From assembly GCA_020445765.1 (NCBI GenBank), contig JAGRFY010000060.1, positions 1,449 to 65,448 of the forward strand: 64,000 bases of DNA. The letters run 5' to 3'. Below, piece by piece: positions 1 through 64,000 of the stretch (position 1 is its first letter; every line of letters begins with the position of its first letter). The notes beneath the pieces are model-generated. The model searched no databases. It was not told the origin of the DNA and saw only the letters and a program-made list of their open reading frames with translations. Position numbers and translations under genes: made by a program. The stretch is from Rhodocyclaceae bacterium. GTDB taxonomy: Bacteria > Pseudomonadota > Gammaproteobacteria > Burkholderiales > Rhodocyclaceae.

Positions 1-290
1 CTCAAAGCCTTGCCGCGTCAAGGGTTAGCTTCGCCGGGCTTTCGCCCGCCCTTGACCCGGCGGATCCACGGCAAATGTCGTGCCCGAATTTTCCGCGCCG
101 CCGGATTTGTGCGGAAATCAGTCGCCGCTGACACCGGTTCAGCGTGCATCTTTGAATGCGCCGCGGCCGCCATGGATTGCTCGGGTCCGGGGAGCTTTTT
201 GCTGTACGGCCCCAGTCGTCGAATGGCAGCTTGCCGCAAGTTCGACGGGCGGCTTCGGGTCGAGTGGCGACCGACGGCTCCTCAGATTCG

Positions 291-359
291 TCGCCGGAAA
301 GCTGACGTTCAAGGTTCGCTTCCGGATACCTGCCGCTCGCCGATGAGTTGATTCGACCC
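291..359. repeat. 69-bp degenerate direct repeat, copy 1
   Basis: Ungapped alignment with 1331-1399 gives 57/69 identical bases (hand count). Confidence 0.8.
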
Positions 360-659
360 CAAGCGGCCATCCATGCTCCCATGAAGCCGCCGTTCCTGCA
401 GACTGGGTCTCAGCGAGTTTCGCTGCCGTGAAGCCGCCGTTCATGAGCTCGCGCATCCACCAGTAGCCACCCGCTGGATGGAAAGGCAGTGGATAGCGAA
501 ATTCCATAGTGAATTCTTACCAATATGGACTAGGCTTAAGCGCGGCGTGTCAATGCGACAACAGGAGGAGTCTTTTCTTGGAGGAGAGCGGTTCTTGTTG
601 CAGCAAGCAATGGCGACAAGACCTAGATTTTTTGGATAAATACAAAACGGGAGGGCTCA

Positions 660-1151
660 ATGTTCAAGCTCAGCGCAAATATGTTTAATGGTTTGCTTGC
701 GGGAATTTTGGCCTCGTTAGCCACAAGCGCGGCAGCACAGGAAATGCCGAAGCAGTTCGAATTTTCTGTGACTTACCATGCGGTAGTCACCAGCGATATG
801 GTCACCCTTGCTGAGAAGGACTTCGCAGGCAGCTTCCATGGGAAATTTATCGCCACCAACGATTCCGGTGGGGTTTTCATGCACAACATGTTCGGAAACT
901 GCTCGTACGCCGTTGTCCGTGCGAAAGGGGTGCTGGAGATGAGCGGCGGATGTACTTACACAGACAAGGATGGCGATCAACTCTACGAAACCTTCAAGAT
1001 CCCCCCCGGTGGCAGCGGCGAAATCGCATTCGTTGGTGGCACCGGGAAGTTCGCAGGCATTGAGTGCGCGGGTAAGTTCGAGACCGTGGCGCGCAGCCAA
1101 GATCGTTCGATGGCGATTGGCAAGAAGAACGGATCCTGCAAACGCCCATAA
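660..1151 (+). CDS. Secreted hypothetical protein, probable dirigent/allene-oxide-cyclase-like beta-barrel
   Basis: GGAGGG RBS, signal peptide ending AAA-Q, C-terminal IAFVGGTGKFAG motif; visibly lower GC than the flanks. Confidence 0.75.
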   Translation: MFKLSANMFNGLLAGILASLATSAAAQEMPKQFEFSVTYHAVVTSDMVTLAEKDFAGSFHGKFIATNDSGGVFMHNMFGNCSYAVVRAKGVLEMSGGCTYTDKDGDQLYETFKIPPGGSGEIAFVGGTGKFAGIECAGKFETVARSQDRSMAIGKKNGSCKRP

Positions 1152-1330
1152 GGTGTTGTTACGGCTGACGGCATCTAGAAGGAGCAGTTTGCTAACGCGT
1201 GTTCCCGTTAGCGCACTCCGAGTGCGGGCCGTTCTTCCGAACGGCTCGCGTACGCATTTGCCATAGTTGCTCTTCCTAGGGCGTGAGAGACCGTAGGGTT
1301 CCAATTCCACTCGGCGACTCTTTAGGTTCA

Positions 1331-1399
1331 TCGCCTGAAAGCTGCCGTTCGAGGTTCGCTCCCCGTAAGCTGACGCTGGCCGGTGAGTGGATTCGACCC
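1331..1399. repeat. 69-bp degenerate direct repeat, copy 2
   Basis: Matches 291-359 at 57/69 positions without gaps. Confidence 0.8.
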
Positions 1400-1625
1400 A
1401 GTGGAGCCGGTCAGAAATCCGAAAAGCTGTCGTTCAACGGTCAGGGTTTATCCCTCGCGTCACCGAGTTCCGCCCTTGGCGCGAGCGGTGCCGCGAGGGA
1501 TAAGCCTTGTTGTGTTGGCTCCGACCGAAAACTGACCATCTGAGAGGGTGTGCACCGACTGAAAATTGACCAGGGTGTTTAACCTGCCTGCCTCATTTTG
1601 AGGCGGGGTGTTTGAGGTGATCACC

Positions 1626-3121
1626 ATGGAAATGTTAGGCAAGGTGAGGAGGCTGTTCCTGCGGGATAGCCTGAGGGTTTCGGAAATTTCTCGGCGGACG
1701 GGCCTGTCGCGAAACACCATCAAGAAGTGGCTGAGGGAGGACGGTCCGGTTGAGCCGCGCTACCGGCGCGAGCCACATCCGGGCAAGCTCACGCCGCTTC
1801 ATTCCTACCTGCTGCAAGCACTCGAAGCGGATCGGGGCGGCCGAAACGCGAGCGCCGGACGGCGAAGGCGCTGCTGGTCGAGCTGAAATCGCAAGGCTAT
1901 GGCGGCGGCTATTCGATCCTGAACGACTTCATCCGCCGTTGGCGCGATCAGAAGTCGGCCAACGCGCCGACACGCGCCTTCGTGCCGCTGAAGTTCGAAC
2001 TGGGCGAAGCCTTCCAGTTCGACTGGAGCGAGGAACGGCTGGTGATCGGCGGCGTGTGGCGTCGGCTGATGGTCGCGCACTTGAAGCTGTGCGCAAGCCG
2101 CGCTTTCGTGCTGGTCGCCTATCCGAGCCAGGAGCACGAGATGCTGTTCGACGCCCATACCCGCAGCTTTGCGGCGCTGGGTGGCATCCCCCGGCGCGGC
2201 ATCTATGACAACATGAAGACCGCGGTCGACAAGGTCAGGAAGGGCAAGGGCCGCGTCGTCAATGCACGCTTCTCGGCGCTGTGCGCCCACTACCTGTTCG
2301 AGCCGGACTTCTGCAATGTCGCTTCGGGCTGGGAGAAAGGCGTCGTGGAGAAGAACGTCCAGGACAGTCGGCGGCGGATCTGGCTGGAAGCCGGCAAGCT
2401 GCGGTTCAGCAGCTTTGCCGAACTGAACGACTGGCTACTCCGACGCTGCCAGGCCCTGTGGCAGGAGTTGAAGCACCCCGAGTACGAGCTGACGATCGCG
2501 GAGATGCTCGAGCACGAACAGCCGCAGCTGATGCCGATGATCGCCCCGTTCGACGGCTACGTCGAAGAGACCGGGCGGGTCTCCAGCACCTGTCTGGTGA
2601 GCGCGGCCCGCAATCCTTACTCCGTGCCCTGCGAACTGGCAGGCCGGCTGATCAGCAAGCGCTTCTACCCCGAGCACATCGATGTCGTCTTCGACGATCG
2701 TTTGGTGGCGAGCCATGGGCGCCTGTTCGATCGCGGCCAGACGCGTTATGACTGGCTGCACTACCTGCCGCTGGTCGAGAGAAAGCCCGGCGTACTCAGA
2801 AACGGCGCGCCATTCGCCCAGATGCCCACGCCGTTCGTTCGCCTGCAGCGTCTGCTGTTGCGCCGAGATGGCGGCGACCGAGTGATGAGCCGGGTGCTGG
2901 CGATGATTCCGAAGGTCGGGCTCGATGCGGTACAGGTCGCCGTCGAACTGATGCTCGAATCGGGCCAGATCAGTGTCGAGCACGTGCTCAACGTGATCAA
3001 CCGGCTGCAGCAGGCGCCGACGCCGCAAAGTGTGGAGACTGCGCTGTCGATCAAGACTGCGCCGACAGCCGATACCGGGCGCTACGACCGGCTGCGCAGG
3101 AAGGAGACCGGCCATGCGTGA
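1626..3121 (+). pseudogene. istA: IS21 transposase IstA, frameshifted near 1832-1840
   Basis: The N-terminal HTH (SEISRRTGLSRNTIKKWL) is in one frame. The continuation RPKRERRTAKALL...AFQFDW...IYDNMKTAV...GWEKGVVE is in the -1 frame, with the junction at GATCGGGGCGGCCG. A sequencing error cannot be excluded. Confidence 0.85.
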
Positions 3122-3899
3122 TCTCGTCACCGAACTGAAGGCGCTGCGCCTATACGGCATGGCAACGGCCTGGGGAGAATGGGCGGCGCGGGACGAAGCC
3201 GACCTATCGCACAGCCGACAGTGCCTCGAACAGTTGCTCGAAGCGGAACGCACGGACCGTGCGATGCGTTCGGTCCGCTACCAGATGCACGCCGCGCGCT
3301 TCCCCGTGCACCGCGATCTGGCCGGATTCGACTTCGCCCAGTCGCCGGTGGAGCGCAAGCTGATCCTTGAACTGGCCGACTGCCACTTCACCGACGAGGT
3401 CCACAACGTCGTGTTCATCGGTGGGCCTGGCACGGGCAAGTCGCACCTGGCCACGGCGATTGGTGTCTCGGGCATCACCCGCCACGGCCGGCGCGTGCGC
3501 TTCCATTCCACGGTCGATCTGGTCAACGCGCTCGAACAGGAGAAGGCCGCGGGACGGGCCGGCAGGATGGCCCAGACGCTCAAGAACATCGATCTGCTGA
3601 TCCTGGACGAACTGGGCTACCTGCCGTTCAGTCAGGCCGGCGGCGCGCTGCTCTTCCATCTGCTCTCCAAGCTCTACGAACACACCAGCGTGATGATTAC
3701 GACCAACTTGACGTTCGGCGAATGGGCCAGCGTATTTGTCGATGCCAAGATGACCACGGCGCTGCTCGACCGCCTCACCCACCACTGTCACATCGTCGAG
3801 ACCGGGAACGACTCCTACCGCTTCCAGCACAGTACGGGAGTCGCCAAGGCGCGGATCCGTTCCCGCGAGAGCGCCCGGCACGAGCCCGTACCCGGGTAA
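3114..3899 (+). CDS. istB: IS21 helper ATPase IstB
   Basis: Walker [10 protein letters not shown], Walker [14 protein letters not shown] and LLDRLTHH motifs; overlaps the istA stop. Confidence 0.95.
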
Positions 3900-3906
3900 G
3901 CTCGCC

Positions 3907-3957
3907 GTCGCCGTGTCCGCCGCTTCGGGCTACGCCCTTCGCGGCGGACACGACGAC
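3907..3957. repeat. GC-rich stem-loop downstream of istB inside the IS
   Basis: 17-bp arms with 1 mismatch (GTCGCCGTGTCCGCCGC / GCGGCGGACACGACGAC) enclosing an inner GGGCTACGCCC hairpin. Confidence 0.75.
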
Positions 3958-4102
3958 TTCCATCCAACGTCAGCCGCAGAAAAGGAGGATCCACAGGCCG
4001 CAAAGCGATAAACTTATCCACAGCTGCCTTCATGACAAGCAGCTATCGCCCCTGGTCAGAATTCAATCGGCACCCCTGGTCAAATTTGGATCGGCGCGGA
4101 CA

Positions 4103-4277
4103 GGCCGGGCGACTGGTGCGGCTCGACGTGCAGGGTACGCCGGTGCTGCACAAATGGAACGTCGTCGTGCGCAGCGACCTCGCTGTTACGCCCGCCGTGC
4201 CGACCCTGTTCGACTTCCTGTGCGACAACGGCGCCTCGCTGGTGCGCGGCATGGTGGGGAACGCGCTGGCCGTTTGA
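4103..4277 (+). pseudogene. 3' remnant of a LysR-family regulator truncated at the IS end
   Basis: GRLVRLDVQGTPVLHKWNVVVRSDLAVTPAVPTLFDFL resembles the C-terminal LysR substrate-binding segment and starts exactly at the IS right end. Confidence 0.65.
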
Positions 4278-4368
4278 GGCGACTGCCTTGCTGCGATGCG
4301 GTGGGTCATCGACTTCGTAAGGAAACTGTTCGGCGCCTGTTCCCGTGCGGCATCACCGTCTATGGTTT

Positions 4369-4407
4369 TGGCATCAAGACCATGAATTGGTCATGGTCTT
4401 GATGCCA
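4369..4407. promoter_or_regulatory. Perfect 17-bp inverted repeat upstream of the PEP-CTERM gene
   Basis: TGGCATCAAGACCATGA-ATTGG-TCATGGTCTTGATGCCA; function unknown. Confidence 0.6.
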
Positions 4408-4430
4408 TGCCATTCTGTGGAGAACCCACC

Positions 4431-5495
4431 ATGGTCCCGTTCCTCCTCCGTTGCGCGTTTCTCCCCCTGTGCCTGTTGCTTGCGCCGGCCGCGTTCGCGG
4501 CACGCTATGCGGTCTCGAGCCAGATCTTCAGCCCTCCGCCGTCCAGCTACGATGCCGTGGCGATCGGCCCGGGCGGGCTGTACGCAACCTTTTCGTCGTT
4601 CACTCCGTCCGGCGGGTTCGGCAAATTGTGGCGCTACGAGGAGCCCCTGGAGGGCGGGGGTTACCAGGTCGTGCCGACGTCCTTCGGGCCGACGGGTGCG
4701 GTCGTCGGCTACACGGTAGAGGACTACTATGCCCACCCCTGGCGCGGCTTCGTGGAGGAGGACGGCAAGAGGACGGCGATCCTCGGCGCCGGCTATCAGA
4801 GTGTCGCGCCCGCCGCAATCAATCGCTCGGGCACGGTCGTCGGCACCGCCTACGACGACTATGGCGCAGTCCGGCATCCCTTCGTCTGGCAAGCCGGCAG
4901 CTTTTCGATTCTCGAGTCCGGTCCGTTCGCCGCGGGGCAGGCCGACGCGATCAACGACGCCGGTCTGATCGTCGGACGGCTCGATGGCCACGTCGTCACC
5001 TGGCAGGACCAGATGCTGCAAACCTATCCGGACGACATCGCCGGCCTGGCCTCCGGGCCCATGATGTTGAACCAGCGCGGCACCATTGTCGGTAACGGCA
5101 GCGTCGAAATCGGCGGGTCGCGCATTGCGCGACCCTTCGTTTGGCAGGAAGGCGTTCCCACCTTCCTGCAGGCGCTGACGCCGCAAGCCAATGCCGGCGC
5201 CTGCGGCATCAACGGCGCGGGCCTGATCGTCGGCAGCTCGGATCGGCGCGCGGTGGCCTGGGAGAACGGCATGCTGGTGGATCTCAATGCGGTGACCGCA
5301 CTGCCGGCCGGTACCACGCTCACCGGGGCTGCGGATGTCAATGACGAGGGCCAGATCCTGGTCGCGACCTTCGATGCGTCCACTTCCATGCGCGGCATCG
5401 CCATCCTCTCGCCGGTGCCCGAGCCTGGCACGGAAGCCCTGACGCTCGCCGGCCTGATGGCGATCGCGCTGCGACTGCGTCGCCGGCAGGTCTGA
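4431..5495 (+). CDS. HAF-repeat extracellular protein with PEP-CTERM sorting signal
   Basis: Signal peptide; repeated (A/G)IN..G.(V/I)VG and PFVW motifs; C-terminal VPEPGT, hydrophobic helix and RLRRR. Confidence 0.88.
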   Translation: MVPFLLRCAFLPLCLLLAPAAFAARYAVSSQIFSPPPSSYDAVAIGPGGLYATFSSFTPSGGFGKLWRYEEPLEGGGYQVVPTSFGPTGAVVGYTVEDYYAHPWRGFVEEDGKRTAILGAGYQSVAPAAINRSGTVVGTAYDDYGAVRHPFVWQAGSFSILESGPFAAGQADAINDAGLIVGRLDGHVVTWQDQMLQTYPDDIAGLASGPMMLNQRGTIVGNGSVEIGGSRIARPFVWQEGVPTFLQALTPQANAGACGINGAGLIVGSSDRRAVAWENGMLVDLNAVTALPAGTTLTGAADVNDEGQILVATFDASTSMRGIAILSPVPEPGTEALTLAGLMAIALRLRRRQV

Positions 5496-6615
5496 GCCGA
5501 TCCGTGGCGGTGTCCGCCGGCAATCATGGCCGCAATTCGCCTCCGGACGGGACTCGCCGCCGTGCTTCCGTCCGGCCGGATCCGCTTCGCCGCACCGGCA
5601 GCCCAGTTGTAGATTCTTCACATTCGACTCGCCCATCGGCCCGGCGTTGGCTGACCGGGCCCGGTGCGCCGAAGCCTGCGGCAAGAACGACAACAGGAGA
5701 CCCGCGATGATCATTCGCAGCCCGTCGGCCCGGTGCCGAATCCGGACCTGTCCTGGCCGGCGTATCTCGAACAATGCATCGAGGCCCATCGGAATGCGCG
5801 GGATCATCAAATGCGCAGAAATGCGCAGGCTCAGGTCTCGTCTGACATCCTGACGGCGGTGGTCCTATCTCACGCGGTACATGGTGCATGACTCGCTTGC
5901 CGCCCGCCCGTCTTGTGCGCAGGTGTCGGCTACATTGCAGGCGTCCAATTGGCACAGGCCGGCCGCCAGCAATGGCCGGGTCGCTTCGGTAGGCGGCCCG
6001 GCAGCTTTCGGAGTGGAGAAGCCGCTCCAGTGGCAGGTCTCTGCGATCCCTGACCGGCAGGAGATGGCCGGCTCGGGCCCGCTGGGCGTTCAAGTTCGTC
6101 GCCGTAAGCCGGCCGTTCAAGCGGATAGGGCCGGTCCCGAGTCCTGAAATCGAAATGTAAGCTCGACCGTCGGCAAGTGGCCGGACTGAGACCACCGGAA
6201 GGCGACGCCCAACGTCCTGAGCGTTCGGGATGCTGCCTGTCATCCGCAAGAAGCGGTGTGAGCGGGTGAGCGAGGGCTTGGCGTGTCGGCCGCCCAGCCG
6301 AGGCAGCCATCCTTCGCGGACCAAGTGGCGGACCAACACACCGACGGCGTCGTCCGGATGATGGCACGCCTCCGCCTGCGCGGCGTCCGGCCTGCCGCAG
6401 CACCGCACGGAGGGTCGAAAGGAAGGAGCGCGATCCTCGCAACGGAGGGCAACAGTTTCTCAGACACGCGCCGATAAGCGTCAATCCGCCAGCAGCAGCC
6501 CGATGGGCGCGGTCGCCACACGCGCAATCCTGCACGTCGCTGTCCAGCTGCCGCAGGCGGAAGAAAGATGCTCGCGACTCTTCCAGAACCGTTCATTGGC
6601 AAAAGGGCATTCAGC

Positions 6616-9600
6616 ATGAGACTGAACTCCGTGTGTCACCTTCGGCGATCCCTGGTATTCCTGCTGTCGTGTGCAGGAGTTTCGATATGGGGGCTCGCCG
6701 AAGCCGCCGACGTGGTGATTTCAAACGGGGGTACCCTCGGCGGCACCAGCGTCATGGGCTTCGACATGGGGCAGTCGTTCACTGCCACCAAGACGGGCCG
6801 TATCACCTCGATCGAAGTCGCAGCGTCGAACAACGTGTCCGGCACAGCGACGCTGACGATATACGCGGGCGCCGGCAGTGGTGGCACCGTGCTGTACACC
6901 AAGTCGGGCATCGATTTTTCGGGGGTGGCCGCCATTGTCGATCCCAATGTGTACGGCTACACCGCCATTTCGGTGGATTCGGAAGTCAACATCACGAGCG
7001 GCAATGTCTACACCTTCCGCCTCAGCCCCAAGACGGCGATCGACATCGCTTACGTGAACTCCAACAACTACGCCGGAGGTGCGCTGTTCTCGGTCGATCT
7101 CGGCGGCTTCCAGAACGGCAACGACATCCCGTTCAAGGTGACCCAGAGCGACCCGCTGTACGATAGCGACGGCAACCTGACCGCCGGGCCGGGCGCCGAG
7201 ACCACTTTGCTCGCCTCGACCGTGGACACGGTCGGCGAAGCGATCGACCTGATGGATTTCACGATCACCGATGGCGGTGGCGGCGACGCCCGCTCGCTGA
7301 CCGCTTCGCAGATTGTCCTGCATCTCGGCGGAACCAGTTCCAACACCGAACGTTCGCAGATTGCCTGGCGCTTGAACGGGCCCGATGTGTCCAACGTGAC
7401 CGGCGTCTACAACAGCGGCAGCCAAACCGTCACCTTCTCCGGCCTGTCCATCGACGTGGCCGACGGCGGGAACGAGACCTACACCGTCAACGCCTACTTC
7501 AACAGCACGAGCAACCTGACCGACGGCCACACGGTGACGCTCAGCGTCGATGGCGATACCGACGTCACGGTGGGGACCAGCACGTCGCATTTCGGCGCGA
7601 CGACCGCCGTCAGCAACGGTTCGGGCGCGGCCATCGGCGTGGTCGCGACCCAGCTTGTGTTCAAGACCCAGCCGGCCGGTTCGGTTTCCGGGGCAGCCCT
7701 GACGACCCAGCCTGCGGTGGCAGCGACCGATGCGTTCGGCAACACCGACATCGATTTCACCGGCAATGTCACGGTCACGGAAGCCAGCCCCGGCGCGCTG
7801 TCGGGAACCAACAACCAGGCCGCCGTCGGCGGTACGGCGACGTTCTCCAACCTGGCCTACACGGCGACGGCCGACCAGGAATCCTTTACTTTGACAGCCA
7901 GTTCCGCAGGACTCACCGACGGCGCGGCCAATGCGGTGACCAGCGACGTCGTCGCAACCAAGTTGCTGTTCACCACGCAGCCCGCGCCCACCAGCCTGAC
8001 CAGCGGTAGCGCGACGAGCTTCGCCACGGTGCCGGTGGTGAAGGCGGTGAACGCCGGCGATGTCGTGGACACCGGCTACTCGACCGCCGTCGTACTCGGG
8101 GTGACCGATCCGGCCGACAGCATCGTCGACGGTACGGTCAACAACCTGAGTGGTACCGGCGATACGGACGGATCGGGTGTCACCGTCACTCTTTCGCCCG
8201 CCTCCGGCGTCGCCACCTTCACGGGACTCGGCATTCAATACACCAACGGCGGCGCCAGCGACACCATTGCGCTGCATGCGACGTCGGGGGGGCTCACGGC
8301 TGCCAACAGCGCCAGCCTCACGGTCGTGCTGCCATTGCCCACCCTCAGCAGCGCCACCTACGACGCCGCCACCGGCGTCCTGGCCGTGACGGCGGCGAAC
8401 ATGACCGGCGGTGACACCATTTCGGTGAGCAAGCTGACCCTTACCGGCGAGGGCGGCATTCCCTACGCGCTCACTTCGGCCGACGTCACCGCCAGCAGCG
8501 CCACCAGCTTCAGCGTGACGCTGAATTCAACGGACAAGGAAGCGGTGAATCGGATCCTCAACAAGAACGGAACGGCATCGACCGGGGCCACTGCCTACAA
8601 TCTGGCCGCGGCAGATGACTGGGACGCCAATTCCACCTCCGGCGACAGCAGCGACCCGAGCAACGGCGTCACGGTCAGCAATGTGGCGCAGCCGACCATC
8701 ACCAGCGCTACCTACGATGCCGCCACCGGCGTCCTGGCGGTCACCGGGACGGGCTTGCTGAGTGCTGCCGGATCCGCCAACGACATCGTCGCCACCAAGT
8801 TCTCCCTCTTCGGCCAGGGCGCCGGTGCCTATACCCTGACCGACACCGCGAATGTCGATATCGACAGCAGCACCGCCTTCACCATGAGCCTGAGCGCGAC
8901 GGACCAGGCGGGGGTCAATGCCGTGCTGGACAAGAACGGCACTGCTTCCCAGGACAACACCCCCTACAACCTGATTGCAGCCGAGGACTGGGCTGCCGGC
9001 GCCGACCCGAGCGTCAACGTGGCGGACACCAGCGGCAACGGCATTACCGTGAGCAACGCGACCGACAACGACGGGGTGCCGAATGCCGTCGAAGACGGCG
9101 TAGCCAATCCCAGTGGTGGCGGCAGTGGTGACGGCAACGGCGACGGCATCCAGGACAGCCTGCAGGGGCACGTCGCCTCTCTGCCGGCTGCGGTCGGTGG
9201 TGCCGTCGTGACCCTCGCCACCCGCGACGCCAGCGTGCCGCTCGCCGGCGTCACGGCGCTGCCGGCGCCGAACGATCCGCCGCCGGGCGTCAGTTTCCCG
9301 TTCGGCATGTTCAGCTTCACGATCACCGGCGTCGGTGCCGGCGCGACCGAGAACGTCCAGCTTTTCGTGCCGTACAACCCGGCGATCAACGGCTACTGGA
9401 AGAAGAACAATGCCAATGCCTGGGTGAATATCGCCACCAGCATCACCCGGGTCGGCAACAAGACCCGCATTGTCTTCCCGCTGACCGAGGGCGGCCCGTT
9501 CGACAGCGACGGCAACCCGGCGACGATCACCGACCCGGGCGGCCCAGGCGCCCTCGGCTTGACGACGCCGGTTCCGACCCTCTCCGAGTGGGGCATGATC

Positions 9601-9687
9601 CTGCTGTCGGGCCTGATGGCGCTGGGCGCGGTGCTGTCGAATCGGCGGCAGCCAGGGGCGTCGCGCGTCGGTGCGGGCGGCCACTGA
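6616..9687 (+). CDS. Large surface/adhesin-like protein with choice-of-anchor U-like domain and IPTL-CTERM-type signal
   Basis: Signal peptide; Thr/Ala/Ser-rich Ig-like repeats; two SATYDAATGVLAVT repeats; DGNGDGIQD acidic motif; LTEGGPFDSDG...ITDPGGP; C-terminal VPTLSEWGMILLSGLM...RR. Confidence 0.85.
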   Translation: MRLNSVCHLRRSLVFLLSCAGVSIWGLAEAADVVISNGGTLGGTSVMGFDMGQSFTATKTGRITSIEVAASNNVSGTATLTIYAGAGSGGTVLYTKSGIDFSGVAAIVDPNVYGYTAISVDSEVNITSGNVYTFRLSPKTAIDIAYVNSNNYAGGALFSVDLGGFQNGNDIPFKVTQSDPLYDSDGNLTAGPGAETTLLASTVDTVGEAIDLMDFTITDGGGGDARSLTASQIVLHLGGTSSNTERSQIAWRLNGPDVSNVTGVYNSGSQTVTFSGLSIDVADGGNETYTVNAYFNSTSNLTDGHTVTLSVDGDTDVTVGTSTSHFGATTAVSNGSGAAIGVVATQLVFKTQPAGSVSGAALTTQPAVAATDAFGNTDIDFTGNVTVTEASPGALSGTNNQAAVGGTATFSNLAYTATADQESFTLTASSAGLTDGAANAVTSDVVATKLLFTTQPAPTSLTSGSATSFATVPVVKAVNAGDVVDTGYSTAVVLGVTDPADSIVDGTVNNLSGTGDTDGSGVTVTLSPASGVATFTGLGIQYTNGGASDTIALHATSGGLTAANSASLTVVLPLPTLSSATYDAATGVLAVTAANMTGGDTISVSKLTLTGEGGIPYALTSADVTASSATSFSVTLNSTDKEAVNRILNKNGTASTGATAYNLAAADDWDANSTSGDSSDPSNGVTVSNVAQPTITSATYDAATGVLAVTGTGLLSAAGSANDIVATKFSLFGQGAGAYTLTDTANVDIDSSTAFTMSLSATDQAGVNAVLDKNGTASQDNTPYNLIAAEDWAAGADPSVNVADTSGNGITVSNATDNDGVPNAVEDGVANPSGGGSGDGNGDGIQDSLQGHVASLPAAVGGAVVTLATRDASVPLAGVTALPAPNDPPPGVSFPFGMFSFTITGVGAGATENVQLFVPYNPAINGYWKKNNANAWVNIATSITRVGNKTRIVFPLTEGGPFDSDGNPATITDPGGPGALGLTTPVPTLSEWGMILLSGLMALGAVLSNRRQPGASRVGAGGH

Positions 9688-10272
9688 GTCCTTGGTTCGG
9701 GGCGGGCGGCTGCACGCATCGTGTGTCCGCCCGCCGAACCGAAGCGGTCCACGGTATCGCGGGGGAAAGGGCCAGCGGTCGGGTCTTGAAACGACATGTC
9801 CATGGCATTCGGAACGACTGCGGTCTCACCTTCCTGACAACTCACTGGCCGGTATCTGGTGCGGCTCCGGCACTTGACTTCGTGGGCTGCTCGCCATCAG
9901 TGGCCACGATGGCGGCCACCCTATCTGCTTGAGCAGTCGCTTTTCTCCATTCCGTGCGTCGTAACGCCGCGACCGGAGTATCCCGGCCATCTACGGCGGC
10001 ACGATTGCCCTGATCGGCAACCATGCGCGTGCCAGACCCGTTGCGCTGTCGCGGCCGATCTCGGAGGCATTCCAGGTCGTCATCGCGTTGGCCTTCGCAC
10101 CGATCATCGGGGTCGCGATGATCGGAAAGAGGGCCAACCCGTTGTACAGCAATCGGTGGTCGCTGCGCTGGGCGGACAACGAGGCCTGAATGGATGTGCT
10201 CCGGGATTCGCCATCGCCTCCGATCGGCGGGCCTTTCGCGCGCGCATGCGGGCTCGCGTTGCCGCCCCGGCC

Positions 10273-10911
10273 TTACTTCATCGTCTGGATGAAGCTGTCC
10301 GCCTCGGCGATGGCCTTGTTCATGTCCTCGATCAGCCGATCGACCTTGCCGCCGATGTTGCCCACCTCGCTCTTCAGCGCCGCCACGGCGCGGGCGTTGA
10401 GGTTGTGCTTGAGGAACAGCACCTGGTCTTCGAACACGCTCAGCACCGGGTCGATGCGGCTGCGTGCGTTCTTCATCGTGGCGATCATGCTGCCGTAGCG
10501 GCGTTTGGTGTCCTCGAGCTTCTGCTCGCTGGCGCGGCGCAGGCTGGCATTCGAATACTGGTCCAGCTCGTCGCGCCATTCATCGAACAGGTCGCCGGCG
10601 ACTCGCTCGATCGCGGCGATGCGACGGTCGACTTCGTCGACGCTGTCGCGGGTGTCCTCGACCTTGGCGTTGAGGCGCTTGTAGGTGGCCTCCAGATCGC
10701 CGCCGTCGAACTGGACCAGTCCGGAGAACTGTTCGTAGGCCGATGCGATTTCCTGCTTGGCCTCGAGTTGCGCGTCCTGCGCGTCCTCGACCCGGTCCAC
10801 CAGGATGTCGCGCTTGTAGACGCCGACCTTCTCGAGCGCGGAGTACTTGACCGAGGTGCAGCCGGCGGCCAGCACGAGGGCGGAGAGCAGAATCGTCAGT
10901 CTGTGGAACAT
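10273..10911 (-). CDS. DUF2959-family lipoprotein
   Basis: Lipobox LAAGC; EKVGVYKRDILVDRVE and FLKHNLNARA motifs; helical coiled-coil body. Confidence 0.85.
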   Translation of the reverse strand: MFHRLTILLSALVLAAGCTSVKYSALEKVGVYKRDILVDRVEDAQDAQLEAKQEIASAYEQFSGLVQFDGGDLEATYKRLNAKVEDTRDSVDEVDRRIAAIERVAGDLFDEWRDELDQYSNASLRRASEQKLEDTKRRYGSMIATMKNARSRIDPVLSVFEDQVLFLKHNLNARAVAALKSEVGNIGGKVDRLIEDMNKAIAEADSFIQTMK

Positions 10912-11056
10912 GGCTGATGTGCATCGGATGTGTGGGAACCCCCGGCAGTATACGGCAGCGTCGCGGGCGGGGATCGACCGTGCGCCGCTGGCCGCCTCCC
11001 TGCCGCCGGCTGAGCCCGTCCAACCTGCCTGCTTGCGGCGGCGCGGATGCGCAAAC

Positions 11057-12214
11057 TCACTGCTGTCGATACGCATTGCCGCCAGCGCCCAACCGAACGA
11101 TCGGGATGTCGAGGTGGTGCATCAGCTCGCGCACCACGAGCAAGGCGGCGACGAAGCGCGGGTCGTCGGGCAGGCCTTCGGCGGCGGCGGGCCGTCCCAT
11201 CGCCACGGCGGCCTGGCGCGAGAATACCTGCTCGACCGCGTCCCGGCTGATCGCCGTGGCGTCATCCCCGATGCCTGCGGCACGGGCAATCGCGCGCAAT
11301 TCGGGGCCGTCGCCGGCGATGTCGCTGCCAAGCACGCCGTTCGGCACGCGGGCGAGTTCGTCCTCGATGGCCATGATCGCATTCTCGATCGCGGCATCCA
11401 GCGGCAGGCGTGGCGTCAGGTGATCGCGGATCAGGCGATCGGTGCCGGGCGCGATCGACAACGGGGCATCGCCGGCGGCGCCGCCGACCAGTGCGGTGTC
11501 TTCGCCGCCGATGATCAGTTGCGCCGGCGGGCGCGGGGTCAGCAGCGACCGCTGCCACGCCAGCAAGTCGTCCGCCATCTGAGGGGAGACGGCGTGGCCG
11601 CCCGCATACAGGCGAAGCTGATGGGCGACACCGAGCCGGTCGAGCCAGGCGTCGGCGCGCTCTGCCCAACTGACGGGCAGCGTGCCGTCGTCGCGGCCAT
11701 GGGCGATCAGGCCCTGCAGTCGCGCCAGGCGCTCGGATGGTGCCAGCACCGCTTCCAGCTCGGGCAGGATGCGCCCGGACAGCACGGCGAAGCCGCGCAC
11801 CCGCTCCGGCGCGCTCAAGGCGACGCTGGCGCTGAGGATGCCGCCCTGGCTGAAGCCGGCGATGATCGTGCGCTCCGGGGCGATGCCGTGCGCGGCCTGC
11901 AAGGCGTCGACGAAGCGAATCAGCATGAGGCGGCTGGCTTCCGCCTCGTCGGCCCGGATCTTCGGCCCATTCGACGTGAAGGCGACGTTGAACCACGCGT
12001 ACTGCCCCGGACCCAGCGTCAACGGTCCGCGTGGCAGCACCACCAGGGTGTCGGGCGCGACGCCCGCCGCCAGCGCCGACAGGTTGGTTTCGTTGCCGCC
12101 TACGCCGTGCAGCAGGAGCAGCAAGGCGGTGGGCCGCCCGGACGCCGGCTGGCGTGCCTGGAAGGCGAGCTCGAACGACGATTCGGTGGCTTTTGTGATC
12201 GATGCATTGCTCAT
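11057..12214 (-). CDS. Phospholipase/carboxylesterase fused to a Ppx/GppA-like C-terminal domain
   Basis: LLHGVGG, GFSQG nucleophile elbow, HGRDD and GGH triad motifs; C-terminal IENAIMAIEDEL...LLVVRELMHHL segment. Confidence 0.75.
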   Translation of the reverse strand: MSNASITKATESSFELAFQARQPASGRPTALLLLLHGVGGNETNLSALAAGVAPDTLVVLPRGPLTLGPGQYAWFNVAFTSNGPKIRADEAEASRLMLIRFVDALQAAHGIAPERTIIAGFSQGGILSASVALSAPERVRGFAVLSGRILPELEAVLAPSERLARLQGLIAHGRDDGTLPVSWAERADAWLDRLGVAHQLRLYAGGHAVSPQMADDLLAWQRSLLTPRPPAQLIIGGEDTALVGGAAGDAPLSIAPGTDRLIRDHLTPRLPLDAAIENAIMAIEDELARVPNGVLGSDIAGDGPELRAIARAAGIGDDATAISRDAVEQVFSRQAAVAMGRPAAAEGLPDDPRFVAALLVVRELMHHLDIPIVRLGAGGNAYRQQ

Positions 12215-12534
12215 TTGATCCAACCCTTTGGTGAGTTTCCGTGTCGCCGTGCCCGGCGCGCCACGTCCCATTCGTGGGCCCGATGACCCGATGGCGTGCA
12301 GTCCTTGACTGAACTCTACCGAGCCAGAATTTCGAGATAAATGGGGTTTGCCGGCAAGGATTGTCCCGAGAGGAGCGACAATCGAGGCCGAAACGGCAAA
12401 GCCGGCGATCGGCCCGGTACTGGACCCGGCGCCACTGCGTCGATGCGGCGAAGCGGCTGCCCGCCTGGCGGCCGCTCACCGGCGTGCGACGGAGCCGCCG
12501 TGCGCTCGCGCCACGGTCCGTACCGGCGTCCGGT

Positions 12535-13587
12535 TCAACCTCCTTCGCCGTGACCCTCGCGCCGGTCGTTGTCCGCCCCTGGGGCCGGCACCAGCAGGTC
12601 GAAGCGGTCGGCCAGCGTGCCGTCGATCGCCTTGAAGCGGCACTGGGCGAGGTCGGGCCGCCCGTGCGGGTGGAAGGTGCAGAACAGTGCGCCTGCCCGA
12701 GCGCCCCGGTCGGCGGTGTAGGTCGCCGCCCACCAGTCACCGCCGCGCAGTTGCGGGCGCACGCTGTGGCCGCCGAGGCCGGTGACGAAGGCGACCGTGC
12801 GGCCGGGGCCGATCTGCAGTTCGCGGCCGGCCGCCACGAACGCCGGCGGATCGGCGAACCGGGTGATCACATGGGTGCGCGCATACGAGTGCTCGTGGGC
12901 GGTGGCGATGATCGCGCCGCCCTTGCGGCAGGCTTCGTACACCTCCCATCCGGCCTCGTCGCCCTTTTCGCCGAGCTGCATCGCCGCCTGGTTGAAGTGC
13001 CATGAACAGATCCGCCAGCGCGACGGCGAGCGGGCCAGCGTGGCGCGGATGAACTCGGCATGGTCCCGCCCGCGCTCGCCATACAGCACGCCGACCGCCG
13101 AGTTGATGAAGAGCAGGCCGTCGAAGACGCAGGCGGACTTGACGCCGAGGACCCCCTCACAGCGCGCCCGGCGCGACCGCCTTGCGCGCGCGCTGAGCAG
13201 TTGCTGGTAGCGGCGCCAGTCGTCGGCGTCATGATTGCCGAGTGACGCGAAGAACGGAAAATCCGGCCCGAGAATTGCGCTGACCATGCTGTCGAAGGTC
13301 TCGGGGCTGCCGCGATAGCCGAGGTCGCCGCCGGAGATCACAAGGTCCGCGCCCTCGGCCTTGATCAGCCGCAGCACGGCCTCGCTGTCGCCGCCCACCC
13401 CCTGGTCGCCGATGAAGGCGACCTCGAGGCCCTGTCGCGTTTCGAGCGGCTGCGAACGCGCCGGCGTGTCGAAGTGCAATGGCGGCAGCGTCTCGATCGG
13501 AATGCGGGGTCCGCAGGCGGCGGCGGATGCGGCGAGCAGGAGCATGCCGAGCCGGTGCGACAGCGTGCGTGCGGGGCGTGGGGTCAC
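12535..13587 (-). CDS. Calcineurin-like metallophosphoesterase lipoprotein
   Basis: FIGD, GGDLGY, GNHD, WH and AHEH metal motifs; lipobox AAAC; GTGA overlap with the MFS stop. Confidence 0.85.
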   Translation of the reverse strand: MTPRPARTLSHRLGMLLLAASAAACGPRIPIETLPPLHFDTPARSQPLETRQGLEVAFIGDQGVGGDSEAVLRLIKAEGADLVISGGDLGYRGSPETFDSMVSAILGPDFPFFASLGNHDADDWRRYQQLLSARARRSRRARCEGVLGVKSACVFDGLLFINSAVGVLYGERGRDHAEFIRATLARSPSRWRICSWHFNQAAMQLGEKGDEAGWEVYEACRKGGAIIATAHEHSYARTHVITRFADPPAFVAAGRELQIGPGRTVAFVTGLGGHSVRPQLRGGDWWAATYTADRGARAGALFCTFHPHGRPDLAQCRFKAIDGTLADRFDLLVPAPGADNDRREGHGEGG

Positions 13588-14780
13588 GGGTTTCCTCCGA
13601 TCGTCCGGGCTCGCGCCATCAGCCCGGCCAGTGCGAGGCCACAGAATATCGCGCCGGCATGAAAGGTGGCGGCTGCGCCGAGCGCGTCCCACAGCAGGCC
13701 CGCGACCAGGCTGGCGACCAGCATCGCGAGGCCGCTGACCAAGTTGAAGAAGCCGTAGGCCGTGCCGCGCAGGTCGGCGGGTGCGGCATGGGCGATCATG
13801 CTGGCCAGCAGGCCCTGGGTCATGCCCATGTGGACGCCCCACAGCGCCACCCCGGCGAGCAGCACGCCCCACTGCGTGCCGGCCGCCAGTACCAGGTCGG
13901 CGGCGATCAGCACGACCAGGCCGAGGGCCAGCAGCGTGTGATGGGAGATGCGGTCCGACAGCGCGCCGAAGGGGTAGGCCGACGCGGCGTAGATGCCGTT
14001 CATCGCCACCATCACCAGCGGCACCAGCGCCAGCGGGACGCCGGCCTGCTGGGCCCGCAGCACCAGGAAGGCTTCGCTGAAGCGCGCCAGCGTAAAGACC
14101 GCGCCGACACCCACCACCCACCAGTAGGCCGCACCGAGACGGGCCAGATTCGCCCGCGAAACCGGATTGCCGCGCCGGTGGCCCGACGCGCGCGGTGGCT
14201 CGCGTACGGCGAATACCAGCAGCGCGACGGCGAGCAGGCCCGGCACCACCGCCACCCAGAACACCGCGCGAAAGTCGTCCGCCCACAGCAGCATCAGGCC
14301 GACGGCCAGCAGCGGGCCGACGAAGGCGCCCACCGTGTCGAGCGACTGGCGCAACCCGAAGGCGGCGCCGCGCAGCGCAGGTGGGGCGATGTCGGCCACC
14401 AGGGCGTCGCGTGGTGCACCGCGGATGCCCTTGCCGACGCGGTCGAGCATGCGGGCGGTGAGCACCACGCCCATCGTCGACGCCAGCGCGAACAGGGGCT
14501 TGGTCAGGGCGCCCAGCGCATAGCCGGCCACCGCCAGGCCCTTGCGCCTGCCCCAGTAGTCGCTGAGCACGCCCGAGAACACCTTGACGACCAGGGCCGT
14601 GCATTCGGCCAGACCCTCGACCAGGCCGACCAGCAGAGCGCTCGCGCCGAGGGTCGTGACCATGAACAGCGGCAACAGGCTGTGGATCATCTCGGAGGAG
14701 ATGTCCATCGACATGCTGACCAGCCCGAGCGCCCAGATGCCCGATGGAAGCCGTGCCGGCGACGACGTCGATGTCTTCAT
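13584..14780 (-). CDS. MFS transporter
   Basis: About 12 hydrophobic segments; motif-A-like GVLSDYWGRRK; DRVGKGIRGAPRD. Confidence 0.92.
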   Translation of the reverse strand: MKTSTSSPARLPSGIWALGLVSMSMDISSEMIHSLLPLFMVTTLGASALLVGLVEGLAECTALVVKVFSGVLSDYWGRRKGLAVAGYALGALTKPLFALASTMGVVLTARMLDRVGKGIRGAPRDALVADIAPPALRGAAFGLRQSLDTVGAFVGPLLAVGLMLLWADDFRAVFWVAVVPGLLAVALLVFAVREPPRASGHRRGNPVSRANLARLGAAYWWVVGVGAVFTLARFSEAFLVLRAQQAGVPLALVPLVMVAMNGIYAASAYPFGALSDRISHHTLLALGLVVLIAADLVLAAGTQWGVLLAGVALWGVHMGMTQGLLASMIAHAAPADLRGTAYGFFNLVSGLAMLVASLVAGLLWDALGAAATFHAGAIFCGLALAGLMARARTIGGNP

Positions 14781-15050
14781 CCGCGGTTTGACCCTGCTGA
14801 CGTGCGAGAAGTGCGCCGCCGCCTTACGACGCGGACGGAAGCGCGCGACAAGGCACCGGAGTTTGCCGAAGGCGGCGAGCATGCCACCGCGACCGTGCCG
14901 CGCCGCTGGCCTGGATCGATTCCCGTATTCCGCGGGATCGGGCGTGCCCGGTCTTCTCCCCACATGGACTTACAAATCCCGCTCGGGCCGTGGTGCACGC
15001 ATCGGCGCCACCGCGCGTTGACGGCTTGGTACCGTCGAAGGAGATTGATC

Positions 15051-15224
15051 ATGACTCGAATCCTCGTCGCGCTGTCGATTGCGACTCTGCTGGGCGGCTG
15101 CATCGTGCTGCCGCTGGATTACGGGCACCGGGGTGGCCACGGCCATCGGCACCACGACGGCTGGGGCGATCGCCATCACTCCGACGGCCATCATCGCGGC
15201 TGGGGCGATCGCGACAGGCGCTAG
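15051..15224 (+). CDS. Small His/Gly-rich lipoprotein (57 aa)
   Basis: AAGGAG RBS, lipobox LLGGC, tail GHRGGHGHRHHDGWGDRHHSDGHH. Confidence 0.7.
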   Translation: MTRILVALSIATLLGGCIVLPLDYGHRGGHGHRHHDGWGDRHHSDGHHRGWGDRDRR

Positions 15225-15299
15225 CGCCGCCCGTGGCCGTAAGGCCCGCCCTGCGGCAGCGTCCGGGGTCGCCGGCGGGCGCCGGCGGTTGCACCGGAT

Positions 15300-16715
15300 T
15301 CAGTCGAGGCGATAGTGCTCGCCGCGCTGCGGGATGTCGATTGCGGTCCATCCCATCCGTTGCGACATCGCGTCGCGCAGCGCGGCGGACGCACCCGCCT
15401 CGCCATGGATGACGAAGGTGTGTCGTGGCGGTGCCTCGAACGCCGCCAGCCAGGCCAGCAGCGCCTCGCGATCGGCGTGGGCGGAGAGGCCGCCGATGGT
15501 GTGGATTCGCGCCCGGACCGCGATGCGCTCGCCGAACAGCGTGACCTGGCGCGCGCCATCGACCAGCCGCCGCCCGAGCGTGCCTGCCGCCTGGAAGCCG
15601 CAGATCACGATGCTGCACTCGCTGCGGCCGATGTTGTACTTGAGGTGATATCGAATCCGGCCGGCATCGCACATGCCGCTGGCCGAGATGATCACCAGCC
15701 CTGCGCGCTGCGAATTGAGCGCCATCGAGGCCTCGACGTCGGCCACGAAGCGCAGCCTGAAGCGGTCCCGATGGCTGCGCATCCAGGTCAGCAGATCGCG
15801 CGTCGGCTGGTCCCACAGCGCGTCGAAATCCATCGTCACCCCGGTCACCTCGGTGGCCATTGGCGAGTCTACGACGACGTGCAGCGGTGGTACCCGGCCG
15901 GCGCGCACCAGGGCCGCCAGGAAGAAGATCAGCTCCTGGGTGCGGCCGACCGCGAAAGCCGGAATGATGACGTTGCCGCCGCGCCGCCCGAGGGTCTCGT
16001 GCAGGGCCGCGGCCAGTTCCGCCTCGGTGTCGGCCAGGGGGCGGTGGGTGCGGTTGCCGTAGGTGGATTCGACACAGAGCACGTCGGCGTGCGTCACCGT
16101 CGCCGGGTCGCGCAGCACCGGTCGATCCGGCTGGCCGAGATCGCCGCTGAACACCAGCTGCCGCGAGCGTCCCGCCGACCCGTCGTCGACCGTGGCCTCG
16201 ATGATGGCGGAGCCCAGGATGTGTCCCGCGTCGCGGAAGCGGCAGCGCACCCGCGGGTGGAGCGACAGGGTTTCGTCGTAGCGCACCGGCCGCAGCAGTG
16301 CGAGGCTCTGCTGGGCCTGGGCGACGGTATAGAGCATCGGCGCCGTCCGCAGCTGCTGGCGCCGCTTGCGATGGCTTTCCCGCGCGGCCCGCTCGGCTTC
16401 CTTCTCCTGGATGTGCGCCGAGTCCAGCAGCATCACCTCGAGCAGGCGGATGGTTGCCTCGGTGGCGTGGATCGGCCCGCGATAGCCGAGTGCGGCGAGT
16501 CGCGGCACCAGGCCGGAATGGTCGATGTGGGCATGGGTGAGCAGCACGAAGTCGATCTCGCCGAGGTCGAAGTCGAGCGCCTCGAGGTTCCTGCGGCCGG
16601 CGCCCCGGCCGCCCTGGAACATGCCGCAATCGACCAGGAAGGTGACGCCGTCGGCGCGCACGCGGGTGCATGACCCGGTGACCTCGCCGGCCGCGCCGAA
16701 GAACGTCAACTCCAT
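15300..16715 (-). CDS. MBL-fold beta-CASP RNA-processing metallo-hydrolase (YSH1-like)
   Basis: GAAGEVTGSC, THAHIDH, VFSGDLG, ESTYG, GLSAHAD and IHGE motifs. Confidence 0.92.
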   Translation of the reverse strand: MELTFFGAAGEVTGSCTRVRADGVTFLVDCGMFQGGRGAGRRNLEALDFDLGEIDFVLLTHAHIDHSGLVPRLAALGYRGPIHATEATIRLLEVMLLDSAHIQEKEAERAARESHRKRRQQLRTAPMLYTVAQAQQSLALLRPVRYDETLSLHPRVRCRFRDAGHILGSAIIEATVDDGSAGRSRQLVFSGDLGQPDRPVLRDPATVTHADVLCVESTYGNRTHRPLADTEAELAAALHETLGRRGGNVIIPAFAVGRTQELIFFLAALVRAGRVPPLHVVVDSPMATEVTGVTMDFDALWDQPTRDLLTWMRSHRDRFRLRFVADVEASMALNSQRAGLVIISASGMCDAGRIRYHLKYNIGRSECSIVICGFQAAGTLGRRLVDGARQVTLFGERIAVRARIHTIGGLSAHADREALLAWLAAFEAPPRHTFVIHGEAGASAALRDAMSQRMGWTAIDIPQRGEHYRLD

Positions 16716-16989
16716 GCCGAACTCCCGCGCCATCGACTGTACGGTGGTTGGCCGCGCCGCCAAGCCGCGCGGTATCCGCTCTGTGTGTAGTCGCGGCGGC
16801 CGCGACGCGCAATGCCTTCGTGGATCGAAGTTGACTTGGATGCGATCGACGCCGGCCCGGGCGTCGCCGGCGGCGCGAGCCGGCCTTGCCCCCACTTCGA
16901 AGGCGGCTGCCTCGGAACACTTTGCTCCCCAGGCCCGGAAAATGCCGCTAAGGTGACGACTCGCTGCGAACTCTGGCGGAGGGCGGTCG

Positions 16990-17931
16990 ATGAGTGCGAT
17001 CTTCATCAGTTATCGGCGCGAGGACACCGAGGGCCATGCCGGGCGTCTGTTCGAGGGCTTGCGGGCGCGTTTCGGCGACGATTCGGTGTTCATGGACGTC
17101 GTCGCGATCGAGCCCGGCGTCGACTTCCGGCAGGTGATCGACGCCAAGATCGCCAAGTGCGACGTCCTGCTGGCACTGATCGGGCGCCAGTGGCTGTCGG
17201 CCGGCGACGGCAGCGGCGTGCGGCGGATCGACGACGCGCAGGATTTCGTCCGGCTCGAGATCGCCGCGGCGCTGAAGCGCGGCATCCCGGTGATCCCGGT
17301 GCTGGTGCAGGGCGCGCGGATGCCTTCGGCCGAGCAGTTGCCGGACGATCTGTCCGATCTGGCCTTCCGCAATGCGGTCGAGCTGACCCACGCCCGTTGG
17401 GAGTCGGATCTCGGCGTGCTGGCCAAGGCCCTCGCGCGCCTCATTGCACCGGACACTGCGGACGCCGAAGCTGCCGCACCGCCGCCCGCCACCCGTGGCG
17501 GGGGCGGCATCAGGTGGGCGCTGGCCGGGCTGGCCGTGCTTGGCGTGGGTGTCGGCGCGCTGACGATGCTCGGTGGCGACGAGGCGGCCCCGCCGCCGGT
17601 CGATGAACCGGCTGCGACAGTGCCGGGCGCTGCCGGCGGTCACGTCGAGGTCGACGGCTCGACCGTCCGCCAGGTCGACTATGTCGGTCTGGCCGGCGAA
17701 CCGAGCGGCTATTTCACGCAGATCGCGCCGGGCGAGTGGGCCGAGTTCGATGCCGGCAACCAGCGCAGTTTCGTGTTCAGCGAGGTCGGTCGGGACGACT
17801 GGTCGGTGTACCTGTTCGACGAAGGCCGCGGCGTCGATATCCAGCTCGATCTGCACACCCGCCAGATCGGCTACCGGATGGACGAGTCCCAGCCCTATAC
17901 CGAACTGTATTCGATCACCGGCGCCCGGTGA
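16990..17931 (+). CDS. TIR-domain protein with transmembrane helix and C-terminal domain of unknown function
   Basis: IFISYRRED TIR start; DFVRLEIAAAL contains the catalytic-position Glu; hydrophobic WALAGLAVLGVGVGALTML; C-terminal RDDWSVYLFD motif. Confidence 0.85.
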   Translation: MSAIFISYRREDTEGHAGRLFEGLRARFGDDSVFMDVVAIEPGVDFRQVIDAKIAKCDVLLALIGRQWLSAGDGSGVRRIDDAQDFVRLEIAAALKRGIPVIPVLVQGARMPSAEQLPDDLSDLAFRNAVELTHARWESDLGVLAKALARLIAPDTADAEAAAPPPATRGGGGIRWALAGLAVLGVGVGALTMLGGDEAAPPPVDEPAATVPGAAGGHVEVDGSTVRQVDYVGLAGEPSGYFTQIAPGEWAEFDAGNQRSFVFSEVGRDDWSVYLFDEGRGVDIQLDLHTRQIGYRMDESQPYTELYSITGAR

Positions 17932-18233
17932 GCGGCCGCCGGGCAGCCGGGCGAATGCCCTCCGGTGCGGGTCGAGGCCCGCGCCGCCGGTGCAGGCGCC
18001 CGTGCAGCCATCGCTTCGGCTGACGCCGCGCTTGCGCCGCGCGCAGTTGCAGGCGGCGGGGCCGGGGCGGATCGTCCGGTCCGTGCAGACCGATGGCGGC
18101 CGACCCGGCGCACTCAACTTTGCGGCTCATCCGCCGTAGCCGTACCGTGTGGCCGAGCCGGGTCGGGAAGGGGCCGGCGGCCGGCAGAGGAGGCGCCGCA
18201 GCGGCGTGGCGCCCCGGGTTTGGAGCGAAATAC

Positions 18234-28676: not shown

Positions 28677-29494
28677 GCAAATCGAATCACCTGGATCCCG
28701 ATGATCGGGACGAAACCGTGGAGCGGGCCTTGTCGGAAGCGCTGACACCGATCCCCCTGGAACCCGCCCGCAGCGAGCCGCTGCGCGGGCGCCTGCTGGC
28801 CCGCGCGACCCGGGCACGCGCGGCCGGCGAGGGCTTCATCCGGGTGCCGCTGTCGCAGGCGGACTGGCAGCGCATGCTGCCCGGCGTTCGGGTCCATCGG
28901 CTCGATCCGGAGCAGCGGGCGGTGATGATCGAACTGGCCCCCGGCGCCTCGCTGCCGTTCCACCGTCATCATGAAGACGAGGAGTGCGTGGTTCTGCGCG
29001 GCGACGTCCGCCTGGGCGATATCGTCGTGCATCCGGGCGATTATCATCTGGCGCCGGCCGACAGCCGACATGGCCGCGTGACCAGCCATGAGGGCGCACT
29101 GTTCTACCTGCGGGGCACTCCGATCGGCCATCCCGCCGAAGCGCTTCGCGACCTCGTCACCGCGCTGGTGCCCGGCGACGGCGAGTTGCCGCGGACGATC
29201 CGAGCCGGCGACGACGACTGGCTGGCGCGTGGCGATGGCGTCGATGCCCGGACCTTGTATCGCGGCGCCGACGGCCGCTCGGAGATGCTGCGCATCGCAC
29301 CGGGCACGCGGCGCTCCGGCAGCCTGCCGGCGCTCGGTGACGAATGCCTGCTGGTGCAGGGCGATCTCGCCATCGACGATTGGGCGATGCAGGCCGGCGA
29401 CTACCAGCGCAGCGTCGCCGGCGGTGGCGGCCACAGCGAACTGGCCAGCCGCGACGGCGCGCTGCTGTTCGTGCGGACGGCGGGCTCGGGCTGA
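28673..29494 (+). CDS. ChrR-like anti-sigma factor with two cupin domains
   Basis: ATGA overlap with the sigma gene; PFHRHHEDEECVVL...GDY..APADSRH cupin; second degenerate cupin DECLLVQGD. Confidence 0.85.
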   Translation: MSKSNHLDPDDRDETVERALSEALTPIPLEPARSEPLRGRLLARATRARAAGEGFIRVPLSQADWQRMLPGVRVHRLDPEQRAVMIELAPGASLPFHRHHEDEECVVLRGDVRLGDIVVHPGDYHLAPADSRHGRVTSHEGALFYLRGTPIGHPAEALRDLVTALVPGDGELPRTIRAGDDDWLARGDGVDARTLYRGADGRSEMLRIAPGTRRSGSLPALGDECLLVQGDLAIDDWAMQAGDYQRSVAGGGGHSELASRDGALLFVRTAGSG

Positions 29495-29497
29495 GCG

Positions 29498-29726
29498 CCC
29501 CCGCCCGGCCGCCCGAAGGGGGCGCGCCCCTCCCCCGGGGAGGGTGTCGCGCAGCGACGGGTGGGTCGTCCTAGGCCCCCGCCCGGCCGCCCGAAGGGGG
29601 CGCGCCCCTCCCCCGGGGAGGGTGTCGCACAGCGGCGGGTGGGTCGTCGTGATCCCCCGCCCGGCCGCCCGAAGGGGGCGTTCCCCTCCCTGGGGGAGGG
29701 TGTCGCGCAGCGACAGATGGGTCGTC
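29498..29726. repeat. Three tandem 78-bp GC-rich REP-like repeats
   Basis: GCCCGGCCGCCCGAAGGGGGCG recurs at 29503, 29581 and 29659 between convergent genes. Confidence 0.9.
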
Positions 29727-29737
29727 GCAAGAGGCCG

Positions 29738-30598
29738 CTACCAGGCCATCTCGCCGGTGGCGACCTTGGCGCCGATGTCCAGCGCAATGCCGAGCCCGGC
29801 CTCGGGGTAGGCGCGTTGCATCGCCCCGATCAGCGTGCCGCTGTCCTTCGCCTGCCCGGCCTCGGCGTCGAAACGCAGCAGGTAGTCGCGGGTGAAGCCG
29901 ACGGCCGACAGGTCGGTGGCAGCGCCTGCCGCCATGTGGCCCGGCACCACGGTGGCCGGATGCAGTGCGGTGATCTCGTCGAGCTGGGCCAGCCAGGCCT
30001 GGCGCAGCGCCGCGCCGGGGGTGTCGGCTGTCCATACGTGCAGCCCGGAAAACACCGCGATGTTGCCGATCACCGCCTTGACCGACGGAATCCAGACGTA
30101 GGGGCGATGGGCCAGCGGGCCCTGCAGGCCGCGAATCTCGAGGACCTCGCCGCCGATGGCGAGCGTGCTGCCCGAGAGCGGCTGTGGCAGCACCATGCGG
30201 CGCGGTGCGTTGTCACCCATCTTGGGCCACCAGAAGTCGCGCTTGGCCTCGGCCTTGGTGCGCATCCGTTCAAGCACCGCGGGTGCCGCGACGATCGGCA
30301 CCTCCGGAAAGATCGCAGCCAGGGTCGCGGCACCGAAGTAGTAGTCGGGATCGGCCTGGCTGACGTAGATCGCCGTCAGCCGCTTGCCGCTGTCGAGAAC
30401 CCGGGCGGCGATGCGCAGGGCGTCGGCGCGGGTGAAGCCGGTATCGACCAGGATCGCTTCGGTCGGACCGCTGACGAGGACGGCATTGACATGGAAGCTG
30501 GCGGCATCGCCATTGATGACGGCGAGGTCGAGGGCTTGCCCGGCGTGGGCGGTGGTGATGGCGGCGGCGAGTGCTGCGCCGGCGATGGTGTGCTTCAT
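29738..30598 (-). CDS. Exported MBL-fold hydrolase with non-canonical metal motif
   Basis: Signal peptide; AILVDTGF; SQADPDYYFG in place of HxHxDH; VVPGH. Confidence 0.85.
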   Translation of the reverse strand: MKHTIAGAALAAAITTAHAGQALDLAVINGDAASFHVNAVLVSGPTEAILVDTGFTRADALRIAARVLDSGKRLTAIYVSQADPDYYFGAATLAAIFPEVPIVAAPAVLERMRTKAEAKRDFWWPKMGDNAPRRMVLPQPLSGSTLAIGGEVLEIRGLQGPLAHRPYVWIPSVKAVIGNIAVFSGLHVWTADTPGAALRQAWLAQLDEITALHPATVVPGHMAAGAATDLSAVGFTRDYLLRFDAEAGQAKDSGTLIGAMQRAYPEAGLGIALDIGAKVATGEMAW

Positions 30599-30721
30599 GG
30601 TCGGAATCCTCATGTCGGGTGGGCCTGGGCTTGCGGTGTGACAGGGATGACTTTATGTGCGAATGAATGTCGGATATACGGCTAATATGTGCCTTGTTTG
30701 TTGCACAAAACGGACGAATTG

Positions 30722-31612
30722 ATGGATCGACTGATGGCCATGCGGGTGTTTGCCGAGGTCGCCGAGCGGGGCAGCTTCAGCGCTGCGGCCGAACGCCTCG
30801 ACCTGTCGCGGGCCATGGTCACCCGCCATGTCGCCACGCTGGAGCAGTGGCTCGACGTGCGTCTGATGCACCGCACGACGCGGCGGCTGTCCTTGACCGA
30901 CGCTGGCGAGCAGTGTCTGCGCCGCTGCCGCCAGGTGCTCGAGCTGGCCGACGAACTCGAGGCCGATGTCGCGCAGCAGGCAGGCGACCTGCGTGGCGAG
31001 TTGCGCATCACGTGTGCAGCCTCCTTCGGTCAGGCGCACCTGGCGCCGGCCATTGCCGATTTCCTGGCCTCGCATCCGCGCCTGGCGGTGACCCTCGAGG
31101 TCGGTGACGCGGCGGTCGATCTGGTACGCGAGCGCATCGACCTGGCGATCCGGATCACCGCCGAGGCCGATCCCGGACTCGTCGCGCGGCGGCTCGCCCG
31201 CTGCCGTTCGCTGCTGGTGGCGGCGCCGGCCTACCTCGCCCGCCACGGCGTGCCGCGCCGGCCGGAAGATCTCGCCGGCCACCGCTGCCTCGGCCACGCG
31301 CGCTTCGGGCGCGGCCTGTGGCGGCTGTCGCGCAACGGTGACGTGCACGAAGTGCGTGTGCCGGTGCGCTTCGGCACCAACGAGACGATGATGATGACCA
31401 GCGCGGCCCGGGCCGGTGCCGGCATCGGTCTGCAGCCGCGCTACCTGGCCGAGCCGTTGCTTGCGGACGGCTCGCTGGTGGTGGTGCTGCCCGATTGGCA
31501 GCCGCCGGAGCTGACCATCCAGGCGCTCTATCCGTCGCGCCGACGATTGAGCCCGGCAGTGCGCGCACTGCTGGATTTCCTGGTGGCGCGATTTGCCGAT
31601 GAAGCCTGGTAG
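30722..31612 (+). CDS. LysR-family regulator (CrgA/DmlR-like)
   Basis: GSFSAAAERLDLSRAMVTRHVATLE HTH; RTTRRLSLTDAGE; divergent from the MBL gene. Confidence 0.95.
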   Translation: MDRLMAMRVFAEVAERGSFSAAAERLDLSRAMVTRHVATLEQWLDVRLMHRTTRRLSLTDAGEQCLRRCRQVLELADELEADVAQQAGDLRGELRITCAASFGQAHLAPAIADFLASHPRLAVTLEVGDAAVDLVRERIDLAIRITAEADPGLVARRLARCRSLLVAAPAYLARHGVPRRPEDLAGHRCLGHARFGRGLWRLSRNGDVHEVRVPVRFGTNETMMMTSAARAGAGIGLQPRYLAEPLLADGSLVVVLPDWQPPELTIQALYPSRRRLSPAVRALLDFLVARFADEAW

Positions 31613-31694
31613 CCGTCGCGGCGCCGACGGCACGATAGCCCAGGTCATGGCAAACTCAAACGCTTTGCGAGCCATTGACAAAGGAGTGGTGCGG

Positions 31695-32456
31695 ATGTCG
31701 GACCGCAGCGCCTGCGGCTGGGACCCTGTGCAATACCAGCGCAACGCGGGCTTCGTGCCCCAGCTCGGCGAGTCGCTGCTGCGCCTGCTGGCGCCGCGGG
31801 CCGGTGAACGCATCCTCGATCTCGGCTGCGGCGACGGCGCCTTGACGCGACATCTTGTCGACGCCGGCTGTACGGTGGTCGGGGTGGACGCCAGCGCCGA
31901 GATGATCGCGGCCGCGCGGGCGCGCGGCATCGACGCGCACGTGATGGACGGTCATGCGCTGCATTTCGAAGCGCCCTTCGACGCGGTGTTCTCGAACGCC
32001 GCGCTGCACTGGATGACCGAGCCGGATGCGGTGCTCGCCGGCGTCCATCGCGCGCTGGTGCCCGGCGGGCGCTTCGTCGGCGAGTTCGGCGGCCACGGCA
32101 ACGTCGGGCGCATCGTCGCGGCGCTGTCGCAGGCACTCGCCGACCGCGGTGCCGACACTGCCTGTCCGTGGTATTTCCCGCGACCACAGGCCTACCGCGC
32201 CCGGCTCGAGGCCGCCGGGCTGGTGGTCGACACCATCGAGTCGTTCGCACGGCCGACGCCGCTGCCGGGAGACGTCGGCGGCTGGCTGCAGACTTTCGGC
32301 AAGCCCTACCTGTCGCGCTTGCCGGCCGGTAGCCGCGAGGCCTGCGTCGCCGAGCTCGTCGAAACCCTGCGCAGCGACTTGTGCGACGAGGCTGGCCGCT
32401 GGCACGCCGACTACGTGCGCCTGCGCTTCGTCGCCCATCGGCCGGCCGGTGGCTGA
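31695..32456 (+). CDS. Class I SAM-dependent methyltransferase
   Basis: ILDLGCGDG, GVDAS and FDAVFSNAALHW motifs. Confidence 0.92.
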   Translation: MSDRSACGWDPVQYQRNAGFVPQLGESLLRLLAPRAGERILDLGCGDGALTRHLVDAGCTVVGVDASAEMIAAARARGIDAHVMDGHALHFEAPFDAVFSNAALHWMTEPDAVLAGVHRALVPGGRFVGEFGGHGNVGRIVAALSQALADRGADTACPWYFPRPQAYRARLEAAGLVVDTIESFARPTPLPGDVGGWLQTFGKPYLSRLPAGSREACVAELVETLRSDLCDEAGRWHADYVRLRFVAHRPAGG

Positions 32457-33201
32457 GGTCTCGCCGCTCGCGATCGTCGGGCTGGTGGTGGCGGCCTTCA
32501 GCGGCGGTTTCGTCAGTTCGATCGCCGGCGCCGGCGGCATGATCGTGCTGCCGTGCCTGCTTTGGGCCGGCCTGCCACCGGTACAGGCGCTGGCCACCAA
32601 CAAGTGCCAGAGCGTGTTCGGCACGCTGTCGTCGGCAGTCAACTACTTCCGGCGCGGTCAGTGGCAGTTCGCGCCCTTGCGGGCGACCCTGATGTGGGCG
32701 CTCGTCGGCGCGCTGGCCGGGACCTGGCTGGTGCAGCAGCTCGACGCGGTGGTGCTCGAAGCGCTGCTGCCGCCGATGCTGATCCTGCTCGCTGCCTACT
32801 TCGCCTTCTCGCCGCGAATTTCCGATGTCGACAGCCCGCCGCGGCTGTCGACCCGCCTGTTTGCGCCGCTGGTTGGCGGGGGCCTCGGCATCTACGGTGG
32901 CTTCTTCGGCCCGGGCATGGGCTCGATCTCGGCCGCCGCTTTCGCCGCGTTGCGCGGCTTCAACATGCGCCGTGCCACGGCCAGCACCAAACCGGTGGTG
33001 CTGATCACCAATTTCGCATCGATGTCCGTGTTCGTCCTCGGCGGCCACGTCGTCTGGTCACTGGTGGCGGCAATGGCCGTCGCCCAGATCATCGGCGCCC
33101 GCCTCGGCTCCGGCCTGGTCATCAATCGCGGCACCGCCCTGGTGCGGCCGGTGATCGTCGTGACGACGATGGCGATCGCGTTGCGACTGATGCTGCGCTG
33201 A
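32449..33201 (+). CDS. TSUP (TauE/SafE) family membrane transporter
   Basis: IAGAGG, ALATNK, YGGFFGPGMG and GARLGS motifs; overlaps the upstream gene. Confidence 0.9.
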   Translation: MAEVSPLAIVGLVVAAFSGGFVSSIAGAGGMIVLPCLLWAGLPPVQALATNKCQSVFGTLSSAVNYFRRGQWQFAPLRATLMWALVGALAGTWLVQQLDAVVLEALLPPMLILLAAYFAFSPRISDVDSPPRLSTRLFAPLVGGGLGIYGGFFGPGMGSISAAAFAALRGFNMRRATASTKPVVLITNFASMSVFVLGGHVVWSLVAAMAVAQIIGARLGSGLVINRGTALVRPVIVVTTMAIALRLMLR

Positions 33202-33477
33202 TCGGCAGCCGCCTGCCGTATCTGGCGTGGGGCTCCCGTGGTCGCTGCGCGTCGTGACGAGGTGCGACGACCGGATTCGCGGCACCGACCACCCGCTGTT
33301 TGCCACGCCTGATCGGTCCCGATGACAGCTGCATCGCGCGAATCAGGGCGACGGCGGTGATGACAAGGTAATCGAACCGCCTGCCGCCTCCGTCCGTCGC
33401 CTGCCCAATGGGCTTATCATGGCCGCGCTTCACGAAGTGACAAGAACGAAGCGAATTCAATCGGAAGGGAGAAAACA

Positions 33478-34044
33478 ATGTCGGAACAGAAACAGGGCAA
33501 TCCGGCCGTGGTCGGGCTTGCCGGCTTTGGTCTTACGACAATGGTATTGCAGTTTCACAATGTCGGATGGATGGGCATCGGGCCGGTCATCTGGCTCGGT
33601 CTGATCTTTGGTGGTCTGGCGCAGATGATTGCGGGTATTCAGGAGAAGAGTACCGGCAACAATTTCGGCTACTGCGCTTTCACGTCATATGGTTGTTTCT
33701 GGATCGCGCTGGCGCTGATGCTGATCGGAAACCACTTCAACCTCTACGTGTCCAGCAAGACCGACATCGGCTGGTTCCTGGTGGCTTGGACCATCTTCAC
33801 GGCAATCCTGTGGGTCGGCTCGATGCGCATCCATGCTGCCCTGGCGACCACCTTCACACTGTTGCTGATCGGCTTCGTGCTGCTGGACCTGGCCCATTTC
33901 GGCTTTCCGGAACTGACCGTGGTGGCGGGTTACGAGCTGATGGTCACGGCACTGGCGGCCTGGTACATCATGGCCCACCTGATTCTGGCCGACGTGTTCG
34001 GCCGCGACGTGCTGCCCGTCGGGGCTCCCTGGATCAAGGCCTGA
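33478..34044 (+). CDS. satP: Acetate/succinate uptake channel (GPR1/FUN34/YaaH)
   Basis: GNPAVVGLAGF signature; NNFGYCAFTSYG. Confidence 0.9.
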   Translation: MSEQKQGNPAVVGLAGFGLTTMVLQFHNVGWMGIGPVIWLGLIFGGLAQMIAGIQEKSTGNNFGYCAFTSYGCFWIALALMLIGNHFNLYVSSKTDIGWFLVAWTIFTAILWVGSMRIHAALATTFTLLLIGFVLLDLAHFGFPELTVVAGYELMVTALAAWYIMAHLILADVFGRDVLPVGAPWIKA

Positions 34045-34056
34045 GGGTCAGAGGAA

Positions 34057-34617
34057 ATGGACATGAATGCGAATCGTAAAGCGACGCGGCTGGTGCTGGT
34101 GGCATTGACGGCGGCACTGTCGAACCTTGCAGCAGTGGCCGATGACGGGGCAGCGACGCCGGAGGAGGTCGTGACCAAGGTCTGGGGCGCGGCCAAGTTC
34201 CTGCAGACAAAAGGGGTTTCAGGCATTTCTGCGCTCAACAACGCGGACGGCCCGTGGGTGTGGAAGGACAGCTACGTATTTGCCTTCGACTGCCGCCTGG
34301 ATCGTATGGTGGCGCATCCGATGCGCCCGGATCTGGTCGGTCGGCCGATCATGCAGATCACGGACAACGCCGGAAAGTTCGTCTTCAAGGAGCTGTGCAA
34401 GGCGGCGAGCGCGACGCACGGTGGCTGGGTGGAATACATGTGGACCCGGCCGGGCGCCGGTCAGGTCTCGCGGAAACTGACCTACGCGGTGACGGCCGAT
34501 CTCGCGTTCTCCGCAGGCATTCAGGTTGCCGCCGGGGTTTACGACGACAAGCTGACGGCGGCCGACCTGGACAAGCTGACGGCAAGGTTGGCGAATCCGG
34601 ACAAGTACGACCACTGA
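34057..34617 (+). CDS. Stand-alone exported single Cache domain protein
   Basis: Signal peptide; YVFAFD...VAHP...D..GKFVFKE...GWVEYMW pattern. Confidence 0.8.
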   Translation: MDMNANRKATRLVLVALTAALSNLAAVADDGAATPEEVVTKVWGAAKFLQTKGVSGISALNNADGPWVWKDSYVFAFDCRLDRMVAHPMRPDLVGRPIMQITDNAGKFVFKELCKAASATHGGWVEYMWTRPGAGQVSRKLTYAVTADLAFSAGIQVAAGVYDDKLTAADLDKLTARLANPDKYDH

Positions 34618-34719
34618 AATCCGTGCACTGCGGAGACCGGCAGGCCGTCCGGAGCCTGCCGCGAAGCGGATCGTCGGGGCGCGCTGGCGACGCGCCGGGG
34701 GCGCCCCGACGCCGGCGGA

Positions 34720-35811
34720 TCACGCTTGCCCGGTCGGCGATGTTCGACCCCCACCCCGCTCGTACCACAGCTTGCTGCGATTGACCGCGCGTACCACCAG
34801 CAGCATCACCGGGACCTCGATCAGTACGCCGACGACGGTGGCCAGCGCGGCGCCCGATTCGAAGCCGAACAGGCTGATCGCAGCGGCGACGGCCAGTTCG
34901 AAGAAGTTCGAGGCGCCGATCAGCGCCGATGGGCAGGCCACCGAGTGCTTTTCGCCGACCAGGCGGTTGAGGTAGTAGGCCAGCGACGAGTTGAACAGCA
35001 CCTGGATCAGGATCGGCACCGCCAGCAGGGCGATCACCAGCGGCTGGGCGAGGATCGCCTCGCCCTGGAAGGCGAACAGCAGCACCAGGGTGGCGAGCAG
35101 GGCGACGATCGACCAGTGGCCGGCGCTGGCCATCGCGGCGTCGAAGGCGGCCTGGCCTTTGGCCAGCAGGGCGCGCCGCCATAGTTGGGCGAGGATCACC
35201 GGGATCAGGATGTAGAGCACCACCGAGGTCAGCAGGGTCTCCCACGGCACGGTGATCGCCGAGATGCCGAGCAGCAGGCCGACCAACGGGGCGAAGGCGA
35301 ACACCATGATGGTGTCGTTGACCGCCACTTGCGACAGCGTGAACAGCGGGTCGCCGTTGGACAGCCGGCTCCAGACGAAGACCATCGCCGTGCACGGTGC
35401 CGCGGCCAGCAGGATCAGGCCGGCGATGTAGCTGTCGAGCTGATCGGCCGGCAGCCACGGCGCAAACAGGTGGCGGATGAACAGCCAGCCGAGCAGTGCC
35501 ATCGAAAACGGCTTGACCAGCCAATTCACGAACAGCGTGACGCCGATGCCGCGCACATGCTGGCGGATCTCGCCGAGGGCGCCGAAATCGACCTTGGCCA
35601 ACATCGGGATGATCATCACCCAGATCAGCGCACCGACCGGCAGATTGACCTGGGCGATCTCGAGGCGTCCGATGAACTGCACCGGCGCCGGCAGCCACTG
35701 GCCGAGGACGATGCCGGCGACGATGCACAGCGCCACCCAGATGGTCAGGTAGCGCTCGAACAGGCTCATCGGGGCCGGGGCACTCGCCGCGGCAGGAGTA
35801 CAGGCGGTCAT
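34720..35811 (-). CDS. acr3: Arsenite efflux transporter Acr3
   Basis: FERYLTIWV, AAAPCTAMVFVW, GASNFFELAVA and GVLIEVPVML motifs. Confidence 0.96.
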   Translation of the reverse strand: MTACTPAAASAPAPMSLFERYLTIWVALCIVAGIVLGQWLPAPVQFIGRLEIAQVNLPVGALIWVMIIPMLAKVDFGALGEIRQHVRGIGVTLFVNWLVKPFSMALLGWLFIRHLFAPWLPADQLDSYIAGLILLAAAPCTAMVFVWSRLSNGDPLFTLSQVAVNDTIMVFAFAPLVGLLLGISAITVPWETLLTSVVLYILIPVILAQLWRRALLAKGQAAFDAAMASAGHWSIVALLATLVLLFAFQGEAILAQPLVIALLAVPILIQVLFNSSLAYYLNRLVGEKHSVACPSALIGASNFFELAVAAAISLFGFESGAALATVVGVLIEVPVMLLVVRAVNRSKLWYERGGGRTSPTGQA

Positions 35812-35821
35812 TGCGGGGTTC

Positions 35822-36328
35822 TCAGGTGGTGCCGATGTGCTGCAGGGCGGCCTGCAGTGCCGGCGGCGTCAGATCGGCGAGCGGCAGCGCCAGCAGTTGC
35901 AACATGCGGTAGCCGATGGCCTGCCGCGTGAGTTCGAAGGCCCGACGGCGATCTCCTTCGCCGCCTTCGGCCGACGACGGATCGGGGTAGCCCCAGTGCG
36001 CGCGTGCGGGCCGGCCGCCGACGCCGTGGAACACCGGGCAGGTCTCGGCCGCGGCGTTGTCGCAGACCGTGATCACGGCGGCGAGGGGCGGCGCTTCGGG
36101 GCCGGCGAACGCGTCCCAGGACTTGCTGTGCAGGCTCGCGCAGTCGACGCCGGCGGCGCCGAGCACTTCGAGTGCCAGCGGATGGACACGGCCGGATGGC
36201 GCGCTGCCGGCGCTGTAGGCGCGGACGTCTTTGCCGAGCCGGCGCGCCCAGTGGGCGAGCATGCCCTCGGCCAGTACGCTGCGGGCCGAGTTGTGGGTGC
36301 ACAGGATCAGGATGCCGGTGGCCGTCAT
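35822..36328 (-). CDS. arsC: Arsenate reductase, LMW-PTP fold
   Basis: CTHNSARS P-loop; ITVCD..A.E.CP; HWGYPDP. Confidence 0.93.
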   Translation of the reverse strand: MTATGILILCTHNSARSVLAEGMLAHWARRLGKDVRAYSAGSAPSGRVHPLALEVLGAAGVDCASLHSKSWDAFAGPEAPPLAAVITVCDNAAAETCPVFHGVGGRPARAHWGYPDPSSAEGGEGDRRRAFELTRQAIGYRMLQLLALPLADLTPPALQAALQHIGTT

Positions 36329-36365
36329 GATCCGCTCCGCCGAGGCGCCGCGGCCGTCGCCGCGC

Positions 36366-36881
36366 TCAGCAGCAAGACGACTTGCCGCCCGGCTGGCGGC
36401 CGCCTGCGGCGACCGTCGCCGCCGGCGCGCAGCAGGCCGATTTCGGCGGCGCGGCCACGACCGTTGCCGCGGGGGCACAGCAGGCGGTGTCGGCGTCGGC
36501 CGGCGCGCTCGAGAACACCGGGATGTCGGCGAGCGTGTGGAAGTGTTCCCAGGCGAGGCCGTCGGGATCGACGATCCAGTGCTTTTCGCTGCGCGCATAG
36601 CAGCAGGTGGTCTCGCCCTCGTCGAGGCCGAGCGTGCCGGCCTCGCGCGCCGCCGCTTTCATCACGGCGAGTTCCTGCTCGGATTCGACCTGGAAACCGA
36701 GGTGGTCGACGCCGGGCGCACCGCCGCGGCACGAGATCGCGAAATTGATCCGCGGGTCGTCGAGCATCCATTTGGCGTAGTCGCCCTCGACCCGCGTCGG
36801 TGCGGCGCCGAGCAACTGCGAATAGAAGGCAATGCTTGAATCGAGGTCGGCGACCTTGAGGTGTACGTGGAAACGCTTCAT
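36366..36881 (-). CDS. arsI: ArsI/CadI-family VOC protein with Cys-rich tail
   Basis: RFHVHL.V.DL, DHLGFQV, TTCCYARSEKHW..DPDG..WE motifs. Confidence 0.82.
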   Translation of the reverse strand: MKRFHVHLKVADLDSSIAFYSQLLGAAPTRVEGDYAKWMLDDPRINFAISCRGGAPGVDHLGFQVESEQELAVMKAAAREAGTLGLDEGETTCCYARSEKHWIVDPDGLAWEHFHTLADIPVFSSAPADADTACCAPAATVVAAPPKSACCAPAATVAAGGRQPGGKSSCC

Positions 36882-36891
36882 CGGAACTCCT

Positions 36892-37215
36892 TCAGCACTG
36901 GCAGGCGAGCGTGGCCGGTTGGTCGCAGGCCTCGCCTTGGCAGCAGTTGTCGGTGAGGTAGGCCAGCAGCGCGCCCATTTGCGCGTAATCGGCCCGGTAG
37001 ATCAGGTTGCGCCCCTGGCGTTGCTGGCCGATCAGGCCGGCGTTGAGCAACTCCTTGAGGTGGAAGGACAGCGTCGCAGCCGGCAGCGCAAGCGTGTCGG
37101 CGATCGTGCCCGGCGTCGCGCCGGCGCCGCCGGCAACCACCAGCAACCGGAAGATTCGCAGGCGGTTGGCGTGGGCGAGGGCGGACATGGCCTTGATGAC
37201 GGCATCTTCTTCCAT
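36892..37215 (-). CDS. arsR: ArsR-family repressor
   Basis: ALAH..RL.IFRLL, TLSFHLKEL HTH and C-terminal DNCCQG As-binding motif. Confidence 0.93.
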   Translation of the reverse strand: MEEDAVIKAMSALAHANRLRIFRLLVVAGGAGATPGTIADTLALPAATLSFHLKELLNAGLIGQQRQGRNLIYRADYAQMGALLAYLTDNCCQGEACDQPATLACQC

Positions 37216-37336
37216 ATTTCGAATATTATGGAATTAATGGCTACTGTCAAGCTGCTGGGACTTGCCCACGTTTCGGGTACGTCTCGATGCGCGACTGCGT
37301 CCATCGTGCCTGAGCGCGACCCTGACGGGCGGAAGC

Positions 37337-38065
37337 TCAGTCGCCCAGTTCGCGAAGTCCGGCGACGTCCGTCAGCGTGATCTCGCTGCCGTGCACGTTG
37401 ATCAGGCCGCGTTCGGTGAGATCGTGGAAGATCCGCGACAGGGTCTCCGGAACCAGATTGAGGCGGGACGCCAGCACGTGCTTGCTGACCGGCAGCGTCA
37501 CCGTGATCGGGTCCGCCGGCGGTCGGGTGCACGGCAGGGAGGCGCCCGGGCTGTGCGTGTCGCCGAGCGACATCAGATACGAGACCACCCGTTGGGCACC
37601 GCTGTTGAGCGAATAGGCCTCGACGTCGCGCACCATGCCGTGCAGCCGGATCGCCATGCCGGCGAGCAGGGAACGGGCGAAGTGGGGGTCTTCCTCGATC
37701 AACGTGAATACCACGCCACGGTCGATCAGCAGCAACTGGCTGTCGGCCAGCGCCTCGGCGAACACCGGATAGTTGCGATTCATGAACAGGACGGCCTCGC
37801 CGAAGCTCTGGCTCGGACCCAATACCTCGACCACCTTCTCGTTGCCCTGGCGCGACGCGAACGCGAGCTTTATCTGGCCGCGGATGACGTAGTAGAAGCC
37901 CTTCGGCGGGTCTCCCTGCTGGAACAGGATCTCGCCGCGGGCGAGGTCGCGTTCATGGGTGGCGCCGACCAGCATGCGAAGCTGTTCGTCGGTGATTTCG
38001 GTGAACAGTGGCAGGCGGCGCAATGCCTGCGCGATGTCGATATGTGGGACGGCGGCGTGGCTCAT
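37337..38065 (-). CDS. dnr: Crp/Fnr-family regulator, DNR type
   Basis: FGEAVLF cNMP-fold; HTH ETLSR; no N-terminal Fe-S Cys cluster; located next to the nir genes. Confidence 0.8.
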   Translation of the reverse strand: MSHAAVPHIDIAQALRRLPLFTEITDEQLRMLVGATHERDLARGEILFQQGDPPKGFYYVIRGQIKLAFASRQGNEKVVEVLGPSQSFGEAVLFMNRNYPVFAEALADSQLLLIDRGVVFTLIEEDPHFARSLLAGMAIRLHGMVRDVEAYSLNSGAQRVVSYLMSLGDTHSPGASLPCTRPPADPITVTLPVSKHVLASRLNLVPETLSRIFHDLTERGLINVHGSEITLTDVAGLRELGD

Positions 38066-38108
38066 GACGGTTCTCCGGTGCTGCGGCCCGACCCACGGCT
38101 GCGGTGGC

Positions 38109-39008
38109 TCACGCAGCCTCGCAGTCGGCCGTCCGGCGCTCGAACCAGGCGATCGTGTCGCGCAGCGAAACCACGCTGCCGACGATCAGCAACGCCGGCG
38201 GCTTGATGCCGACGTTGCGGGCCAGTGCCGGCAACGTGCGCAGGTTGCCGGTGATGGTACGCTGATTCGGCAAGGTGCCGTTCTCGACCAGCGCGGCGGG
38301 ATGTTCGGGCGGCAGGCCGTGGGCCTGCATGCGGTCGCAGATCTGTTCGAGGGCGCCGACGCCCATGTAGAAGACCACGGTCTGGCGTGGACGGGCAAGC
38401 ATCGGCCAGTCTAGATCGAGACTGCCGTCCTTCAGATGACCGGTGACCAGCACGCAGGACTGGGCATGTTCGCGATGGGTCAGCGGAATGCCGGCATAGG
38501 CCGAAATGCCGCTGGCCGCCGTGATGCCGGGCACGACCTCGAAATTGATGCCGGCCGCCGCGAGTTCCTCGAGCTCCTCGCCGCCGCGCCCGAACACGAA
38601 TGGATCGCCACCCTTGAGCCGGACCACGCAGGCACCGGTACCGGCCAGCTCGACCAGCAACTGGTTGATGCGCTCCTGGGGCAAGGTGTGGTGGCCGGCG
38701 CGCTTGCCGACGTAGATGCGCTGGGTGTCGGCCGGGATCAGCTCGAGAATGTCGCCGCCGACCAGGTGGTCGAACACCACCACGTCGGCGTCGCGAATGC
38801 GCTGGATCGCCCGCAGCGTCAGCAGGTCCGGGTCGCCGGGCCCCGCGCCGACGAGGATCACGCGGCCACGACCGCCGGTCGCTTGCTGCCGCTCGCGCTG
38901 GCCGTCGCGGTCGTTGCGGTCGCCGAAGCTGCCGGTGCGTCCGCGGGCCAGCAATCCGCCGCCCGCCGCCGGTGTTCCAGGCTGTGCCGATGTCGCCAAT
39001 CTGCTCAT
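38109..39008 (-). CDS. nirE: Uroporphyrinogen-III C-methyltransferase for heme d1 synthesis
   Basis: [29 protein letters not shown] and VPGITA motifs; nir context. Confidence 0.88.
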
Positions 39009-39077
39009 GTGCTCGCTCCCGGCAAAAGTAGATCCAAGCTTTCGGCAGACTCTATCGAACTCGCCCGTGATTCCGGA

Positions 39078-39091
39078 TTGACTCTCGTCAA
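39078..39091. promoter_or_regulatory. FNR/DNR-type box between nirE and nirS
   Basis: TTGAC-TCTC-GTCAA. Confidence 0.8.
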
Positions 39092-39149
39092 GGAAGCGGA
39101 AAAGCCGGGTCGGCATTCTGCGGACCAGCGGAAATGGCCGCTGTCCTGA

Positions 39150-40898
<1,749 letters not shown>

Positions 40899-41010
40899 TC
40901 GTACGCGGGGGCGGGCCATGCCCGGTCCGCCCCGCCCTTCACGGAGGGCGTGATTTCCGGGCGGACCGGCGTCTTTCCCGAGACGCCGTGCGCCGGCCCG
41001 GCCGGTCGAG

Positions 41011-41038
41011 GCGGGCCCTTTGGGGCCCGCATTTCTTT
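41011..41038 (+). terminator. Putative intrinsic terminator after nirS
   Basis: GCGGGCCC-TTTG-GGGCCCGC stem followed by ATTTCTTT. Confidence 0.65.
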
Positions 41039-41062
41039 CGAACGGGCGGTGGGACTGCACCC

Positions 41063-41076
41063 TTGACGGCGATCAA
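41063..41076 (+). promoter_or_regulatory. FNR/DNR-type box upstream of nirC
   Basis: TTGAC-GGCG-ATCAA. Confidence 0.75.
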
Positions 41077-41134
41077 GGCAGCGCAGACCGCCCGCTTCGA
41101 CAATCGACACAGCTACCTGATGGAGGGCTCGGTC

Positions 41135-41488
41135 GTGCGTCTGGCAATCATCCACGCAGTTGTGCTGTTGGTGCTGACACTGATCGGTGTCGGCACCGCC
41201 GGTGCCGCCGAGCCCGACGGATCGCGGCGCCAGGCGCTGGTGGCGATGGTGCGACAGGACTGCGGTTCGTGCCATGGACTCACGCTGAAGGGCGGGCTGG
41301 GCCCGGCCCTGCTGCCCGAAGCCCTGGCCGGAAAATCCGCGGGTTCGCTGATCGCGACGGTCTTGTCCGGCCGGCCCGGTACCGCGATGCCCGGCTGGTC
41401 CCGCTTCGTCAGTGAGGCCGAAGCCGCCTGGATCGTCGATCAACTGCTGCGCGGTTTCCCGCCCGTCGATGCCGGAGGCAGGCGATGA
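41135..41488 (+). CDS. nirC: c-type cytochrome NirC
   Basis: QDCGSCHG...GGLGPAL; TAMPGW. Confidence 0.93.
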   Translation: MRLAIIHAVVLLVLTLIGVGTAGAAEPDGSRRQALVAMVRQDCGSCHGLTLKGGLGPALLPEALAGKSAGSLIATVLSGRPGTAMPGWSRFVSEAEAAWIVDQLLRGFPPVDAGGRR

Positions 41489-42675
41489 ACTGGCGCCCTG
41501 TGATCGCCAGGGTGCTGGCCGGCCTCGCGACCATCGTGGTCGCAGGCTGTGCCGGTCAGCCGGTAACGGATCTGCGGGGCACCGGAGACCTCGGCATCGT
41601 CATCGAGCGGGCCAGCGGCAGCGTCCAGATCGTCGATCACAGCCGGCGCCAAAGTCTCGGCCGGATCGAGGGGCTCGGCGACCTTTCCCATGCCCACGCA
41701 ACCTTCTCGCGCGACGGGCGCTACGCCTACGTCTTCGGTCGCGACGGCGGCCTGACCAAGATCGATCTGCTGGCCCGCCGCATCGACCGGCGTATCGTCC
41801 AGGCCGGCAACTCGATCGGCGGCTCGATTTCCCAGGACGGCCGTCTGGTGGTTGCCCAGAACTATCAGCCCGGCGGCATCAAGGCCTTCGACGCCGACAC
41901 CCTGGCCCAGGTTGGCGAGGTGCCGGCCGAATACGCGCCCGGGAAATTCTCGAAGGTGGTCGGGCTGGCCGACATACCCGGCCAGGGCTTCGCCTATGCG
42001 CTGTTCGATGCCGGCGAGATCTGGGTCAGCGACTTCACCGATCCGGGCGCGCCCCGCACCCGTCGCTTCGCCGCCGGCAAGCAGCCGTACGACGGGCTGG
42101 TGACCCCGGGCGGTCGCTACTTCATGGCCGGTCTGTTCGGCGAGGACGGCATCGCGCTGCTCGACCTGTGGCGGCCGGAGCAGGGGGTGCGCCGCATCCT
42201 CGACGGCTATGGTCGCGGCGAAGAGAAGCTGCCGGTGTTCAAGATGCCGCACCTGCGCGGCTGGGCGGTGGCCGACGGCAAGGCCTACCTGCCCGCGGTT
42301 GGCCGCCACGAGGTGCTGGTGGTGGATGTCACCGATTGGCAGGAGGTGGGCCGCATTCCGGTGGTCGGCCAGCCGGTGTTCGTCATGGCCCGCCCCGACG
42401 GTCGCCAGGTGTGGGTCAACTTCGCCTTCCCGGACAATGCGCTGGTCCAGGTCATCGACACGCTCGAAGGCGCGGTGGTCGACACCTTGTCACCCGGGCG
42501 GGCGGTGCTGCACATGGAATTCACGCCGCGGGGCGAAGCGGTGTGGGTGTCCGCCCGCGACGACGACCGGGTCACCGTGTACGACACCGCCACCCGCAAA
42601 TCGCTGGCGGTTCTGCCGGCCAGGGCGCCGTCGGGAATCTTCTTCACCGCGCGCGCCGCGCGGATTGGATTCTGA
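41485..42675 (+). CDS. nirF: Heme d1 biosynthesis protein NirF
   Basis: Lipobox AGC; DLSHAHATFSRDGRYAYVFGRDGG; KMPHLRGW. Confidence 0.95.
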   Translation: MNWRPVIARVLAGLATIVVAGCAGQPVTDLRGTGDLGIVIERASGSVQIVDHSRRQSLGRIEGLGDLSHAHATFSRDGRYAYVFGRDGGLTKIDLLARRIDRRIVQAGNSIGGSISQDGRLVVAQNYQPGGIKAFDADTLAQVGEVPAEYAPGKFSKVVGLADIPGQGFAYALFDAGEIWVSDFTDPGAPRTRRFAAGKQPYDGLVTPGGRYFMAGLFGEDGIALLDLWRPEQGVRRILDGYGRGEEKLPVFKMPHLRGWAVADGKAYLPAVGRHEVLVVDVTDWQEVGRIPVVGQPVFVMARPDGRQVWVNFAFPDNALVQVIDTLEGAVVDTLSPGRAVLHMEFTPRGEAVWVSARDDDRVTVYDTATRKSLAVLPARAPSGIFFTARAARIGF

Positions 42676-42676
42676 C

Positions 42677-43720
42677 ATGGGTGTCGTGGCCGATCCGATC
42701 GTCGACATGCCTTCGGCCGGCCTCGTCGTCGCCCGCCACGACGATGGCCTCGACTGGCACCTGCTGAACGACTACCAGCGCGACTTCCCGCTGCAGGCCT
42801 GCCCCTATCTGCGCATCGCCCGAGCGCTCGGCTGCGATCAGGATCGGGTGCGCGAGCGGCTCGCATACCTGCAGTCGAGCGGCGCGATCAGCCGTGTCGG
42901 GCCGGTGTTTGCGCCGCGCCGCGTCGGCGCCAGCACGCTGGCGGCCTTGCGCGTACCGCCCCGGCATCTGCCCGAGGTCGCAGCCGTGGTCAGCGCCTCC
43001 GCTGCGGTCAATCACAACTACGCGCGCGAACATGCGTGGAACCTGTGGTTCGTCGCGACCGCCGCCGACCGCCTGGCGCTGGCCCGCAGCCTGCGCGAGA
43101 TCCGGCGGGCGACGGCGTGTCCGATGATCGAACTGCCGTTGCTCACCGAGTACCACATCGACCTGGGCTTCGATCTTGCGACTGGCGCCCGCGTGCGCAG
43201 CCAGGCGCGCGCCGTGCCGGTCGACATGCCGGCGCCGAGTGCGGTCGAACGGGCACTGATGGCGGCGATCGAGCGCGGCATTCCGCTCAGCGCTCGACCC
43301 TTCCGCAGCGTCGGCCGCCGCGCCGGCCTCGACGAGGCCGAGGTGATCCGCCGATTGCAGGGCTGGCTCGCCGACGGCACGCTGAAGCGTTTCGGCGTGG
43401 TCGTGCGCCACCATGAACTGGGCTGGCGCGCCAACGCGATGTGCGTCTGGGACGTGCCGGACGAGGAGGCCGATCACTTCGGTACGCGGCTCGCGACCTG
43501 CGACGGCGTCAACCTGTGCTACCGGCGCCGCCGTGCCGGCAGCCGCTGGCGCTTCAACCTGTACTGCATGCTGCACGGCCGCGACCGCGTCGAGGTTCGC
43601 GAGCGCCTGCGGATCATTGCTGGGCGCTGCGGGCTGGAGCGCTTCCCGCACGAGGTGCTGTTCTCGACCCAGCGCTTCAAGCAGCGCGGTGCATCCTATG
43701 CCGGCCACGGTCATGGCTGA
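42677..43720 (+). CDS. nirDL: Siroheme decarboxylase, fused NirD-NirL
   Basis: Two Lrp-like halves: YQRDFPL...VNHNYAREH and HHELGWRANAM...NLYCMLHG. Confidence 0.9.
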   Translation: MGVVADPIVDMPSAGLVVARHDDGLDWHLLNDYQRDFPLQACPYLRIARALGCDQDRVRERLAYLQSSGAISRVGPVFAPRRVGASTLAALRVPPRHLPEVAAVVSASAAVNHNYAREHAWNLWFVATAADRLALARSLREIRRATACPMIELPLLTEYHIDLGFDLATGARVRSQARAVPVDMPAPSAVERALMAAIERGIPLSARPFRSVGRRAGLDEAEVIRRLQGWLADGTLKRFGVVVRHHELGWRANAMCVWDVPDEEADHFGTRLATCDGVNLCYRRRRAGSRWRFNLYCMLHGRDRVEVRERLRIIAGRCGLERFPHEVLFSTQRFKQRGASYAGHGHG

Positions 43721-44744
43721 GCACGGGCAGGCGCGACTCGACGCGACCGATCGGCGGATCGTCGATGGCTTGCAGGGTGACTTCCCGCTGGTCTCGGAAC
43801 CCTATCGGCAGGCTGCCGCGCGGCTCGGCATCGCCGAGGACGAGTTGCTGGGCCGGCTCGATCGGCTGCTCGGCGCCCGCGTGCTGACCCGCTTCGGACC
43901 GATGTTCCAGGTCGAGCGCATGGGCGGCCGTTTCGTGCTGGCGGCGCTGGCCGCACCGGAGGCGCGCTTCGACGAGGTTGCCGAGAGCGTCAATCGCCTG
44001 CCCGAGGTCGCCCACAACTATCGGCGCGAGCACCGCCTCAACATGTGGTTCGTGCTGGCCACCGAGAGCGCCGACGGCATCGACGCGGCGATCCGCCGTA
44101 TCGAGGCCGATACCGGGCTGCCGGTGTATGCCTTCCCGAAGGAGCGGGAATATTTCGTCGACATGCGCCTTACGGTGCGCCAGGCGGCCGACCCGGAAGC
44201 GTCCGGTGCCGGCACCGTCACGGCGCCCGAGACGGCGCCGAGCCCGGCGACGGCCGTCCGCGGCAGCGCCGGCCCCTCGCTGACGCGCAGCGTCGTCGTC
44301 GCCACCCAGGCCGGCCTGCCGCTGGTTCGGCAGCCCTATCGCTTGATCGCCGACCAGCTCGGCTGCGACGAGGGTGCGGTCATCGGCTGCCTCGCCGCGA
44401 TGCTCGAAAGCGGTGCGATCCGCCGCATCGGCGCGGTTCCGAATCACTACGCGATCGGCTATGTCGCCAACGGCATGAGCGTCTGGGACGTGCCCGACGA
44501 CGCCGTCGATCGACTCGGCCAGGAGGTTGGTGCGCTGCCGTTCGTGACCCACTGCTATCGCCGGCCGCGGGCGCTGCCGGACTGGCCGTTCAACCTGTTC
44601 GCGATGGTGCACGGCGGTTGCCGAGACGAGGTGCTGGCCCGGGTCGCCGAGATCCGGGCGCATCTCCATCGCGCCTGTCGCCGCTACGACGTGCTGTTCT
44701 CGAGCCGCATCCTGAAGAAGACCGGCCTGCGCATCGGCGGCTGA
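43713..44744 (+). CDS. nirGH: Siroheme decarboxylase, fused NirG-NirH
   Basis: LQGDFPL...VAHNYRREH half, Ala/Pro linker, then PNHYAIGY...HCYRRP...NLFAMVHG half, in one ORF. Confidence 0.88.
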   Translation: MAEHGQARLDATDRRIVDGLQGDFPLVSEPYRQAAARLGIAEDELLGRLDRLLGARVLTRFGPMFQVERMGGRFVLAALAAPEARFDEVAESVNRLPEVAHNYRREHRLNMWFVLATESADGIDAAIRRIEADTGLPVYAFPKEREYFVDMRLTVRQAADPEASGAGTVTAPETAPSPATAVRGSAGPSLTRSVVVATQAGLPLVRQPYRLIADQLGCDEGAVIGCLAAMLESGAIRRIGAVPNHYAIGYVANGMSVWDVPDDAVDRLGQEVGALPFVTHCYRRPRALPDWPFNLFAMVHGGCRDEVLARVAEIRAHLHRACRRYDVLFSSRILKKTGLRIGG

Positions 44745-44762
44745 TCGGCCGCGAGCTGTCGC

Positions 44763-45950
44763 TCAGCCGGACGCCAGCGCGCGCACCACCAGCTGCATCA
44801 GTTCGTCCGGCTGCACCGCTTCGCCCAGCGCGCCGGCGCGGGTGGCCTCTTCGCGCCGGCGCGCTCGGTGTGTCGGCTGGAATTCGCCGTGATAGAAGAT
44901 CAGCGGCGTAGCGAAACCTTCCTCGCGCATCCGCCGCAGCAGTCGCAGGCCCTCGGCCTCGTCGGGCGATGCGCTCGGCACCCGCGACCAGTCGGAGATC
45001 ACCAGGTCGAAGGCATCGTCCGACGCATCGTCGCGGGCGGCGCGCAGCCTCGCCAGCGCCGATTCGGTATCCAGCGCCTGCACCACTTCGATCTGCAGAT
45101 GGGACAATGCGGCGGCCTCGAAGCGGTTGTTGGCAGGCGCGTCGTCCACCCACAGCACGCGCCGCTGCTGATGGACGTCGATCAGCGTCGCCGCCTGCTG
45201 ATCGAGCGCACCTGAATTGGCGATCTCCGTGCCGCGGGCCCGGGCCGCCTCCAGGATCTGGCCGTGGTAGCCGCTGACCACGCGTTGCAGCAGGGCGTCG
45301 CCATCGAATCGGGGCTCGGCCTCGGCCGGCGGCCGCACCAAATAGGCATTGCCGGCCATGTCGTCGCCTTCGCCATCACCTCGGTTCGCCACCGTCCGCG
45401 GCGGCAGTCCGTGGCCCTGCCGGTCGAAGGGATCGCTCGCCTTCGGCGTGGGCTGCGGCGGCGATGGGGTCGTCGCCGGCGGCTGTTCGTCGCTGGCCCG
45501 CTGTGCCTGGATTTGCTTGACCGCCCGCCGTACGCCCTTGGCGACGTCGGTCCAGGCTTCGTCACGGTTCGGCCAGGAGGTGACCGGACGCAGATCGGTG
45601 GGCAATCCCTGCAGGTGGGAGAACGGCGCGTCCTCGATGTCCACCGCGCGGATCAGGATCGGAATGACCTGGGCATCGCCGCTCGCCTGGCGCTCGAGTG
45701 CGACCTCGAGTTCGCGGCCCCAGATGTAGTCGGAGGCGATGAAGTCGGCGCTGACCAGCAGCAGCACGATGTCGGCCGACCGCAGATGCCGGTCGATCTC
45801 CCGGTTCCACTCGCTCGCCGGCGGGATGTCGCGGTCGTACCAGGCATCGATCACGCCCCGGCGCTGCAGGATGCCGAGGTGGCCCTGCAATTCGTCGCGC
45901 AGTGGCTCGTCTTCGTGGGCATAGCTGTAGAACAGGTTGAGCGGCGTCAT
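44763..45950 (-). CDS. TIR domain-receiver (REC) domain fusion protein
   Basis: LFYSYAHED...SADFIASDYIWGRELEVAL TIR; Pro-rich linker; VLWVDD...FDLVISD receiver. Confidence 0.85.
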   Translation of the reverse strand: MTPLNLFYSYAHEDEPLRDELQGHLGILQRRGVIDAWYDRDIPPASEWNREIDRHLRSADIVLLLVSADFIASDYIWGRELEVALERQASGDAQVIPILIRAVDIEDAPFSHLQGLPTDLRPVTSWPNRDEAWTDVAKGVRRAVKQIQAQRASDEQPPATTPSPPQPTPKASDPFDRQGHGLPPRTVANRGDGEGDDMAGNAYLVRPPAEAEPRFDGDALLQRVVSGYHGQILEAARARGTEIANSGALDQQAATLIDVHQQRRVLWVDDAPANNRFEAAALSHLQIEVVQALDTESALARLRAARDDASDDAFDLVISDWSRVPSASPDEAEGLRLLRRMREEGFATPLIFYHGEFQPTHRARRREEATRAGALGEAVQPDELMQLVVRALASG

Positions 45951-46031
45951 CGGCGTTCCGTGGTTCGCATTCCTTCCAAATCTAGTCGCCATTGTTGCCG
46001 CTGTCTCGCGAGGGCTGCCGTCGGCCAGTGC

Positions 46032-46045
46032 TTGACGGCCGTCAA
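46032..46045 (+). promoter_or_regulatory. FNR/DNR-type box upstream of nirJ
   Basis: Perfect palindrome TTGAC-GGCC-GTCAA, about 58 bp before the nirJ start. Confidence 0.8.
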
Positions 46046-46102
46046 GGAGCCGTTCGCGAACGGTGCCGACAATGGCTCGGACGTTGCCGCCAGGAGGTTG
46101 AA

Positions 46103-47323
46103 GTGTTCCGGATTTCTCGTTACGTCAGGATGCTGCTGGGTCCCGCGCCGGCCCCGGAGCGGCGGCCGGCCGCGCCGTCGGGCCGTGGTCCGGTGGTCAT
46201 CTGGAACCTGATCCGGCGCTGCAACCTGACCTGCCGGCACTGCTATTCGATCAGCGCCGACAAGGATTTCGCCGGTGAGCTGGACACCGCCGAGGTCGCC
46301 CAGGTGATGGACGATCTGGCGGCATTCGGCGTGCCGGTGTTGATCCTGTCCGGCGGCGAGCCGCTGCTGCGTCCCGACATCTTCGAGATTGCCGGGCGCG
46401 CCAAGCGGATGGGCTTCTATGTCGGCCTGTCCTCCAACGGCACGCTGATCGACGCGCCGATGGCCGAACGGATCGGCAAACTGGATCTCGACTACGTCGG
46501 CATCAGCCTCGACGGCCTGCGTGCCACCCATGACCGATTCCGCCGCATGGACGGCGCCTTCGACAAGTCGCTGGCCGGCTTGCGGCTGGCGCGCGAGCTC
46601 GGCCTCAAGGTAGGCCTGCGCTTCACGCTGACCCGGGACAACGCGACCGACCTGCCGGCGCTGCTGCAACTGGTCGAGGACGAACAGGTCGACCGTTTCT
46701 ATCTGTCGCACCTGAATTACGCCGGCCGCGGCAACAAGAACCGCGCCGAAGACGCCCATCACCGGATGACCCGGGAGGCCATGACCCTGCTGTTCGATCG
46801 GGTGCTGGCGATGGAGTCGCAGGGGGTGCGCAAGGATTTCACGACCGGCAACAACGATGCCGACGGCGTGTTTTTCCTGCATTGGGTGGCGCGCCGGATG
46901 CCTGACCGGCTCGGGCAGGCGCGACGCATGCTCGAGCGCTGGGGCGGCAATGCCAGCGGCGTCGGCGTTGCCAACATCGACAACCTCGGCAATGTCCATC
47001 CCGACACCATGTGGTGGCATCACACTCTCGGCAACGTCCGTGAACGGCCGTTTTCGGCGATCTGGCAGGACCGCAGCCAAGGGCTGATGGCGGGGCTCGC
47101 CCAGCGGCCACGCCCGGTCACCGGCCGCTGCGGTGACTGTGCGTATCTCGCGATCTGCAACGGCAGCTCGCGGGTGCGGGCCGAACAGGTTACCGGCGAC
47201 CCTTGGCAGGAGGATCCGGGCTGCTATCTCGACGATGCGGAAATCGGCATCGCCGACGGCCGGGCGCGGGTCGCGGTCACGCCGTGGCGGCGCGTGGTGC
47301 CGGTCAGGGCGGTGCAGCCGTGA
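46103..47323 (+). CDS. nirJ: Heme d1 biosynthesis radical SAM protein NirJ
   Basis: AGGAGG RBS with GTG start (MFRISRY); CNLTCRHC radical SAM motif; SPASM Cys residues. Confidence 0.95.
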   Translation: MFRISRYVRMLLGPAPAPERRPAAPSGRGPVVIWNLIRRCNLTCRHCYSISADKDFAGELDTAEVAQVMDDLAAFGVPVLILSGGEPLLRPDIFEIAGRAKRMGFYVGLSSNGTLIDAPMAERIGKLDLDYVGISLDGLRATHDRFRRMDGAFDKSLAGLRLARELGLKVGLRFTLTRDNATDLPALLQLVEDEQVDRFYLSHLNYAGRGNKNRAEDAHHRMTREAMTLLFDRVLAMESQGVRKDFTTGNNDADGVFFLHWVARRMPDRLGQARRMLERWGGNASGVGVANIDNLGNVHPDTMWWHHTLGNVRERPFSAIWQDRSQGLMAGLAQRPRPVTGRCGDCAYLAICNGSSRVRAEQVTGDPWQEDPGCYLDDAEIGIADGRARVAVTPWRRVVPVRAVQP

Positions 47324-48861
47324 GGGCGCTGCTGCTTGCAGGGGTGCTGGCACTGGCAGCGTTGCCGGTCGCCGCTGCCGACGCCGAAGCCCTCTACCAG
47401 TCCCATTGCGCCGCCTGCCACGGCAGCGATCGCGTCGGCGGCAGCGGGCCCGCCCTGCTGCCCGAGAACCTGGCACGGCTGAAACGCGCCGATGCCGCCG
47501 CGACCATCCGCGCCGGGCGCGCGGCGACCCGGATGCCGGCCTTCGGCGAGGTGCTGTCCGCGGCCGACGTCGACGCCCTGGCGAACTGGATCTACACGCC
47601 GGTGGATCCGCCGCCGCGCTGGCGCGAATTGGACATCCGCGCATCGCGGATCGAGTACCGCGCGCCGGGCAGCCTGCCGGCAAAGCCGGTATTCGACGCC
47701 GATCCGATGAACCTGTTCATCGTGGTCGAGAGTGGGGATCACCACATCAGCATCCTCGACGGCGACCGCATGGCGCGCATCCACCGCTTTCCGTCGCGTT
47801 TCGCGCTGCACGGCGGGCCGAAGTTCTCGCCGGACGGCCGCTTCGTCTATTTCGCATCGCGCGACGGCTGGATCACCAAGTACGATCTCTGGAACCTCGA
47901 GACCGTGGCCGAGGTGCGCGCCGGCATCAATACCCGCAACGCCGCGGTGTCGGCCGACGGGCGCTTCGTCGCGGTCGCCAACTACCTGCCGCAGACGCTG
48001 GTGCTGCTCGACGCCGAACTCAGGTTGGTCAAGCTCTTCGACGTCGCCGACCGAGCCGGCACGCTGGGCTCGCGGGTATCGGCGGTGTATGACGCGTCGC
48101 CGCGCAAGTCCTTCGTCGCAGCGCTGAAGGATCTGCCCGAAATCTGGGAAATCTCGTACGACGAAAATGCCGAGCCGATCCACGAGGGCTATGTGCACGA
48201 CTACAAGATGGGCGAGAGCATCGCGACACCGGGCTATCTCAATGTGCGCCGCACGCGGCTCGACACGCCCCTCGACGACTTCTACTTCAGCCAGAACTAC
48301 GCCAACGTGATGGGTGCGTCGCGCGACGGCCATGGCCGGGTGGTGAATCTCGATGTGCGCCGGTCGATCGCCGAACTCGACATACCGGGCATGCCGCACC
48401 TGGGTTCCGGCATCACCTGGGATTACCAGGGCCGCCGCGTGATGGGCAGTCCGAACCTGAAGGAGGGGGTCGTCAGCATCATCGACATGAGCGACTGGCG
48501 CACGATCAAGCGCATCCCGACCCTCGGTCCCGGCTTCTTTATGCGCAGCCACGAGAACGTTCGCTACGCCTTCGTCGATTCGATGATGAGCCCGACCGGC
48601 CGCGATACCCTGCAGGTGATCGACAAGCAGAGCCTGGAGGTGGTCGCGCGGCTGCGGCCCGAACCGGGCAAGACGCTGGCCCACGTCGAGTTCGACCGCG
48701 ACGGCCGCTATCTGATCGCCAGCCTGTGGGAACAGGACGGCGCCCTGATCTTCTTCGATGCCGACACGCTGAAGGAGATCAAGCGGCTGCCGGCATCGAA
48801 ACCGGTCGGCAAGTACAACCTCTACAACAAGATCCACAAGTCGGAAGGGACCAGCCACTGA
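47320..48861 (+). CDS. nirN: Cytochrome c/d1-domain protein NirN
   Basis: HCAACHG; FALHGGPKFS; GMPHLGSGI; GKYNLYNKIHKSEGTSH. Confidence 0.93.
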   Translation: MRALLLAGVLALAALPVAAADAEALYQSHCAACHGSDRVGGSGPALLPENLARLKRADAAATIRAGRAATRMPAFGEVLSAADVDALANWIYTPVDPPPRWRELDIRASRIEYRAPGSLPAKPVFDADPMNLFIVVESGDHHISILDGDRMARIHRFPSRFALHGGPKFSPDGRFVYFASRDGWITKYDLWNLETVAEVRAGINTRNAAVSADGRFVAVANYLPQTLVLLDAELRLVKLFDVADRAGTLGSRVSAVYDASPRKSFVAALKDLPEIWEISYDENAEPIHEGYVHDYKMGESIATPGYLNVRRTRLDTPLDDFYFSQNYANVMGASRDGHGRVVNLDVRRSIAELDIPGMPHLGSGITWDYQGRRVMGSPNLKEGVVSIIDMSDWRTIKRIPTLGPGFFMRSHENVRYAFVDSMMSPTGRDTLQVIDKQSLEVVARLRPEPGKTLAHVEFDRDGRYLIASLWEQDGALIFFDADTLKEIKRLPASKPVGKYNLYNKIHKSEGTSH

Positions 48862-48885
48862 GCCCGGCAGGCGGGGCGGATCGGG

Positions 48886-49308
48886 CTACTGCGGTGGAAC
48901 GTCGATGCCGTGGGCGGTCAGCCAGTTCCGGTCCAGTTCCCAGCGTACCGATGCGATGCCGGGCTGCGCCTCGACGATGCTGCGCGCCTCGGACTGGGCG
49001 GCCGCGAGCCGGGCCTGGGCCGCGATGAAGGCCGGATTCTGCGGATCCCGGACGTCGATCCCCGGCTCGATCGCCGCGATGAAGTGCATCGCCGGCACAT
49101 CGAAATTGCGAGGTGTGGCCATCACCGCGACGTCGCCCTCGACCCGCAGCACGTGGAAGCGGTACGGATAGTCCTTCAGCGCATCGCTGGCGGTCTGCTC
49201 GATCACCGAATCGAGCGCACGCGAGCGCGCGTCGGGGCGCTGGATGAACCAGTCTGCGGCGAAGGCCAGAAGCACCACCAGCGCGATCCACTGCCAGCGC
49301 TTGTTCAC
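48886..49308 (-). CDS. Hypothetical membrane-anchored protein
   Basis: GGAGG RBS with GTG start; N-terminal hydrophobic helix; YPYRFHVLRV...PRNFDVP globular part. Confidence 0.7.
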   Translation of the reverse strand: MNKRWQWIALVVLLAFAADWFIQRPDARSRALDSVIEQTASDALKDYPYRFHVLRVEGDVAVMATPRNFDVPAMHFIAAIEPGIDVRDPQNPAFIAAQARLAAAQSEARSIVEAQPGIASVRWELDRNWLTAHGIDVPPQ

Positions 49309-49514
49309 GGATCTCGAACCTCCAGTCGGGGCGTCCGCATCGACCATCGCTCACGCCGGACGGGCGCACGCCGACGCGATGACAGGATGCTGGCCCAAGG
49401 TTAGCAGGGATCGCGGCGATCGGTGTTGCCGGTGCCATGATTCAGAAAATGTGTAGTCTTATCAGATGCGTGCAAACGGTTCGGAATCCCGGTCGGCGCC
49501 TTGCCGACCCCCAC

Positions 49515-49530
49515 TACCCCCAAAGGGGTA
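49515..49530. promoter_or_regulatory. NarL-type 7-2-7 site
   Basis: TACCCCC-AA-AGGGGTA versus consensus TACYYMT-NN-AKRRGTA (1 mismatch), about 83 bp before the second Crp/Fnr gene. Confidence 0.6.
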
Positions 49531-49612
49531 TGGTCTGCGCGGGTACCGTATGCGACTGTCCCTCACCTTTCGAGACACGGCAACTGCGGTTGCCGTCCCG
49601 TTGGCCGGGCGC

Positions 49613-50371
49613 ATGTCGACAAAAGACGGTTTCATCATCGATCCATTGCTCGCGCGCATTCCCTTGCTCGCCGGGCTGAGCCATCCCGCCCGACGGGCGG
49701 TCGCGGCGCACGCGCAGCGGCGCGAGGTGGACCGCGGCGCGGCACTGTACCGGGAGGGCGACCCGGCGCACGCCTTTCACTTCCTCGCAGCCGGCAAGAT
49801 CAAGCGGGTCGTGTGCTCTGCCGAGGGCTCGGAAAGAGTCATCGATCTCGTGCTGCCAGGCGATACCATCGGCTTGTGCGAAGTGTTTTCCTCGAGCGGT
49901 TTCGCCTGCCGCGCGGAAGCGCTCGAGCCATCGACCGTGGTCGAGATCAGCCATGCCGCGATCGACCATGCGATGGATCTCGACCCCCGGCTGCCGCGCC
50001 GAATCATCTCGGCGATCGCCGATCGCAACACCGGTCTGGTCCGCGACATTGCCGCTTCGCACTTCCATTCGGCCTGTCGCCGTGTGCTCGACTATCTGCG
50101 CCATCTCGCGGATTCGGTCGCCGAGATCGACGACGGGGCCTCGCCGAGCTTCGTGCTGCCGGTGCGGAAGCATCTTCTCGCGGCGCAGCTCGGCCTCAGC
50201 CCGGAGACCCTTTCCCGGGTCTTTCGCGACCTTTCCGAAGTGGGTCTGATCTCCGTGACCGGGCCGCGCATCACCTTGTCGCCCGATGTCGACAAGCACG
50301 CGTCGACGATCGCCGAATCGCGCCGCCGGGTCCTCGCCGAAGCGCGTTCCGCGAGCCGGTCCTGCCGCTGA
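49613..50371 (+). CDS. Second Crp/Fnr-family regulator (DNR-like)
   Basis: IPLLAGLS, GLCEVF and HTH LSPETLSRVFRDL; no Fe-S Cys cluster. Confidence 0.88.
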   Translation: MSTKDGFIIDPLLARIPLLAGLSHPARRAVAAHAQRREVDRGAALYREGDPAHAFHFLAAGKIKRVVCSAEGSERVIDLVLPGDTIGLCEVFSSSGFACRAEALEPSTVVEISHAAIDHAMDLDPRLPRRIISAIADRNTGLVRDIAASHFHSACRRVLDYLRHLADSVAEIDDGASPSFVLPVRKHLLAAQLGLSPETLSRVFRDLSEVGLISVTGPRITLSPDVDKHASTIAESRRRVLAEARSASRSCR

Positions 50372-50376
50372 CCGGC

Positions 50377-51033
50377 TCACGACTGCGTGATCGGCACCTT
50401 GCCGCCGCGCCGCGCCCAGAGTGCAATTTCGACCCGCGAGCGATAGCCGATCTTGCGTTTCATGTTGCGCAGGTGCACCTTCACCGTGCCCTCGCTGATG
50501 TCCAGCGTGCGGGCAATCAGCTTGTTCGGCATGCCGGTGCCGACCAGTGCCAGCACCTGCCGTTCCCGGTCGGTCAGCGCGGCGCAGGGCGGCTGTGTGC
50601 CGGCCGCCTGCCGCGAATCGCTCGCCAGCAACCGGCGGGCATGGGCGCCGCCGTCCGTTGCAGACAGCACGTGCCGCACCGCGGCGAGCAGGTCGCCGGC
50701 GTGCATGTCCTTGGTCAGATACTCGACGGCACCGGCCTCGAGCGCGCGGGCGACATCGCGCGGACTCGTCGAACTCGTCAATACGACGATCGGCGCCGCC
50801 CCGAGCCGGCTTCGCAGCCGATCCACCGTGGCGTAGTCGTCGAAGCCACCGAGCTGCGGGTCGACGATGATCAGGTCGGGACGCAGGCGAAGGGCGAACT
50901 CGATGCACTCGTCCGCGCTCTGCGCTTCCGCGACGACGTCGATATCGTGCTGTCGATCGAACCAGTCGACCAGTCCCCGGCGAAACAGGGGATGATCGTC
51001 TGCGACCAGGATGCGGTGCTTGCCGGCGGTCAT
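50377..51033 (-). CDS. NarL/LuxR-family response regulator
   Basis: ILVADDHPLFRRG receiver; LTDRERQVL...NKLIARTLDISEGTVKVH HTH. Confidence 0.92.
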   Translation of the reverse strand: MTAGKHRILVADDHPLFRRGLVDWFDRQHDIDVVAEAQSADECIEFALRLRPDLIIVDPQLGGFDDYATVDRLRSRLGAAPIVVLTSSTSPRDVARALEAGAVEYLTKDMHAGDLLAAVRHVLSATDGGAHARRLLASDSRQAAGTQPPCAALTDRERQVLALVGTGMPNKLIARTLDISEGTVKVHLRNMKRKIGYRSRVEIALWARRGGKVPITQS

Positions 51034-51590
51034 ACGGCCGACCTTCGACCCGGCGAGACGGGGTCACGGGCAGCCGGTACGTCCACGACCGACACGACAG
51101 CGCACTCGCCATGACACCCGGGATGCGCGGCCGTCGGGATTCGGAATACCCCATCGTGACGGCTTTCGGCCGCATTGCTCTTGCGATGCAGCAAGGCCGG
51201 GTTCGCGGCCGCAGTTGCCGCCCATACAGCCTCGCCCGTGATCGCGTGCGTTGAATATTTATTGCACATTAACAGATGCTTCCGAAAATACTTGTCGATT
51301 CTTATTTTCGGAAACGGTGACTGCGGGCGCATTGGCACAGATCAAGATTGACGCCTGGCGTGCATAGAATTGACTGCGGTGCAGCACGGATCGGTCTACA
51401 GGCTTGCCCGGATTTCGGGCGGGTCCGGCAACGGTGCCGACGGGGCGGGCGCAAGCGGCGATGGCCGTGATCGCGCGAGCGGATGGCCGGCTCCGCGGCG
51501 GTTGTGGGCGGCGGCCCCGAGTGTTCCGGGGGAGACGGTCTCGCACCGATCGCCGTCGCGCCTCGGAATTGCCGGCATCGACTGCGGTGT

Positions 51591-52601
51591 TCAGTCCTCC
51601 AGGGCCACCCAGCGGCCACGGAAATATTTCTGCTCGCGCTTCTTCAGTCGCTTGCAGGGGTGCGTTCCGACCATGCGCCCGCCGTCGTCGCTGAGCAGCA
51701 TGACGTCGGCACGCGCGGCATGCTGGAAGTAGCCTTCCGGATTGAAGTCGTGCAGATCGACCGCGACCTGCTCGGGAACGTCGACGCCGTTCCAGGCGTA
51801 CAGCCGTGATTCGCCCCCGCTGTCATGGTGGCCGGCAGTGATCAGGTAGCGGCTGTGGCGCAGCGACAGTGCGCGCACGCCCAGTCCGCCGAGGTCGAGC
51901 TGGATGGGTTCGCCGAAACGGGCCGCTTCGCCGGCCATCACCTGCTCGGGGTTCTCGAGAATCACCAGCAGGGCCAGACCATCCGGAATCGGGTTGCGGA
52001 ATCCGATCAGCAGGCCACCGTCCGGCGTCGCCGACAGGCCCTCGATGTTGAGTCCGCCCGGCGTCTTGGGCGGGCGCATGGCCGCCGCGGAAAGATCGAA
52101 CGGGCGCAGTTGTGGCGCTGCCAGCAACTGCTCGAAGAAGGTCTCGGGTGCCACCGCCGTGACCGCCAGCGGCCGGTATTCGTCCGGCACCGTGGTGGTG
52201 AAGAAGCGCAGGCGCTCGCGTCTCTGCTCGCCACGAATGTCCCGCCCGTGCGAGGTGATCCAGTAGGCGCGGCCGTTCAGCGTCGTCGCGGCCTCGATGT
52301 CGGTCTCGGGCGGCGGCTTGAGCCTGCCCTTGCGCGAGCGGGTTGGCTCGACGCCGAGTTGGCTCGATATGTCGATTTCGCCGAGCGGCGCGCCGCCCGT
52401 CCCGGCGTCATAGATCCGCAGCAGATTGTCTTCGTCGTCGGCAACCGCGAAGCGGTCCGTGGACAACGGGATCGCGCCCGACGCGTCGCACATGCCCGTG
52501 AATCGCACGTCGGCCGCCGTGGCCGCGCTGCCGACGACGGCGATGGCAAACGCCAGCGCGAGGGCTGCCGCCCGGCCATGCTTTGGTGTCAGGTCTATCA
52601 T
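51591..52601 (-). CDS. DUF3616-family exported beta-propeller-like protein
   Basis: Signal peptide; CDASG, VADDEDN, DIEAA, YWITSHGR, LNIEGL and IGFRNP motifs. Confidence 0.8.
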   Translation of the reverse strand: MIDLTPKHGRAAALALAFAIAVVGSAATAADVRFTGMCDASGAIPLSTDRFAVADDEDNLLRIYDAGTGGAPLGEIDISSQLGVEPTRSRKGRLKPPPETDIEAATTLNGRAYWITSHGRDIRGEQRRERLRFFTTTVPDEYRPLAVTAVAPETFFEQLLAAPQLRPFDLSAAAMRPPKTPGGLNIEGLSATPDGGLLIGFRNPIPDGLALLVILENPEQVMAGEAARFGEPIQLDLGGLGVRALSLRHSRYLITAGHHDSGGESRLYAWNGVDVPEQVAVDLHDFNPEGYFQHAARADVMLLSDDGGRMVGTHPCKRLKKREQKYFRGRWVALED

Positions 52602-52684
52602 CGTTTCATTTCGTGGTGGCCTGGTGTTCCGTGCGATCAAGCGCTGACGCCGTCGCTCGCCTTGCCGATCCCGCGACACAGTCG

Positions 52685-53137
52685 TCAATTCGCGCCAGAG
52701 GCCCGCAGCAGGGCGTCCAGTCGACTGGCGAATGCCCTTAGATCGGCTGGCCCGATCGGCGCCGGGCCTCCGGTGTCGACACCGGTGCCGCGCAGTGAAT
52801 CCATGAAATTTCGCATGTCGAGCAGTTCGCGAATGTTTTCCGGCCCGAATCGCTCGCCGCGTGGCGACAGCGCGTAGGCCCCCTTGGCGACTGCATCGGC
52901 GGCGAGAGGAATGTCCGCCGTGACGACCAGGTCGCCGGGCTGCAGGCGGGCGGCAATGGTCTTGTCGGCCTCGTCGAAGCCACCCGGCACCTGCAGCATG
53001 CGGACGAGCGGGGACGGTGGCACCCGCAGATGATGGTTGGCGACCAGCGTCAGCATTCGGCCGGTGCGCTCGGCGGCGCGACACAGGATGTCGCGTATCG
53101 CGACCGGGCAGGCGTCGGCATCGACCCAGATGTGCAT
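52685..53137 (-). CDS. yaiI: YaiI/YqxD (DUF188) family protein
   Basis: IWVDADACPV, GFDEAD and VVTADIPLA motifs. Confidence 0.92.
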   Translation of the reverse strand: MHIWVDADACPVAIRDILCRAAERTGRMLTLVANHHLRVPPSPLVRMLQVPGGFDEADKTIAARLQPGDLVVTADIPLAADAVAKGAYALSPRGERFGPENIRELLDMRNFMDSLRGTGVDTGGPAPIGPADLRAFASRLDALLRASGAN

Positions 53138-53538
53138 CGTTCATCCCAATTGGCAGGACTTGGTCGTGGCGAGAGACGCGCCTACCGCCGCGCCGCTGCC
53201 GCCGGCAGTATAGGCCGCCTGGCCCGAATGACGCGTCGGGCATGGCATGGTGATTGCTCGTCCGTGATGCTCCCGTCAGCGCGGCAATGACGCCGACGAA
53301 GCCAGCAGCGCCCGTGGCGATCGGATGACGTTCAAACGACCGGATAGGCAACGGCCGGACACCGCCGTCGACGCGACCTGCAAGGCGCGTTCGCGATGCC
53401 GGCACGGCTTGTCGCGGTCACGGTCCGGGCTGGTCGGCAGCGCACGAAATCGGCAATGATTGGCGCGAGCGATTGTCCAAGCTCGATGGCCGACTGCCGG
53501 CCGAGCCGGCGACAGTCGACGGCTGCCAGGGGGATTCG

Positions 53539-54345
53539 ATGATGGATGACAAGCATGTTGCCGATACATGGGAGCGAGGCAACCCGTACGAGTTCTACGT
53601 CGGGCGCTGGAGCCGCCGAATCGCTCCGCCGTTCCTGTCCTGGCTCGGCATCGGCGGCGGCCGAAGATGGCTCGACGTCGGCTGCGGCACCGGCGCGCTG
53701 TCCGCGGCCATCCTGGATCGATGTGCGCCGGCCTCGGTGAACGGCGTCGATCCGTCGGAAGGATTCCTCGGCAGCGCGCGCGAGCGCGTCGGCGCCAAGG
53801 CGACGCTGCGGCAGGGCGATGCCGCCCGGATTCCGCTCGGCGATGCGTCGGTCGATGTCGTGGTCTCGGGACTGGTCCTGAACTTCGTGCCGGATCACCA
53901 TGCCGCGCTGCGAGAGATGTCGCGGGTGACGTGCAAGGGTGGCACGGTGGCCGCTTATGTCTGGGACTACGCCGACAGGATGGAATTGATGCGGCACTTC
54001 TGGGACGCCGCGGTCGAACTCGACCCGGATGCTGCAAAGCTCGACGAGGGCGCGCGATTTCCGGTGTGCCGGCCGGACGCGCTCGAGCAACTCTTCGTCG
54101 GATCCGGGCTGGATGCGGTCGCTGTCGAAGCCATCGAGATTCCGACCGTCTTCACGGACTTCGACGACTACTGGCAGCCCTTCCTCGGCGGCCAGGGACC
54201 GGCACCGGCCTACGTCATGTCGCTCGACGGCGCGGCGCGGCAAAGGCTCCGGCAAGCCCTTTGGACACGACTGCCGATCCAGCAGGATGGTTCGATCGCG
54301 CTGGCTGCCAGGGCCTGGGCGGTGAGGGGCGTGGTCAAGGGCTAG
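53539..54345 (+). CDS. Class I SAM-dependent methyltransferase
   Basis: YEFYVGRWSR, WLDVGCGTG, GVDPS and AAYVWDY motifs. Confidence 0.9.
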   Translation: MMDDKHVADTWERGNPYEFYVGRWSRRIAPPFLSWLGIGGGRRWLDVGCGTGALSAAILDRCAPASVNGVDPSEGFLGSARERVGAKATLRQGDAARIPLGDASVDVVVSGLVLNFVPDHHAALREMSRVTCKGGTVAAYVWDYADRMELMRHFWDAAVELDPDAAKLDEGARFPVCRPDALEQLFVGSGLDAVAVEAIEIPTVFTDFDDYWQPFLGGQGPAPAYVMSLDGAARQRLRQALWTRLPIQQDGSIALAARAWAVRGVVKG

Positions 54346-54526
54346 GCATCGTGGCCCGCCCCCGTCGGGACGGCTTGCGTCGCGGACCGCATCCCGCTGG
54401 GACAGGCGTGACATCGCGCCGCGCCGTGGCCGGCGGCGAGCTCTCAGTGCCGAGCGGATCGATTGTCCCCAATATTTCATTTGCATGAGATGATCGCGCG
54501 CCGGCCGTTGCCGAGTGGATGGGGCC

Positions 54527-55612
54527 ATGTCATACCGCGTGCTGTCGCTGTCTCTGCCCGTGTTGTTCGCCGTCGCCTGCGGCGGCTCGGTCGAATTTTC
54601 GCCGCCGGTCGCCGAGCGGCAGTTCGAGCTTCTGGGCGAACTGGCACTGGATGCACCGGCCGCCCGGGCGATCGATTTCGACGGCCGCTACGTCCTGCTG
54701 TCACAGGGCGAGGGCGGGCTCACCGTGGTCGACGCCGAAGACCCGCGAACGCCCAGGGTCGCGGCACGATACCGGCCGGCGCAGCAGCGCGACGGCGTGG
54801 TCGCCTTCGATCGCATTCTCGATGCGGTCTGGCTCGATGCCGGCCACTTCGTGTCCGTCGTCGATCCGGCCTGCGCCGGCCTATGCATGCTGCCGCCACC
54901 GGACCAGGAATTGCGCGTCCAAGCCTGGACCGGCAGCGGCGACCCCAGGGTTGTCGCGACCCTCGCGGCCGAAACCACGGTCGCCATCGCGGCCGATGCC
55001 GGCTGGCTGATCACCTCGATGCCTTCGGAACGGTCGTCCGGGGCCATGGGCTCGCTCAAGGTATTCGACCTTCGATCGCCGTCGAGTCCGCGCGAGACGG
55101 CCCGTGCGGACCTGTCCACCGCCGGCAGGCTGGTGGTCGGCAGCGGCGGAACCCTGATCAATGCGTTCTCCGATGCCGGCGGCAGTGCGACGGGGTTCGA
55201 TCGGCTCGACGTCACTCGGCCTGCCCAGCCGCTGCCGCTCGCCACCAGCGGAACCGCTGCGGCCGCCGGCAGCTTCGGCGACGCTGCTCTGGCAGGCCAG
55301 TTCCTCTATCAACTCGATGGCGGCGGTCAACTGTTCCGTATCGACGTGTCGTCCCCACGCGGCCCGTTCCAGCCGGTGGGCCTGCTCGGCGGGGCGGCGA
55401 TCACCGCCTTCGCGGTCGATGCCGACCGCCTGGTGCTGAGCCGCGGCGGGGCGCCCGTCCAGGTCTATCGGCTGGACCGAGATCGGCCGCCCCTGCTGCT
55501 CGACCAACTGCCGGACCGGGGCGAAGTCCTGCACATCGCCCTGCACGGCGACCTGATGCTGCTCGCCAGCGACCAGCCGGCACGGCTGTCGCTGTTCCGG
55601 CTGCTGCACTGA
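54527..55612 (+). CDS. LVIVD-repeat lipoprotein
   Basis: Lipobox AVAC; repeats GLTVVDAEDP, LKVFDLRSP and LFRIDVSSP. Confidence 0.75.
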   Translation: MSYRVLSLSLPVLFAVACGGSVEFSPPVAERQFELLGELALDAPAARAIDFDGRYVLLSQGEGGLTVVDAEDPRTPRVAARYRPAQQRDGVVAFDRILDAVWLDAGHFVSVVDPACAGLCMLPPPDQELRVQAWTGSGDPRVVATLAAETTVAIAADAGWLITSMPSERSSGAMGSLKVFDLRSPSSPRETARADLSTAGRLVVGSGGTLINAFSDAGGSATGFDRLDVTRPAQPLPLATSGTAAAAGSFGDAALAGQFLYQLDGGGQLFRIDVSSPRGPFQPVGLLGGAAITAFAVDADRLVLSRGGAPVQVYRLDRDRPPLLLDQLPDRGEVLHIALHGDLMLLASDQPARLSLFRLLH

Positions 55613-55664
55613 ACGGCCGCGTCGCCAAGCGCGGAAAGTCGCCCAGCGCCGCGTGGGCGCGACC

Positions 55665-56960
55665 CTACAGCAGCTTCATCGCCCGCGCCGCCTGCCGCAG
55701 TTCCGGACGGAAATCCGGGTGGGCGATCGCGATCAGGGCCTCGGCCCGTTGCTTTGCGGTCTTGCCGCGCAACTGGGCGACGCCGTGTTCGGTGACGACG
55801 TAGTTGACGTCGTTCTTGCTGGTGGTGACATGGGTGCCGGGCGCCAGCGTCGGCACGATGCGCGAGATCGAGTTCTCCTTCGCGGTCGACGGCAGCACGA
55901 TGAACGACTTGCCGTCGCGAGAGCGATTTGCGGCGCGAACGAAGTCGGCCTGCCCGCCGGTGCCGGAATAGGGCGTGTGGCCCAGGCTCTCCGAGCCGCA
56001 CTGGCCGATCAGATCCACCTGCATGCTGGCGTTGATCGACACCAGCTGGTCGTTGCGGCCGGCGAGATAGGGATCGTTGGTGACGTCGACCGGGTGCATC
56101 TCCAGCGCCGGGTTGCGGTCCATGAACCGATACAGCTTGTTCGAGCCCAGCGCGAAGGTGGCGAGCATCCTGCCCCGGTTCACGTTCTTGCGACGGTTGG
56201 TGACAGCGCCGGATTCGACCAGCGTCATGATGCCGTCGCCGATCATCTCGGTATGGATACCGAGGTCGTGCTTGTGGGTGAGCTGCATCACGACGGCGTC
56301 CGGGATGCCGCCATAGCCGATCTGCAGGGTTGCACCGTCCGGGATCATGTCGGCGACGTACTGGCCGATTGCTTCCTGGACCGGACCGATCGCCGGCAGG
56401 CCGACTTCGAGCACCGGTTCTTCGCTCTCCACCAGCGCACTGACCTGGGAGACGTGGACATGGCAGTTGCCATTGGCGAACGGCACATTCGGATTCACCT
56501 CGAGCACCACCGCCCGCGCGCGACTGATCGCAGCCATCGTGTAGTCTGCGGCCAGGCTGATCGAGAAGTAGCCGTGTTCGTCCATCGGCGAGGCCATCGT
56601 GAATACCACGTCGGCCGGCAGTTGCCGCCGCTCGATCAGCGTCGGCAGCTCCGAGAAATAGGCGGGAACGTAGTCGATCCAGCCGCCCTGACCGCCCGGG
56701 CGCGACGGGCCGCCGAAGAAATAGGCGCAGTGACGCACGTGTTCGGCGGTTTCAGGATCGAAGTAGCCGTACTTGCGAAGGGGCAGGATCTGCGCGATCT
56801 GTACGCCTTCGAAATCGCGCCGTTGCTCGGACAGCGCGGCCAGCAGGGTCGGCGGCTCGCCGACGCCCGTCGGCACCACGATCATGTCGCCGTTGTGGAC
56901 CTGGCGCACCGCGTCGGCGGCGCTCATGCGTTTGCTCTGATAGGCGGACTGGTGGGACAT
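55665..56960 (-). CDS. Acetyl-CoA hydrolase/4-hydroxybutyrate CoA-transferase family
   Basis: LQIGYGGIPD, GIHTEM, SGTGGQADF and YVVTEHG motifs. Confidence 0.93.
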   Translation of the reverse strand: MSHQSAYQSKRMSAADAVRQVHNGDMIVVPTGVGEPPTLLAALSEQRRDFEGVQIAQILPLRKYGYFDPETAEHVRHCAYFFGGPSRPGGQGGWIDYVPAYFSELPTLIERRQLPADVVFTMASPMDEHGYFSISLAADYTMAAISRARAVVLEVNPNVPFANGNCHVHVSQVSALVESEEPVLEVGLPAIGPVQEAIGQYVADMIPDGATLQIGYGGIPDAVVMQLTHKHDLGIHTEMIGDGIMTLVESGAVTNRRKNVNRGRMLATFALGSNKLYRFMDRNPALEMHPVDVTNDPYLAGRNDQLVSINASMQVDLIGQCGSESLGHTPYSGTGGQADFVRAANRSRDGKSFIVLPSTAKENSISRIVPTLAPGTHVTTSKNDVNYVVTEHGVAQLRGKTAKQRAEALIAIAHPDFRPELRQAARAMKLL

Positions 56961-56991
56961 ACGGTCTCCTCCCCGGGGCTGGGCGGTCGAT

Positions 56992-57768
56992 TCAGCGGTC
57001 GGTGAACACAGGCGGACGCTTGGCGAGGAAGGCGGCCATGCCCTCCTTCTGGTCGGCCAGGGCGAAGGCGGCGTGGAAGGCGCGGCGCTCGAACAGCAGG
57101 CCCTCCTGCAGGCTGCTCTCGAACGCCCGATTGACCGACTCCTTGACCATCATCACCACCGGCAGCGAGAAGCCGGCGATCGTTGCCGCGACTTCCAGGG
57201 TTTCGGCGAGCAGGCGATCGGCCGGGAAGATCCGCGCCACGAGACCGGCCCGTTCGGCCTCGTCGGCGCCCATCATGCGGGCGCTCAGGCACATGTCCAT
57301 CGCCTTGGCCTTGCCGATCGCCCGCGGCAGTCGCTGGGTGCCGCCGGCGCCCGGCAGCACGCCGAGCTTGATCTCGGGTTGGCCGAACCTGGCGGTGTCG
57401 GCAGCGAAGATCATGTCGCACATCATCGCCAGTTCGCAGCCGCCGCCCAGCGCGAAGCCGGCGACAGCGGCGATCACCGGCTTGCGGCAGGTCTTCACGC
57501 GCTCCCAGTTGCGGGTGATGTAGTCGCCCTTGTAGGCGTCCATGTAGTCGAACGAGGCCATGCCGGAAATGTCGGCGCCGGCGGCGAAGGCCTTGTCCGA
57601 ACCGGTGATGACGATGCAGCCGATCGAGGCGTCGGCCTCGAAGGCGTCGAGCGCGCTCGACAATTCGTCGACCAGTGCATCGCTGAGCGCGTTGAGCTGC
57701 TGTGGTCGGTCGAGGGTCACGAGACCCACCTTGCCGTGGACCTCGACCCGAATGTTCTCGTATGTCAT
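56992..57768 (-). CDS. Enoyl-CoA hydratase
   Basis: [18 protein letters not shown] and FGQPEIKLG motifs. Confidence 0.95.
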
Positions 57769-57840
57769 CTCTCCCTCCGCTTGTCTGTGATCGGTGATCC
57801 TGGACGTTGGTGGCGACCTCGTCCGGGCAATGCGTCGTGG

Positions 57841-59034
57841 TCAGAGCATCTCGACGGCGATCGCGGTGGCTTCGCCGCCACCGATGCACAGGCTGGCGAT
57901 GCCACGGCGGCCGCCGGTCTTCTTCAGCGCGCCGATCAGGGTCACCAGGATGCGGGCGCCGGATGCGCCGATCGGGTGACCCAGGGCGCAGGCGCCGCCG
58001 TGCATGTTAACCCGGTCGTGGGCCAGCCCGAGGTCGTGCATCGCGGCCATCGTGACTACCGCGAAGGCCTCGTTGATCTCCCACAGATCGACATCGCCGA
58101 CCGACCAGCCGGCCTTGTCGAGCAGCGTGCGCATCGCGCCGACCGGTGCGGTCGGAAACAGGTGTGGCGCATCGGCATTCGTCGTGTGGCCGACGATCGT
58201 CGCCAGCGGCGCGGCACCGAGGCGTTCGGCGGTCGATCGCCGCATCAGCACCAGGGCGGCGGCACCGTCGGAGATCGAGCTCGAGTTGGCCGGTGTCACG
58301 GTGCCGTCCTTGCGGAAGGCCGGCTTCAGCGTCGGGATCTTGTCGAGGCGCGCATTGCCGGGCTGCTCGTCGTGCTGGACGCGCGTCTCGCCGCCACGGG
58401 CGGCAAGGCCGACCGGTTCGATCTCCCAGCCGAAGCTGCCGTCCTCGATCGCCGCCTGGGCACGGGTCAGCGACTGGATCGCGAATTCGTCCTGCTGCTG
58501 ACGCGTGAAGCCGTAATCGGACGCACAGTCCTCGGCGAAGGTGCCCATCAGGCGGCCACGGTACTCGGCGCTGTAGGCATCCTCGAGACCGTCGAAGAAC
58601 ATGTGATCGAGCACCTGGCCGTGACCGAGGCGATAGCCGGCACGACCCTTGGGCAGCATGTAGGGGGCATTGGTCATCGATTCCATGCCGCCGGCGACCA
58701 TCACTTCGGCGCTGCCGGCCAGCAGCAGGTCGTGGGCGAGCATCGTCGCCTTCATGCCCGAGCCGCAGACCTTGTTCACAGTGGTGCACCCTGCCGCGAG
58801 CGGGAGTCCGCCGTTGAGTGCGGCCTGGCGGGCCGGCGCCTGTCCGACGCCGGCCGGCAGCACGCAGCCGAAGATGAGTTCCTGTATCCGGTCGGCGCCG
58901 ATGCCGGCGCGCTCGACGGCGGCCCGGATCGCGACGCCGCCGAGCTGGGGAGCGGTCAATCCGGAGAAGGCGCCCTGGAAGCCGCCGATGGGCGTGCGGG
59001 CGACGGAGGCGATGACGATCGGGTCTTTTTCCAT
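57841..59034 (-). CDS. Acetyl-CoA C-acyltransferase (thiolase)
   Basis: NKVCGSG, NEAFA, GHPIGASG and LCIGGGE motifs. Confidence 0.95.
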   Translation of the reverse strand: MEKDPIVIASVARTPIGGFQGAFSGLTAPQLGGVAIRAAVERAGIGADRIQELIFGCVLPAGVGQAPARQAALNGGLPLAAGCTTVNKVCGSGMKATMLAHDLLLAGSAEVMVAGGMESMTNAPYMLPKGRAGYRLGHGQVLDHMFFDGLEDAYSAEYRGRLMGTFAEDCASDYGFTRQQQDEFAIQSLTRAQAAIEDGSFGWEIEPVGLAARGGETRVQHDEQPGNARLDKIPTLKPAFRKDGTVTPANSSSISDGAAALVLMRRSTAERLGAAPLATIVGHTTNADAPHLFPTAPVGAMRTLLDKAGWSVGDVDLWEINEAFAVVTMAAMHDLGLAHDRVNMHGGACALGHPIGASGARILVTLIGALKKTGGRRGIASLCIGGGEATAIAVEML

Positions 59035-59549
59035 GGTTCTCTCGCTGATCTCGGTTGCGGCCCACCCGGTGTCGCCGTCGATCGATTGATTCGGCGGCGC
59101 TCTGACCGAGCGAACTTCGAATGCCGACTCGCGGTTGCCTGCCGTCGTCTCCGGCCGGTTGCGCTGAGTCGTCGCGTGCCGGAACTTTAGGAGAAGGACC
59201 GGCACGCTTCTAGGCTGAAATCCATCAATCTGCGTGAGCGAAAATGCCACTTCGGTCCGTCGTGCGCGGTGCCGCGACTGCCCGTGGCGCCATGTGCCGC
59301 GAGCCGGGGAGCGCAGCCATTGCACGTGACCGAAATCACCGGGGCTCGGGAACCGTTCGAACGATTGCCGAGCCGATCGTCGCGCACTGCTGTTGCCGGC
59401 GCGGGCTTCGTATCATCGTTGACCGCCCGAACCGATCCGCCTCGGATCGGCTCGATGCACGGCCGATGCCGTTCTGCCGTCTGCGCCAGCGAGCGGTTCG
59501 ATCGCGAGCTCGCGGTCAGCCGGATCGCAGGATCTGCCACCGCCGGGAG

Positions 59550-59972
59550 GTGTTGCCCTTGTTCTATCTGGTTTACGTGAGTTCGTGCCGTGGCCTGATG
59601 TCCCGGTCGAGCGTCCAGCAGTTGCTGCACCAATGCGTCGAGCGCAACGGACCACTCGGCATCACCGGCATCCTGCTTTACCAGTCGGGCAATTTTCTTC
59701 AGTTGCTCGAAGGTCCACAGGAGGTGGTCGAGACCTTGTACGAAAAGATCTCGGGGGATCCGCGCCACCATCAGGTCACCCGGGTGCTGTCCGGCAACGC
59801 GCCGCAGCGCCTGTTCCCCAATTGGTCCATGGCCTACAAGAACCTCGCCGACCTGCCCGAGCGCCATGGCTACCATGCACTGCTCGATCAGAAGCTCGGC
59901 CTCAGGGGCTTCGCCCCCGGCCAGCAGCGGGTGCTGCGCTTCATCGGACTGTTCGTGCAGAACAATCCCTGA
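59550..59972 (+). CDS. Stand-alone BLUF blue-light sensor protein
   Basis: LVYVS, GITGILLY, FLQLLEG, DPRH and WSM motifs, with conserved Tyr/Gln/Trp/Met; GGGAGG RBS; exact start uncertain. Confidence 0.9.
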   Translation: MLPLFYLVYVSSCRGLMSRSSVQQLLHQCVERNGPLGITGILLYQSGNFLQLLEGPQEVVETLYEKISGDPRHHQVTRVLSGNAPQRLFPNWSMAYKNLADLPERHGYHALLDQKLGLRGFAPGQQRVLRFIGLFVQNNP

Positions 59973-60135
59973 GTCCGGTGTCGATGCCGGGTGGGTGCCG
60001 CATCGTACGCCGGGCGTGATGCAGTTCGCATCATCGTGCATCCGGTGATTCTCCCCTTTCGTAGCGTTTGATGAGTACGGCGTGCCGTCGGCAGCCGACG
60101 CTCGATCCACGCAAATCACGAACGGGAGAACGATC

Positions 60136-64000: not shown

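What the first reader, a model, noticed from the sequence alone, without database searches (positions are those of the whole stretch)
44763..45950. TIR-receiver fusion inserted antisense into the heme d1 operon, with nirJN given its own promoter
Seen: a TIR domain that keeps the Glu at the NADase catalytic position (SDYIWGRE), a Pro-rich linker, and a receiver with DD and the phosphoacceptor Asp but no obvious conserved Lys (EAVQPDEL). It lies on the opposite strand between nirGH and nirJ, and a perfect TTGAC-GGCC-GTCAA box sits between its start and nirJ. Known: nirH and nirJ are normally contiguous, and bacterial TIRs are NAD+-cleaving or signal-producing enzymes. Inference: this is either a defence gene captured in the operon or a phosphorylation-gated TIR co-regulated with denitrification through the shared divergent box. 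The second case would be an undescribed link between NO respiration and NAD signalling.
Basis: partly seen in the sequence, partly recalled or inferred. Interest (0 to 1): 0.75.

Follow-up and report, generated by a model that had tools for sequence, protein, structure and literature searches.

The report
Orphan TIR–receiver gene lodged in nir cluster
A real, well-conserved gene for an NAD-cleaving-type TIR domain fused to an unusual receiver domain sits backwards between two heme d1 genes, but it looks like a passenger from the bacterial defence/conflict gene pool, and the palindrome next to it is the ordinary anaerobic activator site of nirJ.

Summary
44763-45950 (-) encodes a 395-aa protein: a TIR domain (Pfam 3e-16; PADLOC ThsB-like 1e-52), a disordered Pro-rich linker, and a CheY-fold receiver. 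The catalytic Glu80 is invariant in 121/121 relatives. The receiver keeps DD and the acceptor Asp but has Tyr-His in place of Thr/Ser, and no relative has the Lys. The gene lies between nirGH and nirJ, and TTGACGGCCGTCAA is at 46032-46045.

The family is widespread (Thauera, Nitrospira, Burkholderiales, Acidobacteriota) and always lacks a neighbouring kinase. It usually stands alone, often beside CHAT/caspase, patatin or other TIR genes. Only one small Rhodocyclaceae clade from activated sludge carries it in the nir cluster. There it has co-diverged with nirJ (dS 0.51 vs 0.52) under purifying selection.

The palindrome belongs to nirJ. Its spacing to a conserved GACAAT fits a class II FNR/Dnr promoter. 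The same kind of box at the same distance precedes nirJ in about 40 relatives without the TIR gene. No other TIR-REC locus has such a box.

So "captured conflict gene" is favoured, and a link between NO respiration and NAD signalling is not supported. The atypical receiver subfamily, also found fused to a TM helix or to CHAT, is the more interesting lead.

The parts
44763..45950 (-). TIR-REC gene (395 aa plus stop codon TGA at 44763-44765)
   Evidence: ORF, start and stop. 771 homologues. Purifying selection.
45486..45950 (-). TIR domain (aa 1-155). The catalytic Glu80 codon is 45711-45713.
   Evidence: Pfam TIR_2 3e-16 and PADLOC ThsB1 1e-52. Glu80 aligns with the AbTir and Cat1 catalytic Glu. 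It is invariant in 121/121 relatives.
45309..45485 (-). Pro-rich disordered linker (aa 156-214)
   Evidence: pLDDT below 50. dN/dS is 0.6-0.95. There is a 24-aa deletion in L001/P0002 and a variant that skips 149 nt in two DNA runs.
44766..45308 (-). Atypical receiver (CheY-fold) domain with a two-helix N-terminal extension (aa 215-395). Key residues: D269-D270 (45141-45146), D320 (44991-44993), Y353-H354 (44889-44894), Q380-P381 (44808-44813).
   Evidence: Foldseek against CheY and PmrA gives TM 0.78-0.86. Residue statistics over 121 sequences. Coordinates checked.
46032..46045 (.). FNR/Dnr-type palindrome TTGACGGCCGTCAA, read as the activator site of the nirJ promoter
   Evidence: Three such sites in the window against 0.1 expected. 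Conserved in L001, L044 and L002; L003 has the variant TTGACCGCCATCAA. A similar box 56-73 nt before nirJ occurs in relatives without TIR-REC.
46068..46073 (+). Candidate -10 element GACAAT of nirJ, 22 nt after the box. The predicted transcription start is about 46080, which puts the box centre at about -41.5.
   Evidence: Sequence and spacing are conserved in L001, L044 and L002; L003 has GAGAAT at the same spacing. The transcription start is inferred, not measured.
45979..46007 (-). Candidate own sigma-70-type promoter of the TIR-REC gene: GAGACA (46007-46002), 17 nt, TAGATT (45984-45979). It matches 8 of 12 positions.
   Evidence: Read directly from the sequence. TAGATT and GACA are conserved in L044 and L002. 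The site is below the threshold of the scanner. Inference only.
43713..44744 (+). nirGH (fused siroheme decarboxylase subunits), convergent with TIR-REC. The two stop codons are 18 nt apart and no terminator lies between them.
   Evidence: Pfam and NCBIfam AhbA/AhbB. No terminator-like site. The fold is no more stable than shuffled sequences.
46103..47323 (+). nirJ (radical SAM, heme d1 biosynthesis), followed by nirN (about 47320-48861)
   Evidence: TIGR04051 614.8 bits against a cut-off of 515. Cytochrome_D1 and cytochrome c domains for nirN.
39078..39091 (.). Second FNR/Dnr-type box (TTGACTCTCGTCAA) in front of nirS
41063..41076 (.). Third FNR/Dnr-type box (TTGACGGCGATCAA) in front of nirC-nirF-nirDL-nirGH

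Best explanation
The gene encodes a member of a widespread, uncharacterised family of stand-alone TIR-receiver proteins that belongs to the prokaryotic defence/conflict gene pool.

Shown here:
- The TIR domain is of the bacterial NAD+-cleaving type and its catalytic Glu is invariant.
- The C-terminal domain has a true CheY fold of an atypical subfamily. It keeps the metal-binding Asp pair and the acceptor Asp. It carries an invariant Tyr-His where Thr/Ser should be and an invariant Arg at D+3, and it never has the Lys.
- The same receiver subfamily is also found fused to a single TM helix, to CHAT proteases, to two TIRs and to TIR+CHAT. No histidine kinase is ever next to it.
- In one Rhodocyclaceae lineage from activated sludge, the gene sits between nirGH and nirJ. 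There it has co-diverged with nirJ under purifying selection.
- The palindrome is conserved with nirJ, at class II spacing to a conserved -10-like element.

Inferred:
- The receiver-fold domain is the on/off switch. A phosphoryl group, metal or small ligand at the acidic pocket would drive dimerisation. That would bring TIR domains together, which TIR enzymes need for activity, and NAD+ would then be cleaved or turned into a signal, as in abortive-infection-type systems.
- The gene landed in a junction that was already a boundary between transcription units, or readily became one.
- The gene is transcribed from its own weak sigma-70-like promoter and is not part of the denitrification regulon.
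For: Domains and residues.

Family breadth and contexts: there are 771 homologues and 80 genome loci. Only L001, L002/L034, L003 and L044 (63-94% identical) have nir genes nearby.

Neighbours of 47 non-redundant loci:
- No kinase family appears among the recurrent neighbours.
- Seven loci have a giant DUF7379-lipase-CHAT-TPR-S protein directly downstream on the same strand.
- Other loci have patatin, caspase or DUF4062.
- In Thauera the neighbours are housekeeping genes.

Receiver subfamily: 1574 hits. Of 120 representatives, 23 carry TIR, 4 CHAT and 1 a hydrolase, and most are TM-REC proteins of about 220 aa. TIR-REC-CHAT fusions exist. TM-REC genes are stand-alone, next to a recombinase, a PIN-MazE pair or a transposase.

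Inheritance: dS is 0.51 for TIR-REC and 0.52 for nirJ against L002. dN/dS is 0.21 for TIR, 0.35 for REC and 0.95 for the linker. GC3 is 0.856, like the neighbours.

The box belongs to nirJ.
Against: - No biochemical or expression data exist. No RNA run holds the locus.
- No match was found in phages, and there is no full-length match on plasmids, so mobility is only inferred from the patchy distribution.
- The family is in no curated defence system. PADLOC matches only the TIR part, and there is no NCBIfam model.
- In Thauera the gene sits among housekeeping genes, which says nothing for defence.
- Retention inside the nir cluster over dS 0.5-0.9 with purifying selection is also what a locally useful, co-opted gene would show.
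- With Thr and Lys missing, a classical phospho-switch is doubtful, so the activation step is a guess.
Confidence: 0.6

Rival explanations
1. A phosphorylation-gated TIR enzyme has been recruited into the denitrification regulon. Dnr/FNR bound at the shared palindrome would activate both nirJ and the TIR-REC gene divergently, linking NO respiration to NAD+ turnover or signalling.
For: The box centre is 88.5 nt from the TIR-REC start codon. This spacing is conserved in L001, L044 and L002. The gene is kept under purifying selection inside the nir cluster in at least four diverged strains. The Asp triad of the receiver is intact. Two Crp/FNR regulators flank the cluster.
Against: - The box lies 22 nt before a conserved GACAAT on the nirJ side, which is class II geometry.
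- On the TIR side the best -10 (TAGATT) puts the box near -66.5, which fits neither class I nor class II.
- In L003 two other genes separate TIR-REC from the box.
- 41 of 43 nirJ relatives without TIR-REC and without nirGH upstream have such a box, in 37 of them 56-73 nt before the nirJ start.
- None of 45 non-nir TIR-REC loci has a box.
- Convergent read-through from nirC-H, with no terminator, would oppose expression under denitrifying conditions rather than help it.
- Lys and Thr are absent and no kinase is nearby.
Confidence: 0.1
2. Thoeris-like arrangement. The TIR-REC protein would be a ThsB-type signal producer (a cyclic ADPR isomer), and its effector (ThsA-like SIR2/SLOG or another protein) would be encoded elsewhere in the genome.
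For: The best family match is PADLOC ThsB1 PDLC00420 (1e-52). In L003 the gene two places upstream has a weak SIR2_2 match (1.9e-4, below threshold). In seven loci a large CHAT/lipase protein and a second TIR protein follow directly, which suggests multi-gene systems.
Against: There is no SIR2, SLOG or Macro gene in the 64-kb window. None appears among the immediate neighbours of 47 loci. The L003 neighbour has no PADLOC match. PDLC00420 corresponds to 317-320-aa TIR proteins with a different C-terminal domain, and only the TIR half matches.
Confidence: 0.15
3. The receiver-like domain is not a switch but an enzyme of the 'cRec' kind proposed by Iyer, Aravind and colleagues. Its catalytic aspartates would process a phosphoester of the TIR product, such as cyclic ADPR or a 2',3'-cyclic phosphate.
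For: PMC7824862 describes divergent Rec domains that keep the aspartates, are never found with histidine kinases, and are linked to NAD+/ADPR-processing enzymes. The domain here keeps the Asp triad, lacks Lys and Thr, is never next to a kinase, and is fused to a TIR.
Against: No cRec sequence could be obtained for comparison, because no supplement is held. There was no match in phages, where cRec was described. Most members of this receiver subfamily are fused to a TM helix or to CHAT, not to NAD+ enzymes. That fits a switch better than a product-processing enzyme.
Confidence: 0.1
4. Decaying passenger: an inactive remnant with no present function.
For: The position is odd, antisense inside a biosynthetic cluster. 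The receiver scores below the Pfam threshold.
Against: The ORF is intact in all five nir-embedded loci. dN/dS is 0.21-0.35 in both domains but about 0.6-0.95 in the linker. All catalytic and pocket residues are kept.
Confidence: 0.03

Closest known systems
Bacterial TIR-domain NADases and signal producers (AbTir, Thoeris ThsB, Cat1, TIR-STING, TIR-SAVED effectors)
   Same: The TIR fold is shared. The catalytic Glu sits in the W-x-x-x-E-type position and aligns with AbTir and Cat1. There is a strong match to a ThsB-type profile. The layout of an N-terminal TIR with a C-terminal regulatory domain resembles TIR-STING and TIR-SAVED. The same regulatory domain also occurs with a TM helix or a protease in place of TIR, which is the effector-swapping pattern of those systems.
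   Different: The regulatory domain is a receiver-fold domain, not STING, SAVED, SLOG or APAZ. No signal-generating enzyme, ThsA, Argonaute or CRISPR partner is linked. No member has been tested.
Canonical two-component response regulators (CheY, PmrA receiver domains)
   Same: The (beta-alpha)5 fold is shared, with TM 0.78-0.86. Also shared are the DD pair after beta1, the acceptor Asp in the motif VISDW (as in CheY), and the conserved Pro after beta5.
   Different: There is no Thr/Ser at the end of beta4 (invariant Tyr-His instead). There is no Lys before the Pro (M/T/S/R/Q/G in 121 sequences). An invariant Arg sits at D+3. No cognate kinase is adjacent in 47 TIR-REC loci or 3 TM-REC loci. 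The output domain is a TIR, at the N-terminus.
Kinase-independent receiver domains of conflict systems, and the 'cRec' domain (Kaur et al. 2020/2021, PMC7159879 and PMC8195603; Iyer et al. 2021, PMC7824862)
   Same: These are receiver domains that occur without histidine kinases, among effectors such as TIR and caspase-like peptidases. The authors predict them to be nucleotide-responsive switches or phosphoesterases that retain the aspartates.
   Different: Those papers do not describe this TIR-REC architecture in the passages I could read. Sequence-level identity with cRec could not be tested. The association here is with CHAT/TPR-S proteins, not with vWA-MoxR or RNA-repair genes.
Pseudomonas-type heme d1 operon nirSMCFDLGHJEN under Dnr control
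   Same: The genes are the same: nirS, nirC, nirF, nirDL, nirGH, nirJ, nirN, with nirE upstream on the opposite strand. FNR/Dnr-type boxes are present, and Crp/FNR regulators flank the cluster.
   Different: The cluster is split into at least three box-headed units (nirS; nirC-H; nirJN). It carries a foreign antisense gene between nirGH and nirJ.

Membership tests
TIR domain, enzymatic (NAD+-cleaving) class | TIR fold or profile match | tested here: met
   Pfam TIR_2 3e-16 (60.5 bits against 28). PADLOC ThsB1 1e-52. PDB profile hits to Cat1, AbTir and PdTIR. The model has pLDDT of about 85 over aa 1-155.
TIR domain, enzymatic (NAD+-cleaving) class | Catalytic glutamate at the conserved position | tested here: met
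   Glu80 aligns with the Glu of AbTir (DWTNYE) and of Cat1. It is invariant in 121/121 family members.
TIR domain, enzymatic (NAD+-cleaving) class | NAD+ hydrolase or cyclase activity | not testable with these tools
   This needs a biochemical assay.
Thoeris (ThsA + ThsB) | ThsB-type TIR protein | tested here: met
   PDLC00420 1e-52, but only profile positions 3-167 of 319 match. Pfam ThsB_TIR does not match the window protein.
Thoeris (ThsA + ThsB) | Adjacent ThsA (SIR2 or Macro/TM with SLOG) | tested here: not met
   The neighbours are nirGH and nirJ. There is no SIR2 or SLOG in the window or among the immediate neighbours of 47 loci. The only hint is a sub-threshold SIR2_2 match in L003 with no PADLOC match.
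Canonical response-regulator receiver domain | CheY-like fold | tested here: met
   Foldseek against CheY, PmrA and RssB gives TM 0.73-0.86.
Canonical response-regulator receiver domain | Acidic pocket (DD) and phospho-acceptor Asp | tested here: met
   D269 is present in 121/121 and D320 in 120/121. D270 is D, or N in a few members.
Canonical response-regulator receiver domain | Conserved Thr/Ser at the end of beta4 and Lys at the end of beta5 | tested here: not met
   Tyr353-His354 are invariant at the end of beta4. The position before Pro381 is M/T/S/R/Q/G and never K in 121 sequences.
Canonical response-regulator receiver domain | Pfam gathering score | tested here: not met
   The window protein scores 21.4 bits against a 30.2 cut-off. 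Many relatives do carry a precomputed PF00072 hit.
Canonical response-regulator receiver domain | Cognate histidine kinase | tested here: not met
   No kinase family appears among the recurrent immediate neighbours of 47 loci. None is next to three TM-REC genes. The only kinase in the window is about 23 kb away. A distant partner cannot be excluded.
cRec (cyclic-phosphate-processing Rec; PMC7824862) | Divergent Rec that retains the aspartates, is never found with kinases, and is linked to NAD+/ADPR enzymes | tested here: inconclusive
   The qualitative features are shared. No cRec sequence was available for comparison, and no phage homologue was found.
Class II FNR/Dnr-dependent promoter (of nirJ) | TTGAT-N4-ATCAA-type palindrome centred about 41.5 nt before the transcription start | tested here: inconclusive
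   The palindrome is present and statistically unexpected. A conserved GACAAT lies 22 nt downstream, which implies a centre near -41.5. The transcription start itself was not measured, and no RNA data exist.
Heme d1 biosynthesis cluster | NirJ, NirDL/NirGH siroheme decarboxylase, NirF, NirN, NirS | tested here: met
   TIGR04051 is above its cut-off. AhbA/AhbB-type decarboxylase domains and Cytochrome_D1 domains are present.

The most novel reading that the evidence does not exclude
The atypical receiver-fold domain (WVDD...SDxxR...PxxxY...GAxGxxxxPxEL, no Lys) would be a previously unrecognised signal-receiving module of bacterial immunity. It would be used like STING, SAVED or SLOG. A phosphoryl donor or small ligand made during infection or stress would bind its acidic pocket and oligomerise whichever effector is attached: a TM helix, TIR, CHAT or a hydrolase. 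TIR-REC would be its NAD+-depleting version.
Probability: 0.3. Interest if true: 0.75.

Novelty: new variant of a known kind. Interest (0 to 1): 0.42.

Why it matters
For denitrification it matters little. The nir cluster of this sludge bacterium carries a passenger gene, and the separate Dnr box of nirJ is a common arrangement among relatives.

For bacterial immunity and TIR biology it is a useful lead. Here is a large, strongly conserved, untested family in which a catalytically competent-looking TIR is fused to a receiver-fold domain. That domain has lost two of the five canonical receiver residues and never has a kinase beside it. The same receiver subfamily is attached to membrane-spanning, protease and hydrolase modules. 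If the receiver fold is the trigger, this would add a new type of control to TIR NADases. It would also give a simple two-domain protein in which that control could be studied.

Tried and rejected
1. Expression evidence. No RNA run holds the TIR-REC gene or the nirS-nirH stretch, so co-regulation could not be tested directly.

2. Population variants in four activated-sludge DNA runs. The contigs are short and mixed with those of related organisms. A joint that skips exactly the TIR-REC gene (44744 to 46190) has only 24 nt on one side. I therefore did not count it as evidence for an insertion-free allele.

3. Phages and plasmids. There was no phage match. On plasmids only the TIR half matches, in 317-320-aa proteins with another C-terminal domain. 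Mobility of the whole gene is therefore not shown.

4. The generic promoter and terminator scanner found nothing in 44600-46200. The proposed promoters come from reading the alignment, not from the scanner.

5. cRec comparison. No supplement is held.

6. Literature searches for TIR-receiver fusions gave only general conflict-system papers.

7. My nirN coordinates in the dN/dS script were out of frame. Those three lines are meaningless and are not used.

8. Search for a partner gene in the window. No SIR2/SLOG, CHAT or nearby kinase was found.

9. Recent horizontal transfer judged from base composition is rejected. GC3 is 0.856, like the neighbours.
Full report
**What is at the coordinates.**

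The minus-strand ORF runs 44763-45992. The ATG at 45950 is the real start. The upstream ATG at 45992 is not conserved in the 70%-identical orthologue L002, and gene callers gave 395 aa for the 99%-identical P0001.

The 395-aa product has three parts.

- *TIR domain, aa 1-155.* Pfam TIR_2 scores 3e-16 and the PADLOC ThsB-type profile PDLC00420 scores 1e-52.
- *Pro-rich linker, aa 156-214.* AlphaFold leaves it disordered, with pLDDT below 50. It differs in length between strains: there is a 24-aa deletion in L001, and a variant that skips 149 nt appears in two sludge metagenomes.
- *C-terminal domain, aa 215-395.* It scores only 21.4 bits against Pfam Response_reg, below the 30.2 cut-off. The model nevertheless superposes on CheY, PmrA and RssB receivers with TM 0.73-0.86.

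- SDYIWGRE ends in Glu80. A family profile aligns this residue with the catalytic Glu of AbTir and of Cat1.
- WVDD is D269-D270.
- VISDW holds D320.
- EAVQPDEL has Gln380 where receivers have the Lys that precedes a conserved Pro.

**How conserved the residues are.**

I aligned 121 full-length relatives.

| Position | Result |
|---|---|
| Glu80 | 121/121 |
| D269 | 121/121 |
| D320 | 120/121 |
| Tyr353, His354 (end of beta4, where receivers have Thr/Ser) | 121/121 each |
| Pro381 | 121/121 |
| Residue before Pro381 (Lys position) | M, T, S, R, Q or G; never K |

An Arg three residues after the acceptor Asp (R323) is also invariant.

The receiver is therefore a defined atypical subfamily, not a decayed copy. 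It keeps the metal and phosphoryl pocket but lacks two of the five canonical residues.

**Where the family occurs.**

The protein search returned 771 homologues. Full-length relatives at about 50% identity occur in Thauera, Nitrospira/Nitrospirales and many metagenomes. A scan of 185,579 species genomes added Methylibium, Rhizobacter, other Burkholderiales, Thiotrichaceae, Acidobacteriota, Terrimicrobiaceae and Kofleriaceae.

I searched all 90 loci fetched at that point with the window's nir proteins. Only the close clade has nir genes within 8 kb:

- L001: 93% identical, a sludge read-set assembly.
- L002 = L034: 70%, Rhodocyclaceae MAG HKST-UBA163.
- L044: 94%, partial, HKST-UBA165.
- L003: 63%.

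In all of these the gene lies between nirGH (or nirH) and nirJ, on the opposite strand. In L003 the gap holds four genes: a 278-aa protein with a sub-threshold SIR2_2 match, a 189-aa protein, TIR-REC, and a cyclophilin-like protein.

Elsewhere the neighbours differ:

- Thauera: peroxiredoxin, M48 peptidase and def-fmt.
- Nitrospira: CHAT-TPR-S, a caspase and a pYEATS-TIR protein.
- Nitrospirales: patatin and DUF4062.

**Neighbour census.**

I took 47 non-redundant full-length loci and scanned the immediate neighbours against Pfam.

- The commonest neighbour is Peptidase_M48 (7 loci, all Thauera, which reflects vertical synteny).
- Equally common is one giant protein of about 1825 aa carrying DUF7379, an LCAT/PGAP1 lipase, CHAT and TPR-S (7 loci). 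It occurs in Thiotrichaceae, Rhizobacter and other Burkholderiales. It lies directly downstream on the same strand. In three loci a 615-aa TIR-TPR protein follows it.
- No histidine-kinase family is among the recurrent neighbours.

This is the signature of an orphan gene that moves among variable, conflict-type neighbourhoods.

**The receiver module on its own.**

Searching aa 215-395 against 1.84 billion cluster representatives gave 1574 hits at E ≤ 0.001.

Of 120 representatives scanned with Pfam:

- 110 match Response_reg.
- 23 carry TIR.
- 4 carry CHAT.
- 1 carries WD40.
- 1 carries a DUF900 hydrolase.

Most are proteins of about 220 aa with a single N-terminal hydrophobic helix followed by the receiver. 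Of 60 inspected, 48 have this helix.

There are also TIR-REC-CHAT triple fusions (P0139, P0149) and a TIR-TIR-REC protein (P0144).

Three TM-REC genes on long contigs are again stand-alone. None has a kinase beside it. Their neighbours are a recombinase, a PIN-MazE pair, or DUF4407 and a transposase.

One regulatory domain with interchangeable TM, TIR, protease and hydrolase partners is the pattern seen for STING-, SAVED- and SLOG-linked effectors. That comparison rests on established knowledge of CBASS and Thoeris.

It also agrees with remarks from the Aravind group. They note receiver domains that occur without kinases among conflict-system effectors (PMC7159879, PMC8195603). They also describe a "cRec" domain that keeps the aspartates and is linked to NAD+/ADPR enzymes (PMC7824862). 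I could not test identity with cRec, because no sequences were available.

**History in the nir cluster.**

| Comparison | Region | dS | dN/dS |
|---|---|---|---|
| Window vs L002 | TIR-REC, whole gene | 0.51 | – |
| Window vs L002 | nirJ | 0.52 | – |
| Window vs L002 | TIR domain | – | 0.21 |
| Window vs L002 | Receiver | – | 0.35 |
| Window vs L002 | Linker | – | 0.95 |

Values against L003 are similar. GC3 is 0.856, the same as the neighbours.

The insertion therefore predates the split of these strains. It has been inherited with the cluster, and both domains are under purifying selection. It is not a recent arrival and not a pseudogene.

**The palindrome.**

TTGAYN4RTCAA occurs three times in the window against 0.1 expected. 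The sites are at 39078 before nirS, 41063 before nirC, and 46032 before nirJ.

In the intergenic alignment, the box and a GACAAT 22 nt downstream of it are conserved in L001, L044 and L002. L003 has TTGACCGCCATCAA followed by 22 nt and GAGAAT, right next to nirJ, even though its divergent neighbour there is a different gene.

A -10 element at 46068-46073 implies a start near 46080. That puts the box centre near -41.5, which is the class II FNR/CRP geometry (established knowledge). The start site itself is inferred.

On the other strand the best -10-like hexamer is TAGATT (45984-45979), with GAGACA 17 nt upstream. This gives a start near 45972 and places the box near -66.5, which is not a standard activating position. 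This too is inference.

**nirJ in relatives.**

I fetched 80 metagenomic nirJ loci at 64-74% identity. Of these, 71 have upstream sequence.

| Arrangement upstream of nirJ | Loci | FNR/Dnr-type box |
|---|---|---|
| nirGH directly upstream (gap < 325 nt) | 25 | Absent, with one exception |
| Unrelated upstream genes (e.g. NERD-UvrD helicase, PLD, hybrid kinase, pseudouridine synthase, ABC transporter) | 43 | Present in 41; in 37 of them 56-73 nt before the nirJ start (window: 71 nt) |
| nirGH 1.1-3.1 kb upstream, with another insert between | 3 | Present |

None of these loci has TIR-REC.

Conversely, among the 47 TIR-REC loci, only the nir-embedded L001 and L034 have such a box within 300 nt of the gene's start. 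About 0.14 would be expected by chance.

The box is thus a property of nirJ. A box-headed nirJN unit is common among relatives. The TIR-REC gene most likely settled in a junction that already was, or easily becomes, a boundary between transcription units.

**Other points on regulation.**

The stop codons of nirGH and TIR-REC are 18 nt apart. No terminator-like element lies between them, and the region folds no better than shuffled sequence. Transcription of nirC-H under denitrifying conditions would therefore run antisense into TIR-REC. If anything this argues against co-induction. This is inference.

No RNA data exist for the organism in the runs served. The DNA runs that hold the sequence are activated-sludge and wastewater metagenomes.

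**Partners in the window.**

A Pfam pass over the other GC3-filtered ORFs of the window found an IS21-type element, metabolic genes and one hybrid kinase about 23 kb away. It found no SIR2/SLOG, CHAT or other TIR. The TIR-REC protein has no NCBIfam model.

**Conclusion.**

The gene is a real TIR-receiver fusion, as described.

The mechanism I consider most likely is that the receiver-fold domain acts as a switch. Occupancy of its acidic pocket by a phosphoryl group, a metal or a ligand would drive self-association and so activate the TIR NADase. That part is inference from domain logic and from the effector-swapping pattern. It has about even odds within the favoured explanation.

The proposed link between NO respiration and NAD signalling is not excluded. 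But it has no positive support beyond proximity, and several observations speak against it.

Noticed in passing
P0121-P0269; loci L173, L176, L178: A large family of proteins of about 220-230 aa has one N-terminal TM helix and the same atypical receiver. It is widespread, for example in cyanobacteria (Microcystis, Microcoleus, Phormidesmis). In three contexts it stands alone without a neighbouring kinase.
   Followed up: partly
P0139 (715 aa), P0149 (602 aa), P0144 (521 aa): TIR-REC-CHAT triple fusions and a TIR-TIR-REC protein exist. They tie this receiver subfamily to caspase-like proteases.
   Followed up: partly
L042 7911-16512 (also L043, L060): An apparent three-gene unit lies on one strand: TIR-REC, then an 1825-aa DUF7379-LCAT/PGAP1 lipase-CHAT-TPR-S protein, then a 615-aa TIR-TPR protein.
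   Followed up: partly
L003 6252-9372: In this relative the nirH-nirJ gap holds four genes: a 278-aa protein with a sub-threshold SIR2_2 match, a 189-aa protein, TIR-REC and a cyclophilin-like protein. nirG and nirH are separate genes there but are fused in the window.
   Followed up: partly
window 48886-49347 (-): A 153-aa ORF between nirN and the Crp/FNR regulator is conserved at 76-100% in L001 and L002/L034. It has no Pfam or NCBIfam match.
   Followed up: no
window 37337-38065 (-), 49613-50371 (+), 50377-51033 (-): Two Crp/FNR-family regulators flank the nir cluster. A NarL/LuxR-type response regulator with a canonical receiver sits next to the second one, with no kinase beside it. The arrangement is conserved in L001 and L002.
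   Followed up: no
window 2069-3896 (+): An IS21-type pair: a Mu-transposase C-terminal domain protein followed by an IstB-like ATPase.
   Followed up: no
window 44744-46190: Contigs in three sludge DNA runs join 44744 to 46190, skipping exactly the TIR-REC gene. Only 24 nt lie on one side of the joint. This may come from a related organism with contiguous nirH-nirJ.
   Followed up: no
window 45307-45457; L001 6001-7116: The linker varies in length within the population. A diverged strain has a variant that skips 149 nt, and L001 has a 24-aa deletion, while the flanking genes are 99-100% identical.
   Followed up: partly
L091 4995-5948 (P. aeruginosa plasmid pPUV-6); L092 4995-5957 (Nitrosococcus oceani plasmid A): Plasmid-borne proteins of 317-320 aa share the TIR module at 46-54% identity but have a different, unannotated C-terminal domain. 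They sit beside methylases and an AbiEii-type gene. They probably correspond to the PADLOC PDLC00420 profile.
   Followed up: partly
L002 816-1928 (-); L010 10240-11562 (+): DUF4062 proteins recur near TIR-REC genes. One lies 6 kb away in the nir-embedded L002. Another lies directly downstream in Nitrospirales loci.
   Followed up: no
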